The notes beneath the pieces are model-generated. The model did no database searches and was not told where the DNA came from. It worked only from the letters and a program-made list of their open reading frames with translations. 64,000 nucleotides of DNA, from positions 372,001 to 436,000 of the forward strand of contig JAPDFW010000136.1 of NCBI GenBank assembly GCA_028826165.1, in the 5' to 3' direction. Of this stretch, positions 1 to 64,000 are shown in pieces. The stretch comes from Anaeramoeba ignava BMAN. Lineage: Eukaryota > Protista > Anaeramoebae. A program made the position numbers and the translations under genes. Positions within the stretch are counted from its first letter, which is position 1; every line of letters starts with the position of its first letter.

Positions 1-2272
1 TGAGTTAAAGTACCTGTTTTATCACTGAAAATATATTCAATCTTTCAAATTAAATTTTAATTTTAATTTTAATTTTATAAATGAATTTTAATTTTATAAA
101 TGAATTTTAATTTTAAAATGGTGTATTTACAACACCAAGATCTTCTGCTAAATTTGATGTTCTTGCTTTTGCATATGTTTCTGTTTCATCATGATACATA
201 TCTTTATCATGATTAATAAAAATAGTTTGAATTAACTTAACCATTTCCATTGTAACATAAAGAGATATAGGAATCATCACATTGCAAACAATAATAAAAG
301 AGAAAAAGCTTTGTATTCCAATAATTCCAGGACTCATGGATGTATCTACATCTCCGCCCATATACCATGCCTTTTTTTCTCCCCATTTTCTTTGCCATTC
401 AGCTGCGAAAATTGATCCAATTATTGAAATAATTCCCAAGAAAATAAAAATGGAAATTAAACGAGAATTTAATTTAATTTCAAGAGAACTTCTTTTTGAA
501 GGTGGTTGACTAAATATTTAATATCCCAAATATTTGAATTATTTTCAAATGATGTTTTTTTATTTCATTCACTTAATTTTCAACAGAAAAAACTTGAATT
601 GTTTTTTTTTAATTTTTTACGTTGAATTTTTCATTAATTTTGTTTCTCTTCCTGTATAAACAATAACTCCCAGAATCCACTTAGTGTTTCTTAAAGAACA
701 TCCTCTTAATATAATTTGTTTGTGAGCTAATGAATGTTGTGAATTATTCATAGTAAGTGTTCCCTCAAATCGATATAATCTGTTATTTGGTAATTCACAT
801 TCAATAGAATTTCCAAGAAAATTTGAACAATCTTCATGTGTTTTAATATGAGCTGTTTCCTTTAATGATTGATGAATTTTTAAATTTGTTTCACTTGAAG
901 AATTTTGATTTTAATTTGAATTTGATTTTGAATTTGATTTTAATATTGATTTTGATTTTGATTTTAAATTTAAATTTTGATTTTGATTTTAAATTTGATT
1001 TTGATTTTAATTTTAATTTTGATTTTGATTTTGATTTTAATTTTGATTTTAAATTTGAAAATAAATAATGGAAAAATACCCATCAAGATTACAAGTATCA
1101 ATATAACACATTCCCATTGGTTCTGAAGAAGATATAACAACAACATCTGCAGGAATAAATTCACCATTTGTAATTTTGACAATATCACCAACTTGAATAT
1201 CTCTCCATTTAACTTGAAGAAATTGACCATTTCTAAAAATTGATGCTGGTGAATTGTTGATTTTCTTATCTGTTTTATGTCTTTGAATATCTTCATAGGC
1301 TTCTCTTATTGCTGTAATTGCTAATACAAAAACAAGTGGTGCGACAGAAATTGATGCATTTAAAGGTGAAAAAGGAAAATACTTTTGATTTTTAAAAAGA
1401 TTTTTTAAATAAAATTTAATTTAATTTTGATTTGATTTGATTTGATTTGATTTGATTTGATTTGATTTTGGATTTGATTTGATTTAATTTGATTTGATTT
1501 GATTTGATTTGATTTTGATTTTAATTTGATTTTGATTTTGATTTGATTTGATTTTGATTTTGATTTGATTTGATTTAATTTAATTTGATTTAATTTAATT
1601 TGATTTAATTTAATTTGATTTAATTTAATTTGATTTAATTTGATTGCAATTTTTATAATGATTTGGATTTGATTTGATTTAATTTGATTTGGATTTGATT
1701 TGGATTTGATTTGATTTAATTTAATTTTAATTTGTTTTGATTGCAATTTTTATAATGATTTGGTTTTGATGTTTTCAGTTTTTAAAATGATTTTAATTTT
1801 AATTTGTAAATTAATTTTTAAATTATCAAAACACAAATACCTCCAAAATAATAACAACTAAAAAATAAAAGTTTGCCAATCTGCGAAACTAAAAAATTTT
1901 ATAAATAAAACATAAATAAATTAAAAATCCATTTTTGTATTTAAAAAAAATTTTTTTTTTCATTTTTGTAATTTAAAATTAATTTAAAAATTAAATGGAA
2001 ATTAAAAATTAAATGGAAATTACTTGTTCAAATAAATTTTTTGGTAAAAAAGTAAAAATATTATATCGACTAGTTTTTATTTTGTTATCAATAAAAGGAA
2101 ATGTTTTAGGATCTCTTAATTGATCAGTAATTTCAAAATTTCTTGTTTGCAAATCCTTTTTGGAAAAAAAAAATATTATTATTTAAATATTAAATAATAT
2201 TTTGAATTAAAAATGGTTTTTGTTTTTGCTTTTTTAGATTTAATTTAATTTATTTTTTGTTACTTTTTCCAT
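1..2272 (-). CDS. P4-type ATPase (phospholipid flippase), 5' part, multi-exon, runs off the window start
   Basis: Manually spliced minus-strand exons give [40 protein letters not shown]...IPAD, CYIDTCNLDG-ETNLK, LRGCSLRNT, IPISLYVT, RTSNLAEDLG, and the phosphorylation motif IFSDKTGTLT at about 3-41. ATG at 2272 is followed by a 3-codon exon and a GTAA donor. Confidence 0.95.
1410..1745. repeat. Intronic (TTTGA/TTTAA)n pentamer-rich satellite in the flippase gene
   Basis: Visible tandem gattt/aattt units inside the intron at about 1385-1840. Confidence 0.85.
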
Positions 2273-2404
2273 TTTTTTAAAAAAATAAAAAATCAATCAA
2301 ATTAAAACAAAAAAGAAAAAAAAAAGGAAATTTTGGAATAAAAAATGAAATTTAAAAAATTAAATTTAAAATAATTTTTTTTTCATTTTTTTACTTTTAT
2401 TTCA

Positions 2405-4615
2405 ATGAATTCTAATTCTCAAAATAATTCTTCGTCATTGTTTACAATAGAAAATTTAATTAATATAATTAATAAAGTAAAACAAAATCAAAAAAATCAA
2501 AATCAATCCAAAAAATTGAAATGATTTATTTTATTTATAAAATTAAAAGAAACAAGATTTAAAAATAATTACAAATTTATCACTTGCCAATCAATCCATT
2601 AAACAAATTAATTGTTTATCTGAACTTCCTAGATTAAAATCACTTGATTTACGGTTAATTTTTGAAATAAAAATTTTTTTTAAATTTAAATTTTTTTTTA
2701 AATTTGAAATTTTTTTAAATAGAAATAATAAGTTTAAAACATTTTCAGATTTAGAAGGAATATTTGTTATGAAAAGATTAGAATCATTAGATTTACGAGG
2801 TTCTCCTGTTTGTCAAACAAGTGGTTATAGATATTATGTTATTGCTTGTTTGAGAAAATTAATATCACTTGATGGAAAGTAATTCACATTCCAAATTTTA
2901 ATTTTAAATTAAATTTTAATTTAAATTTTAATTTTAATTTTAATTTTAAATTGAATTTTAATTTTAATTTTAATTTTAAATTGAATTTTAATTTTAAAAG
3001 GAAAATTCAAGAAAGAGAAAGAGAAAAAGCTTACAAAATATTTCCTAATAAAAAACCTTCTCTTTGGTCTCCTTCTCCTCAAGAACAAAGAGAAAAAAAG
3101 ATAATCAATAGTTTAGAATCAACAACCAATGAAACAATTTATGAAATTACAAAAAATTTAATTTTTTTCCAAAATTCAATCCAAAATTTTGAAAATGAAG
3201 ATTTTATTGAATTAATTTTCACTGATTTAGAAACTCAACCAATTTTGGTTCACTTTTCTCCATTTTCTCATTCTTTTTTGGAAATGAAAAAATCTTCAAC
3301 ATCAGAACCAATATTTAGTTTAAAAGCTCCAATTCAACAAATGTGTGAATATTTAACAGGAAAAATTGATATTCACACAATTACTTTAAATGAAAATTTT
3401 GAAATTAAAGAAAGAGAACCAAATAATTTTAACAAATTTAATTACTTTATTGATTTATCTTTGAGCTCTTATCAAACTTTTCTTTCACAAGTTACAAAAT
3501 TAGAAATTGAAAAAATGGCATCAAAAATTTTTCCAAAAAAAATTCAAAAAGAATCAAAATTATCACTTGAAAAACCTATTCAAGAATCAAATCAAGAATC
3601 AAATCAAAAATTAAATAATCAAAAATCAAATCAAAAATCAAATCAAAAATCAAATAATCAAGAATCAAATAAAGAATCAAATGGAATTTTGGAATCAACA
3701 GGCTATTCTTTTGGAGAATCAAATAAAATTCAAGATCAAAATATTCCAAAAATTAATATGGAAACAAATGAAAAGAAACAAATATTCAAAAAATCAAAAT
3801 ATCAATACAAACAAGAGGAAAATAAAGAAAAAATTGAATTTGAAAGTGATTCCAATTTAAATTCCAAAAAAAATATGCAAAACATTTTTGGAAATTTTTC
3901 AATTCAAGCTGATGAAAATGAATATTTTGAACAAAAGCATAATTTTTCTAACAAAAATGAAGATATTTTCAATTCTGAACCTTTTTCATTTGAACAGCAA
4001 GTAAAAAAAATTAATAAAGATGATTTATTTGAAAAAGATAATAAAGATAATTTATTTGATAAAGATAATAAAGATAATAAAGATAATAAAGATAATAAAG
4101 ATAATAAAGATAATAAAGATAATTTATTTCAAAAAGATAATAAAGATGATAAAGATAATTTATTTGAAAAAGATAATGATAAAAATGATTTATTCGATTC
4201 ACCAAAAAATTCAAATCCTATTTCTAAAAATATCATTTTTGATTCAATTTTTCAAACAAAAACTGAAAATGATAATATTTTCGAACCAGAAAAACAAGAT
4301 GGAACAGATATTTTTTCAAGTAAAAAACCAGAAACTATGGAATTATTTGCTGATCAAAATGATTTAGAAGATTTTTCAAAAGATTCAAAATCAAAAAATA
4401 TTGAAAATTATTTATTTTCAACAAAATTATCTTTGAATAAAGAAGATCAAGAAAAATCAAAAAATTCTTCTTTATTTGAAGGAGATGATGAAGACGAAGA
4501 TGAAGATGATTTATTTAGTAATAAAGTTGGAATGAAAACAAAACAAATTCAAAAAAATTCAATTAATTTTCAAAAAGAAAAACAAGAAAAACTTTTTAGT
4601 TCAGATTCTGATTAA
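2405..4615 (+). CDS. Leucine-rich repeat protein (U2A'/SDS22-type LRRs with LRR-cap) with a long acidic low-complexity tail, multi-exon
   Basis: Spliced exons give ITNLSLANQSIKQINCLSELPRLKSLDLRNNKF...LESLDLRGSPVCQTSGYRYYVIACLRKLISLDGK (LxxLxLxxN repeats plus YRxYVIxxLxxLxxLD cap). These join ORF 2951..4615. Confidence 0.8.
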
Positions 4616-4763
4616 AAAAGAGAAAAAGAAAACTAAATTAAAATTTAAATTACTTTTTTTATTATTTTTTTATTTTTTTTAATTGATCATTTTTTTTTTA
4701 AAAATTAAAAATTCATTTTTTTATTTTTTTTCATTTTTATTTTTATTTTTATTTTTTTTAATA

Positions 4764-6187
4764 ATGAATGAGTTTGGAATTTTCCCTCAATCTTTAACAG
4801 ATAGTGATATTACAAGAATGGAAGCAATGTCTCAAGAGTATCTTAATGTTATGGATTCAAATCGAAGTCAAGGTTTGCTATATTCAATTTAAAAAAAAAA
4901 CAAACAAAAAACAAAAAACAATTAAAAATTAAAAATTAACTTTTTAAAATTAACAAAAAAAAATAATTGAAATGATTTGGTTTGGTTTTTGTTTTCTTTT
5001 TAGATTTCTCAATTATGTAAAAAATTAAAAATAAAAAATTAAAATTAAATTATAAAATTAAAATTAAATTAAATTCAAAATTTAAATTAAATTATAAAAT
5101 CAAAATTAAAATTAAAATTAAATTTAAAAATTAAAATTAAATTAAATTCAAAATTTAAATTAAATTCAAAATTTAGGGGAAGTTTTCCTTCAAATGAAAT
5201 GAGTTTAAATTCATTTGATATGCATCAAACAGAACAAATAGGTAATCAAAATAGAGATGATACAGAAAATAGTTTAGAAATGGCAGAAGATCAACAAAAT
5301 TCAGACACTTATCAAAGATATCAACAAAGAGATTTCAGAAATCCTTTTAATCATCATCAATTATTTTCTCAACAAAATCATTTAAATTTTCAACAACAAA
5401 ACAATCAAAATTTTCAACAACAAAACAACCAAAATTTTCAACAACAAAACAATCAAAATTTTCAACAACAAAACAATCAAAATTTTCAACAACAAAACAA
5501 TCAAAATTTTCAACAACAAAACAATCAAAATTTTCAACAAAAAAATCAACGTTTGAATCAAAATTTTCAACAATCTAATCATAATTCAAATTTTTTAAAT
5601 CAAAATAGTCAAGTAAAAAGTATTCAACTTTCTTCAAATTCATCACTTGGAACACCACAAAGTGAAGATAGGTATTTATTAATAATTAATAATGAATTTT
5701 AATTTTATAAATGATTTGAATTTTAATTTTATAAATGATTTGAATTTTAATTTTAAATAATATTTATTTTTTATTTAGTTTCTTTTCTCCAACTCAATTC
5801 GGACAATTTAATCAACTAAATGGAAATGAAGATTCTAAACTTCTTCAAATTAAACAACAATATGTAAATCAAAGAAATAGAAGAGAAAAATTAAAAAAAA
5901 TTTTATCTGAAAATGTAAACTTAAAAAAAGAAGTTGAAAATTTAAAATCAACAATTACAAAATTACAAACACAAATCACACTTGATCAACAAACAATTGA
6001 GAAGAAAAATCAAGAAATTCGAAAATATGAACAAATTGTTAAAAAACTTTCTTCTAGAAATCAAAATTCTAATCAAAATTTAAATCAAAATTTAAATCAA
6101 AATTCTAAAAAACAGCATCAAGTTCTTAATTCTAATAATATTAATTTTTTTGTTGATGCACTTCAACAAATAAACAAAAAGAAATGA
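4764..6187 (+). CDS. Q/N-rich protein with basic region and coiled coil, possible bZIP-like transcription factor, multi-exon
   Basis: ATG at 4764. (NFQQQNNQ)n tract at 5385-5545. Last exon reads YVNQRNRREKLKKILSENVNLKKEVENLKSTITKLQ (basic stretch followed by heptad leucines). TGA at 6185-6187. Confidence 0.55.
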
Positions 6188-6289
6188 TTTTATTGAATAA
6201 TTTTTTTAATTATGAATTTTTAATTATGAATTTCAAAAATAATAAAAAGTATTTTCCTTATTTATTTATTTAATTATTTAATTATTTAA

Positions 6290-6769
6290 TTATTTAAATT
6301 CATCAACTTTTCCACCATTTAATAACTTTCCATTTGAATCAAAAAAAAATCGATAAAAAACATCATTTCCTTGAATTAATAAAGGTAACCAAATAGAATC
6401 ATCTTCCCACATTTGAGAATAAGGAATATCTCTAACTTGAAACCAAATTGGATTACATTCTTCAGTTTCTTGAATTGAACCTTTAATTTCTTGATTATCA
6501 AAATCAGAAACAAAAATAGCACATTTATTGTCCCATTCTTCTTTATTTTCATAAATAAATTCAATTGTCCCAACTCTTTTCATTTTGGATAGTTTTAAAC
6601 CTGATTCTTCTTCAAATTCTCGTTTTGCTGTTTCTTCTATTGTTTCATTTCCTTCTTTTTTTCCTCCAAATCCATTATATTTATTTTTTCCAAAACCTCT
6701 TTTTTTTAATCCTAATAAAATTTCTTTTCTTTCATTTCGAAATAAATAACAAAGTGTCGTTAATTTCAT
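6290..6769 (-). CDS. NUDT1: Oxidized purine nucleoside triphosphate hydrolase (MTH1/NUDT1-like Nudix), single exon
   Basis: LLGLKKRGFG..YNGFGGK, Nudix box GGKKEGNETIEETAKREFEEESGL, and MTH1-typical PIWF..IPYSQMWEDD.IWLP. Confidence 0.9.
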   Translation of the reverse strand: MKLTTLCYLFRNERKEILLGLKKRGFGKNKYNGFGGKKEGNETIEETAKREFEEESGLKLSKMKRVGTIEFIYENKEEWDNKCAIFVSDFDNQEIKGSIQETEECNPIWFQVRDIPYSQMWEDDSIWLPLLIQGNDVFYRFFFDSNGKLLNGGKVDEFK

Positions 6770-7026
6770 TTATTAAAATTTAATTTAAAAATTTTAATTG
6801 AAAAGAAAAAAAAAATGGAAAAAGAAATTTTACGTTAAAAAAAATTAATTTAATTTTGAAATTAAGAAAATTTGATTTTTCTTCTTTTTTTTTCTTTTTT
6901 TTTTTCTTTTTTCAAAATTATTTTTCAAAAAGATATAAAAATTTTTTATTTTTCATTTTTTTCTTTTTTTGCTTTTTATTTTTTTTGCTTTTTATTTGTT
7001 TTTTTTTTTATTTTTTTATTTTTAAA

Positions 7027-10000
7027 ATGTCTTTATTAAAAAATTTATTTAAATTAAATTTAAAAAGAATTAAGGATCAAAAATTATTTTCTTTTTATTT
7101 TTCAACTTCTTCAAATCAAAAAAAATTACAAGAATTATGGAAAGAAAGAGAAAACCAACAAGTTTGTTATTTAAATTTAAAATTAATTTATTAAAATTAT
7201 TAAAATTTTTTAAAAATTTTTTTAAACAAAAAAAAAATAAGTCAAATAAAATTCAATCTTTTATTTCCTTTTCTAAATTATTTTTAAATTCTTATTCTAA
7301 ATGGGATCCTAATTTAAAATCTTTTCAAAAAAATGAAGAAAATTTTCAAAAAAATTCAAAAAAATTAAATAATAAAGAAGAATTTATTAAAATTATTCAA
7401 AAAGATTTAATTCATCCAGTTGATCTTATTAGTGAAGTTATTCATTATATTAATATATTTTGTTATGAAATTTTAGGTTTGAATAAGAAAAAAAATTTAA
7501 TTGAAAACAAAATATTTTTATTTTTATTATTTTTTTTTATTTTTCAGTTAAATTTAAATTTAAATTAGATGATCAAGAAAAAAACAAATTTCTTGAACCT
7601 CCTTTAAAATCAAAAAATAGAATTGAAAAAATTCAAAAAGAATCTCTTTCTTTTAATGAATATTCTTTGAATTCTCAATTTCAAATTGGAATTTCTTTAG
7701 AAATGGCAAAAATATTATCAAAATCTTTTTACAATCAAGATTTATTCCTTCATTTAAATTTATTTGATTCAATTTGTTATTTATTTGAAATTTCTAATAA
7801 TTTAATTTCAAAATTTTTAGAAGAAAAAGTAAATTATTTAATTCTTTTTAAAAAAATTTTGTTTTTAATTTGAAAATAATTTGAAAATAGATTGAAAATG
7901 AATCTACTGAATATTGTGAAATTTATTATCTTGTTGATTTTATAATGAATTCTATTCTGGAAATTTATTCAAATTTTCTTGAATCTCAAAATGAATTTCA
8001 AAATCCATTTTTTAAAATAAATAAACTTTTTAATGAATATCAATTAACAGAAAATTTAGAAAGTAAATAATCAATAATTATCAATAATCAAAAATCAAAT
8101 TTACTTATTATTTTTATTTAATAGTTTTATTGAAAAATATCAAAGAAATTGAATCAAAATTTAATGTTACAATTCAATTTTATGATTTACATTTATGTGT
8201 TCTTGATTTTTTTAGAATGATAAATCAAAAATATTCAATTCCCAAAAATCAAATCCAATCTTTTATTTCATTAGCTTTTTCAAGTTTAAAACCACCACCA
8301 AATTCTTTACCTCATTTCGAACATTTATTTTTATTTAATAAAACTAAAATAACAAAATTTTCCAAAATGTTTAATTATTTTGAAAATGAAAATCAAAATC
8401 AAAATCAAAATCAAAATCAAAATCAAAATGAAAATCAAAATGAAAATGAAAATGAAAATCAAAATCAAAATCGAAATCAAAATGAAAATCGAAATCAAAA
8501 TCAAAATCAAAATGAAAATGAAAATCAAAATCAAAATCAAAATCAAAATCAAAATATAAATTTAATAAATGAAAATTTAATAAAAAAAGATGATGGTTCA
8601 TTTATTGATAAAGAATTTGAACAAAAAACAAAATTTCAATTTCATATTCGTTCAATTTTAATTCAATTAATTGAAAACTCTTTAGAAAAATATCCATTTC
8701 TTTTAAAAACAATTTATGAATTTGGAGATTTCCAAGTAATAACTGATATTTTGCTTTGGGCTTCAATTACTTTTCCTTCAAGAACTTTTGAAAGTTTAAA
8801 AAAATTTAAATTTTTTAATTCAAGAAATCCTCAAAATCCAAAAAAAAGTAAGATATCAAAAAAATATTAAAAATAATAATAAAAATATTTAGTTTATTAT
8901 TTTTTTTATTCTTTAGTAATTTCAACTTTACCTGAACCTATTCCCTTTTGAAGAAAATAAAATATCCTCAAATATTGAAATTTTTGATACAATTAATTAT
9001 AAACTTAAAATATTTCAGAAACAATTCAAAATCAACTCTTATGCAAATATAGTTTGTAATCCAAAAATTGAACAGATATTTCATTTATTAAATCACATTT
9101 ATGAAATTGCAATTCAAAATAAGAGTCAAGATAAAAATCAAACTATTTCAAATTCTCAATTAGTATCATCAAGAAAAAACAAAAAAACAGAAAAGAATAT
9201 AAAGGATTCAAATCAAATTGATTATGGATTAGCAATATGTCACCGAATAATTGATTCATTACTAAATATATTTAATGATAAATATAATACAACAGAAACA
9301 AATCAAAAATCAAGAGATTATATTTTAAATTTTAATTGTGAATTACAATTTTTTGTTCTTAATTTTTTCTCTGATTTGATTTTACGTAAATTACTTTATG
9401 TTCATAACCTAAAATTATGGAATACATTGTTTTCTAAATATTTCTATTACAGAGTTAACGAGGTAATAATTTAAATATAAAAATTTGAAATTTTAAATTT
9501 TAATTCTAATTTTAATTCTAATTTTAATAGAATTTAAAAGATAATCAATTACATCCAGTTATTTTCCAAGATCTCCAAAATTTTCTTTTCCAAATTTTTT
9601 ATTCATCTTTCCAAGAAGGAAATTTATCAAAAGAACAAATCCAAGTTCTTCTTCAATTTTGCCATCAAAATCATTCTAATATAAAAATATTACTTCATCT
9701 TTTACGTTTATTAATGAGAGTTTTATTGTTAAGATCGAATGAAGTAACAAATTTAATACAGGCTTCTGGTCTTGAAAACGTTATAGCTCAACTCATTCAA
9801 GATTTACACCAAATACATATGGAAAATATTGGAAATAAACAAGAGTCATTTCCTTATCATTTCCCAACTTTTATTAAATTAAGATATTTGCTTTTGGAAT
9901 TGTTGAATATTTTAATAGAAAACATTTGCAAAGAACAAATTTTCAAAAATCCAAAATCAGCAATAATAACGTTTTGTAAAATCTTAAAGCCTTTATCAAA

Positions 10001-13000
10001 TCTAGTGATTGAAGCTGAAACAAGACAATTTGCACTGAAACATATTCAGAATATCCTTTTTACAATCGATGAGAATTTACAATCAGATGCCATATTAATT
10101 TTTGAAGAAGTTATTAGTTTGATTAATCAACTTAAAGATAAAAAAATCTCAATTTTAAATCAAAATGAAAATGAAAATGAAAATGAAAATGAAAATGAAA
10201 ATAAAAATGAAAATAATAAAAATCAAATAAAAAATGCTCAAATCATCCAACAAGTTTTGCAAAAAATTTCAAATATTATCAAAGAAAAACCAAAACCTCT
10301 TCAATATATTTTCATTAAAGCTGGAATATTTGATTTGTTAATATCTCTTATTCAACATCAAAATATCGGAAATCTTTTAGTTATTGATGTTCTTGATCTG
10401 CTTAAAAGTCTATTTCATAAAAATAGAAAAACTCCACAAATGTTTAAAGAAAAAATTGGTTCTCAAAAATTTGCAGAATCTATATTGATTGCAGAAAATG
10501 AAAAACCAAGAGAAGAAATATATAAAATATTGTTGGATATGATGGTTGGAGAAGGAGAATTTGAAATGGAAAGCAATTTTATTATTCAAAATCCAGAAAT
10601 TGTAACAATAATATTCCATGTTTTTGCAATAAAAGGAAAAGATCTAGTTCCTAGAGTTATGGATACATTTTGCGAACTTTGCGAAAAATCAGTTCATAAT
10701 AGAGCATGTTGTTCAAATGTGGGATTGATTTCATTTTTAGTTCAATTAATCCCAATATTTAGTGATAATCAAAATACTCAAATCAAAATTACAACATTGA
10801 TTGGTATTATTGGTTCTCAAAGAGTTATTGTTAAGGAATTAAAACTCTTTTTTTCTCTTCTTAAAAGTTTACCTGGAAATTTCAGACCTCCTTATTCAGC
10901 ATTAATTTTATCTGCAATGAAACAAATGTCTCAAAAACAAGAAGAAGGTCCAAAAGTTTTTTTCAATTTCAAATCCAAAAATGCAAGTTTATCAATCCCA
11001 AAAATACCCAAATGGCCTCAAAAAGGTTATTCTTTTTGTACATGGATTCGATTTGAAACTTTCCAAGATTCATTTAATCAAAAATCTCAATTATATCAGC
11101 ATCGTTTGTTTTATTTTTATAATGATAAATCTCAAGGAATTGAATCACTTTTTCGCACTTCAGAAAATGAAATTAACACAAATAAACAACAACAATCAAC
11201 AACAATAACAACAACAACAACAAGAATTCCACAAAATACTTATAATGATTCACTAATTTTCCCACTTGATTCAAATTTGGAAAATAATAATAATAGTGAT
11301 AATTATAATTATAATATTTCTGGAATAAATGATTCTATTACAAAAACAAAATCAATTTCGACAAAACACACAATTTCTTTTGTACTTCGAATATCACCGA
11401 ACGTAAATCAAACAGAATTCATTCAAATACCGTTTGAAATTGATTTGCGAAAATGGTATTTTGTTTCCATTATTCACACACCATCCAGATGGTCTTCAAC
11501 AGCAGAAGTTAAACTTTTTCTGAATGGGAAATTCATAAACTCTAGTTTTCTAAAATATCCCAAATTGCAAAATCTTTCAAATAACATTATCGGAAATAAA
11601 CTTGATGGAGGAGAATCTTTTCTTGGACAAATAGGAACTATTTATTTCTTCAACGATGGATTATCACAAACACAAATTGAGGAAATTTATCAACTTGGAC
11701 CAAAGTATATGTATTCGTTTCATCCATCTGAATTGAATGAAAGTTTTGGTAAATTGTGGAAGAAATTTAGTATTTTTGATGGAGAATTAAATAGCAAAAT
11801 TTTCTTGAATTATAATATCAAAGCAAGCAACGATATTCATTGTTTTGATCAATCTCCACAAGTAAGAAAAGACCAACAAGATAAAGCAAAGTTATCAGGA
11901 ATGTTTAAGTGTATTACAGCAAGTATTTACGATATAGTTTATTGTATTGGAGGTGTTAAGGTGCTTTTCCCTTTGATTATTCAGTTAGATCAACCTATTG
12001 GAACACCAGAAAATATCAATTTTGGAAAATTAAAGGAAATGCAAAATATTGATTATTCAATTGATCCTGAACTATCAAAACAAATTTTCGATATCATTGT
12101 GGATATTTTGGTTCATAGCTCCTCAAACCAAGAAGATATGGTCCGTTCAGATGGATTTGCTATTATAAGCTTTCTGTTTAAAAATATAAACTCAAAACAT
12201 ATTACACATTCAATAATTGAATCAACAAAGAGATTGATTTTAACAGTTCAAAACTCAGCATTCCTTAAAGATTTGATTGAAAATTTCATATTGAATTATG
12301 ATCATTGGATTTACAGTGATTTTGAAATTCAAAAAGAATTGATCGACATCATCAAAATGATAAATTCTTCTCAAAAAAATTTCAACAACAACAACAACAA
12401 CAACAAAAATAATGATGAACAGAATATTGATTACAAAGTAAAAATTCAGGATTTAATTGATATTATTCAGTTCTATTTTTGGAAAAAACCACAAAAATTT
12501 TCAAGAGCTAAAATTCAAGAAAAATATCATCCAATAACAAGGGAAATAATCTCAAAAAGACCAAACGAAACCCAAATTGAAAATCTTCGGAAAGAATACT
12601 TGCATTTAATCGAAGTAACAATGAATACAAATTATGAAATAGGGAATCTATTTATATTACTTAGAAATTGTTTTGTGATTAAAGATAATGATATAATCTT
12701 AAACTTTCTGGAACAAATCCAGAGAATTCTTCTTCATAACTTTGAAGATTATGCAAGATTCTTCGAAGAAAATCATTTTATGGATCCATTTATCGCACTA
12801 ATTAATTTTAGTAATCAAGAAATTGGGGAATTTTGTTTGAAAATATTGTGTCAATTACATCGTCAATGCTTGATATATCAAAGAGAACAAAAAATAACAA
12901 ATCAGTCACCTAGAAATGAATCTCCATCAACACCTTCTCAACATAGTTTAGGAAAATCATTTGGAAGTCCAAAAATGAAAAAATTATATAAAGGGTGATG

Positions 13001-16000
13001 ATGACAATAATAATAATAATCTCAGCAAATTATATTCTCGATTCTCAACAAAATCAGGAGTTCAAGTTTTTCTTGGAGTTGTTATTAAATTGGAATTTAC
13101 AGAGATTGTTTCCTCTCTTCTTTTTTTTGTTTTAACAGGAAATGACTTAAGAATTCAGAAAATAGAAAAACAAGCAGAAGCTCCAAGAATTAACAATATA
13201 TATTTCCTTCAAGTTTTGTTCCATATGATCCATCAATCTCGAAATGAAATCGGAGTTGCATCAATGAAAATTCTTTTATGGTTGTTCAAAAAAAACAAAT
13301 CAAATCGAGATATTGTCATTCAACAACCAAATTGGCCACAAATATTTTTATATTCCTTTTCATTTGATGCATTAAAATATTCTTTTGAAAATCAAAATCA
13401 AAATCAAAATCTAAATCAAAATCAAAATGAAAATCAATACACTTCAAAAATCAATGAATATATTTTCAAGTTATTTGGATTAATTCTTGTACCTTTATTA
13501 TTAGAAAATGATATTTTCATTCAACAATTAGAAAAGGTTCTTCTCTCAATCAAACTATTTTGCATTAAAACTCAAAAAGCAAAAGATATTGTAACTAAAC
13601 CATTTTTTAAATCAATTTTGAAAATATTTGACAAAAAAATAAAAGCAGCTATCCAAGAAGAATTAGAACAAATAGATGATCAAGAGAAAAATCAAAATCA
13701 ATTGAAATTACAAGCAATTTCCAAATTGAAAAGCAATCCAAATTTCTTTGTAAATTTCCAACATTTGATTAAATTTATTGGATATTACACACTTTTTATT
13801 GAGAAAGAAGTAAAAGCCAAATTAAAAACCAATCCAATATTGGATGAATTCAAAAAGAAAGGAATTCTTATAGCACCACTCAGGACTTCACAATCATTTG
13901 GAAATGATACACCAAAATTTCATGAAATTAATACAAGAAAATCTCGTTCACTTTCAAGAAGAAATTCCTTTTCTAAACTTGTGAAACAAAAGGGAGAAGA
14001 TGAAAAAGAAATGAAAAGACAAGATTTTCATTTGGAAAAATATTACAGAAAAATATCCAAAACAAAGAAATGGGAAGATGAAGATTTGGTAATTGAACTT
14101 TTGAATGTAATTAAAAAAATGAATCTTTTGGAAGATCACTTTATGTTTCAAAATAATCATTTATCCGAAAATAGTTACAATATAATTCTTCAATTTATAT
14201 TGATTTTGATTGAAAAATGTGATGAATTGGAATTAATTCAGTATGTTCAAGATCTCCAAAATTTACTTCTTTCTTTGTCTTATTCTGATTTTGTTTTTGA
14301 AAGTATGAATTCAAAAACTTTTGCAGGTGAAACTAAAGTACCACAATATAAAAGAAAAGGAATTTTAATTTCAATTTCAAAACTTTTTAAATTAACTATT
14401 TCTCAAACTATTAACAGAGATTTTAGTTTTGGGGATTTGAAAAAGTTATTTGAATCAGAAAAAGATACATTTCTTCAACAATATTATCAATATTTAGCTA
14501 TTGAAAGAGAAAGAAAAAACCAAAATAAAATTGAAAATAAAATTGAAAACAAAATTGAAAACAAAATTGAAAATAAAATTGAAAATAAAATTGAAAATAA
14601 AATTGAAAATCAAAATCAAAATCAAATTGAAAATAAAATTGAAAATAAAATTGAAAATAAAATTGAAAACAAAATTGAAAACAAAATTGAAAACAAAATT
14701 GAAAATAAAATTGAAAATCAAAATCAAAATCAAATTGAAAACAAAATTGAAAACAAAATTGAAAATCAAAATCAAAATCAAATTGAAAACAAAATTGAAA
14801 ATCAAAATCAAAATAAAAAATTTTTACAAGATCAACCAACCAAACATGAAACAATAATATCTTTCATCCAGGTTATATTTAGAGATTGTTGGCCATATTT
14901 AGCTGATATTTTTCAAGAAAATAATGGTGAATTGATTCTTAAATCATTAGAAGTTAACTCAATATTAACATCATTTATTTTATATAAATATCATCTCAAT
15001 GAAAATGAAAAATGGAAAATCATTTTGAATGAAAAAATATATCCAGAATATCCAAGATTTATCAAGCAAAGACAAGAAGAAAAAATTACACAAATTATAG
15101 AATTCAGTGAAAAAATGGAAAATATGAAAATAAATGAAGAAAATGAAATGAAGGAATTTTTTCTCAAATGCGGAGAAATTCAAGTGAGTATTGAAGAATG
15201 GATTGGAAGGATGATGAATGAAGAAAAACAAAGAATTAAGCACAACTATTCGGAATATCTTCGAAAAAAAGGATATGTTCAAAAGAAATGGCGAGAAATA
15301 TTGCGAAGTCTTACTAACGAAAGAGGTCCTTGGGGAAATCAAAATCAAGAACAAGAACAAGAAAAGCATTGGAAACTTGATAAAACTGAAGACAATTCAA
15401 GAAGAAGGAAAAAAATGAAAATCAATTATCATTTTGATTCACATTTTGAAGCCTCAATAAGGAGAGATAAAGGAACGCAAACAGAAATGGAACGTTTAAT
15501 CCAGGAATATCAAGAGAAAATCAAAATTAGCGAGAAGTTCAAGTCAATCACATCAGGAATTCAAATGATCCCAGAATATAATGCAAAGGAAAATCAAAAT
15601 GAAAATGAAAATGAAAATGAAAATACTCAAAATTCTCAAGAAAATGATGATAGTTCAGAAAAACATGAAAATCAATTATATTCTCAATCACAACAATCTA
15701 ATCAAATGAATACCAGAGAATCAACACAAAAAAAAGAAGAAGTTATTTTTCATGGTCATTTTGAAATGATTAAACCTCTTTCCATTTTAAAAGGAGTTTT
15801 AGAGATCTCAGGAAGATTGATGAAGTTTTATGTCTATTCGAAATACGAATCTTCTTACTCAATGGAGAAAAAATCAAGTAAAGATGAGGTTTCAGAAAAT
15901 CAAAGCATTGAAAGCAACGAAACTAATGGTAATAATGATATTAATGAAAATGAAAGCGAAGATGAATTTAAAATTCCAGTCAAAATTTATACCTGGGAAA

Positions 16001-18813
16001 TTGACAATATCCAAGAAATTTATAAACGAAGATATTTATTAAGACAATCTGCACTGGAATTCTTTATGATTGATCATACAAATTTCTTTGTAAATTTTGA
16101 TTCAGATTATCGTGATTTAGTTTTCCATAAAATTATTGAAATGAAACCTGAAAATTTATCATTTCAAAATATTCAAACTTCAAAAAGAATATTCAAGCAA
16201 TCACAAGTAATGCAACAATGGCAACGCCGTCAATTATCTAATTTTGAATATTTAGTTAAATTGAATACAATCGCAGGTCGTTCTTATAATGATATTTCTC
16301 AATATCCTATTTTTCCATGGATTTTATCAAATTATGAAAGTGAAAATATTGATCTTTCAGATCCAAAAAATTATCGAAATCTTTCACTTCCTGTTGGAGC
16401 ATTAAATCAAAAAAGAGTTATTGAATTGGATCAAAGATATAATGAACTTAAAAATTCTGAAATACCACCATTCCATTATGGATCTCATTATTCTAGTTCA
16501 GGTAAATAATATAATTTAAAAAATTAAATTAAAATTTGAATTTAAAAAATTTGAATTAAAAAATTTGAATTTAAAAAATTTGGAATTAAAAAATTTGGAA
16601 TAAAAAATTTGAATTAAAAAATTTGAATTTAAAAAATTTGAATTAAAAAATTTGGAATTAAAAATTTGGAATTTAAAAAATTTAATTAAAAAATTTGAAA
16701 TTTAAAAATTTGGATTTAAAAAATTTGATTTAAAAAATTTGGAATTTAAAAAATTTGGATTAAAAAAATGAATTAAAAAATTTGAATTAAAAAATTTGAA
16801 ATTAAAAAAATTTGATTTAAAAAATTTGAATTTAAAAAATTTGAAATTAAAAAATTTGGATTAAAAAATTTGGATTAAAAAATTTGGAATTAAAATTTGA
16901 ATTTAAAAAATTTATTAGGAATTGTCCTCTTTTACTTAATTCGCCTTGAGCCTTTTACAACCCTCAGTATAAAACTTCAGGGAGGAAAATTTGATTGGGC
17001 AGATCGGTTATTCGCATCAATAGAAGAATCATGGAGACATTCATATTATGAAGTTTCTGATGTCAAAGAACTAATTCCCGAATTTTTTTATTTACCCGAA
17101 TTTTTATACAACTCAAATAACTTTGATTTTGGAAAAAAACAATCAAAAGAAAAAATCCATGATTGTATTCTTCCTCCATGGGCAAAAACAGCAGAAGATT
17201 TCATAAGAATCAACAAAGAAGCACTTGAAAGTGATTATGTTTCTGAACACTTGAATGAATGGATTGATTTGATTTTTGGATACAAACAAAGAGGAAAAGC
17301 AGCAGTTGAAGCAAGAAATGTTTTTTATTATCTCACTTATGAAGACATGTGCAAAATTGATGATATTAAAGATCCGGATCAACGGAAAGCAATAGTTTCA
17401 CAAATTGAAAATTTCGGACAAACTCCAACTCAATTACTTACTAAACCACATGCAAAACGTTATTCAAGACACGATATTTTGGAACTTATGTATAGATCAA
17501 CAATTTATCGAAGAATCAAAGAGGTTATGAATATTCAAGCCTTTGTTTTGAAGGTTATTTCGGATCCAATCGTTTTTATCGCAATTTCAAAAGTGGATGA
17601 AATTGTTTCTTTTCTTGGAATTCCTGACCAAGTTATTCTTGTTGATTCCAAAAGAAATATTTTGATAAATTCATGGGTTGTTACAAATTCAACTTCGAAC
17701 CAAAAAACATCAGAAATGGATTCAAGAGATTTTTTTGATTTGGATCAAGATTTTAACGATTTTCGTACTGAAAGCAATAAAAACAAAATTAAAAATCAAA
17801 ATCAAAATCAAAATCAAAATCAAAATCAAAATCAAAATGAAAATTTAAATCAAAATCAAATTCAAAATTTAAATCAAAATCAAATTCAAAATCAAAATCA
17901 AAATCAAAATCAAAATCAAAATCAAAATTTAAATTCACCCGATCTATCAAGAAAAAATAAACCAAATAAAACAAAAGAAACACAAGAAATACCCCAATTC
18001 ACATTCGAACCTGATCCTTTACTCTACAAAAGACCCAAAATTGGGGTTACATTTGATCATGAAATCAAATTTTTCCAGAATTGTTTGACAACAACAGAAA
18101 ACCAAAAATTATTAATCAGTTGTGGATTTTGGGATGATAGCTTCAAATTAACAAATCTGGAAAACATGCAATTAATCCAAAGTAACAGAAAACACAAGGA
18201 TATTGTGACCTGCTTGAAGTTTGAGCGCGGAATATTAGTAACAGGTTCCAGAGACACAACTGTAATTATCTGGAAATTCAACACAAAAATTGGGCAATTT
18301 AATCAAGAACCAATAAATATTCTTTATGGACATGATGATGAAGTAAACTGCGTCGATATGAGCATTAATTTGGATGTTGTTGTCTCTGGTTCAAAAGATG
18401 GAACAGTTATTATTCATAGTTTGAATCAAGGAAAATATGTCAGATCCATTTTCGATCCACAAAAAAATCCTATTGATTTACTTTCACTTTCTTCTGAAGG
18501 ACATATTGTTATGTTTTCTGAGAAAACTTCAACACTTTCTGTTTATTCAATTAATGCAAAATTGTTATGTTCCAAAAAATTGGTTTCAAATTTAACTTGT
18601 TGGACTATTTCAAAAGATGCTGATTTTTTATTTATTGGAACCAAACAAGGAAATATCGATGTTTTATATCTTCATAATTTGAAACTTTTTCATTCTTTTG
18701 CTTTGACTAATTCCATTTCGGCAATTACTTTAAGTGAAAATGAAAGATATTTATTAGCTGGTCTTGATAATGGAGAATTAATTATTGGTTATTTTCTTTT
18801 TAATGAAATTTAA
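7027..18813 (+). CDS. Large BEACH-domain protein (neurobeachin/LRBA/LYST-like): helical region, ConA-like domain, PH, BEACH, WD40; multi-exon with one frame break near 12995
   Basis: WPQKGYSFCTWIRFE and KWYFVSIIH (ConA-like); IYKRRYLLRQSALEFF (PH); WQRRQLSNFEYLVKLNTIAGRSYNDISQYPIFPW, HYGSHYSS, DVKELIPEFFY, NFGQTPTQL (BEACH); VTGSRDTTVIIW and GHDDEV (WD40). Intron 16502..16918. The 5' exons (7027-9700) are less certain. Confidence 0.9.
16520..16915. repeat. Intronic ~15-bp satellite (aaaaaatttgaattt)
   Basis: Tandem degenerate copies fill the BEACH-domain intron. Confidence 0.85.
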
Positions 18814-19079
18814 ATTGTTTTTGTTTTTTATTTAAAAAAGAATTTTTCAGTTTTTTCCTTTTATTATTAATTATTATTATTGAATGAAAAAAAAATTAAT
18901 CAAAAAGAAAAAAAAAGAAAATTGAAGAAGAAATTAAAAAAAAAAGAAAGAAAATGAATTCAAATTATTATTAAATTCTTTTTTTTTTGGAATTGAAAAA
19001 AAAAATTAAATGTTTTCCGAATTAATTTTGAAAATAGTTTTTGAATTTTTTGATTTTTTGAATTTTTGATTTTTTTGAT

Positions 19080-20712
19080 TTAATCACTATTTTCAGAAGA
19101 TTCAGTACTTGTACTTTCTTTACCACTTTTCTTGTCACTTTCTTTATCAGAACTTTTCTTGTCACTTTCATTATCAGAACTTTTCTTCTTTTCATCATCA
19201 CTTTGTTTATCACTTTTCTTTTCATTTTCATTTTCACTTTCTTTATCAGAACTTTTCTTGTCACTTTCTTTATCACTAATTTTATCTTTTTCATCATCAC
19301 TTTCTTTTTCTTTTTTTTTGATTAAAGAATCAGGCAAATAATCAGGCAAGTTATCAATTTCTTGCATTTGTTTGTTTAACTTTTCGTTTCTTGTTTTGTA
19401 ATATTCAATTTCTTTTTCCGTTAAAGAAATTAATGCTCTTTTTGTTGTTTGTAATTGAAAATTTTTGAAATCTTTTGCCGCTTCAATTTTTTCCAAATTT
19501 GCTTTTTTAACTTCTTTTGAAAGTTGTTTTAATCGGTCTTCTCGTTTTTCAATATCTTGTTTTATTTGTTCCATTTTTTGTTCTGGAACTTTCCCTTCTG
19601 ATCTGTCTTTTGTTGCTTTCGCTTTTTTTAATCCTTGATCTTCATTGTTATATTGTTGTTCTTTTGATTTTGCTTGAAGTGAAACTGCAATATATTCTCG
19701 ATATTTGGCTAGAATTGATCTTTTTATTTAATTTTTATTTTATTAATTATTTAATAAATTATTTTATTAATTATTTTATAAATTATTTTATAAATTATTT
19801 TATAAATTATTTTATAAATTATTTAATAAATTATTTTATAAATTATTTTATAAATTATTTTATTAATTAATAAATTATTTTATTAATTATTTTATAAATT
19901 ATAAATTTTTTTTAATTATTTTTAAATTATTTAATAAATTATTTTATAAATTATTTAATAAATTATTTTATAAATTATTTTATAAATTATTTAATTAAAT
20001 AATTATTTTATAAATTATTTTTATAAATTATTTTTATAAATTTTATTTTATAAAATTTTTTTATAAATTAAATTATTTTATTTATTTTATAAATTATTTT
20101 ATAAATTATTTTATAAATTATTTTTAAATAAATTATTTTTTTATTAATTATTTTATAAATTATTTTATAAATTGTTTTATAAATTGTTTTATAAATTTTT
20201 CATTAAATTTTTCATTTAATTTTTCATTTAATTTTTCATTTAATTTTCGCAATAAGAATTTGTTTTTTACTGTAATGTTTGAATAAAATCTGAATATGAA
20301 CGAATTAATTCACTATCTTCACCATTTTTTTCATTTGTTTCTGCCCAAATTTTAGGTCTAAAAATAATTTAAAAAAAAACAACAAAATTTTTTTTAAATT
20401 ATTTTTTTTTCTAATTTAAAATGTAAAAATATATAATTTTACAAAAATTCTTTAATTATTTTTTCATCTACACTTTTTTCCCATACATCTCCATATTTAA
20501 TTATATTCATGTTTTGCTTAATAATTGTTTGAATAGAACTGTTTAATTTTTGTTTTTCATTCTTTATTTTTTATTTTTTATTTTATTTTTTATTTTTGGA
20601 TTAATTTTTTTCTTTTTGATTAAATTTTTTTTTATTTCAAAAAATTTACAATAAAAATTTGAAGTTCTTTTAAAGGTTTTATATCTTTAATTGATTCAAC
20701 TTTTAAAGTCAT
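19080..20712 (-). CDS. Helical coiled-coil protein, possibly BAR-like, with S/D/K-rich tail; multi-exon
   Basis: ATG at 20712 (MTLKVESIKDIKPLKELQIF). Short exons with GT-AG ends lead into ORF 19080..19574 (DFKNFQLQTTKRALISLTEKEIEYYK resembles the last BAR helix). The fold call is inference. Confidence 0.5.
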
Positions 20713-21096
20713 TTTTATTGAATTTAGTTATTAATTTTAACTAGAAAAAAAAGAAAAAAAATGTGTAAAAAAAAAATGAAAAAATTTTTTTTGCTTTTTT
20801 TTTAAATTAAAATTAAAAGGAGAAAAAATAAAATTTTTTTTTAATATTTTCTCCTTTTTATTTTTTAAATTAAAATTAAATTAAAAATGATCATTTTTTT
20901 TTCATTTTTTTTCATTTTTTTTCTTTTAAAATAATTCTTTATTCTTTTTTTTTTTAACGCAAAAAAAACAACAACAAAATCAATCAAAATTAAAATCAAA
21001 ATTAAAATCAAAATCAAAATCAAAATCAAAAACAAAATCATTTTCAATTTATAATTATATTTAAAATTCTTATTAAAATTACACATAAACAATAAA

Positions 21097-24000
21097 ATGT
21101 CTAAAATTGATGAAATAATAAAAGCAGAATTTGAACAAATTCAAAAAAGAAGAAGAGAAGAAGAATTAAAAATCAAAATCAAAATCAAAATCAAAATCAA
21201 CTTCAAAATCTAAAAATGATAAAAATGATAAAAATGATAAAAAAGAATTTAATTTTGAAAACAAACAAACAAAAACAACAACAAGACGAACAAATACAAA
21301 CCCAAAAAAACAAAATAATTCAAAAAAAAATCAAAATAAAAGTCAAAATAGAAATGATTCTGAAAATAAAAATATTCAAAATAACCATAATTCCAATCAA
21401 AGTAAGAATAAATTTTATTTTATTCAATTTTATTTTATTAAATTTATTTTATTAAATTTATTTTATTAAATTTATTTTATTAAATTTTATTTTATTCAAA
21501 TTTATTTTATTAAAATTTATTTTATTCAATTTTATTTTATTAAATTTATTTTATTAAATTTATTTTATTAAATTTATTTTATTAAATTTATTTTATTAAA
21601 TTTATTTTATTAAAATTTATTTTATTAAATTTATTAAATTTATTTTATTAAATTATTTTTAATTTTTATTTTAATTTTTTATTTTTAAATTTTATTTTAT
21701 TAAATTTTTAAATTTATTTATTATATTAAATTTATTTTATTAAATTTATTTTATTTAAATTTATTTTATTAAATTTTTTATTAAATTTTTATTATTTAAA
21801 TTTATTTTATTTTTATTTATTTTATTAAATTTATTTTATTTAAATTTATTTTATTAAATTTATTTTATTTAATTTTTAAATTTATTTTATTAAATTTATT
21901 TTATTTAATTTTTATTAAATTTATTTTATTAAATTTATTTTATTAAATTTATTTTATTAAATTTATTTTATTAATTTTATTTTATTAAATTTATTTTATT
22001 TAATTTTATTTTATTAAATTTATTTTATTAATTTTATTTTATTCATTTTTATTTTATTAATTTTATTTTATTAAATTTAATTTATTAAATTTGTTTAAAA
22101 GATATCCCTGATCCAATTATTAACAAAAAACCAACAAGAGTTAAAAGTTTTGTTAAATTGAAAAAAAATCATTCTTTTGTTCCAACAAATCCATCAGAAA
22201 AAATTCGAGAAAAATTAATTGAATTAGGAATTCTTGATCCAGATTCAAAACAAGAACTAACATCAAATTTTCTTTCTGAAAAATTATCGCTTGAAAATAG
22301 ATCAGAATCTATAAAGGAACAAAACCCAAAAAAAGAAATAGTTCTTTATGATGATTATTATGGAACTCCTACTGATATTAAATCTGTTAAAGATATTGTT
22401 TTTCAATTTGAAAAAACAAAAAGCAATCCAAATATTGAATTTTCTCCTCCAATTCAAAAAAGTCAACCTATAAATAACAAAAAAATAGCAAAGCAAAGTT
22501 CACTTCAAGATTCAAAAATTTATCAAAATCAAAATCAAAATCAAAACCAAAATCAAAATAATATAAAATCACCACAAATAAAACCAGAAATTCTATTAAA
22601 ACTTCAAAATAAACTCGAAGAAGACCAAATTTCAGAAAATGATGATTCTCAAATTCTTGATAATTTCCAAAAAATTCTTGCTGAATATATTACTGATGAA
22701 AATGAAAATCAACAAATTAAAGAACAAAATGATCTAAATGATGAAAAATCAAAAAATAACAAAAAAGAAAACAAAGATTCAATTTTGGATGAATTTACAA
22801 AAGGAATTGAAGAACATTTAAAAGATGATAATAAAAAACATAAAAATCAAAATCAAAGAAAAATAACAAAAAAGAAAATAAAGATTCAATTTTGGATGAA
22901 TTTACAAAAGGAATTGAAGAACATTTAAAAGATGATAATAAAAAACATAAAAATTCTAAATCAAGGAATAATGATAAAAAAGAAAATAAAGATTCAATTT
23001 TGGATGAATTTACAAAAGGAATTGAAGAACATTTAAAAGATGATAATAAAAAACATAAAAATCAAAAATCAAAGAAAAATAATGATAAAAAAGAAAATAA
23101 AGATTCAATTTTGGATGAATTTACAAAAGGAATTGAAGAACATTTAAAAGATGATAATAAAAAACATAAAAATTCAAAATCAAGGAAAAATAACAAAAAA
23201 GAAAATAAAGACTCAATTTTGGATGAATTTACAAAAGGAATTGAAGAAAATTTAAAAGATGATAATAAAAAACATAAAAATTCAAAATCAAGGAAAAATA
23301 ACAAAAAAGAAAATAAAGATTCAATTTTGGATGAATTCACAAAAGGAATTGAAGAAAATTTAAAAGATGATAATAAAAAACATAAAAATCAAAAACCAAA
23401 GAAAAATAATGATAAAAAAGAAAATAAAACAGATATTCCTAATCAAGAAACTAAAAATAAAATAGAAAATCAAGTTAAAGAAAAGGATGAAGATATAAAA
23501 CTAGAAGATATGTTAGAAAAGGAAAAAAAAGAAATTGAACTCAGACTAAAATCAATTTTGGGAAAAGATTATTCTCCAAAATCCAATAATCAGATTTCAA
23601 TTCCCAAAAAAATGGAAATGAAAAAAGAAGAACCTAAAGAGACTGAATCAAAAAAAGAAGAAGATAAAGAGATTGAACTAAAAAAAGAAGAACCAAAACC
23701 GAAAAAATTAGTTACTCAAGCAACTGCATTAATTAATTATACTGCAAAAAGAGATGTTGAATTGTCTTTCAAAAAAGGAGATATTATTACTGTTCTTGAG
23801 AAATCGTCAACTGGATGGTGGCAAGGAATAACAAAAAATGGAGAAATTGGTATTTTTCTTTCTGTATTTGCTTCTGTTAAAGAAATGTTAATAGATGATG
23901 ATGGTTCAGATTCTTTTGAAAATAAAAAAAATAATATAAATGATGAACAAATAAAAACGAAAGAAAATCAAGATCAAAATCCAAATAAAGAAAATTCAGA

Positions 24001-27000
24001 TGATGAAGATATTTATGAAATTGAAGAAATTAAAGAAAATCCAAATAAAGAAAATCCAGATGATGAAGATGATGAAGATATTTATGAAATTGAAGAAATT
24101 AAAGAAAATCCAAATAAAGAAAATTCAGATGATGAAGATGATGAAGATATTTACGAAATTGAAGAAATTAAAGAAAATCCAAATAAAGAAAATTCAGATA
24201 ATGAAGATGATGAAGATATTTATGAAATTGAAGAAATTAAAGAAAATCCAAATAAACAAAATTCAGACGATGAAGATGATGAAGATATTTATGAAATTGA
24301 AGAAATTAAAGAAGATCCAAATAAACAAAATTCAGATAATGAAGATGATGAAGATATTTATGAAATTGAAGAAATTAAAGAAAATCCAAATAAACAAAAT
24401 TCAGATGATGAAGATAATGAAGATGATGAAATTGAAGAAATTAAAGAAAATCCAAATAAACAAAATTCAGATAATGAAGATGATGAAGATATTTATGAAA
24501 TTGAAGAAATTAAAGAAAATCCAAATAAACAAAATTCAGATAATGAAGATGATGAAATTGAAGAAATTAAAGAAGATCCAAATAAACAAAATTCAGATAA
24601 TGAAGATGATGAAGATATTTACGAAATTAAAGAAATTAAAGAAAATCCAAATAAACAAAATTCAGATGATGAAGATGATGAAGATGTTTATGAAATTGAA
24701 GAAATTAAAGAAGATCCAAATAAAGAAAATCCAAATAAACAAAATTCAGATGATGAAGATGATGAAATTGAAGAAATTAAAGAAAATCCAAATAAACAAA
24801 ATTCAGATGATGAAGATGATGAAGATATTTATGAAATTGAAGAAATTAAAGAAAATCCAGATAATGAAGATGATGAAGATATTTATGAAATTGAAGAAAT
24901 TAAAGAAAATCCAAATAAACAAAATTCAGATGATGAAGATGATGAAGATATTTATGAAATTGAAGAAATTAAAGATGATAAACAAAATATAGATAATGAA
25001 GATGATGAAAGCGAAGATGAAAGCGAAGATGAATATGATGAGCATCAAAATGATATTAAAGCAATTGTTATTGAAAATTATAAAGGAGTTAATGATTCTG
25101 AAATTTCTTTAACAAAGGGAGATATTGTTTATATTTATGGAGATCTTGGACAAGGATGGGCTCAAGGAGAAACTAAAGATGGAATCATAGGAAAATTTCC
25201 TTTAAAATATGTAGAATATATTGACAAAACACAAGATATCACAAATAAAGAACTAAATGATCAAATCACAAAGGAAACAACATATAACACCACAAGCAAA
25301 AAATCCAAACACAAAAAAGAACGCCAAAAAATAACGGAAACTTATGAAAATTATGAAGATTACGATCCAGATTTGGATCATGAAAACGATCCAAAAGTTC
25401 GAGCTTTATCAGACTATACTCCACAAAGAGATAATGAATTATCATATAAACAAGGCGATATTCTTTATGTCACTGGCCAAAGTGAAGTTGGTTGGTGGCA
25501 AGGAGAAACAAGAGATGGTCTTATTGGTATTTTTCATTCTCAAAATTTTGAAGTTGTAGATGAGGCTTCAAGAATCAATTTAAATAAATTCCAGGAAATT
25601 TCTGGTTTTGAAATTATTCCTGTTGAAATTCCAGATCAGGTTTCAACTCCTGATCATTTATCGAATCCAGATCAATCTCAAGAATCAAATCAAACACAAG
25701 ATCCAATATTATTTACATCAACGTATATGAATAATATTTAATTATAATATTTAATTATAATATTTAATTATAATATTTAATTATAATATTTAATTATAAT
25801 ATTTAATTATAATATTTAATTATAATATTTAATTATTACATTTATTTATAATATTTATTTATAATATTTATTTATAACATTTAATTATAATATTTATTTA
25901 TAATATTTAATTATTATATTTATTTATTATATTTATTTTTAACATTTGATAATAATATTTAATTATAACATTTACTTATTATATTTAATTATAATATTTA
26001 TTTATAATATTTAATTTTAATATTTATTTATTATATTTAATTATAATATTTAATTATAATATTTAATTATAATATTTATTTTATATTTATTTATTTTATA
26101 ATATTTATTTATAATATTTAATTATAATATTTTAATTTTAATATTTATTATATTTAATTATAATATTTAATTATAATATTTAATTATAATATTTAATTAT
26201 AATATTTAATTATTATAATATTTAATTATAATATTTATTTTATTTACATTTTATTTATTTAATTATTTATTTATAATATTTATTTATAATATTTATTTTA
26301 TAATATTTAATTTTAATATTTAATTTATTATATTTATTATGTTTTATTATATTTATTTATATATTTTTATTATAATATTTAATTTATAATATTTAATTTA
26401 TAATATTTAATTATAATATTTATTTTTATAATTTAATTATAATATTTATTTTTATTTATTTATAATATTTAATTATAATATTTATTTTTAATATTTATTT
26501 ATTATATTTATTTATAATATTTATTTATAACATTTATTTATTACATTTATTTATAATATTTAATTATAACATTTATTTATTATATTTAATTATAATATTT
26601 ATTTATAATATTTAATTATAATATTTAATTATAACATTTATTTATTATATTTAATTATAATATTTATTTATTATATTTAATTATAATATTTAATTTTAAT
26701 ATTTAATTTTAATATTTAATTATAATATTTAATTATTAGTTCAATTTATTCATATCAACCTCAATCAGAAACTGACTTAGATTTTGGGATTGGAGAAGAA
26801 ATTCAAATAATGGCACAAGATGATTCTGGTTGGTGGTATGGAAAAAATAAAAATCAAAAAAAAGGAATGTTTCCGTAAGTCAAATTTAAAATTAAAATTA
26901 AAATTAAAAATTAAAATTAAAATTAAAATCAAAATCAAAATTAAAATTAAAATTAAAACTAAAATTAATATTAATATTAAAATTAAAATTAAAATTAAAA

Positions 27001-27410
27001 TTAAAAATTAAAATTAAAATTAAAATTAAAATTAAAATTAAAATTAAAATTAAAATTAAAATTAAAATTAAAATTAAAATTAAAATTAAAATTAAAATTA
27101 AAATTAAAATTAATATTAAAATTAAAATTAAAATTAAAAATTCTTTAGAGGAAATCATTTAGAATATTTTCAAGATTTCCAAAGACTTGTTACAGAATCT
27201 CTTTTTATTCAAGAATTCCAAAAAAAATCACGTTGTATTGCTATTGATAATTATTTACCTCCAAAAAATTCAAAATCACAATTAAAAATTGAAATTGGTG
27301 ATATTTTTGAAATTATTTCTCCTCAAGAAAAAGGATGGATTTTGGTTAAAAATTTAAAAACAAATCAAGAAGGTTTTGTTCCTGAATCTTTTATTCAAGA
27401 ATTTTTGTAA
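21097..27410 (+). CDS. Adaptor protein with five SH3 domains and two internal tandem-repeat arrays; multi-exon, with apparent homopolymer frameshifts
   Basis: SH3 motifs: ALINYTAKRDVELSFKKGD..GWWQG; IENYKGVNDSEISLTKGD..GWAQG; ALSDYTPQRDNELSYKQGD..GWWQG; SIYSYQPQSETDLDFGIGE..GWWYG..GMFP; AIDNYLPP..GD..GWILV..GFVPESF. Introns 21402..22101 and 25723..26739, plus one at about 26876-27149. TAA at 27408-27410. Confidence 0.88.
21410..22090. repeat. Intronic 14-bp satellite (aaatttattttatt)
   Basis: Tandem units fill the first intron of the SH3 gene. Confidence 0.85.
22760..23430 (+). repeat. Coding tandem repeat, ~120-bp unit (KENKDSILDEFTKGIEEHLKDDNKKHKN...), about 6 copies
   Basis: Near-identical units visible in both DNA and translation. 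Confidence 0.9.
23980..24980 (+). repeat. Coding tandem repeat, ~60-69-bp unit (DDEDDEDIYEIEEIKENPNKQNS), about 15 copies
   Basis: Visible in ORF 22892..25741. Confidence 0.9.
25730..26735. repeat. Intronic 13-bp satellite (tataatatttaat)
   Basis: Tandem units fill intron 25723..26739. Confidence 0.85.
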
Positions 27411-27713
27411 TCAAAATCAAAATCAAAATCAAAATCAAAATCAAAATCAAATTCAAAATCAAAATCAAATTTAAATTCAAAATCAAAATCAAAATCAAAA
27501 TCAAAATCAAATTCAAAATCAAAATCAAAATCAAAATCAAAATCAAAATCAAAATTAAAATCAAAATCAAAATCAAATTCAAAATTCGTTTTGATGTTTC
27601 TTTTCTTTTCATTTCATTTTATTTTATTTTTTTTTTGTTCTTGATAATTTTGATGTTTTTTCATTTTTTTTCATTTTTTTTCATTTTTTTTCTTTTTCAA
27701 AAATAAAACAAAA

Positions 27714-30700
27714 ATGAATCGAAATTTAATTACTTTTCCTTTTTCTTTAAATTTAAGAAAACAACTAATTTCAAATGGTTTATATTTTGAATCTGATTTA
27801 AGTCAACTTTCTGAAAATCAAAATCAAAATCAAAATGAAAATCAAAATGAAAATATAAATCAAAATCAAAATGAAAATCAAAATATAAATGAAAATCAAA
27901 ATCAAAATCAAAATCAAAATCAAAATCAAAATCAAAATCAAAATCAAAATCAAAATCAAAATCAAAATATAAATCAAAATCAAAATCAAAATCAAAATCA
28001 AAATCAAAATGAAAATCGAAATCAAATTCAAAATATAAATCAAAATGAAAATCAAAATCAAATTCAAAATCAAAATCAAAATCAAAATCAAAATCAAAAT
28101 ATAAATCAAAATAAAAATCAAAATCAAAATCAAAATCAAAATCAAAAATCAAAATGAAAATCAAAATCAAAATCAAAATCAAAAAATCAAAATGAAAATC
28201 AAAATCAAAATCAAAATATAAATCAAAATATAAATCAAAATCAAAATGAAAATGAAAATCAAAATATAAATCAAATTCAATATCAATATCAAAATATAAA
28301 TCAAATTATAAATCAAATCATAAATCTAGATCAAAATCAAAATCAAAATATAAAATCAAAATGAGAATTTAAACAAATTACTACCATTTTCAAAAGAAAA
28401 AATTGAAAAAATTCAAGAAATTGAAAATACGATAAAAAGTTTTGTCAAAGGATCAACAGGACAAGAAGAACTAAATCAAGAACAAAATCAACAACAATTT
28501 ACAACATTATCACCTTCATTTGATTCTCTTCTTCGAGGAGGGATTTATACAGGAAAATTATTAGAAATTTGTATGTGAATGAAAAAAGAAAAAAACAATT
28601 TTTAAAAGAAGAAATTTTAAATATTTTTTTAAATTGTGTTTTTTTTTTTGGATTTAAAGGTGGATTATCTGGAACAGGAAAATCTCTTCCAATTGATTCA
28701 TTTGTTGTAACAAAGAATGGTTTTTATCCAAACGGCAAGTTATTTCCTGGAATGTTTGTGTGTAATTCAAAAGGTGGAGTTTCAAAAATATTAGCAATTT
28801 TTCCTCAAGAAAAAAAACTTCCTGTTTATAAAATTATTTTTAGCAACGGAGATTCTGTTGAGAGTTCTTTGGACCATTTGTGGGTCGTTAATAATGAATT
28901 GGAAAATAAAAAACAACTTGTTAATACGCAGTATCTTTATCAAAAAGTGATGGATGAACGCAATTTATATTCATTTTCAATATCAACACCCAAAATTGTG
29001 TTTTTTTCTGAAAAAAAATTACCAATTCATCCTTATTTATTTGGCTCTTTTATTGCGTATTTGGATTGCTCTTTTCAATACCTAAATTTTCAACAAAATA
29101 ACTCGCTTGTTTCTATTCGTTTTTTATTGAAATTGTTGGGAAAATATAGTTGGAGAAAAAAAGAACATTTGGAATTGATTCAAAAATTGATTGCAAATCA
29201 AAAGCAGAATTTGAACCAAAAAATTAAATGCTCAATTCCAAAATCAACAATATTTAATTCAAAGAAAAACAGATTCAGTTTTATTCAAGGATTGTTTGAT
29301 TTTTATTATGAAAAAAATTATATCAAAATCGATGACAAAACAAATCATTTGGTTCATTTTATAAACAAGAAAAAAATTGGAGAAAAACTTAAAATCATTT
29401 TGGAATCTTTTGGAGGGATTTCCACAATTAAAAAAAATTATTCTGAAGGAGAAATCAATCAATGGATTTGTGAAATTCAACACAAAAAAATTTGGAAGTT
29501 GTTCAAAATTTATCGCGATGAAATGAAAGAAAAAACAAGGAAAAAAATAAGAACAATTCGTCGAAAAATTTCGCAAATTGTTTTTTCAAGAAAAGTTGAA
29601 TGCTTATGTGTATTGCTTGATTCACCAGATCATCTTTATTTAACAAATCATTTTGTAGTAACACATAATACCCAATTAGCAATGCAACTCTCATTAAGCG
29701 TTCAATTACCACTTTCTTATCATGGACTGAATGCAAAATGTGTTTATATTGATACAGGAGCTGGTTTTTCAATCAGTAGAATGGCTGAAATTGCTGATGG
29801 AATTTCAAATCGATTAACTCAAAATTTTTATTTGAATAATTTTTCACAAATTGATTTACAACAAGTTTCCAATTTGAAACGTGATTTTATTCATAATATT
29901 TATTATTATTCACTTCATAACCATTTTGCTCAACTTGCTATTTTGAATATTCTTCCAGATTTATTAAAAAAGGATCCACAAATCAAGCTTATAATTTTTG
30001 ATAATATATCTTTTTTTTTCAAAAAATCAGTTACAGGATGGGAAGAATCAACACAGATAATTGGGTATTTTGGAGAATTCTTATTAACATTAGCAGCTGA
30101 ATATCAAATTAGTGTATAATTTATTAATAAAATTGAATTTTATAATTTATTAATAATAATTGAATAATAATTTAATAATAATTGAATAATAATTGAATAA
30201 TAATTTGAATAATAATTGAATAATAATTTTATAATTGAATAATAATTGAATAATAATTAAATTAATTGAATAATAATTTAATAATAATTAAATAATAATA
30301 ATTGAATAATAATAATTGAATAATAATTGAATTTTATAATTGAATAATAATTGAATAATAATTTATTAATAATTAAATAATAATTGAATAATAATTAAAT
30401 AATAATTGAATAATAATTGAATAATAATTGAATAATAATTGAATAATAATTGAATAATAATTGAATAATAATTGAATAATAATTGAATAATAATTTAATA
30501 ATAATTGAATAATAATTTAATAATAATTGAATAATAATTTAATAATAATTGAATAATAATTTAATAATAATTGAATAATAATTGAATAATAATTTATTTA
30601 TAATTAATAGATTGTTATTATAATTTAAAATTTAATAATAATTTAATAGAAATTGAAAAATTTAATAGATTGTTGTTTTTGTCATCTTTAGGAAATTGAA

Positions 30701-30962
30701 AATGTTTTTCCATCTTTAGGTAAAATATTATTTCTTATTTATTATTTATTATTTATTATTTATTATTTATTATTTATTATTTATTATTTCTTATTTCTTA
30801 GGTGAATTATGGCAACATTATCCAAATCAACAATTAATTCTTTTTCAAAAATTAATTGAAAAAAATCAAAAAGAACTTAAAAGACAAGCAATTCTTACAA
30901 AAAGTTCATTTCTTCCAAAAAAATTAATTGAATTTGAAATTAAAAAAGAAGGAATTTTTTAA
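27714..30962 (+). CDS. RAD51C: RAD51 paralog C, interrupted by an intein at Walker A; multi-exon with an N-terminal QN tract
   Basis: N-terminus MNRNLITFPFSLNLRKQLISNG resembles RAD51C. Core after removing intron 28571..28659 and the intein: FTTLSPSFDSLLRGGIYTGKLLEICGLSGTGK|TQLAMQLSLSVQLPLSYHGLNAKCVYIDT. Walker B is LIIFDNI. C-terminus PSLGELWQH...RQAILTKSSF...FEIKKEGIF, with TAA at 30960-30962. Confidence 0.88.
28683..29669 (+). mobile_element. Intein (329 aa) with degenerate LAGLIDADG homing endonuclease; class 3 WCT signature
   Basis: In-frame insert between GTGK and TQ. Block A SLPIDSFVVT; block B SSLDHLW; block F ECLCVLLDSPDHLYLT; block G VVTHN followed by extein +1 Thr. Endonuclease remnants are PYLFGSFIAYLD, FIQGLFDFYY and LKIILESFGG. 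Confidence 0.95.
30150..30600. repeat. Intronic 12-bp satellite (aataataattga-type) in RAD51C
   Basis: Tandem units follow the GT donor near 30114. Confidence 0.85.
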
Positions 30963-31194
30963 TTTTTTAATTTTTTGGATCAAAATAATAAAAAAAAAAG
31001 ATTAAATGAAAATTTTTTTTTATTAAAATTTTTCGAACTTTTCTTTTTCAAAAATGAAATGAAATGAAATGAAAGAAAATTTCCATTGTTAAAAGGATTG
31101 ATTGAATCAAAAAAAAAAGCAAAAAAAAATGATCCTAAAAAAAAAAGAAAAATTTGGATTGGAAAAAAAAAATCAAAATCAAACAGGATTTGGT

Positions 31195-32373
31195 TTAAAT
31201 CTTGTTTCTGTCAGCAATAGCACGAACAATACAACCAATTCCTCCTTTTTCCAATGTTGCAGCATGCCATTTGAATAAAGTTGATGAATGTTGATGATAT
31301 TCAAGTCCTCGATAAATAAACTTCATTAATAGATTAATTTCTTCTTGGTTTAATTTATCAATTGATGATTTAATTGATTTTTCTTGAATTGCCATTAAAA
31401 CATTCATAGCAGTTTCAAAATTTTTTGTCTATTTTTGACAATTTTATAAATAAATTTTCATTTTTAATTTTAATTTTAATTTTAATTATAATTTTAATTT
31501 TAATTTTGATATTAATTATAATTTTAATTTTAATTTTAATTTTCATTTTTAATTTTAATTTTAATTTTAATTTTAATTATAATTTTAATTATAATTTTAA
31601 TTTTGATTTTAATATTAATTTCATTTCAAATTTCATAAATGAATTTTAAATTTAATTTTAATTTTAATTTTAATTTTAATTTTAATTTTAATTTTAATTT
31701 TAATTTTAATTATAATTATAATTATAATATTAATTTTAATTTTAATTTTAATTTTAATTATAATTATAATATTAATTTTAATTTTAATTTTAATTTTAAT
31801 TATAATTATAATAATTTTAATTTTAATTATAATATTAATTTTAATTATAATATTAATATTAATTTTAATTTTAATTATAATTTTAATTTTAATTATAATT
31901 TCAATTTCAAATTAATATTAATTTTAATATTAATTTTAATTTCATTTCAAATTTCATAAATGAATTTTAAATTTTAATTTTAATTTTAATTATAAATGAA
32001 TTATAATTTTAATTTTAATTTTAATTATAAATCTTATAAATGAATTTTCAAATTAAAATTAAAATAAAAAAATACTTTAATTTGTTTTGTGAGATCATCT
32101 AATTCTTTTTTTTGTTGTTTTGTTAATTTTTCTTGTTCAGGAAATTTGTAAAATGGATTTGCTAAAGCTACAGAAAGAGCTGCTTCAGGATTTCCACTAA
32201 TTTATATTATAAAAATAAAATTTATTTATTGATTAAAAAAAAAAAAGCAAAAAAAAAAAAGAAAAAATTTTTTTTATTTAATTTATTTATTTAATAAATT
32301 ATTTTTTAATAATAAAAACTCACGAATTAACAAATGAAATGCATTCTTGTTCTCTTTGTTCTGCTTCTTCCAT
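31195..32373 (-). CDS. ARPC5: Arp2/3 complex subunit 5 (p16-Arc), 3 exons
   Basis: MEEAEQREQECISFVNS|GNPEAALSVALANP...|...LLMKFIYRGLE....LFKWHAATLEKGGIGCIVRAIADRNKI matches the ARPC5 signature. Confidence 0.92.
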
Positions 32374-32579
32374 TATTATTTTAATTTTAAAAAAAACAAA
32401 TTATTTTGAAAAAAAAAGAAAATTGAAAAAATGAAAATTAAAAAAATAAAAAAATTTTTTTATTTAAATGGGCAAAAGTAGAAAAAAAATTAAAAAATAA
32501 AAAAATATTTTTTTTTTCTCCTTTTTAATAAATTTTTTTTTTTTCATTTTTTTTCTTTTTAAAATAAAAAAATTTAAAT

Positions 32580-35500
32580 ATGGAATTAATTATTTTATCA
32601 AATAAATTATTATATCAAACACTTCAAAATCAAGATAAAAGAATTAAATCAGATAAAATGCTCGAAATTTTAATAAAAAATAAAAATAAATTTGAAAAAT
32701 TTCTTTTACTTTTTGATAAAAAAACAGAAAATCAAAATACAATCAAAATAAATGAACCAATTAAATTTTGTGGAAAGGAAATCATTGTTGATGAAAATCA
32801 AAAGCAATTTATACAAGAAATAAGCAAGAAATTAGATATCAATGAATTTACTAGTTTTGGAATGTTCCATTTATTTCTCAATATAAATCAACCAAATTTA
32901 ACGAACAAAATTGAATATAATGAAAAAACACTGAATCAAATATTCCATTTTTATTTAAAAGAGCGATTGTATTTGCTCAAGGTGTTTTATATATTGCTCA
33001 AAATTGCGCAAGATCGAAATCATCTTTATAATATTTCTGCGGTTGAAATTTTAAGAAAAACACCAACTCCAAAATCAACTATTCAGACTTTATTGTCTCA
33101 AATTGAATCAAATATCAAGAAAATTGCCGGTTTCCAACATACTCAAGTAAATTCTAAAGAGGACACAAGAAAATGGATTGACGAGTATGTTTTGGAGCAG
33201 GAAGTTTTGATGGAAATCATTTTCGCAATTATATATGCTCGAGCAGAAAATATTGATTCGGAATCAATTGTTATAATTTACCACAAATTCGCGCAATATT
33301 CCTTCTCTCAAACATTGCAATATTCTTTAGTTTCTGAAAAACGCAAAAGTAGCATTATAAGAACAGGTTTTCTTGCAATTCTGATTCTGATTGGAATTCT
33401 AAATTTGGACGAGTTTTTAAAGCGCATATTGAAATACGAAAATGAGGACAAAGAGGAAGAAATCAATTTGGAAAAACGCATCAAAATTCCCGATTTTTTC
33501 CCAGAGGTCTTTTTCCAAGAACAGAGCCAGAAGATAATCTGCCAAATATTGGATTCCTATCACGATTCTCCATACAATGGCCCTGTCATTTTGACTTGGT
33601 CAGTACTTTTTTGTAAAGCTACTGAGTTCGATCATAAATATGATCCTCTCTGTCAAAAATATGCTTTGAAAGCTTCGCAAATGGATTTTTTGGCATTTCT
33701 TCTGAAAATAATTCTCAGCGATGAAATCAATCAAGACAACTCAAATTTATTGTATTACAAAACCATTTTGAATTCCTTACTTGGACTTCTTGTTAATTTT
33801 ATCGATCTTCCCAATTGTCCCTTTAATGACCAAATTGTGGATCTTGCTTGCCAAATATATCACGGGCATCCTCAATTATGCAATAATTTTTGGGAATTTT
33901 TTGGCTCGAATTCTGAGTTCATTCCTTTGGTTGTTCATCTTGTTGATAATTTTCCACAGAACATTCTTGTATTCAACAAATTCATGGCCTCTTTGTGTTC
34001 AACATGCGAGTCATCATCTCGAGTGATTGATTTTCTTTCGCAAATGCGCAATTTCCAACAACCCATTTCTTTTGATGATTACGATGATAATTTCAATGAA
34101 TTTTTGCAAATATATCCTGATGGAAATAATCAACGTGTGGAGGTTCTTCAATCGTTTCATCTCCAAGGAATAAAAATTCCAAAAGGAACAAATGGACGTA
34201 TTCTTTCTGACAGTGAGATATCCAAAAACAGAGAGGATGAAATAATTTATCCTGATCAATTAGGGTTTTGGGTGATTGAATGGGATATCCCAGTGATTGA
34301 GCTTTTTTCAGGAATGATACAAGATTTATTGATGGAAACAAATTTTCAGCATTCAAATATTTCTGGGGAATTAGAACAAATCACATCAGTTTTTGAACTT
34401 ATTTATAATATCATTTCGTGCGGAGAACACAAAGAAAACCAACTTGAAAAAAGAATTGAAACTGAAGGGAATCATTTAAGCAATTTAAATAATTCAAGGG
34501 ATTTGAATAATAATAATAACAATAATAACAATAATAATAACAATAATAATAACAATAATAATAATATTGATATTGATATTGATATTGATAATGATATTGA
34601 TATATCATCTCGAAAAAAAAATATTGTTATAAAACTCCTAAAAAAAATGTGGCCATTCATCTCTAAATTTCAAAATGATGATTCTCTTGATCCCTCTTCT
34701 TCTTTGCTTCAAATTGCAATGCCTCAGTTTTTCCAAATTTTCCAGAAAGTTGCAACGCATAATATTTCATCCCCAATTTTATATCGTCTGCTTTCTTTCA
34801 GTCTTAAATGCATCTACGAATTCGCACTTTATAGACCCTCAGATGTTTGGGTTCTTATGAGTCAATTTGAATTTCTGCCTCAAAACACATCTATTAACAA
34901 CATGGAATCAAACACATTGCAATTTGTCCACGAGCAATATCCGGATATTTTGAAGAATTTACTGATGTATGTCGAGTGTGCACAGGGAAAATATTCACTT
35001 ACAATCTCGTTTCTCAGAATTTTCCATTTGTGCTTAAAAGACTATTTATCATGGGTTGTTTATCCTGATAGAAAAGAACTTTCAACATCGAACTTAAAAC
35101 AGACAAAAATACCTTATACAGTTGTGGAAATGCAGGGCATTTTGACTTATATTTGCAACAATATTTTTTCAATGTTTCGGACATGGAAATATGCCAAATT
35201 GAAGCACAGATGGCTCATTGGCATTTATATTCTTGATATTTTCAAGGAAATTTTGGATCACTTTTCATTTTCAACAAACGAATCAAAAAGAAGCAAATGG
35301 AGTTACGATACAGAATGGAATTATAACAAATCAGATGAAATGAGCACAGAATCGGAGTTGAACGAAAACTCAATCATGGCGCTGAGAAAATATTTGATGA
35401 ACCATTTTGTTTATAACACCCAAATGCACTCGGAACTTTTCCAGCTTGTTTCTTTAGGGCCATCTACAATCAAGAAAATATTCACAAATAAGAAAATCAC

Positions 35501-38500
35501 GGAAGGAAAATTTGTAGAAAAATTGGTGCAAAATTCACTGGATTTGTTCGATGATATTTTGCTGTATTGCAGAGAGGAATTCGAGGTTATAACCCCAATG
35601 GAAAATGCAATATTCGAAGATTCGACTCTTTCAAATGATGGCAAATCAACATTGATTCAAACATTGGTTCATTATATCGGGTATCCTTATTGTGATTCCA
35701 TCCCGCTATCTGCAATACGAATACTGGCTCATCTTTCTGAAATTTCATCCAAAGAACCGAGCCAATCAACAGCATTTATTTCCAATTTGTGGAGCGAGGC
35801 ACATTCACTCCGTAATTTCCTTCTTTACAAATTATTCAGCGACAGAGAGTTCCCACAAGTCAAAACGGAAATCATTAATTTGATCAAAATATCTTTGGAT
35901 TCAAATACAGGCATTGCTGTTATTTTTCTCACTTCGCTGGATTTTTTCGACCAGAACGAAATTCAAGAACCTCTTTTAAATGAAGAAAAAAGCGAGAAAA
36001 TAACAAGCAAACAGAAAATATTATCGCCAAATAGCGAATTGAACAGAGAGGAATCAAGATCAAAATTGATTGATTTTATTATTGAATTTGTTTCCAAACC
36101 AGAAAACTTCAAAGAATTCCCGAGATTGTTTTCAGTGATTGTGGAATTGATAATCTCAATTTGGGAACAAGGAAAAGACTATTTTGCAGCCATTTCGCAG
36201 ATGAACAATTTATCCAAATTTTGGGATAGTATTTTTTTCATTTTGGAAAAATCGGAAACATCAAAAGATGAAGAGAATGGATATTATTATGAAAGTTTCC
36301 AGAAGCAAATCCGAGGCGCAGTTTTCAGATTGATATCAAGAAATTTAATGATTTTAAATCCTGAATTTCAACACGAATCCTTCAGTGCCCATTTCAAAAG
36401 ATTTTTGCAGCAAAACACATCCAAACAGAACGCGGATTTGATTTTTAATTTCAAGCAAATTTTGAAGCATGCTTCCCAAATGAACCAAGAAATGGAGCCT
36501 CCAGAGGTCCAAATTGAAGAAGGACTTGATCTATCTTCATTTTTAAATCAGCCCACAAAACGTATTTATGGCAAAAATTTTTTGTTCAATATCGGGTTGG
36601 TCAAGAAAACTCTTGCGAAATATTTTAATAGCGAAAAACTCGAGCATCAAATCAAACAGCTTGAAATACTCAATTCCTTCTGGTCGCGTGTTGATAGCGA
36701 GTTTTTATTGTTCCGTTCATTTGCACAGTTTGTCAAGGTTGTTTTGGATAAAAATCCAGAAGTTTTAGTGGAAATTTGGCAATCTGATGAATTATTTCAA
36801 ATTTGGCAATCGAAATTAAGCAATATTTTGGAATCGAATAAATTGCTGAATTTTTTGAAATCGAACGAACTTACACGAATTTGCGGATCGAATGAGCTTT
36901 TGAAAATCTGCAAAACAGATCAAATTCTGCAAACACAAGAATTTAATGAACTTATAAAAGTTTGCGAACCAGAGAATTTATTGAAAATATTCAAATCAGA
37001 CGAATTTTCGAAAATTTGCAAATTGAAGGAATTATTGAGCATTTACGAATCATTTTTCACAGTGAACACGGATAAATCACTTAAAACGAGTGTTTCAAAA
37101 CAAACAATCATGAAAATCCACGACAAAAGCGATATTGGAGTTTTTCTACTGAAAAAAACACCTCGACTCCAAACATCAAGCGTTCTTTTGCCGTCAATAA
37201 CAAAAACAATGGGGATTTTGATCCCGTCAATGCATCTATCACCAAAACTAGCCGATGATGCTCTTTTCAATCTTTTAATCGCAGAAATCATTCTCATCAA
37301 TAACGAGATTGAGCATACAGAACAATTTTACGAAGCCTGTTTTGAAACACTTGAAATTGTTTGTGGAATCATTTCTTCAGGTTTCGAATACATCCAAAGA
37401 AGAAACTATTGTTTGTCAATCGTTGTTTTTGAGCAGTTAATCAAAAAATTGATTATCCAAAACCAGAATCAAAAAACCGATCCAAATCAAAATTCAAATT
37501 ACAAAAAAATTCTAATTCAGCAAAAAAGTTTGGAGTTTATTCACATGAAAAGAATAATCCCAAAAATATTCGAGTTATTAACGCAATTCATCAAATCATT
37601 GACAACAGAAAACGCTGAATTCAACGATAGTATCCAATACACAAACGAAACAATCAATTTGATTTCGAATATGAATTCATCATTTGAAAAAGAGAATTTA
37701 AAAGAAAATTTAAAAGAAAATTTAAAAGAAAATTTAAAAGAAGATGAAAAAAACATTTATCATGAAACACGTTCTGAAATGATTGAGAAAACATTCTCAT
37801 TCACAGAAGCACTATTGAATGTGCTTCTTATTTTGGCGATGGATCCAAGCTCTGCAGAAATGCTGAGCGAGAACGGAATAATCATTCTATTTACTTCTCA
37901 ATCAATTGATTTATTTTCATCATTTATTGTTTTGCCAACTTATTTAAATACACCAAACCCGACCATCTTTATTCGTTCCAAATGGAGCCGTTTTTGGAAC
38001 AAAATCTTGCTCATTGTATCAGCAATGATTGGATCGCTTAATCACAACATGAATTTTCTGAAGCAAGTGATCCAATTTGTTTCTGTTCATTATCAACGGA
38101 TTTCAAACGCTTTTTCTTTTCGCGGGACTTATATCGCAAGAAATCACGCACTTTCGATCCCGCTCACAATACACCAGGCGCAGGAAGAGGAGATGCACAA
38201 AATCATGCATCAGCAAGGCGCCAATTATCTCCATGAATTGACGCTTGGCTGGCTTGAAGAAATGGAATCATCAACTTTATTTCTTTCTGTTTTTTCCGAA
38301 CTTGGTTTGTCCGAATTTAAGAATACAGACGGCACCAACTTCGCTAATTTCGTTGAGCTTTCTTCCCGCCTCATCGCACACACAGAGTATTTATTATCGT
38401 CTTTGAATTACGAGAACATCTCAAAGCCAGTGTCTTCAATTGAAACCCAAATGGATCTTTCCGAGTTTTGCGGTTTGGTTGAAGAAAAAATCCTGATCAT

Positions 38501-38996
38501 TTTAAAAAATGTTATCACGTTTCTAAGAAAAACAATTCCTCAAATGAATTCAAGGAAATTCTTGTTATTCGAACCCTTTCTAGCACCTGTCAGATCGGTT
38601 ATAAATACCGAAAATCAATCTTCAATGGGAATGCTTATTTTGACCCAAAATTATTGTCTTAGTTCTTTACAAGGAAAAAATGTCAGTTTTTCAAATAGTA
38701 AATCACAAATCCAATATAATTCTCTCAAGCAAGACTGTCTCCAATATGTTTATGAAAATTCTCTTTATGTTTTGATTTCGCATTTTGTTATTTATCACTT
38801 GAAATATCCAAATCAAATTAGCAATGAATTAAAAAATGAAATGGAAAATGTTGTTTTTAAATTTTATGAATATTGTAAATCAATTAATAACACTTTGATT
38901 GGAAAACAAAAAGTTCAATTTGCTCAGAATTTATGTGATATTGTTTTGGAATGTATTGGAGCAAGATTTGATTCAGATCGTGGATTATTATTTTAA
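32580..38996 (+). CDS. NUP188: Large intronless alpha-solenoid protein, probable nucleoporin Nup188 family
   Basis: 2138-aa ORF. The N-terminal ISKKLDINEF...FYLKERLYLLKVF pattern, GPVILTW, ECAQGKYSLTISFL and TWKY....RW..G segments resemble Nup188. The family call is from recall, not a search. Confidence 0.65.
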   Translation: MELIILSNKLLYQTLQNQDKRIKSDKMLEILIKNKNKFEKFLLLFDKKTENQNTIKINEPIKFCGKEIIVDENQKQFIQEISKKLDINEFTSFGMFHLFLNINQPNLTNKIEYNEKTLNQIFHFYLKERLYLLKVFYILLKIAQDRNHLYNISAVEILRKTPTPKSTIQTLLSQIESNIKKIAGFQHTQVNSKEDTRKWIDEYVLEQEVLMEIIFAIIYARAENIDSESIVIIYHKFAQYSFSQTLQYSLVSEKRKSSIIRTGFLAILILIGILNLDEFLKRILKYENEDKEEEINLEKRIKIPDFFPEVFFQEQSQKIICQILDSYHDSPYNGPVILTWSVLFCKATEFDHKYDPLCQKYALKASQMDFLAFLLKIILSDEINQDNSNLLYYKTILNSLLGLLVNFIDLPNCPFNDQIVDLACQIYHGHPQLCNNFWEFFGSNSEFIPLVVHLVDNFPQNILVFNKFMASLCSTCESSSRVIDFLSQMRNFQQPISFDDYDDNFNEFLQIYPDGNNQRVEVLQSFHLQGIKIPKGTNGRILSDSEISKNREDEIIYPDQLGFWVIEWDIPVIELFSGMIQDLLMETNFQHSNISGELEQITSVFELIYNIISCGEHKENQLEKRIETEGNHLSNLNNSRDLNNNNNNNNNNNNNNNNNNNNIDIDIDIDNDIDISSRKKNIVIKLLKKMWPFISKFQNDDSLDPSSSLLQIAMPQFFQIFQKVATHNISSPILYRLLSFSLKCIYEFALYRPSDVWVLMSQFEFLPQNTSINNMESNTLQFVHEQYPDILKNLLMYVECAQGKYSLTISFLRIFHLCLKDYLSWVVYPDRKELSTSNLKQTKIPYTVVEMQGILTYICNNIFSMFRTWKYAKLKHRWLIGIYILDIFKEILDHFSFSTNESKRSKWSYDTEWNYNKSDEMSTESELNENSIMALRKYLMNHFVYNTQMHSELFQLVSLGPSTIKKIFTNKKITEGKFVEKLVQNSLDLFDDILLYCREEFEVITPMENAIFEDSTLSNDGKSTLIQTLVHYIGYPYCDSIPLSAIRILAHLSEISSKEPSQSTAFISNLWSEAHSLRNFLLYKLFSDREFPQVKTEIINLIKISLDSNTGIAVIFLTSLDFFDQNEIQEPLLNEEKSEKITSKQKILSPNSELNREESRSKLIDFIIEFVSKPENFKEFPRLFSVIVELIISIWEQGKDYFAAISQMNNLSKFWDSIFFILEKSETSKDEENGYYYESFQKQIRGAVFRLISRNLMILNPEFQHESFSAHFKRFLQQNTSKQNADLIFNFKQILKHASQMNQEMEPPEVQIEEGLDLSSFLNQPTKRIYGKNFLFNIGLVKKTLAKYFNSEKLEHQIKQLEILNSFWSRVDSEFLLFRSFAQFVKVVLDKNPEVLVEIWQSDELFQIWQSKLSNILESNKLLNFLKSNELTRICGSNELLKICKTDQILQTQEFNELIKVCEPENLLKIFKSDEFSKICKLKELLSIYESFFTVNTDKSLKTSVSKQTIMKIHDKSDIGVFLLKKTPRLQTSSVLLPSITKTMGILIPSMHLSPKLADDALFNLLIAEIILINNEIEHTEQFYEACFETLEIVCGIISSGFEYIQRRNYCLSIVVFEQLIKKLIIQNQNQKTDPNQNSNYKKILIQQKSLEFIHMKRIIPKIFELLTQFIKSLTTENAEFNDSIQYTNETINLISNMNSSFEKENLKENLKENLKENLKEDEKNIYHETRSEMIEKTFSFTEALLNVLLILAMDPSSAEMLSENGIIILFTSQSIDLFSSFIVLPTYLNTPNPTIFIRSKWSRFWNKILLIVSAMIGSLNHNMNFLKQVIQFVSVHYQRISNAFSFRGTYIARNHALSIPLTIHQAQEEEMHKIMHQQGANYLHELTLGWLEEMESSTLFLSVFSELGLSEFKNTDGTNFANFVELSSRLIAHTEYLLSSLNYENISKPVSSIETQMDLSEFCGLVEEKILIILKNVITFLRKTIPQMNSRKFLLFEPFLAPVRSVINTENQSSMGMLILTQNYCLSSLQGKNVSFSNSKSQIQYNSLKQDCLQYVYENSLYVLISHFVIYHLKYPNQISNELKNEMENVVFKFYEYCKSINNTLIGKQKVQFAQNLCDIVLECIGARFDSDRGLLF

Positions 38997-39069
38997 TAAT
39001 TTTAGAAAAAAAAAAATCAAATCAAATCAAAAAAAGAATAAGAATTTTTAATTTAGATCTTATTATTTT

Positions 39070-39570
39070 TTTATAATAATAATAAAATTGGAAGAAAAAA
39101 AAGAAGAAAAACAAAATCCATTTTTTTAATAATAATAATAAAATTGGAAAAGAAAAACAAAATCCATTTTTTTTAATAATAATAACAAAATTGGAAGAAA
39201 AAGAAGAAAAACAAAATCCATTTTTATTAATAATAATAAAATTGGAAAAGAAAAACAAAATCCATTTTTTTTAATAATAACAAAATCAGAAAAGAAGAAG
39301 AAAAACAAAATCCATTTTTTTTAATAATAATAATAAAATTGGAAAAGAAAAACAAAATCCATTTTTTTAATAAAATCAAGAAGAAAAACAAAATCATTTT
39401 TAATAATAAAACGGAAGAAAAAAACAAGAACAAAATCCATTTTTTTAATAATCAAAAAGAAAAGAAGAAAAACAAAATCCATTTTTTTATTAATAATAAT
39501 AATAAAATCAAAAAGAAGAAAAACAAATCCATTTTTAATAATATTGGAAAAGAAGAAAAAATCATTTTTT
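39070..39570. repeat. Intergenic ~45-55-bp tandem repeat (aaaattgg...aagaaaaacaaaatccattttttt aataat)
   Basis: About 9-10 degenerate copies containing aaaacaaaatccatttt, between Nup188 and CDK. Confidence 0.85.
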
Positions 39571-39868
39571 TTTTTGATTAAATCATTTTTCTTCTTTTTC
39601 GTTAAAAAATTTTCTTCTTTTTATTTAATTAATTTTTTTTTTTTAATTTTTTTAACGAAATTTTTTTACAACGGTTTGTTTTTTTTTAAAAAAGAATAAC
39701 GGATAAATTTTCTTTTATTTTACTTTATTAAAAGAAGTTAGAAATGATTTTAATTGTAAATATAAATTTTTTTTTTAGAAATTAAAAGAAAAAAAAAAAA
39801 GATTAAAAATATTTAATTATTTTTCTTTCTCATTTCTTTAAAATATTTACTTTATTTTTTTTCTTTAA

Positions 39869-42800
39869 ATGACCAGTTTACTTCGAAATTTAGTTAAATT
39901 ACAAAAAGTTGGTGAAGGAACTTATGGAGTTGTTTATAAAGGTAAGTTAAATAAATAAATAAATAAATTAATATCAAAAAAAAAATAATTTAATTTTTTA
40001 ATTTTTTTAATTTAAATTTTAATTCAAAAAAAAAATAGCTCGAAATACACAAACAAATGAAATAGTTGCGCTTAAAAAAATTCGATTAGAAATGGATGAT
40101 GAAGGTATTCCTTCAACTGCAATTCGAGAAATTTCTATTTTGAGACAATTGAAACATGAAAATATTGTGAATCTTTTGGATGTTGTTTGTACTCGTGATA
40201 AACTTTATTTGATTTTTGAGTTTGTTGATCATGATTTGAAAGCACATATGGATTCTGTTGGAAAATTAGATCCTTTAGTTATAAAAGTAACGAATCAAAT
40301 CAAAAAATTAATATATAAATTAATATTCAAATCAAAAATTAATATATAAATTAATATTCAAATCAAAAAATTAATATTTAAATTAATATTTAAATTAATA
40401 TTTAAATTAATATTTAAATTAATATATAAATTAATATTTAAATTAATATTCAAATTAATATATAAATCAATATATAAATTAATATATAAATTAATATTTA
40501 AATCAATATATAAATTAATATTTAAATTAATATTTAAATAAATATTTAAATTAATATTTTAATTAATATTTAAATTAATATTTAAATCAAATATTTAAAT
40601 TATTATATAAATCGATATTTAAATCAATATATAAATTATTATTTAAATTAATATTTAAATTAATATTTTTAATAAATATATAAATTAATATATAAATTAA
40701 TATATAAATCAATATTTAAATCAATATTTAAATCAATATTTAAATCAATATTTAAATTAATATTTTAATAAATATATAAATCGAATATTTAAATTAATAT
40801 ATAAATCAATATATAAATCAAATATTTAAATAAATATATAAATCAAATAATCAAATATTTAAATCAAATATTTTAATAAATATATAAATCAATATTTAAA
40901 TTAATATTCAAATCAAAAATTAATATATAAATTAATATTTAAATTAATATTTAAATCAATATTCAAATTAATATATAAAATTAATATTTAAATTAATATT
41001 TAAATCAATATTTAAATTAATATATAAATTAATATTTAAATCAATATATAAATCAATATATAAATTAATATATAAATCATTATTTAAATTAATATATATA
41101 AATTAATATATAAATTAATATTTAAATTAATATTTAAATCAATATTCAAATCAATATTTAAATCAATATTTAAATCAATATTTAAATCAAATATATAAAT
41201 CAAATATTCAAATTAATATATAAAATAATATTCAAATCAATATTTAAATCAATATTTAAATTAATATATAAATCAATATTTAAATCAATATTTAAATTAA
41301 TATAAATCAATATTTAAATCAATATTTAAATTAATATTTAAATTAATATTTAAATCAAATATTTAAATTAATATATAAATTAATATATAAATTAATATTT
41401 AAATTAATATATAAATTAATATATAAATTAATATATAAATTAATATTCAAATTAATATATAAATCGATATATAAATTAATATATAAATCGATATATAAAT
41501 CAATATATAAATCAATATATAAATTAATATATAAATCAATATATAAATAAATATTTAAATTAATATTCAAAATTAATATATAAAATAATATTCAAATCAA
41601 TATTTTTAATAAATATTTAAATTAATATTTAAATTAATATTTAAATAAATATTTAAATAAATATATAAATTAATATTTAAATAAATATATAAATTAATAT
41701 TTAAATAAATATTTAAATAAATATTTAAATTAATATATAAATTAATATATAAATTAATATATAAATTAATATATAAATTAATATATAAAATCAATATATA
41801 AATCAATATATAAATCAATATATAAATTAATATATAAATTAATATATAAATTAATATATAAATTAATATATAAAATAATATATAAATATATTTAAATTAA
41901 TATTTAAATTAATATTTTAAATCAAATAATCAAATATATAAATTAATATTTAAATCAATATATAAATCAAATATTTAAATTAATAAATATATAAATCAAA
42001 TATTTAAATCAATATTTAAATCAATATATAAATTAATATATAAATCAATATTTAAATCAATATTTAAATTAATACAAATTAATATTTTAAATCAAATATT
42101 TAAATTAATATATAAATTAATATATAAATTAATATTTAAATTAATATATAAATTAATATATAAATTAATATATAAATTAATATTCAAATTAATATTTAAA
42201 ATCAATATATAAATTAATATATAAATTAATATATAAATCAATATTTAATAAATATATAAATCAAAAATTAATATATAAATTAATATATAAATTAATATTT
42301 AAATCAAATATTTAAATTAATATATAAATTAAATATATAAATTAATATATAAATTAATATTTAAATTAATATTCAAATTAATATTCAAATTAATATTTAA
42401 ATTAATATTCAAATTAATATTTAAATTAATATATAAATTAATATATAAATTAATATTTAAATTAATATTTAAATTAATATATAAATATTTAAATCAAATA
42501 TTTAAATCAAATATTTAAATTAATATATAAATTAATATTCAAATCAATATAAATTAATATATAAATCAATATTTAAATCAATATTTAAATTAATATATAA
42601 ATATATAAATCAAATATTTGTAATTAATATTTAAATCAAATATTTAAATTAATATTTAAATTAATATATAAATTAATATATTAAATAAATATTTAAATTA
42701 ATATTAAATAAATATTTAAATTAAATAGAGTTATATGCATCAACTCCTTGAAGGATTATTATTCTGTCATTCAAGAGCAATTATTCACCGAGACTTAAAA

Positions 42801-43328
42801 CCCCAAAACCTTTTAATAAACTCATCAGGAGTTTTAAAACTTGCAGATTTTGGACTCGCCCGTTCATTCTCAATTCCGTTAAGAACATACACTCACGAAA
42901 TATTAACACTATGGTATCGAGCACCAGAAATATTACTTGGTTCAAAGCACTATTCATTGCCAGTAGACGTTTGGAGTGCAGGAGTGATTTTAGCGGAAAT
43001 GATGATGAATTATCCACTTTTTCCTGGTGATTCTGAAGTGGATCAAATTTACAAAATTTTTCAAGCTTTTGGAACTCCAAATGAATCTAATTGGCCTGGC
43101 GTTTCTTCTCTTCCAGATTATTCTCCAGTCTTCCCTTCTTTCACTCCAAAAACTCTTAGAAAAATCATTAAGGAAAGACTTAAAGATGATCCTATTGATG
43201 AAGTTGGTTTGGATCTTGTTGAAAAAATGTTGGTTTATGATCCTAAAAAAAGAATTTCTATTAAACAAGCTTTGCAACATCCTTATTTTGATGATTTAAA
43301 AAATTTGAATGAACCAAAACAAAAATAA
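39869..43328 (+). CDS. CDK1: Cyclin-dependent kinase, PSTAIRE class (CDK1/CDK2/cdc2), 3 exons
   Basis: [65 protein letters not shown]. Introns at about 39942-40037 and 40287..42728. Confidence 0.95.
40290..42725. repeat. 2.4-kb intronic 12-bp satellite (aaattaatattt/aaattaatatat)
   Basis: About 200 degenerate tandem units fill CDK intron 2. Confidence 0.9.
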
Positions 43329-43634
43329 TTCCAACTTTTTTTTTTTTTTGATTTAATTTTCTTTTTTTTAATTTTCTTTTTTTTTGATTTGTGTTTTTAA
43401 AAAAAAAGCAATGAATTTTTTCTTTTTCAATTTAAATTTACAATAAAAATTGAAACAAAAACAAAAACAAAATTTTAAATTAAATTTTAAAATAAAAATA
43501 AAAATAAAAAGTGGAACAAAAAAATTAAAAAAATTGGAATTTTTTAAGTTTTGATTTTGATTTTGATTTTAATTAAAAAATGAAATTTGAAAAAGATTTT
43601 TTTTTTTTGAATTAAAAATTGAAATTGTTTTTTC

Positions 43635-46448
43635 TTATAAAATTATGCAAGTATCTTTTTTTTCAATTTGAAAATTTAATTTTTCTGGTTTAGGTGTTTG
43701 AAAAGGAAGTATTTTAACTAAAGAAGTTCCATCAGGAATTAAAGATTCCATTTCTTTTGTTTCGATAACTTTCTGAAAATATAAAGCCTAAAAAATAATT
43801 TAAATAAATTAATAAATATAAAAAATTTGAATTGTTTTTCTTCATTCAAATTTTTTACATCATTATCTTTCTTAATTCTTTGATAAAAATAAACTGCTCT
43901 TTCATTTTCTGCTTTTACATGTTCAAATAATTGTTTAATTGAATCATTAAATTTCTAAAAAATTTTGATTTTGAAATAAATTTGAATTAATTTTGAAATA
44001 AATTTGAATTAATTTTGAAATAAATTTGAATTAATTTTGAAATAAATTTGAATTAAATTTGAATTAAATTTGAATTAAATTTGAATTAAATTTGAATTAA
44101 ATTTAAATTTGAATTAAAATTGAATTAAATTTGAATTAAATTTGAATTTGAATTTGAATTAAAATTGAATTAAATTTGAATTTGAATTTGAATTAAATTT
44201 GAATTAAATTTGAATTAAATTTGAATTAAATTTTGAATTAAATTAGAATTAGAATTAAATCTGAAATAAATTTGAATTTGAATTTGAATTTGAATTTGAA
44301 TTTGAAATAAATTTGAATTAAATTTGAATTAAATTTGAATTTGAATTAAATTTGAATTAATTTTGAATTAATTTTGAATTAATTTTGAATTTGAATTAAA
44401 TTTGATTTCATTTTGAATCTGAATTAAATTTGAATTTGAATTAAATTTTGATTTTGATTTCATTTGAATTAAATTTGAATTTTTTTACAGAAGGTGTTTT
44501 AATTTCTTTTAAATTATCAAGAGCACTATCAATAAAAGCTTGAGCAATTCCAGTTTTACTTTATTTTGAAAATAATCCAAAAAAAAAGGAAGGAAATTTT
44601 TAATTTAATTTGTTTTTTTTTGTATTAAATTTATGAATTTTGAGAATAAAATATAAAATATAAAATATAAAATACCCATCTTTATAATTAATTGAAGCCA
44701 AATAAACCTTTGTTTTAGCATTCCAAAGTAAAATTGAAACTTTGATATAATTTGTATAAAATGGATGAAGAAAATCAAACTTTTTTGATTCTTGAAGAAG
44801 ATCATAAACACGTCTCCATTTTTGATAAATACTTCTACAAAGTTTTGAAAGAACAGTTTCACTGTTTCCTTTGTTGATTGCTCTTCTTACAACTTTAATA
44901 TTTAATTTAATATTTAATATTTAATATTTAATATTTATTATTTAATATTTTATATATAATATTTATTATTTATTATTTAATATTTATTATTTAATATTTA
45001 TTATTTAATATTTATTATTTAATATTTAATATTTAATATTTAATATTTATTAATTTATTATTTATTAATTTATTATTTATTATTTAATATTTATTATTTA
45101 TTATTTAATATTTATTATTTAATATTTATTATTTATTATTTATTATTTAATATTTAATATTTTTTGTAAATAAATTAATTGCATTAAAAGTAAAATTAAA
45201 AGTAAAATAGATATAAATAAATTGAAAAGTAAATCTAAATTTGGAGAATATACTTAATTGTTCGGCTTCTGCTAATGCTTGACTAAAAAATAAATTGAAA
45301 AATAAATATAAAAATAAATATAAAAATAAAAATAAATTGAAAAATAATTATAAAAATAAAAATACACAGAAAGAGCTTCACAAACTTGAGCATTAACTTC
45401 AGGAGGAGAGGATAAAGGAAAAGTTTTTTCAGCAAAACGTTTGGGCATTTCTTCTGAGGCAAGATGATAAAAAACACCAGAAGCTGTTGTTAATTCTTTG
45501 ACAAGCCAATTTAAATTCTTTTCAAATGAAGCTTCAGATTTAATTGAATTAAAAGTGTTTGTTGCTTGTTGATAAATTGACATTCCATATGCCAATAATA
45601 CAAAAATAACTTCAAATGAATATTCTGATGTTAATGAATATGTTTTTGTATGATAAAGTGATGTTAAACAAGTATGCCAACAAAATTCTTTAATTTTATA
45701 AATGAATTTTAATTTTATAAATGAATTTTAATTTTAATTTTATAAATGAATTTTAATTTTAATTTTAATTTTAATTTTAATTTTAATTTTGATTTTGATT
45801 TTAATTTTAATTTTATAAATGAATTTTAATTATAATTTTATAAATGAATTTTAATTTTATAAATGAATTTTAATTATAATTACTAACTTTTAATTCCTTT
45901 ATAAATGAATTTTAATTTAATTTTAATTTTAAAATTTTAAAACCATAAATAAATTTTCATTATAATTCTATAAAAATTTTTAAAAATTATAATTAAAATT
46001 AAAAAGAAAAATTCCTTCTAATTCTAACATTGCAAAAATTAAAAAGAAAAAATTAAAAAGAAAAATTAAAAAGAAAAAATTAAAAAGAAAAAATTAAAAA
46101 GAAAAAATTTTTTTAATAAGCAAAAAAAACAATTCAAATTTAAAAAGAAAAAAATTACTTTTTTTGCTTCATCTGTTCCAAAATTTTTTTGCAAACTATC
46201 AATCATTAAATTTCTTTGTGCATTAATTGTATCAATCTCAATTATTTATTTAAAAAAAATTTAAAAAAATTTTGAGTTTTTTTTTTTTAAATTTTTTAAA
46301 TTTTTTTAAATACTGCTAATTCTGATGTTTTATCAAGTTTATAAGAAAGTTCACTCATTTCAATTGGTTTTATATATGGAGATTCAAAAGAAAATAAGCA
46401 TAATTTATTAATTGAATTAACTGGTTTTGATTCAGTTTCATCAAACAT
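43635..46448 (-). CDS. BRO1-domain protein with C-terminal CaaX box (BROX-like), multi-exon
   Basis: FCWHTCL...SFEVIFVLLAYG, ASGVFYHL, PPEVNAQVCEALS..AEAEQL, spliced KDND|ALYFQKV (BRO1 DNDxIY-type motif). Ends KKDTCIIL-stop at 43635-43637. Confidence 0.8.
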
Positions 46449-46613
46449 TTTTGAATTTAAATAAAAAATAAAAAATAAAAAATAAAAAAATGATTTTTTG
46501 GATTTTTAATTAAATTTGTTTTTGGTTTTTGTTTTTGTTTTTGTTTCAAAAAGAGAATTCCCAAAAAAAAAAAAGAAAATCCAAAAATTCCGTTTTTTTT
46601 TTTGTTGAGAAAA

Positions 46614-49600
46614 TTAAGCTTTTAAAGAAAATGGTATTTTTTTAAGTGGTTCCAAAATTGAAATGAAATAATCACGAGATTGTACATCTCGAATTAAAGC
46701 TTTTTCTTCATATTGTTTTGAAGCAGTTGTTTCTAAAGTTAAAATTTTCATCCATTCATCCAATTTTCTTAAACTATTTTTACATTAAATTAAAAAAATA
46801 TTTTTTAAAAAAATTTCCAAAAAATTAGACACAAAAAATTATTAAAAAAAAATTACTTCAATCCTTTGCATAAAAATCTTTGTACTTTTTGATCTAAATC
46901 ATATTGTTTTTTCTTTGAAAATTTTGGATCTGAATTAATTTCTTGGATAATATTATAAATATCTGAAATATCAGGATCTAAACTTTGATTAATAAAATGT
47001 CCAGGATTTTCAAAATAATTCCAAATGTGATTTTTTGATCTTCTTGCAAATTTACTTTTTTTAAATCCTTGAAGAAAAATTCTTGTAATGTTATCGCATA
47101 ATTCAAGTCTAATTAATTTAGAAATTGAAGGGTTTTTTGATTCATCTCCGAATTCTTGAATTTTATCTTTTTCAGTATTGCCGAATTGAGTTAATATTTC
47201 TTGAACAGTTTTTGATAAAACCTCCAGATTTGGTGAAAGGGTTTGAGTTGGTTCAATCAATTTTTGTGAGTTTGGTAGATTTTCTTGATTTTGTAAATTT
47301 TGTTGATTTTGTTGATTTTGTTGATTTTCATGTTTTTGTTGATTTTGTTGATTTTGTAAATTTTCTTGATTTTTTTGATTTTGATTTTTTTGATTTTGAT
47401 TTTGTTGATTTTCATGATTTTCATGTTTTTCATGTTTTTCATGATTTTCATGCTTTTCATGTTTTTCATGTTTTTCATGCTTTTCATGCTTTTCTTTAGG
47501 TTTATTAACTTCATTAGATGGATTTTGAATATAAGGTAATAATAATTCACTCACATCAATTGGAAGAGCGAAATAGATCTAAATATAAATTTTGTAAATA
47601 TAAATTTTTTTCATTATTAATTTAATTCATTAATTTTTTAATTCATACAGTTTCTAATTTTAAAATTATATTTTTTAATTGATTCATAAATTCTTGATTT
47701 CGAATAATTGCATTTTTTTGATAATTTTGAGAAATAAAATCTTCAGATATTAAAACTTCAAAATAACTAGAAAGTTTTGATTTGTTCAAACTATAAAGGA
47801 AAAAAACAGCACTTTTGAATAAATTTGGGTTATTGGGAGCAATATATTCAGCATTTCTTTGGCGAATAAAGAAAAAGGCTTGTGACATTATTGGATGTTT
47901 GAGATTTTCAATAGCTTGGAAAAATGAGTTGAATTGATCAGATAATCCTTGACTAAATAAAAAGGATAAAATACGAATAATCATAAAAGCATCAGGATCA
48001 GATGTTTTTACTTTCCGGTTCTTTGCTTTTGCTTGTATTGGGTATTTACTTTGTAAGTTATTATTTGCTTTTTCGAATTCTAACAAAATATTTTTTTCAA
48101 GTTGTGATAAATTGGTTGATTCTTTCGTTTTTGATTCTTTTGTTTTTGATTCTTTTGTTTTTGATTCTTTTGTTTTTGATTCTTTTGTTTTTGATTCTTT
48201 CGTTTTTGATTCTTTTGTTTTTGATTCTTTTGTTTTTGATTCTTTTGTTTTTGATTCTTTTGATTCTTTTGATTCTTTTAATTCTTTTGATTCTTTTGAT
48301 TCTTTTGATTCTTTTGTTTTTGATTCTTTTGACTCTTTTGTTTTTAATTCTTTTGATTCTTTTGTTTTTAATTCTTTTGTTTTTATTTCTTTTGATTCTT
48401 TTGTTTTTGACTCTTTTGATTCTTTTGATTCTTTTGTTTTTAATTCTTTTGATTCTTTTGATTCTTTTGATTCTGTCATTTGTGGTTTTTCTTGTAAATG
48501 AGATTGTGCTTGACTTTGTAATACAAATAAATCTAATTCATCAAGAATTTCTGTTTCTTTTTTGAGATATTCTTCTTCATTAAATGAACCAATAATATCT
48601 TCTGAATATTCTTTAAATGGAAATGTAAAATCTTTAATAAATTTGTCAAATTTTGTATAAGTATTTTTTGAATGTTGTGAAATATCTTTAATAATTTCTC
48701 TAATTTGATGTTTTTTTTCTTGATATTTCTTTTCTTTTTGTTTGTTAGCCCAAGCAACTTGCCTTTCAATTTGTTCGTTTTTCGATTTGGCGTTTTGGTT
48801 ATCGTTTTCTATTTAAATTTTAATTTGAATTTTTCCAATAATTTGAAATGTAATTAATTTTAATTTGAATTTGAATTTTAATTTTAATTTGAATTTTAAT
48901 TTGAATTTTAATTTGAATTTTAATTTGAATTTTAATTTGAATTTTAATTTTAATTTGAATTTTAAAATTTTTCCAATAATTTGAAATGTAATTTTAATTT
49001 GAAATGTAATTTTAATTTGAATTTGAATTTGAATTTTAATTTGAATTTTAATTTGAATTTTAATTTGAATTTTAATTTGAATTTTTTTCCAATAATTTGA
49101 AATGTAATTTGTTTGAAATTTTACTCTGTAAATTATTATATGTTGAATCAAGAGTTTGAGATTTTCCCATTTCTTCTAATGATTTATTCTTATTTGCCTT
49201 ATTACTAAGTGATTTTGATGTCATTCGAGGAGAATTTTCATTTTCACCAAAATCAATATCATCAAGACTTTCATTGTGAAAAATATCATCTACATCTTTG
49301 GTTGAAAAAGCAAATTCAAATGTATCTTCTTTTGAATTTTGATTTGATTCTTTTTGTATAACTTGAAGGGTGTTTGTATCTAATTTTCTTTTCGATGAAA
49401 AAAGAAGTTGTGTGCTTCTATGAAATTTCATTGGAGATTCTGATTTAGAATTATTTTTTGAAACATGAGAATCTTCTTCAGTAATATTTCGGTTTGAGAA
49501 ACCAAAAAAGAACTTTATTTAAATTTTAATTTTGAATTTAATTTTGAATTTAATTTTAATTTTAAATTTTGAATTTAATTTGAATTTTTAAATTAATTTT

Positions 49601-50936
49601 TGGTTTTGTCAATTTAATTTTAAATTTTTAATTTAATTTTTTGGTTTTTAAAACAAACTGGATCTTCTGTTTTTGTCAATGTTGTCTTTTTAAATTTTCT
49701 GCTTCAATTCTTTTTGATAATTTTTAATTTTGATTTTAAATTCTTTAGCAATTTAATTTTAATTTTAATAACCCATTCTTGCATTTTAATTTTAAATTTT
49801 AAATTTTAATTTTAAAAAAAATTTGGATTTTTGGTTTTTGATTTAATTTTACTTTTTAATTTTAATTTTAATTTTAATTTTAATTTTAATTTTAATTTTA
49901 ATTTTAATTTTAATTTTTAATTTTAATTTTAATTTTAATTTTAATTTTAATTTTAATTTTAAATTTTAATTTTAATTTTAATTTTAATTTTAAATTTTAA
50001 TTTTAATTTTAATTTTAATTTTAATTTTAAATTTTAGTTTTAATTTTAATTTTAATTTTAATTTTAATTTTAATTTTAATTTTAAATTTTAATTTTAATT
50101 TTAATTTTAAATTTAATTTAATTAACAAACCTAACATTAATAACAAAACAAGAACCTGAATATTTTTTATTCGAATGTTCTTTATGAGGAGCAGGAAAAA
50201 TATCTGCATTTCTTAAAGAAATACTATCAATCAAAGGATTACACTTTTCGTCATTAAAAATATGGAAAATATTTCTTTCAATAACACAATATTGATCTTT
50301 CCATTGAGTAGTTATTTTGTGTTGTCTTTTTTGAAGTGAATCTTTAAAATCAACTTCCTATTTATGATAAAAAAGCAAATAAATTTTTTTAATTTATTTT
50401 TAAATTTATTTTTAAATTGATTTTTAAATTTATTTTTTGGATTTTTTACTTTTGTTAATGTGGTTAATTTTTCTTTAAATAAATCTTTTCCTTTTTGTAA
50501 TGCATTTATCCATTCGTTTTTTTCTGATTCTGTTCCTGTTGCTAAAATATAAGATCTTTCTGAATATTTGCTATTTATTGGTTTCAATTCAATAACATAA
50601 TTTCGTTCTTGCTTTGGAGAAGAACTTTTTATATGAAAATGAGGAAGAAAAATAGTTCCCAAAACCTCTTGATCCTTTTTAGAAAATGGATGAATTAAAA
50701 GGATAATGATTTAAAATTTTTATTTAAGTATTTTTTATTTGGATATTTTTTAAAATGAATAATTTTGATTTTGAATTTTTTATTTTGAATATTTTTTAAA
50801 TTGAAAAAAAAACCTTTTGTTCTCTTCGATAAGAAAGAAACATATTTTGTAAAAGAAAAAACCTTTTTTGAAACTTATTTCTTTTTCCACTAAGTTTTTC
50901 AATATAATTTTCTTTCAAAACAATTTTTTCAGTCAT
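46614..50936 (-). CDS. Protein with PH domain(s) and two RUN domains, multi-exon, with low-complexity linkers
   Basis: N-terminal PH: KENYIEKLSGKRNKFQKRFFLL...SYILATGTESEKNEWINAL. A second PH-like start: LQKRQHKITTQWKDQYCVI. RUN1: ILSFLFSQGL...FFLYSLNKSKLSSYF...NYQKNAIIR. RUN2: LCDNITRIFLQGF...HIWNYF...QRFLCKGL...LDEW...YEEKALIRD. Confidence 0.75.
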
Positions 50937-51019
50937 TTTTAAAAAAGCAAAAAAAAAATGAAAAAAAAAAATGAAAAAAAAAATTTAAAATTTAAAATTT
51001 AATTGTTTAAAAAATTCAT

Positions 51020-54000
51020 TTATTTTTGTTGTAGCAAATTAATTGAACTGCGATAAACTTGTTCTGTTATAAATTGAGCTGTAATTCTTTTTCCTCCAAA
51101 CCATCGATTATTTAAAACGTTTATTGCTTTTTGTGCTGAATCAATTGTTTCAAATTTCAAATAAATTTTTCCATCACTATTTTCATCAATGGAAATATTT
51201 AAAACTTTTCCAAATTTGTTGCATTCGAGAGAAACATCATCTTTAATTTCATTCAATAAATTTGGTTCTGTTTTTCTATTTAAAAATAATTTAAAAGTAA
51301 TTTTAAAATTAAATTAAAAGTAAATTTAAAAGTAAATTTAAAAGTAAATTTAAAAGTAAATTTAAAAGTAAATTTAAAAGTAATTTAAAAGTAAATTTAA
51401 AAGTAAATTTAAAAGTAATTTAAAAAGTAATTTTAAAAGTAAATTTAAAAAGTAATTTTAAAAGTAAATTTAAAAGTAAATTTAAAAGTAAATTTAAAAG
51501 TAATTTAAAAAAATTAAAAAGTAATTTTAAATTAATTTAAAAAGTAAATTTAAAAGTAATTTAAAAGTAATTTAAAAAAAGTAAATTTAAAAAAATTTAA
51601 TTAAAAAAAAAATTTAAAAAAATTTAAAATTTAAAAGTAAATTTAAAATTAAATTTAAAAGTAATTTAAAAAGTAATTTAAAAAAATTAAAAAGTAATTT
51701 AAAAAAAATTAAAAAGTAATTTTTAATTTAAAAGTAAAAGTAAATTTAAAAGTAAATTTAAAAGTAATTTTAAAAGTAAATTTAAAAATAAAATTTTAAA
51801 AAGTAATTTTAATTTTAAAAATAATTTAAAAATAATTTTAAAAAAATTTAAAATTAAATTTAAAAAGTAATTTAAAAAGTAATTTTAATTTAAAAAGTAA
51901 ATTTAAAAAAAATAATTTAAAAGTAATTTAAAAAGTAATTTAAAATTTAAAATTAATTTAAAAAGTAAATTTAAAAGTAATTTAAAAGTAAATTTAAAAG
52001 TAATTTAAAAGTAAATTTAAAAAGTAATTTAAAAGTAATTTAAAAGTAAATTTAAAAGTAAATTTAAAAGTAAATTTAAAAGTAATTTAAAAAGTAAATT
52101 TAAAAGTAATTTAAAAGTAATTTAAAAGTAATTTAAAAGTAATTTAAAAAAAAAAGTAATTTAAAAGTAATTTAAAAGTAATTTTAAAAAAATTAAAAGT
52201 AATTTAAAAGTAATTTAAAAGTAAATTGTTTTGTTTTTGTTTTTTTTGTTTTGTTTTTGAAATTAGTAAATAGTTTAAATTTAATATTTTATAACTTTTT
52301 TAAATTCTTACTTTTGTTCTCTATCAAACATATTATTAAGAAAAACAAATCTAGTTGGTTCAGTTATTTGATTTTTTTCTGAATTTTTTTCATTTTGAGC
52401 AGAATTAGATTTAGAAATAGGAGAATAAAGTTCTTGAATAAGTTGTTGTCTAGCTTGACGACTCATTTTGATTCCAGAATTGCCATCACCATCAATTTCA
52501 CCAGTATTTGCTGAATTCTCATCAGAAACAATTTGAATTTTTAACGGCTGCCCCAAAAAAATTGTATTGTTTAAATGATGTAATGCATTTGCAGTTTGTT
52601 GTGGATTTTCAAATTGTATATAAACAGTTCCTTTTGAAACCCCTAATGGATCAGGTGTTACTTCGAAATTTGTAATTGTTCCATATCCTGCAAAAAGTTT
52701 CTTTAAATCCATATCACTTGCCATTTTCGGAACGTTTCCTATTTCGAGTTTCTTATTTATAAAATTATTTATAAAAATTATTAAATTATTTATAAAATTA
52801 TTTATAAAATTAATTATAAAATTATTTATAAAATTAATTATAAAATTATTTATAAAATTAATTATAAAATTATTTATAAAATTAATTATTAAATTATTAA
52901 TAAAATTATTTATAAAATTATTTATAAAATTATTTATAAAATTAATTATAAAATTATTTATAAAATTATATATAAAATTATATATAAAATTATTAATAAA
53001 ATTATTTATAAAATTATATATTAAATTATTTATTAAATTATTTATTAAATTATTTATAAAATTATTTATTAAATTATTTATAAAATTATTTATTAAATTA
53101 TTTATAAAATTAATTATAAAAATTATTAATAAAATTATATTAAATATAAAATTATTTATAAAATTAAATATAAAAATTAATTATAAAATTAATTATAAAA
53201 ATTATTTATAAAATTATTAATAAAATTACTTATAAAATTAAATATAAAATTATTTATTAAATTATTAATAAAATTAATTATAAAAATTAAATATAAAATT
53301 AATTATAAAATTATTTATTAAATTATTTATAAAATTATTTATAAAAAATTATTTATATTAAAATTATTTATAAAATTAAATATAAAATTAATTATAAAAT
53401 TAATTATAAAATTAAATATAAAATTATTTATAAAATTATTTATAAAATTATTTATTAAATTAAATATAAAATTATTTATTAAATTAAATATAAAATTATT
53501 AATAAAATTATTTATAAAATTATTTATTAAAATTAAATATAAAATTAAATATAAAATTAATTATAAAATTATTTATTAAATTATTTTTACATTTGAAGAA
53601 ATTGATCGATTTTGAGCAAAATTAGGTAAATTAAGAGTAGGATTTTGAATAGATTGTTGCAAAAGAAGTTGCTGTTGTAATTTTGGATTTTGTTGTAGTT
53701 GCTGTAATTGTTGGAATTGAATCTGCTGTTGAGATTGAAGAAGAAATTGATTTTGCAAAAAAGGATTTTGAGAAATTAATTGATTTTGAGCTTGAGGAAT
53801 TGAGGAAACAGATTTGCGATTGTGGGAAGGACCATTAAGACCTGTTGCTTGTATTTTGATATCAAAACCCTCAAAATCAGTGCCGCTGAGAGCGAGGGCT
53901 TTTTCAGTAGTTTTAACATTGTAGAATTCAGCATATCCATAACCTTTTGATTTAAAAGTGAATTTATCTTTAATTAAACGAACGTCACGAACTTTTCGAA

Positions 54001-55135
54001 TTTTTTGTCGGAAAAATTCAATAATTTCTTCTTCGGTTAGCTTAGAAGGGAGGTTGCAGAAAAACACTGTTCTTTCTGCAACGCTTGTTTTATCAAGTTT
54101 AGCTTCCCATTTGGGAGCTTTTGGATCCAAATTTCGGATCTTAAATGGTTTTTCCTCTTTTTCTTCATTTGAGTCTAAAGATTGAAGACTTGAATCAGCA
54201 GCAAATCCCTGAGAAGAAGACTCAGCATGAGATCTAGATCTTCCATCAGAGTGTCTTGAGCGATGTGAGTCTTCTTGGGGATAAAATACATCGCCTTGAT
54301 ATCGCCGACCTCGTCGATCGTGCCGACTTCGTGACCGTTTTTCTTCATATCGAGAACTGTAATCCTCGTCTTCCGTCACTCGATACTCCTCGTGACGATG
54401 CTTAGATCTTCTTGTGTGATGCGGACTATGTGCTTCCCTGTTGTGATGATGATAATCTTTTTCTTCTGTTTTTTCGTGTCTGTGATGGTGTCTGTGTTTG
54501 TGCTTGTGTGGTTTGTGTTTGTGATCATGTTTGGTGTGCTCTGTTCGCGCTTTGTGTTTCTCAAGGTTTTTCTCTTCCCGCTTTTCTTCCTGTTTATCTG
54601 TTTTTGTGTCTTCGGTTTCTTTTTTTTCTGATTGTGTTTTTGGGTCTTTTTTGTTTTCTTGCTTTTTTTGATCGTCAATTTTCATGTTTTTTTCTTGCTT
54701 TTTTGGTGTTTCGTTTTTTGGTTCTTGGCTGGATTGAGATGTTATATTTGTTTTAGTGTGGTGTCTTGATGGGTTTGCATTTTGTTTATGAGATTCTTTG
54801 TGATCGTGATGTGATGTTTTATTTTTATTAGAAATTTTTCTATTTGTATTTTTATTATTTTCTTTTTCTTTTTCTTTTTCTTTTTCTTTTTTTGCTTTTT
54901 CTTTTTCTTTTTCTTTTCTTTTCTTTTCTTTTCTTTTCTTTTTGATTTTCTTTTTGGTTTTTCTCTTTTGATTTTCTTTTTGATTTTCTTTTTGATTTTC
55001 TTTTTGATTTTCTTTTTGATTTTCTTTTTGATTTTCGTTAAATTTGTTTTCTTCTTCATTTAATTTTGGTGTTAATTTTTCATTATTTTTTGTTGAATTT
55101 TGTGTGTTTTGTTTTTCTTTGTTTTCCTTTTCCAT
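51020..55135 (-). CDS. RBM39: Splicing factor RBM39/CAPER-like (charged/RS-like N-terminus, RRM1, RRM2, UHM), 3 exons
   Basis: RRM1 RTVFFCNL..VRDVRLIKDK...SKGYGYAEF; RRM2 SKGTVYIQF; GIKMSRQARQQL linker; UHM FVFLNNMFD...IKDDVSLECNKFG...NRWFGGKRI. Introns 52752..53590 and 51276..52311. Confidence 0.88.
51285..52225. repeat. Intronic 11-12-bp satellite (aaaagtaaattt)
   Basis: Tandem units in an RBM39 intron. Confidence 0.88.
52755..53580. repeat. Intronic 12-bp satellite (aaaattatttat)
   Basis: Tandem units in an RBM39 intron. Confidence 0.88.
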
Positions 55136-55263
55136 CAAGAATTAAAAATAGAAAAATGAAGAAAGAAAAAAGAAAAATAAAAAAATGAATTTCAAAAAAA
55201 GAAAAAAAAATTTTTATTTTAATTAAAAAAAATAAAAAAAAAACAAAAAAAACAAAAAAAAAA

Positions 55264-55339
55264 CGGATCCTTCAGGAATCGAACCTGAAACCTCCCAAAT
55301 TTTGCTAAATTAGGTGTTGTACCATTCAACTAAAGATCC
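55264..55339 (-). tRNA. tRNA-like gene copy 1, 11-nt anticodon loop (UUUAGCAAAAU), isotype undetermined
   Basis: Reverse complement folds as GGATCTT-TA-GTTG-AATGGTA-CAAC-A-CCTAA-[TTTAGCAAAAT]-TTGGG-AGGTT-TCAGG-TTCGATT-CCTGA-AGGATCC-G. A and B boxes are intact and a poly-T terminator follows. Confidence 0.8.
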
Positions 55340-55419
55340 TTTTTATTTTTGTTCTATTTTTTTTTTTTTAAGAATTAATTATTTTTATATTTAATATTTT
55401 CAAATTTTTATTCTTTTTT

Positions 55420-56830
55420 TTTATTAATAAATTTATTCCATTTTTATTAATAAATTTATTCTATTTTTATTAATAAATTTATTCTATTTTTTATTAATAA
55501 ATTTATTCTATTTTTTATTAATAAATTTATTCCATATTTTATTAATAAATTTATTCCACTTTTAATTAAATAATTTATTCCACTTTTTTATTAATAAATT
55601 TATTCCATTTTTTAATTAATAAATTTATTCTATTTTTATTAATAAATTTATTCTATTTTTATTAATAAATTTATTCCATTTTTATTAATAAATTTATTCC
55701 ATTTTTATTAATAAATTTATTCCATTTTTATTAATAAATTTATTCTGTTTTTATTAATAAATTTATTCTGTTTTTATTAATAAATTTATTCCATTTTTAT
55801 TAATAAATTTATTCCACTTTTTATTTAATAAATTTATTCCATTTTTTATTAATAAATTTATTCCATTTTTATTAATAAATTTATTCCATTTTTATTAATA
55901 AATTTATTCCATTTTTATTAATAAATTTATTCTATTTTTATTAATAAATTTATTCCATTTTTATTAATAAATTAAATTATATTTAATTAATAAATTTATT
56001 CCATTTTTATTAATAAATTTATTCCATATTTTTATTTATTAATTTATTCCATTTTTTATTAATAAATTAAATTATTTTTATATTTTAATAAATAAATTTA
56101 TTCTATTTTTATTAATAAATTTATTCCACTTTTTATTAATAAAAACAAAAAATTATTATATTTTATTAATAAATTTATTCATTCAACTAAAGATTTTTAT
56201 TAATAAATTTATTCCATTTTTATTAATAAATTTATTCCATTTTTATTAATTTAATAAATTTATTCTATTTTTATTAATAAATTTATTCCATTTTTTTAAT
56301 AAATTTAATAAATTTATAAATTATTTTTTATTAATAAATTTATTTCATTTTTATTAATAAATTTATTCCATTTTTATTAATAAATTTATTCCATTTTTAA
56401 TTAATAAATTTATTCTATTTTTATTAATAAATTTAAATATATTTAATTAATAAATTTATTCCATTTTTTTAATTAATAAATTTATTTTATATATTTTATT
56501 AATAAATTTATTCTATTTTTATTTAATAAATTTATTCCATTTTTTATTAATAAATTTATTCTATTTTTTATTAATAAATTTATTCCATTTTTTATTAATA
56601 AATTTATTCCATTTTTAATTAATAAATTTATTTATATATTTTAATTAATAAATTTATTCTATTTTTTATTAATAAATTTATTCTCATTTTTATTAATAAA
56701 TTTATTCCATTTTTTATTTAATAAATTTATTCCATTTTTTATTAATAAATTTATTCTATTTTTTATTAATAAATTTATTCTATTTTTAATTAATAAATTT
56801 ATTCCACTTTTTATTAATAAATTTATTCAA
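55420..56830. repeat. ~22-23-bp satellite (ttattaataaatttattccattt) between the tRNA-like copies
   Basis: About 60 tandem units. Confidence 0.9.
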
Positions 56831-56867
56831 CTTTTAAGAAACAAAAAAAAACAAAAAAAATAAGTAA

Positions 56868-56944
56868 TGGATCCTTCAGGAATCGAACCTGAAACCTCCT
56901 AAGTGACATGTGAATTAGGTGTTGTACCATTCAACTAAAGATCC
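56868..56944 (-). tRNA. tRNA-like gene copy 2, 12-nt anticodon loop (UUCACAUGUCAC); Val(CAC) if a 5-nt intron is removed at 37/38
   Basis: Same body as copy 1, with a perfect CCTAA/TTAGG anticodon stem, discriminator A and poly-T downstream. Confidence 0.8.
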
Positions 56945-57221
56945 TTTTTACTTTTGTTCTATTTTAATTTTTTTTTTTAAAAAATCCTTTTATAAAGATT
57001 ATTTCAAAATTTTATTCCACTTTTTATTTAATTAAAAATTTAAATATTAATAAGAATAAATTTAATTAATAAATCTTATTCCACTTTTTATTTAAATTTA
57101 ATTCAAAAAAAAAAAGAATTTTAGTTAAAAATTAAATTTATTCCACTTTTTGAAATTAACAAAAAAATTTGGAAAAAAAACCAAAATAGAGGAATAAATA
57201 AAAATAAAAATAATAAAAAAA

Positions 57222-57254
57222 TGGATCTTTCAGGAATCGAACCTGAAACCTCCC
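57222..57254 (-). pseudogene. 3' half of the same tRNA-like gene (variable loop, T arm, acceptor 3' strand)
   Basis: Reverse complement is GGGAGGTTTCAGGTTCGATTCCTGAAAGATCCA. No intact 5' half follows. Confidence 0.75.
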
Positions 57255-57289
57255 TTCTTTTGTTTTTTATTTTGTTTCCAAAATTTTTA

Positions 57290-57975
57290 GGTTTTGTTTG
57301 TATTTAATTTTGTTTAAATTTTGTATGTTTTGTTTATATTTTGTTTATATTTTGTTTATTTTCTTTAAAGTTTCTATTTTTTTATTTTTTTATGTTCTAT
57401 TTTTCTTTTTATTTTTGTTTTATATTTTTGTTTAATTTAATTATTTTTATAACCTAATTTTGTTTATATTTTTATTTTGTTTAAATTTTTTTTTTTAAAT
57501 TTTGTTTATTTTTGTTTATAATTTTGTTTATATTTTGTTTATATTTTGTTTATATTTTGTTTCCATTTAGTTTATGTTCTTATTTTGTTTATATTTTGTT
57601 TATATTTAATTTTTTATATTTTGTTTTTATTTAATTTTTTTTTATTTTGTTTTAAATTTTGTTTTATATTTTGTTTATATTTTGTTTTATATTTTGTTTC
57701 TATTTTGTTTCCATTTAGTTTATGTTCTTCTTTTGTTTTATATTTTGTTTACTTAAATTTTGTTTATATTTAGTTTTGTTTATATTTTGTTTATATTTTT
57801 GTTTTATATTTTGTTTTTTCTTTTGTTTATATTTTGTTTATATTTTGTTTCCATTTAGTTCATGTTCTTCTTTTGTTTATATTTAATTTATATTCTTCTT
57901 TTGTTTATATTTTGTTTATATTTAATTTATGTTCTTTTGTTTATATTTTGTTTATATTTTGTTTATATTTTGTTT
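57290..57975. repeat. Low-complexity 12-bp satellite (ttttgtttatat) with a recurring ccatttagtt(t/c)atgttctt unit
   Basis: Tandem units between the tRNA fragment and the stop codon of the second BEACH gene. Confidence 0.8.
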
Positions 57976-57980
57976 CTCTT

Positions 57981-60900
57981 TCATTTTAATATATAAAGAA
58001 GTAAGCCAACACTAACTGACCCTTTCCCATGAAAAACCAAAAGATACTTTTCACCTTCAGTCATCATTAAATAGCTTATTTCACCTTCTAATTGAAATCG
58101 AGCAATAGATTTAAGAGAATATAAATACCTAAAATTTAAAACACCATGATCATCACCCAAAATCAAAGTTTCTCCATTTTCAGAAACTTGAAAACATTTC
58201 AAAACATTATCAGTTGCTAAACTTCCAATCAATGCGCCATTAATAGAATAAATCCACAACATTTTTTTTTGTTCCGAATATAAAACTAAATTCCCATCAT
58301 TTGTGATTTTCAGGAGATTGATTGGATTTCTTTCTGATTTTTGGGGAATAATTGTTCGGATATAAGAACCTTTTTGGAGAGAATATAAAATACAGGTTCC
58401 GTCTTTAGAACCTGAACAAACAATACCGAGATCAATATTAAAATCCACACAAACAACTTCATCATCATGTCCACAAAGAACATGAATCGGATTTTCCTCA
58501 ATTACTCCTTCCATCGTATTGAATCTCCATACAATCACTGTTGTATCTCTTGATCCTGTTATAACAACATTTGATTTCGATTGAATGCATGTCACAACAT
58601 CTTTGTGATGGGTTATGTTTTGGATTTGTTTGAATAGTCCAAGGTTCATCACCTTAAAACTCTCATCACAATATCCACTTGTGAATAGCGTGATTTGATT
58701 TATGCATAAACAGTTGGTTAGATTCGTGATATCTGGATCAAATGATATCCCGATTGATGATTTTTGATATACTGTCTGATCGAAGTGAACTTGTAAAGGT
58801 TTCGCTGATCCTTGTTGTTTTTTCTTTTGTTTTCTATCTTTTTTTTTGGTTGTTTTGTGTTCATTTTGATTTTGATTTTGATTTTGATTTTGATTTTCAT
58901 TTTGATTTTGATTATGATTTTGATTTTGATTTTCATTATGATTTTGATTTTGATTTTGATTTTGATTTTGATTATCAATTTGATTTTGATTTTCATATTG
59001 ATTTTGATTTTGATTTTGATTTTCAATTTCAATTTCATTTTGATTTTCAATTTCATTTTCAATTTCATTTTCATTTAATTTTTCATTTTCATTTAATTTT
59101 TCATTTTGATTTTCATTTAATTTTTCATTTTGATTTAATTGCTGCTGTTTTAGTTTTTTAATTTCTTGTTGCTGGATTCTTCTTCTAGTTTCTTCAAAAT
59201 ATTGAGTAAACCAAGAATGGGAAGTGACATGCTGATCCATCTCATAAACAACGATCTTATCAGCAACTCCAACAAAAGCATCTATATCTTTTGACAAAAA
59301 CAAACCAACACATAAAATGGGTGATTTTGCAATTTCGAAAGTGAATCGTTTGAAAATTTTTGTGTCAGACATTCTCCAATAAATAAAGGTGTCTCCATAA
59401 TTATGAAAAACCTCTTGCCGTGTTAATCGCTGCGGATGAGGTTGCTTGAATAGTTGCAATGGTGTTTGTCCAAAATTCTCAATTTGTATTTGGATTGATT
59501 TCAATTCTTTTGGATCATTTATTTTGGATAAATTGACGTTATGTTCATAACTCAAATAATAAAACACATTATATGCCTTTTCGGCCTTTTTTCCTGTTTG
59601 CTTTTCCCCAAATATTAAGTCGATCCATTTGTGAATATTGTTTGAAACATAGTCTGACTCTAGTGCTTGTTGATTGATCTTGATAAATTGTTCAGCTGAA
59701 TTGTTAGCCCATAAAGGAAGCTTACAATTATCAATACGTTCTGAATTCTGTTTAATTCCAAAATCAAATTTATTGTTGTTTTTCAGAAATTCGGGTTGAT
59801 AAAAAAACTCTGGAATCAATTCCTTTACATCAGTTGAATTCGTTTTGCAATTTTCCCATGTTTTTTCAATAGAATCAAACAATCGATCAGGACTATCAAA
59901 TTTTCCTCCTTGAATGGAGATGGATATCGAAGTGAATGGTTCAATTCTTAATAAATAATAAGCAGCAACACCTTTTAAATCCAAAAAGAAGAAAAGAAAA
60001 TTATTTACAATTTTTCATCAAATGGAAAAATTTATTTTTGATTATTTTGATTATTATTTGATATTTTGATTATTTAATTATTTGATATTTTGATTATTAT
60101 TTTGATTATTTATTTTATTATTTGATATTTTTTTATTATTTAATTATTTACCTGGACTCGAATAGTGTGTTCCATAATGAAAAGGTGGAAAATCAGATGA
60201 AAACCGTTTTAATTCGTGATAACGATGTACTAAGTCATTGATTTTATCAGGATTTAAAGCACCAATTGGCTTAGAAAGATCACGATAATTTTCAGGATTA
60301 TTTAAATCAATTGTACTTTTTGAATATTGTGATAAAATCCAAGGAAAAACTGGATATTGTGATAAATCATTATAGGATCTGCCTGCAATCGTGTTCAATT
60401 TCATCAAATAATCAAAATTGCTCATTTCATGTCTTTGCCATTGCTCTGTATATTTTGATCTTTCAATCCATTCTATTGGATCACTTGTATCAAATTCAAT
60501 CCTCAAATTTTTGGGATTTAAATCAATTATTGATTCCATAACTTTTTCACGATCTCCAGTTTGAAAATTCAGGAAAAAATTTTTGTGATTCACTAAAAAG
60601 AATTCTAATGCTGTTTTTTCATATAGATATCTTCTTTTATATATTGTTTGAATATCTTTCAATAACCATATCTTTTCCTTTTCATTATTTTCTGAAATGA
60701 ATCGAATACTTTCATTATTTAATATGAGCATTCCAAATATTTTCTTATAAAAATGAATAAATTTGCATTTTGTCTTATAAATAATACCATTCGATAAAAC
60801 CCATCTATTAACTAAATCATTTTGAGGGTTGTTTTTTTCTTTGATTTTTTCTTTGATTTTTTCTTTGATTTTTTCTTTGATTGTTTCTTTGATTGTTTCT

Positions 60901-63900
60901 TTGATTGTTTCTTTAATTTTTCTTTGATTTTTTCAGTCCCAATAATTTGTGGTTTTTCCACACCAATTTTTTTATTATTATCAATATAGTTATTAATAAT
61001 ATTCATATTTTGATTATTTTCATTTTCAATTTGATTTTCATTTTCATTTAAATTTTCATTTAAATTTTCATTTAAATTTTCATTTTGATTTTCATTATTT
61101 TCATTTTGATTTTCATTATTTTCATTATTTTCATTATTTTCATTATTTTCATTATTTTCATTTTGGTTTTCATTATTTTCATTATTTTCATTATTTTCAT
61201 TATTTTCATTATTTTCAATTTGATTTTGATTTTGATTTTGATTTGTATTTGATTCAATTTTTAATTTTTCTTCTTTCTTTCTTATATTTTGATGAGAATT
61301 GAAATCATAATTTCTTTTCAATCTTCTTCTTCTCCTTGCCCTATCTTCAGTTCTATCAATCATCCAATAAACTAATTCATTCTTTTGTATGCCTTTTCCC
61401 CATGTACCTCTTTCTGATGTGACAGATAGAAAACTATATTTCCATTTCTTTTTCATAGAATTTATACTATTTCTCTGTAAACTTTCATTTATTCGATATT
61501 CTGCTTCAATTTTCATTTTCCGATATTTTTTTTTGAAAGGAATATTTCCAGTAAAATCTTGAATTAAATTTTGGGGATTAATGTTAATTTCTTGAGATTG
61601 TTTGCAAAATTTTGCTTTTCTTTTTTCAAATTTCTGTCTAAATTTAACCAATTTTGGTTTCAGTTGATTTTCCATTGAAAATTTCCATTGATCATTTTCA
61701 AAAAAATTTTTCGAAAATGTTGATTGGGTATCCAAATTCAAAAGAAAGTAATTCCCATTTTCATCCTGAATTGTATTTGATAAAATATCATATCCTTGAA
61801 CCAAAGACCATAAATCTTTTATTAAGAGATCCTTTTTGGTAATCTCATTTCCATTTCCATTTTCTTTTAGTGGATAATTTATAACATTCAATAAACTACA
61901 TAAAACAACATATAAAATATCAATCGCATGCTTTTGATTTTCATTTGAAAACAATCCAAACGAAATTATGCGAAGAATTTGGGTCAATTGAGTGCATTCA
62001 TTTAAAGAAGAAATTTCAATCCCAATTAATAACAATTCCAAAAAAATTTCAAATGATTTTTTTCTTCTTCTTTTAGAAGTTTCAAATTCTTTTTCTGAAA
62101 GTTGTTCTTTCATGTTCTTTGTCTGAAAATTTAGGCCATTTTCAATAAATCCAAAAAAATCAAGAAAATCAATCAATTGTCTAACAAGTCCATAATCTTC
62201 CCAAACATGATTTTCCATTTGAAACCTTATAATTGAATAAGTGGAATATTCATCTGTTTTCGTTCCATTTTTTTCAACATGGAAATTCTCATCTGAATTA
62301 GTTTCATCTTGTGGAATTTCATTATTATTAGAATTAAAATGATTTTCTACAAATTCCAAAAAAAAAGAAAAAAAAAAGGATCAATTAAATCAAGTCAAAA
62401 TATATAAATAATATTTATAAATTTCATTCCCAACCTTTTGTTGATAATAAGCACATTTGAGGAAAGAAAATAAAATTCCCGATAATCAATAAAAACTCCT
62501 CAATATTGATCATTAAGGATGTAAAATTTGGCTGTTGAAGAAGCTTTTGGAAATTGCTTGTGTATTTGATTCGATTGAAATCAAGCTCTGAAGTAAATTT
62601 GCTCGACATTTTGTGAATAAAAGTGGATAAAGAAAACAATATTTTTTCGAATATGTATCTTGTGATTAGAGTATCATCAATGATTTTGTCTTTTGCTTTT
62701 AAACTCTCAATAATTTTCATAGTTTTTGGAATTTCTAAATGTGCATTTTTGTTCTGAAGAAAAAAATCAACAATCAAAAAGGAAAGTAAGTCGCAAAGAT
62801 GGTGATTAATTTTGGAGGCAATCGGATCGTTTTGTTTTGTATTTTTCTTCTCATTTCTTGCGACAATTTCGTTGTGAAGATCAGTGAAATGGAAGCTTTT
62901 GAACATCCATTCCTGCCAATTTGGACATGAAAGTAAGTTTTTCCGATTTGATTCGATTTTCTTGAGACTATTCGAAATCTCGACAATAACTTTAATACTT
63001 TCTTCGCACTTGTTCTTGCCAATAAGACTGAAGAATGTGCGAAGAATATGAATTTTTTCTGATTGAATTAAATTTTTCACTTCTTTTTGGGGTGTTATTT
63101 GGAGAAATAATAAATTGAATAAAATTTCTGAATATTGTTTTGTTAACGGGATTTGCACTAAAATTTGGTGCAAATCTTGATATTCTTTTTCACGGATAAT
63201 CCACCAAAAATCAGGTGTTAAATTCCATCCCGAAGTCGTTATGACTTGAAGTGCTCCATGGAAATCCATTCTTTGTCTCACTTCAGCAAGTGCTGTGATT
63301 TCTCTTTTGAATATTTCTAATATAATTGTAAGGCATGTTTCGCGTATTTGTTGGTTGTTTATTTTCAATATTTCGATAAAAGGTTCCAAAATGTTGAAGA
63401 ATTTTGATTCCTCAGTGATAATTGCTGCAATATCATTTTTCGAAATGACAAAATGGATCATTTGCAGTATCATCAAAATAAAATCATCATCTTCAGAACG
63501 AAAGCAGTTTGATAGAAGAAAATCGAATATTTTGGAATCAAAACTTTCGAGTAGCTTTTTTTGAATTAATTGGATATATAATCCTCTTATCTCCATAATT
63601 TGGTCTATTTCTGGTTTTTTCCCAATGATAGTGTCTTGTCCTAGCTTTCTTTTCACATTTGGAATTGCTTGAGCAAATTTATGCGGCTTGATCCATAAAT
63701 AGAAATGTATAATATCAAATAGATCTTGGATATCTGAATAAGTTTCCGTTTTTTTCTTTGTTTTTGAGTCGGGTGAGTTTTCTAATATCAATTCCAAATA
63801 AAATTCAATCAATTCCAGAAGACTTTTTTGAACTGGAATATCGCAATAAATCCACAATCGATAATCCAAAATCAAATATTGGTACAAGTTCCTTCTGAGA

Positions 63901-64000
63901 ACTTTGCTTTGAATTGATGACAGTAATTTTCTCAAAGAGTGAACGATGTTAACCCCAATATATTGAGTATCAATATTCTGTAAAAGAAAAGAAAGCATCA
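57981..64000 (-). CDS. Second BEACH-domain protein (PH-BEACH-WD40), 3' part, extends beyond the window end
   Basis: [92 protein letters not shown]. Intron 59972..60151. One-base frameshift near 60918. Confidence 0.92.

Follow-up and report, generated by a model that had tools for sequence, protein, structure and literature searches.

A Class 3-Type Intein in the Walker A Motif of the RAD51C Gene of Anaeramoeba ignava

The RAD51C Locus

The window analyzed here is a stretch of 64,000 nucleotides from Anaeramoeba ignava BMAN (assembly GCA_028826165.1, contig JAPDFW010000136.1, positions 372,001 to 436,000 of the forward strand), and all coordinates given without a contig refer to it. Its plus strand carries a RAD51C gene whose Walker A motif is interrupted by a 987-nt in-frame insert. 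The probable true start of RAD51C is an ATG at 27714, skipped by the public gene model, which opens a frame of 33 codons (27714-27813). These codons presumably correspond to the N-terminus of human RAD51C, which we take them to resemble; searches of the PDB and the Atlas with the 34-aa piece beginning at this ATG gave no match. They are followed, within the N-terminal domain, by an AAAATC microsatellite of approximately 91 copies encoding poly Asn-Gln (27814-28362), in which odd A-runs near 28144, 28181, and 28352 produce a net one-base frameshift. The frameshift is likely an assembly error, because other gene copies in the assembly are broken in a similar manner; a damaged RAD51C gene is the alternative. 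Coding sequence for the N-extein continues at 28363-28570, up to the first base of a Cys codon preceding the P-loop, and has a weak PDB match to the RAD51/DMC1 family (E 0.012). The Cys codon is split by an 89-nt, phase-1 spliceosomal intron with GT-AG ends (28571-28659), lying 23 nt upstream of the insert, and removal of this intron yields LLEIC-GLSGTGK, the upstream half of the P-loop. The N-extein side of Walker A (C-G-L-S-G-T-G-K) occupies 28660-28682, the insert 28683-29669, and the C-extein exon 29670-30113, the latter running from Thr+1 to past Walker B (Walker B Asp at 30000-30002). Further downstream the public model places a short exon with a doubtful 5' boundary (30692-30720) and a last exon with the stop codon (30802-30962), and it lacks the conserved strand that comes after Walker B. 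The interval 30601-30721 holds no clean exon for this strand; it contains instead a tandem pair of similar short segments, each with TCTTTAG at its end, which suggests an assembly stutter or a missed micro-exon.

The protein is deposited in GenBank as KAJ5066843.1, 'intein-containing DNA repair protein rad51 precursor [Anaeramoeba ignava]' (UniRef100_A0A9Q0L6E0). An 1804-aa protein recovered by profile search (P0018) maps residue for residue onto the window and is the same record. The deposited model joins an upstream SH3-domain gene to RAD51C via an 'intron' at 27407-28439 that skips the in-frame stop of the SH3 gene (27408-27410), the ATG at 27714, and the Asn-Gln repeat, and it includes the N-extein from 28440 onward. 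It is probably a chimera of a multi-SH3 gene (22104-27410) and RAD51C. Its intron and intein boundaries are identical to those read here: it uses the 89-nt intron, and it keeps the 987-nt insert in the protein.

The C-extein (148 codons) is closest to RAD51C among PDB sequences (8gj8, E 2e-20; human RAD51C residues 132-277, E 8.5e-13), compared with E 3e-4 for yeast RAD51 when the exons were searched one by one. These matches agree with the nuclear RAD51C host named in the initial annotation. UniRef names the host RAD51 homolog 3, RAD51 and other paralogs are separate genes in the genome, and a genome search found RAD51C in single copy in the A. ignava assembly. The first residue of the C-extein aligns with human Thr132, the Mg/nucleotide-binding Thr of Walker A, confirming both the GK|T insertion site and the proposed role of the +1 residue; in the human protein Thr132 binds nucleotide together with Lys131 (PMC7614784). 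Homologous-protein searches with the C-extein and with the intein by itself, subject to limits on search length, gave no match and thereby neither an A. flamelloides RAD51C nor a transcript-derived version. Elsewhere in the window, two tRNA-like genes with four-base anticodon calls lie on the minus strand (55264-55339 and 56868-56944), and an intronless ORF of 2138 aa (32580-38996), with a GC content of 32%, above its surroundings, encodes what we take to be a large nucleoporin (Nup188-like).

An Intein between the Walker A Lys and Thr

The insert comprises 329 stop-free codons with a calculated mass of 38.9 kDa. It begins with Ser (TCT) directly after GLSGTGK and ends with His-Asn directly before TQLAMQL, and its in-frame excision restores the conserved host P-loop motif; on re-reading, the coordinates, terminal residues, and rejoined P-loop first reported proved exact. 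Its anatomy is that of a HINT splicing domain with an inserted, degenerate LAGLIDADG domain: an N-terminal splicing region (residues ~1-115), a LAGLIDADG-like middle (~117-290), and a C-terminal splicing region (~291-329). Blocks A, B (with its His), F, and G (His-Asn) are all present, together with Thr at +1. A spliceosomal intron was considered and rejected, the insert having no GT start or AG end, an open frame, and all splicing residues.

The HMM search suggested as a check was run and gave a weak match to PF14890 (E 0.0023), below the cut-off, and no NCBIfam intein model matched. A PDB sequence search aligned the ends of the insert on both sides with gp41-1 and class 3 DnaB inteins, and a profile search with the family collected 5,917 proteins at E<1e-30. 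The AlphaFold model (pLDDT 88.8, pTM 0.88) has a predicted HINT fold, and Foldseek matched it to PI-SceI, TliVMA/VMA inteins, PI-PfuI, and class 3 DnaB inteins at E values from 2e-13 (PI-SceI, the best) to 3e-5, with TM scores by target of 0.76-0.82 for the class 3 DnaB inteins. With the host motif restored, the splicing blocks present, and a HINT fold predicted, the identification as a true intein stands. The GC content of the intein (26%) is close to that of the host exons (27.5%), which is consistent with long residence. Because a 39-kDa domain sits between the Walker A Lys and Thr, RAD51C would be unable to bind nucleotide normally prior to splicing, in keeping with the initial annotation, which held that RAD51C cannot bind ATP until it is spliced; splicing is needed for an intact P-loop.

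Splicing Residues and Intein Class

The residues expected to carry out splicing are Ser1 in block A (28683-28685), Ser62, Asp64, His65, and Trp67 in block B (28866-28883), Cys309 at position 4 of block F (29607-29609), the position of the class 3 nucleophile, and Thr327, His328, and Asn329 in block G (29661-29669). Class 3 inteins are defined by a Trp-Cys-Thr (WCT) triplet (PMC2807308), which is complete in the RAD51C intein as Trp67 (B12), Cys309 (F4), and Thr327 (G5), a signature that the initial annotation did not mention. The triplet is strongly conserved among 188 environmental relatives (Cys309 in all 188, Trp67 in 183, Thr327 in 185), and His65, His328, and Asn329 are kept in 183-188 of them. 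The numbering of His65 and Trp67 equals that of class 3 DnaB inteins, Ser62 is as in the MP-Be DnaB prototype, in alignments with class 3 DnaB inteins Cys309 falls on their block F Cys, and the +1 residue is Thr, where class 3 inteins have Thr or Ser. The WCT residues, the His65/Trp67 numbering, Thr+1, and a P-loop site are common to the class 3 inteins MP-Be DnaB, M. smegmatis DnaBi1, and M. chimaera DnaB1 (PMC2807308, PMC6195587, PMC7664689), and the class 3 structures 6bs8, 6rix, and 6riy match the predicted model of the RAD51C intein. Unlike the class 3 DnaB inteins, which start with Ala or Pro, the RAD51C intein starts with Ser, resides in a eukaryotic nuclear host, and retains a decayed LAGLIDADG domain.

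The first residue complicates the assignment. Ser1 occurs in all eight family members in the genome and in 9 of the 188 environmental relatives, the others having mostly Ala or Pro. [quoted passage not shown] The RAD51C intein is, on its sequence, class 3-type by signature, short of a proven class 3 member, because Ser1 breaks the original definition and leaves a class 1 route formally open. The internal Cys309, and not Ser1, probably starts splicing.

Decay of the LAGLIDADG Domain

Both LAGLIDADG motifs are degenerate. In the first (29031-29066) Tyr126 has taken the position that the catalytic Asp holds in the G-D-G of relatives, and in the second (29289-29309) Tyr208 replaces the Asp of D-T-D-G. 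Both motifs are intact in 153 of the 188 environmental relatives, and neither is kept in any of the nine Anaeramoeba inteins examined. In Pfam the RAD51C intein has no match to PF14528 (LAGLIDADG), which the environmental relatives match clearly. An active homing endonuclease is rejected on the two Asp-to-Tyr replacements, and with both catalytic acids lost the RAD51C intein, as judged from these motifs, no longer qualifies as a homing element. It had been portrayed as a selfish element that depends for its homing on the very pathway whose gene it occupies; the replacement of both Asp residues, set against their retention in most relatives, speaks against this, and since the nuclease motifs have decayed the irony of an element disabling a pathway that it needs would be, at most, a matter of its history.

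Relatives within and outside the A. ignava Genome

A genome search found relatives at 27-39% identity. Their hosts are dynein, at AAA1 and AAA3 and in three gene copies, together with two helicases of the DEAH type, one Ski2-like helicase, and two kinesins. Every family member found reads GK|S...THN|T. Two of the sibling hosts are also named intein-containing in GenBank, and one of the dynein inteins is still present in P0012 (EukProt), a protein derived from a transcriptome. Ser1 and Asn17 are common to all eight inteins, each occurring in 5-6% of outside relatives. Three full-length trees, made by quick and FastTree methods and containing long branches, unite the eight Ser1 inteins (SH-aLRT 98, 100, and 98), with the RAD51C intein, in two of the trees, as the second-longest branch of the family. 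A 143-column tree, mainly of the splicing domain, places the other seven together (96/91) and the RAD51C intein outside them without firm support; a single clade of eight is not rejected by the AU test (p-AU 0.48).

A. ignava BMAN is reported to contain 103 inteins, most of them in replication, recombination, and repair proteins (PMC10710043). Those assigned to cluster 1 have an atypical first residue and a class 3 appearance, occupy the P-loop in proteins that are not related to one another, and fall together in the tree (Gallot-Lavallee et al. 2023, PMC10710043, Fig. 6B). The RAD51C intein shares with cluster 1, whose hosts include dynein and kinesin, the P-loop site, the class 3 signature, the atypical N-terminal residue, and phage relatives, and on these sequence features it very probably belongs to that cluster; RAD51C is not named in the main text of the paper (PMC10710043). 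A literature search combining intein and RAD51C found nothing relevant. The element counts among the 103 inteins that had previously been reported and annotated in this genome, and is ordinary for it. Any novelty claimed for it falls away, as KAJ5066843.1 was already named intein-containing and the element belongs to the Anaeramoeba expansion that the initial annotation itself cited.

Outside the genome, relatives are inteins of PhoH, AAA+, RecA-like, and DnaB proteins, with 31-34% identity over their full length (P0049, P0043, P0050, P0028, P0065). These phage-type metagenomic inteins have the same architecture and mostly read GK|A...THN|T/S, differing from the RAD51C intein in their usual N-terminal Ala. 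Cultured phage records gave 229 matches, the best at 27.6% identity, and two RecA-like hosts of related inteins, at the two loci looked up, sit in phage-like replication modules.

Several other loci in the genome deserve mention. The Ski2-like helicase gene (L005, G000:C18 near 57815) has an intron upstream of its intein, inside the P-loop Gly-Lys codons, and dynein AAA1 (L002/L003/L007) has an intron 35 nt upstream. In a CHD/SNF2 gene (L018, G000:C71 near 847450) a spliceosomal intron lies exactly at the extein-intein junction (GK, intron, Ala1 WCT intein), and this Ala1 intein branches apart from the Ser1 family. The L004 helicase intein recurs as a second, frameshifted copy at the end of a contig (L020, L043, L045, L046; G000:C103:385-1282), which may be either a pseudogene or a poorly polished duplicate. 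A PCH2/TRIP13-like ATPase carries in its P-loop a Cys1 intein (L044, G000:C46:651331-652314) that is of a different family at a similar site.

Introns and Inteins among the RAD51 Paralogs

The GK|T site is occupied differently in other members of the host family. In both RAD51 genes (G000:C137 near 130900, L021, L026; G000:C55 near 655980, L022, L025) a phase-0 spliceosomal intron falls precisely at GK|T, and in two further paralogs (L027, L028) the site is empty. Intron gain has been proposed, from other gene families, to block intein homing (PMC10710043). An intron in both RAD51 genes and an intein in RAD51C fit this proposal, and the arrangement seems to be a new example of intron/intein exclusion.

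Splicing Route, Origin, and Persistence

We consider it highly probable that the RAD51C intein is of class 3 type, has a phage origin, and belongs to a Ser1 family that spread among the P-loops of unrelated A. ignava ATPases and then lost endonuclease activity. By extension from class 3 biochemistry, the mRNA would retain the 987-nt insert, and Cys309 would attack the Lys-Ser1 peptide bond to give a branched thioester at block F. The N-extein would then be transferred to Thr+1, Asn329 would cyclise with the assistance of His328 and free the 39-kDa intein, and an O-to-N acyl shift would produce the native GK-T P-loop. Splicing of the RAD51C intein is most likely constitutive. The intein probably persists not through homing, but because only an exact deletion of the 987 nt leaves the single RAD51C gene working.

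The RadA intein of Pyrococcus horikoshii, with which the RAD51C intein had been compared, is a Cys1, class 1 intein. It occupies the equivalent site, the P-loop end of a RecA-family ATPase (point c1; PMC4513877, PMC5238726), and is a mini-intein that lacks a nuclease domain, whereas the RAD51C intein has a degenerate one. Control of RadA intein splicing by native exteins and ssDNA has been published, the ssDNA response depending on contacts with the RadA extein, and unrelated inteins have invaded the RadA P-loop site independently (PMC4513877, PMC5238726). Among PDB sequences the RAD51C intein matched no RadA intein at E values up to 0.1-1. Kinship with the Pyrococcus intein was therefore rejected, the relatives being phage-type inteins and the seven other Ser1 P-loop inteins of the same genome. 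The analogy with a RadA ssDNA switch reduces to a common site, given the phage-type, WCT-bearing class 3 character of the RAD51C intein.

Two alternatives concern how this intein splices and where it came from. Restoration of Ser1 as a working nucleophile, with splicing by the class 1 route, alone or beside that of class 3, and with WCT as a relic, would account for the invariance of Ser1 in all eight genome members although their relatives have mostly Ala or Pro, and it is quite unlikely: Cys309 and Trp67 are just as invariant, position 7 of block B holds the Ser of the class 3 prototype rather than the nucleophile-priming Thr of class 1, and a change from Ala to Ser takes one base and could be neutral. 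Ser1/Thr1 WCT inteins reportedly depend on the block F Cys (Tori and Perler in 2011 are said to have found this). Three WCT inteins with Ser1 or Cys1, untested, were already known (PMC2807308), a point on the side of a Ser1 route. As to origin, the RAD51C intein might have come on its own from a phage RecA-like gene through near-allelic homing, or have been the entry point of the family. In sixteen of the best environmental matches the host is a RecA-family protein whose intein occupies the same GK position, two quick trees place RecA- or DnaB-hosted inteins beside the Anaeramoeba clade (support 97 and 82), and the splicing-domain tree pairs the RAD51C intein with one RecA-hosted intein (97/26). 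Against this, the sister group shifts with taxon sampling, another full-length tree giving two other hosts; support is not firm or is unstable; the RAD51C intein is basal in none of four trees; its best BLAST matches are PhoH and AAA hosts; and the AU test (p 0.48) fails to separate it from the family. A separate arrival is unlikely, and so is a founding role, appealing as that idea is.

The other two alternatives concern what the intein does to its host. Co-option as a switch that responds to ssDNA, redox state, or metal and holds RAD51C inactive until needed draws on the site shared with RadA point c, on the six Cys residues of the RAD51C intein in an anaerobic host, and on the class 3 intein DnaBi1 of M. 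smegmatis, which is redox-locked through its block F Cys (PMC6195587). By this analogy a redox lock would be no less plausible than an ssDNA trigger. Such a switch has only a small probability, since sequence kinship with the RadA intein is lacking, the RadA lock relies on its own extein contacts, and the same intein family occurs in dynein, kinesin, and helicases, where targeting of P-loops explains the site without regulation. The elaborated version, in which a nuclease-dead Ser1 class 3 intein is kept as a redox- or DNA-responsive RAD51C switch in an anaerobic eukaryote, both RAD51 genes being shielded by intron gain at GK|T, is very unlikely. The remaining possibility is that RAD51C is itself decaying, as a pseudogene or a non-catalytic scaffold, and that the intein has been freed from the need to splice. 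A Gly codon (GGA, 29757-29759) stands where human RAD51C has the catalytic Glu161, mutation of which abolishes BCDX2 ATPase in humans (PMC7614784). GGA is one base from GAA, and the substitution may reflect either a genuine loss of ATP hydrolysis or an error in a single base; it bears on activity and not on orthology. The net +1 frameshift in the upstream repeat, the missing clean exon after Walker B, and the long branch of the intein point the same way. Decay of the host nonetheless has a very low probability, as RAD51C is single-copy, 484 codons stay open in a region of 26% GC, every splicing residue is kept while the nuclease motifs have decayed, and similar one-base errors break other copies in the assembly (dynein copy L007, helicase copy L011).

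Significance

With the protein recorded in GenBank as intein-containing and the class 3 family of P-loop inteins published, the discovery value of the RAD51C intein is small. It is a worked example of a eukaryotic counterpart to the RadA/RecA point c insertion, reached independently, and as a natural intein with both Ser1 and WCT it is suited to testing which nucleophile starts splicing. Among the paralogs of one genome it also offers a clean case of intron/intein exclusion, with an intron in both RAD51 genes, an intein in RAD51C, and an empty site in two others.

Follow-up and report, generated by a model that had tools for sequence, protein, structure and literature searches.

The window analysed here, a 64,000-nucleotide stretch of the Anaeramoeba ignava BMAN genome, has a GC content of ~20%, the value reported for this strain, and contains a gene of the Rad51 family interrupted by an intein, the only one found by a scan of the whole window. 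The gene lies on the forward strand, between a repeat-rich protein with SH3-like domains (22844-25738, by eye) on one side and, on the other, a 2138-aa protein whose family was not recognised by eye (32568-38993) and a CDK-like kinase exon (42729-43325, by eye). Its gene model was searched one exon at a time. A probable first coding stretch (27714..27815) opens the reading frame with an ATG at 27714; a database search with it gave no match, and we take its translation to resemble the RAD51C N-terminus. It is followed by an Asn/Gln-type simple repeat (27816..28362), ~550 nt of AATCAA-type repeat within the N-terminal region of the gene, in which three-frame translation reveals frame breaks near 28144, 28181 and ~28350. 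An intron spanning this repeat, from the GT at 27802 to the AG at 28396, would preserve phase. The N-extein exon (28363..28570) matches the RecA/Rad51 family weakly (NCBIfam DMC1/RadA/RAD51, E 7e-5 to 5e-4) and precedes a putative 89-nt GT-AG intron (28571..28659), placed there because its splice sites restore reading into Walker A. The 23 nt that separate the end of this intron from the intein encode the Walker A motif through Gly-Lys, which forms the N-terminal splice junction (28660..28682). Downstream of the intein, the C-extein exon (29670..30116) begins with the Walker A Thr (Thr+1) and encodes the ATPase core with Walker B (Pfam Rad51, E 2e-10). Probable last exons at 30692-30719 and 30802-30962 were delimited by splice sites read by eye, and database searches gave no support for the stretch 30692-30962.

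The host gene is best identified as RAD51C. With the C-extein as query, the top matches among solved structures are those of RAD51C (8GJ8/8GJA, E 1e-20), and human RAD51C (E 4e-13) scores ahead of RadA (1e-12 and weaker) and of RAD51, making RAD51C the best match among the RecA-family paralogs. The C-extein has a single match in the genome (42.8 Mb, 147 contigs), the other Rad51-family loci sit elsewhere, and no second RAD51C copy was found in this assembly. The 5' repeat (27816-28362) may be an intron or a genuinely damaged stretch, or it may encode an expanded Asn/Gln tract in which the assembly has slipped. Its frame breaks would fit a RAD51C pseudogene in which the intein no longer splices, but they are confined to homopolymer runs of the simple repeat, whereas the frame from 28524 to 30116 (531 codons) stays open from the Walker A motif through the insertion to the Rad51-family ATPase core. 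All splicing residues are retained although the nuclease domain has decayed, and this is the only copy of the gene that we found. We therefore regard loss of function as very unlikely.

The intein (28683..29669, + strand) is an in-frame insertion of 329 aa that divides Walker A as GK|T, and its sequence, alignments and AlphaFold model agree on a HINT splicing domain into which a LAGLIDADG-type domain is inserted centrally. Blocks A, B, F and G, the His-Asn end and Thr+1 (29670-29672) are all present. Residue 1 (block A1) is Ser, encoded by TCT at 28683..28685 and invariant in the eight distinct inteins of this kind in the genome. Block B (28866..28883) holds Ser62 (B7), His65 (B10, 28875-28877) and Trp67 (B12, 28881-28883), the same numbering as in MP-Be DnaB, the class 3 prototype (Ser62/His65/Trp67), and DnaBi1 (His65/Trp67). 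Block F4 is occupied by Cys309 (TGT, 29607..29609), the predicted first nucleophile, and block G (29661..29669) by Thr327 (G5, 29661-29663), His328 and Asn329. A preliminary description of this DNA had pointed to the Trp, Cys and Thr codons and to Ser1 as the signature of a class 3 (W-C-T, or WCT) intein, and all of these residues were recovered, the three codons at the positions it gave; its span of 28875-29672, in contrast, opens at His65, and the intein begins 192 nt earlier.

The assignment hinges on the register of block F, where the motif ECLCV offers two cysteines. Alignment with phmmer pairs Cys309 with the VRCV cysteine of the class 3 intein DnaBi1 (6BS8, Cys118), and a profile of 53 relatives pairs it with the engineered D107C of gp41-1 (6RIZ), a position that is Asp in the wild type (6QAZ); the F4 position of Cys309 is thus one of sequence and profile alignment, as distinct from residue-level structural pairing. 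On both counts the Cys falls where the preliminary description had placed it. We considered Cys307 as the F4 residue and rejected it, since the alignments select Cys309 and Cys307 varies among the 53 relatives. H65, C309, T327 and N329 are invariant across the same set, and an intein of this composition would show W, C and T at three given positions by chance with a probability of ~7e-6.

The RAD51C intein thereby has the residues that define class 3: Trp B12 (Trp67), Cys F4 (Cys309) and Thr G5 (Thr327), together with Thr+1. This triplet, His B10 and Thr+1 all fall in register with 6BS8, 6RIX and 6RIZ. The original criterion of 2010 was the absence of an N-terminal nucleophile, and by that wording a Ser at residue 1 falls outside the class. 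The later wording is that the N-terminal nucleophile is "not required", so that Ser1 does not exclude membership; Perler's group knew of three WCT inteins with Ser1 or Cys1 and flagged them as needing tests of their own. The motif by itself is no proof of the splicing route, because WCT grafted onto a class 1 intein does not yield class 3 splicing.

The AlphaFold model (pLDDT 89) shows a HINT domain carrying a LAGLIDADG-type insert. A fold search with it retrieved PI-SceI (Z 22) and the class 3 DnaBi1 structure 6BS8 (Z 19.5, rmsd 1.6 Å over 124 residues). DnaBi1 has the lowest rmsd among HINT-only structures, but the fold does not discriminate between intein classes because the class 1 inteins Prp8 and gp41-1 reach nearly equal Z-scores. 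Models of Pfam and NCBIfam barely detect this intein. Compared with the class 3 inteins MP-Be DnaB, Msm DnaBi1 (6BS8) and Mch DnaB1 (6RIX), from which the model differs by an rmsd of 1.6-2.0 Å, it shares Trp B12, Cys F4, Thr G5, His B10 and a Thr/Ser at +1. It differs from them at the first residue, which is Pro or Ala in these inteins and Ser here, and from DnaBi1 also in having a decayed nuclease domain (absent in DnaBi1) and Ser at B7 (Asp in DnaBi1).

Searches beyond this genome led mainly to viruses. With tblastn we retrieved 376 phage records, in helicases and terminases, at 28% identity at best, and alignment-based scans revealed 345 related stretches in viral contigs and two in bacterial genomes; locus scans with a single sequence returned nothing. 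A word search with the intein plus its flanks gave 17 relatives. The same search with the bare intein, in a length window that leaves out precursors, gave no match, nor did one with the C-extein at a cut-off of 1e-8. Of the relatives that we extracted, nearly all interrupt P-loop proteins, at GK|T or GK|S. Cys F4 and Thr G5 occur in 48 out of 48 viral and prokaryotic relatives and Trp B12 in 47, counts that are partly dependent on the search because some relatives were found through a block B/G pattern, F4 itself not having been selected on. Residue 1 in the same set is Ala (26), Glu (15), Ser (3) or, once each, Cys, Leu, Asp and Gln. This residue thus varies freely, and most of these relatives are incapable of class 1 initiation, their residue 1 being Ala or Glu.

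Archaeal RadA inteins are the other obvious source, given that they occupy the same GK|T site of Walker A in a homologous recombinase. We extracted 48 distinct ones from this site; all have Cys1 and Tyr/Phe-Asp in block F, with Asp at F4, and none has the WCT signature. A grouping of the RAD51C intein with RadA inteins was not rejected by an AU test (p 0.19, on 122 columns and with a very long branch), which together with the common site is what speaks for a class 1 intein that archaeal RadA passed on by descent or by homing. Against this, the RAD51C intein scores 210 bits on the viral class 3 profile versus -0.9 bits on that of the 48 RadA inteins, with which it has no detectable profile similarity, and its splicing part is 30-44% identical to nearly all viral class 3 sequences versus 10-18% to RadA inteins. 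The RadA profile score effectively refutes an archaeal class 1 origin, and we give it next to no credence. In the trees, the RAD51C intein is nested within WCT inteins from viral contigs and separated from RadA inteins and from the class 1 inteins of its own genome; the proven class 3 inteins were compared by alignment and fold and are absent from the tree, which also left out ten near-duplicate or long viral sequences and the mini-inteins. The sequence comparisons therefore support an ancestry among viral class 3 inteins, with no kinship to class 1 RadA inteins.

The closest relatives of all are found within the genome itself. It has eleven intact loci with eight distinct sequences, the siblings being 29-38% identical to the RAD51C intein, and all eight are inserted at GK|T and have Ser1, Ser B7, His B10, Trp B12, Cys F2, Cys F4 and Thr G5. 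Their hosts are RAD51C, dynein AAA1, dynein AAA3, two kinesins, ASCC3 and two probable DEAH helicases, the last two named from their motifs, as Pfam had no match on the pieces tried. Three further copies, at C113:182675-183611, C68:374472-375423 and C103:385-1282, are frameshifted and duplicate the dynein AAA1 intein and two helicase inteins; they may be pseudogenes or assembly errors. A gene of the SNF2 family (contig C71, ~846336-847460, - strand) carries another WCT intein, with Ala1, which may stem from a second class 3 acquisition.

The full-length tree unites the eight Ser1 inteins, at 99/99 support, in a single clade embedded in the viral sequences; the SNF2 intein branches outside it. 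The tree restricted to splicing columns supports the same group at 80/86 with two outside sequences included, and an AU test did not reject a topology in which the SNF2 intein joins the Ser1 clade (p 0.08). AT-rich and uneven composition and long branches could help to draw the sequences of this genome together, for which the position of the SNF2 intein, from the same genome, is a partial control. An independent transfer straight into RAD51C, with a phage helicase or ATPase as the donor, might be read from the long end branch of the RAD51C intein and from BLASTP, where some viral inteins (133 bits) equal its weaker siblings (129-150 bits). Yet the three best BLASTP matches are siblings, the clade has high support, and its members share a Ser-Leu start, Asn17, Ser62, Asp64 and Cys307, leaving such a transfer with only a slight chance of being right. 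On the phylogenetic evidence, the family was most likely acquired once, from a phage-type source, and later copied from one P-loop gene to another, with the RAD51C copy coming from inside the genome. The lateral transfer is placed at the base of the family because the RAD51C intein has its nearest kin in its seven siblings, which sit in unrelated P-loop proteins of this genome. The phylogeny thus bears out the origin that had been proposed for this intein, in a phage, virus or bacterium as opposed to archaeal RadA, but not as a transfer from phage into this gene.

The endonuclease domain of the RAD51C intein (approximately 28974..29552) has decayed: the remnants of its two motifs (~29031-29066 and 29271-29312) have lost the endings Gly-Asp-Gly and Asp-Thr-Asp-Gly, respectively. 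It has no Pfam LAGLIDADG match, whereas 41 of the 53 family members do. In active homing endonucleases of this type, both motifs close with catalytic acidic residues, and from its sequence the domain would be inactive. All nine class 3 inteins of this genome lost Gly-Asp-Gly of motif 1 and Asp-Gly of motif 2, and most viral relatives retain both motifs. Hence, the spread within the genome lay in the past. Only the splicing residues have stayed fixed, as they would if the host proteins depended on removal of the intein. The family history may then have begun when an intein with a live LAGLIDADG nuclease entered an Anaeramoeba ancestor from a phage or its bacterial host; copies of it would have settled at the GK|T sites of P-loop genes unrelated to one another and would then have lost nuclease activity, with the splicing residues kept under selection.

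Several other features of inteins in this genome came to light. A GT-AG intron of the SNF2 gene directly follows the Walker Lys codon and is directly followed by codon 1 of the intein. By simple count, an apparent intron ends 0-35 nt before the intein in 4 of the 9 class 3 alleles, within the would-be nuclease target: the intron at 28571-28659 of the window, that at the SNF2 junction, and those of two siblings (at ~1495 and ~1460 of their loci). Introns at such sites are described in PMC10710043 chiefly for paralogs that have no intein. Inteins with Cys1 at GK sites and Gly at F4 (contigs C46 and C75) belong to a different family that likewise targets P-loops. The Prp8 gene has a 351-aa intein at AKWK|TAEE, a site whose occupation is reported as new in Anaeramoeba ignava BMAN (PMC10710043), and a search of the genome for the RtcB junction pattern gave no match.

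Class 3 inteins in nuclear genes of Anaeramoeba have been known since 2023. In the main text of Gallot-Lavallee et al. 2023, PNAS (PMC10710043), the Anaeramoeba inteins called cluster 1 are said to appear class 3, with atypical N-terminal residues common to phages; they lie in P-loops of unrelated proteins, branch together and spread between unrelated genes. The inteins described here are alike in the class 3 signature, the P-loop site, the phage link and the single clade over unrelated hosts, and dynein, kinesin and ASCC3 are also named there as hosts. We infer from signature, site and clade, independently of that paper's supplementary listing, that the RAD51C intein belongs to cluster 1. The main text of the paper mentions neither RAD51C, nor the codon pattern of Ser1 and Ser(B7), nor nuclease decay for this cluster, and a literature search combining intein and RAD51C gave nothing relevant among the matches listed. 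The mycobacteriophage Catera Gp206 intein, which sits in a phage gene, is listed as class 3 (PMC3196547), and we liken it to the RAD51C intein by description rather than by sequence.

By analogy with characterised class 3 inteins, the RAD51C intein is likely to splice through a branched intermediate. Cys309 would attack the Lys-Ser1 peptide bond, aided by His65, Thr327 and Trp67, giving a block F branched thioester; the N-extein would be transferred to Thr+1, Asn329 would cyclise, and an O-to-N shift would rebuild GK-T and thereby an ATPase-competent RAD51C. Our overall reading, to which we assign a probability of about 0.8, is that of an intein of class 3 lineage in the Walker A motif of Anaeramoeba RAD51C, a member of the published cluster 1, with class 3 chemistry and spread within the genome.

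The constancy of Ser1 raises a different prospect for the chemistry, that of an intein of class 3 ancestry in which Ser1 has been reactivated. An N-to-O shift at Ser1, aided by Ser62, would then start splicing or offer an alternative start, with Cys309 as relay or helper and passage, e.g., to Thr+1. Ser1 is a usable nucleophile, WCT inteins with such a residue are those singled out by Perler's group, and Ser1 and Ser62 are invariant in eight inteins only 29-38% alike, even though each is encoded by both TCN and AGY codons; Ser242, unlike these two, is always TCN in the eight copies. The codon sets of Ser1 and Ser(B7) switch mostly in step across the family (28683-28685 and 28866-28868, plus the seven siblings). 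Position 1 changed 10 times among 34 viral sequences, and ~3 changes would be expected in the clade, where none is seen (P ~0.05, in a test devised after the data had been seen). However, about 10 other positions share this clade-only invariance, F4 lacks the Asp that is the usual class 1 helper, and Ser at B7 is shared by proven class 3 inteins, one of which, MP-Be DnaB, can do without it. Phage Catera Gp206 has a Ser1 WCT intein that reportedly did not need Ser1 in the work of Tori and Perler in 2011. Reactivation of Ser1 is accordingly improbable, and we read the conservation of Ser1 and Ser(B7) across both codon sets as a hint that Ser1 may not be dispensable, a lead and not a result. No test of class 3 splicing in a eukaryotic host was found in the literature searched, and for this reason the intein of RAD51C, a single-copy one, would suit such a test well.

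The RAD51C intein confirms the published result that class 3 inteins reached the eukaryotic nucleus and spread among unrelated P-loop genes. If Ser1 proved necessary, the first step of splicing would be seen to be capable of reverting from one intein class to another, with consequences for the definition of these classes.

Follow-up and report, generated by a model that had tools for sequence, protein, structure and literature searches.

Two tRNA-like genes with enlarged anticodon loops in Anaeramoeba ignava may be young, damaged offshoots of an alanine tRNA gene

We analyzed a 64,000-nt stretch of the genome of the anaerobic amoeba Anaeramoeba ignava ("the window," whose numbering we use throughout). 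On its minus strand are two tRNA-like genes with nearly the same body and with unrelated anticodon loops of 11 and 12 nt. Judging from sequence, we put the odds at about even (roughly 50%) that these genes are young, locally duplicated paralogues of an ordinary tRNA gene that can no longer decode, and that they lie in the rapidly changing satellite DNA next to tRNA genes. Spare copies whose loops are damaged account for the locus better than a new RNA system does. The initial annotation had proposed that this might be an undescribed system, but a very small and recent offshoot of the tRNA-Ala lineage in satellite DNA, local and redundant, is the better fit. One of its alternatives, a young tRNA-derived mobile repeat whose loop is diversified by cleavage and repair, comes closest to the evidence. 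The part that fits is a young, local, tRNA-derived repeat with a mutated loop; mobility is unsupported, and the cleavage and repair are conjectural.

ARAGORN identifies exactly two tRNA genes in the window, at 55264-55339 (minus strand; copy 1, 76 nt) and at 56868-56944 (minus strand; copy 2, 77 nt), and types each of them as "tRNA-???". Both align from end to end with the Rfam tRNA family (RF00005), with scores of 53.4 bits for copy 1 and 59.7 bits for copy 2 (the gathering score is 29). The 5' 30 nt of the two copies are identical, and the 3' 35 nt have just two differences, as originally described: position 41 in the anticodon stem and the discriminator are both G in copy 1 and A in copy 2. 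(The change at position 41 gives a U·G pair in copy 1 and a U-A pair in copy 2.) All 21 stem pairs of the cloverleaf are standard in both copies, with no stem mismatch, and the cloverleaf is at most 0.9 kcal/mol above the minimum free energy. U8, A14, G18G19, and the T-loop sequence GTTCGA are conserved in both, as are the Pol III boxes (A box TAGTTGAATGG and B box GGTTCGATTCC). In short, the bodies have the shape of a tRNA.

The anticodon loops do not. In a decoding tRNA, the loop is 7 nt long and has U33 and, at position 37, a purine. The loop of copy 1 (55299-55309, minus strand) is TTTAGCAAAAT, which is 11 nt, and the loop of copy 2 (56903-56914, minus strand) is TTCACATGTCAC, which is 12 nt. 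They agree at no more than 4 of 12 positions, so the claim that one body carries two unrelated, oversized loops is borne out. If ARAGORN is allowed to consider introns, it assigns arbitrary anticodons to both copies, each split by the intron. The anticodon arm, when folded alone, forms no structure. We found no donor for the loops within the window, and a genome-wide search for a donor of copy 2's loop returned nothing above chance.

Most of the differences between the copies fall in the loop. There, 8 of 12 positions differ, versus 5 of the 89 other positions (24 nt upstream plus the body; Fisher p = 2.6e-6, although this test treats sites as independent and would be weaker if each loop had undergone a single complex mutation). 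Having 8 of 13 differences fall within 12 of 101 positions is beyond neutral decay alone.

Public reads, in the form of Logan contigs, contain a third loop of 12 nt on the same body. This loop begins TTTTGGAGTA, and the reads imply about two further copies. It is lacking from the assembly: searches with three patterns gave only one match, which is at chance level and is not a tRNA. Compared with copy 2, the read variant has one contiguous block changed, at positions 34-38, and one other base. (The read variant starts with TTTTGGA, and its 34-38 block is TTGGA, which is also the block of one member of a tRNA-like family on contig C2, discussed below.) No 7-nt loop was seen among the Logan contigs. 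The assembly's loops for copies 1 and 2 are likewise unrepresented, plausibly because contig building retains just the most abundant of several alternative paths.

We searched the 42.8-Mb assembly with both halves of the body, using BLAST and pattern searches. The 5' half has two matches (with up to 3 mismatches allowed) and the 3' half has three, all in one intergenic stretch, at 55264-57262 of the window. Many copies would have been expected if the family were a set of variable cassettes; two full copies and one 3' fragment within 2 kb rule out such a dispersed family. A SINE-like dispersed repeat derived from a tRNA is rejected as well, since all of the copies are local, within 2 kb. Exact-pattern scans for relatives in metagenome, viral, and prokaryote collections were empty.

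The fragment is informative about selection. This truncated third copy (57222-57262, minus strand) was found as a BLAST match to query bases 36-75 and as a pattern match with 1 mismatch. It retains the GGG of the anticodon stem, the variable region, the T arm, the 3' strand of the acceptor stem, and discriminator A, and it has A67 in place of G67. Its retained part is preceded by CAAAAGAA, which resembles CAAAATTT at the end of copy 1's loop, and satellite sequence (similar to satellite B, below) stands where its 5' half would be. Against each full copy, the fragment has 2 differences in 33 positions, as many as separate copy 1 from copy 2 across the same stretch. Because this dead fragment is no less conserved than copies 1 and 2, the identity of the bodies reflects their youth, and selection is not needed to explain it. 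The initial annotation had argued that neutral decay would not load nearly all change into the loop. The concentration is real, but selection on the body is undetectable, given the equally conserved fragment.

Redundancy, a truncated neighbor, and a loop that is not 7 nt long are all expected of tRNA pseudogenes, and these copies show all three. Scattered decay, including broken stem pairs, is also expected of pseudogenes, but here the change sits in the loop. The absence of scattered decay in copies 1 and 2 is compatible with a very young age. Still, the loop underwent two or more separate multi-base events within a short period, and the truncation of the fragment lies in the loop as well. 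This calls for some bias towards the loop, which our preferred explanation does not supply.

We also examined the flanking sequences. The upstream blocks of copy 1 (55340-55363, minus strand; AAAAAAATAGAACAAAAATAAAAA) and copy 2 (56945-56968, minus strand; ATTAAAATAGAACAAAAGTAAAAA) are identical at 21 of 24 positions, and AAAATAGAACAAAA[A/G]TAAAAA lies upstream of both genes. Directly downstream of copy 1 is a trailer that resembles a Pol III terminator (55225-55263, minus strand; T10 G T8 G T10). The trailer of copy 2 (56838-56867, minus strand) reads TTACTTA T8 G T9 G TTT on the gene strand; by sequence and alignment, it repeats the T-run/G pattern of copy 1's trailer but is changed beside the gene. 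The A and B boxes, T runs, and upstream motif that the initial annotation described as kept are present in both copies. The usual upstream context of a decoding tRNA gene is another matter. AAATT(T)AA boxes are found within 40 nt upstream of all 19 ordinary tRNA genes that we sampled. Copy 1 has no box of this type, and copy 2 has a single AAATTAA at -26, which is farther out than the gene-nearest box in 13 of the 19 ordinary genes.

Satellite DNA surrounds the copies. Tandem Repeats Finder reports satellite A at 55407-56836, with a 23/46-nt unit (the 23-nt unit is repeated about 59 times, the 46-nt unit about 30 times), and this array fills the gap between copies 1 and 2. Related units occur upstream of copy 2 (around 57010-57150) and upstream of ordinary tRNA-Gln genes, and the motif AAAAAGTGGAATA is found in the repeats upstream of tRNA-Gln on contigs C79 and C117. 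Satellite B (57292-57975; also from Tandem Repeats Finder) is an 11/22-nt array of the TTTGTTTATAT type that adjoins the truncated copy and supplants its 5' half. The neighboring genes, which encode an RRM protein and a BEACH-domain protein, are ordinary eukaryotic genes, so a foreign origin of the locus is rejected. (A search for the BEACH gene in another Anaeramoeba found paralogues of at most 51% identity and no clear orthologue.)

Where did the copies come from? Most likely, they descend from the tRNA-Ala(AGC) lineage, as several features of the sequences suggest. First, the D-arm sequence TAGTTGARTGGYACAAY (with at most 1 mismatch) has seven matches in the genome, which are five tRNA-Ala genes and copies 1 and 2, and there were no matches in the control. 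Second, the Ala-AGC gene and the copies share A26, the CC...GGG of the anticodon stem, the AGG of the variable region, and the T loop, and we counted about 72% identical positions by hand. Third, the Ala-AGC loop, TTAGCAT, is contained within copy 1's loop, which can be written as T+TTAGCA+AAA+T. In other words, lengthening the T and A runs of the Ala-AGC loop gives the loop of copy 1. The pair that confers alanine identity has been lost: GGG.../...ACTATCC in the five tRNA-Ala genes makes the pair G3·U70, and copies 1 and 2 have A3-U70. Many stem pairs are changed on both sides relative to Ala-AGC, which suggests that the ancestor was maintained for a long time as a structured RNA. Pairs 1-6 of tRNA-Arg(TCG) are the same as acceptor pairs 2-7 of the copies, and both share the variable region AGGTT. 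A chimera of tRNA-Arg and tRNA-Ala would require too many exchange points, so we treat this likeness as a possible coincidence.

We compared the copies to the ordinary tRNA genes of A. ignava. Our sample consists of the tRNA genes with a GGTTCGANYCC or GGGTTCAANYCC B box, along with the tRNA-Gln genes, and is part of the full set. Every ordinary gene in the sample has a 7-nt loop. The introns that we saw are about 38 nt (Tyr, on C82) and about 30 nt (Ser-TGA, on C67). The genome has ordinary genes for Val-CAC (two), Leu-UAG, Ala-AGC (two), and Gln-UUG (three). As a result, all of the readings of the loops in the canonical register (Val-CAC, Leu-UAG, and Gln-UUG), as well as Ala-AGC, duplicate an ordinary gene, and the copies do not supply an anticodon that the organism needs. 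Other odd loops were seen in redundant or truncated copies only: an array on C104 has a loop of 9 nt, the locus at C104:274449 has one of 6 nt, and a stump on C102 that derives from tRNA-Lys has one of 9 nt.

Two other families in A. ignava also put differing loops on one body. A family on C2 has four genes with an insert of 61-65 nt; they vary in their 34-38 blocks and hardly at all in their acceptor, D, and T arms. A family on C104 has about 10 genes. Like the copies in the window, these families are redundant, are arranged in tandem in satellite DNA, and have a common body with a differing anticodon loop or arm. Their bodies are unrelated to that of our copies. Also, they mostly have 7-nt loops and sensible combinations of anticodon and position 37, which neither of our copies has.

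If the copies are young, damaged spares, then their history might be as follows. Unequal exchange within the satellite would have created new copies, and recent duplication would explain why the bodies are identical. Selection for decoding would no longer hold the loop at 7 nt. Copy 1's loop may have been altered by slippage in its runs, and copy 2 and the read variant may each have undergone one multi-base replacement or insertion. Any transcripts would probably not be spliced to 7-nt loops and would not decode.

Parts of this scenario have precedents. In mitochondria of Vischeria, tRNA-X and tRNA-Leu2 derive from trnK, and one of them has an 8-nt loop (PMC4824035). Anticodon shifts occur in Drosophila (PMC2997554), and remolding of mitochondrial tRNAs has been described (PMC4783518). 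As in our copies, a duplicate retains its body, its loop changes, and it is redundant with a conventional gene. In contrast to remolded tRNAs, the copies in the window have loops of 11-12 nt instead of 7-8 nt, have no clean new identity, changed by multi-base events and not by single substitutions, and lie in satellite DNA of the nuclear genome. Another comparison is to the tRNA gene arrays of Entamoeba, which have short tandem repeats between the genes (PMC2652664). There too, fast-evolving AT-rich tandem repeats directly flank tRNA genes, and the genes multiply locally (PMC2652664). However, those arrays have many identical and apparently functional genes with no clear pseudogenes, while our locus has 2-5 copies, abnormal loops, and a truncated member.

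Among the other explanations, the one that survives best is that the copies encode a functional RNA that is shaped like a tRNA but does not decode. Transcription by Pol III, processing, and protein binding would be the reasons to retain the body, and the loop would be free to vary or would be displayed as a decoy, guide, or docking site. The intact cloverleaf and conserved tertiary bases, the intact terminators, the long structural upkeep implied by double-sided stem changes since Ala-AGC, the presence of at least three different loops on one body, and the other tRNA-shaped genes in this genome with non-standard anticodon arms are all consistent with such a scaffold. But the assembly holds only two copies, with about two more implied by the reads, and the usual upstream box is absent or displaced. 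The loops lack matches (in the window or, for copy 2's loop, in the genome) that would suggest targets or donors, and the collections that we scanned by exact pattern yielded no relatives beyond the A. ignava genome. The equally conserved dead fragment makes selection on the body unnecessary. The initial annotation had listed a scaffold RNA as an alternative; we found no positive support for it and consider it unlikely.

A quite unlikely alternative is that the DNA of the loop breaks repeatedly and is repaired with errors, or that selection favors new 34-38 blocks, as in the other one-body families of A. ignava. Loop turnover would then be directed instead of accidental. The rearrangements that we can reconstruct in this family all fall within the loop, which was replaced two or three times and where the fragment breaks off; the changes between copy 2 and the read variant amount to a contiguous 34-38 block and one base; the same block varies among the four C2 genes, with the other arms nearly constant; and the Lys-derived stump on C102 also has an altered loop, of 9 nt. 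On the other hand, satellites cut into tRNA genes at other places too, such as the D loop of a tRNA-Gln. The neighboring genes include no nuclease or mobile element, and no donor turned up in the window or, for copy 2's loop, in the genome. A caveat is that there are very few events and that the pattern was spotted post hoc.

A broader version of these two ideas is that A. ignava maintains several small tRNA-shaped families, each with one body and with interchangeable 34-38 blocks or enlarged loops. The copies in the window would then be expressed scaffolds with non-decoding loops or products of directed loop turnover. From the sequences at hand, this seems quite unlikely to us.

Alternatively, the copies could be decoding tRNAs with micro-introns of 4-5 nt at position 37/38, giving Val-CAC (copy 2), UAG (copy 1), and UUG (the read variant). 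Eukaryotic pre-tRNAs are cut at 37/38 by the tRNA splicing endonuclease, and the extra bases in our copies also lie 3' of the anticodon. Like a spliced pre-tRNA, copy 2 regains a canonical loop if the extra bases (TGTCA) are removed. The result, TTCACAC, is identical to the loop of ordinary Val-CAC, and copy 2 also has A73, as valine tRNAs do. All three loops begin with TT and hence retain U33. Removal gives TTTTGGC for the read variant and TTTAGCT for copy 1, with C37. So copy 2 gives a clean valine loop and copy 1 does not, as was noted originally; copy 1 would combine C37 and a leucine anticodon with G73 and a body that has a short variable arm.

Pairing is a further difficulty. Spliced pre-tRNAs have a bulge-helix-bulge with a pair between the anticodon loop and the intron and a bulged 3' splice site, and this pairing is absent from two of our three loops. 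In copy 1, U32 could pair with an intron base (A) that is 3 nt before the 3' splice site; in copy 2 and the read variant, U32 faces U. Furthermore, 4-5 nt is far below the nuclear tRNA introns that have been reported and the organism's own introns of about 30-38 nt. The shortest nuclear tRNA intron in Cyanidioschyzon merolae is 11 bp (PMC3728597), and the shortest tRNA intron in Mesodinium rubrum is 13 nt (bioRxiv 10.64898/2026.07.09.736142). Only nucleomorphs are reported to have very short or ectopic introns (Guillardia theta, cited in PMC3728597 and PMC3978253). Finally, no other gene in our sample has an insert of 4-5 nt, and all three anticodons have ordinary genes with unrelated bodies. 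With C37 in copy 1, missing pairing, 7-nt loops in ordinary genes, and redundancy all against it, this reading is improbable. An intron at 33/34 (giving Phe-AAA, Asp-GUC, or Tyr-GUA) fails on the discriminator or on U33.

It is very improbable that the true loops are 7 nt and were corrupted by assembly or polishing: the loops of copies 1 and 2 are not directly represented among the Logan contigs that align to copy 2, but the contig that covers the loop also has 12 nt, copy 2's flanks match a Logan contig (record 2) without any difference, and indels in long reads do not yield two unrelated strings of 11-12 nt.

If the copies are young, damaged spares, then the locus would be a clean snapshot of the birth and death of tRNA genes in satellite DNA, in a little-studied anaerobic protist. 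It is also relevant to genome annotation, as Rfam and ARAGORN will label such genes as tRNAs. If the copies prove to be expressed with trimmed loops, they would contain the shortest nuclear tRNA introns among the surveys that we compared. And if they are expressed with full loops, they would represent a new RNA built on a tRNA scaffold.

In gene orientation, copy 1 (55264-55339, minus strand) and copy 2 (56868-56944, minus strand) have the same acceptor strands (5' GGATCTT and 3' AGGATCC), D arm (GTTG-AATGGTA-CAAC), 5' strand of the anticodon stem (CCTAA), variable region (AGGTT), and T arm (TCAGG-TTCGATT-CCTGA). Copy 1 has TTGGG as the 3' strand of the anticodon stem, discriminator G, and the 11-nt anticodon loop TTTAGCAAAAT; copy 2 has TTAGG, discriminator A, and the 12-nt loop TTCACATGTCAC. 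All stem pairs are standard. ARAGORN finds exactly these two tRNA-like genes in the window (about 20% G+C), and both match the Rfam tRNA model over its full length (53.4 bits for copy 1 and 59.7 bits for copy 2). At the protein level, the window is most similar to proteins of A. ignava. Together with our reading of the sequence, this bears out the description of both genes in the initial annotation, and the A and B boxes, T-run trailers, and common upstream block with TAGAACA are present as it claimed.

The decisive test proposed there was to search the whole genome for the constant halves of the body; numerous copies differing in their loops would speak for a variable-cassette family. We searched the assembly (42.8 Mb in 147 contigs) by pattern and by BLAST. 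The 5' half occurs in 2 places (with at most 3 mismatches) and the 3' half in 3 places. The third is a stump at 57222-57262 (minus strand), with the 3' part of the gene and satellite-like sequence instead of the 5' half. With two copies and a stump, the family is small and confined to one locus rather than a set of cassettes spread over the genome. The stretch separating the two copies is filled by a 1.4-kb satellite with a 23/46-nt unit (satellite A), and another satellite adjoins the stump. The flanking genes encode an RRM protein and a BEACH-domain protein, so there is no sign of foreign DNA. Exact-pattern searches of metagenome, viral, and prokaryote collections found no relatives. The satellite A motif AAAAAGTGGAATA is also found upstream of ordinary tRNA-Gln genes. 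(Satellite units lie upstream of tRNA-Gln at G000:C62:381844-383152, C79:61859-62259, and C117:172166-173974 of the assembly. Each unit holds the gene start TGGTGTAAGGGTA, the first ~13 bases, cut in the D loop; in C79 and C117, AAAAAGTGGAATA follows TGGTGTAAGGGTA.)

The D-arm sequence TAGTTGARTGGYACAAY (at most 1 mismatch) occurs in 7 places genome-wide, namely copies 1 and 2 and the five tRNA-Ala genes (CGC, two TGC, and two AGC); the control had 0 matches. Ala-AGC also has A26, the outer CC/GG anticodon-stem pairs, the variable-region AGG, and the T loop of the copies. The copy 1 loop can be written as T+TTAGCA+AAA+T, which contains the Ala-AGC loop TTAGCAT with its T run and A run lengthened. 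The alanine identity pair G3·U70 has become A3-U70 in both copies, and many other stem pairs have changed on both sides relative to Ala-AGC. These two-sided changes point to a lineage that was maintained as a structured RNA for a while after leaving the alanine family. The sequence could also fit a non-decoding RNA with a tRNA scaffold, one of the options in the initial annotation, which we consider rather doubtful. (In tRNA-Arg(TCG) at G000:C126:891462-891535, L025:6463-6536, pairs 1-6 equal acceptor pairs 2-7 of the copies, including the U·G pair, and the variable region is also AGGTT. This likeness may be a coincidence or reflect a mosaic origin.)

Between copies 1 and 2, 8 of 12 loop positions differ, versus 5 of 89 elsewhere (Fisher p = 2.6e-6). 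The stump provides an internal neutral control: over 33 positions it shows 2 differences from either full copy, as many as the full copies show from each other there. Since the stump is unable to make a tRNA and yet is equally conserved, selection is not needed to explain the invariant body: the copies are young, and slow drift therefore did not alter the loops. Instead, each loop was probably altered in a single multi-base event or in a few such events. In copy 1, the runs would have grown; copy 2 and a third loop seen in reads differ in the contiguous block 34-38 and in one further base; and the stump would have been truncated within the loop. The bias towards the loop could reflect a fragile site in mid-gene or selection on the 34-38 block.

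Two other families combine one body with varying loops. At G000:C2:756455-758750 (L030-L033), four tandem tRNA-like genes share a body in which 61-65 nt are inserted into the 5' strand of the anticodon stem. The loops have 7 nt (CTTTGGA, CTCATAA, CTGAAGT, and CTTTTAA; 34-38 blocks TTGGA, CATAA, GAAGT, and TTTAA), and position 37 varies in step with the anticodon. At G000:C104:288264-292571, ~10 tRNA-like genes have one acceptor/D/T body and varied anticodon arms (CTG, GTC, CAT, and others), and one member is an apparent hybrid of two. Directed turnover of the loops would be another way to read the copies, but we think it unlikely. (At G000:C73:199236-199371, the tRNA-like 3' part GGGTTCGAACCC follows a long AT-rich near-palindrome, ~19 bp per arm, which occupies the expected place of the anticodon arm.)

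Are the copies needed for decoding? Each canonical-register reading of their loops, as well as Ala-AGC, is covered by ordinary genes whose bodies are unrelated and whose loops have 7 nt: Val-CAC (two genes, loop TTCACAC), Leu-UAG (one), Ala-AGC (two), and Gln-UUG (three). We surveyed loops in the gene sequence that precedes the B box, taking every match to GGTTCGANYCC or GGGTTCAANYCC and the first 100 to GGTTCRANYCC, and we ran ARAGORN on 200 kb of loci from the assembly. Among the matches listed and the ARAGORN loci, every ordinary tRNA gene has a 7-nt loop, and the introns are long and at 37/38 (~38 nt in Tyr-GTA and ~30 nt in Ser-TGA). Among the genes surveyed, odd-sized loops are confined to copies that are redundant or broken: three C104 array members that are identical to one another and have broken stems (9 nt), a distant copy at C104:274449-274519 (L010:449-519; 6 nt), and a Lys-TTT-derived stump without the 5' acceptor strand at G000:C102:51580-51653, where CTTTTTGGA (9 nt) replaces CTTTTAA. 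(In this redundant Lys-derived copy, the chief change is again in the loop.)

Micro-introns in the two loops, also suggested in the initial annotation, are improbable. Copy 2 is the sole neat case, because removing TGTCA yields the exact Val-CAC loop. In copy 1, the canonical register would give C37, and an anticodon-intron pair is possible only in that copy. Published surveys put the shortest tRNA intron of C. merolae at 11 bp (PMC3728597) and that of M. rubrum at 13 nt (bioRxiv 10.64898/2026.07.09.736142), and very short or ectopic ones are cited for nucleomorphs only (PMC3728597, PMC3978253). (Two other genes are unusual. A tRNA-Val(TAC)-like gene at G000:C93:544969-545042 has the loop TCTACAC, with C replacing the near-universal U33. 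An intact 71-nt gene at L023:5837-5907, G000:C71:170836-170906 on the minus strand, has the anticodon CTA, matching UAG codons, and is preceded by the usual AAATTAA box. The window has long ORFs, of up to 2138 aa with standard stops, which argue that TAG remains a stop codon.)

In a public read run (X1), a 92-nt Logan contig of depth 110 aligns to 56875-56951. It has the D arm and anticodon stem of the copies, a third loop of 12 nt that starts with TTTTGGAGTA, and one additional G in the variable region, with up to 2 unlisted differences possible in the last 2 loop bases and the 3' stem. Its depth is about twice that of single-copy sequence: the upstream flank of copy 2 has depth 53, with zero differences. 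The additional depth of the common 3' half (~164) corresponds to three copies. From these depths, A. ignava probably has about two more gene copies, with the third loop, that are missing from the assembly; three pattern searches of the assembly did not find this loop. The loops of copies 1 and 2 are not among the Logan contigs aligned, but contig building drops lower-depth alternative paths, so this neither confirms nor contradicts them. An artefact is very improbable, as the Logan contigs give no hint of a concealed 7-nt loop.

In the 40 nt upstream, all 19 ordinary genes sampled have at least one AAATT(T)AA box; the ATAAGAAAA motif lies further out in several of them. (The tRNA genes in L011-L029 have one to three boxes at about -38 to -7, often with ATAAGAAAA farther upstream.) This architecture is probably an upstream Pol III promoter element of A. 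ignava. Within 40 nt upstream, copy 1 has no box and copy 2 has a single one, at -26. According to a review (PMC3978253), TATA-like elements upstream of the gene play a part in transcribing tRNAs in some plants and fungi, and by analogy upstream elements may matter in A. ignava too.

Overall, we give a probability of about 0.5 to the reading that the copies are a local offshoot of the tRNA-Ala lineage that is young, redundant, and unable to decode. They would have multiplied by exchange within satellite DNA, and their loops would have been damaged by slippage and complex indels.
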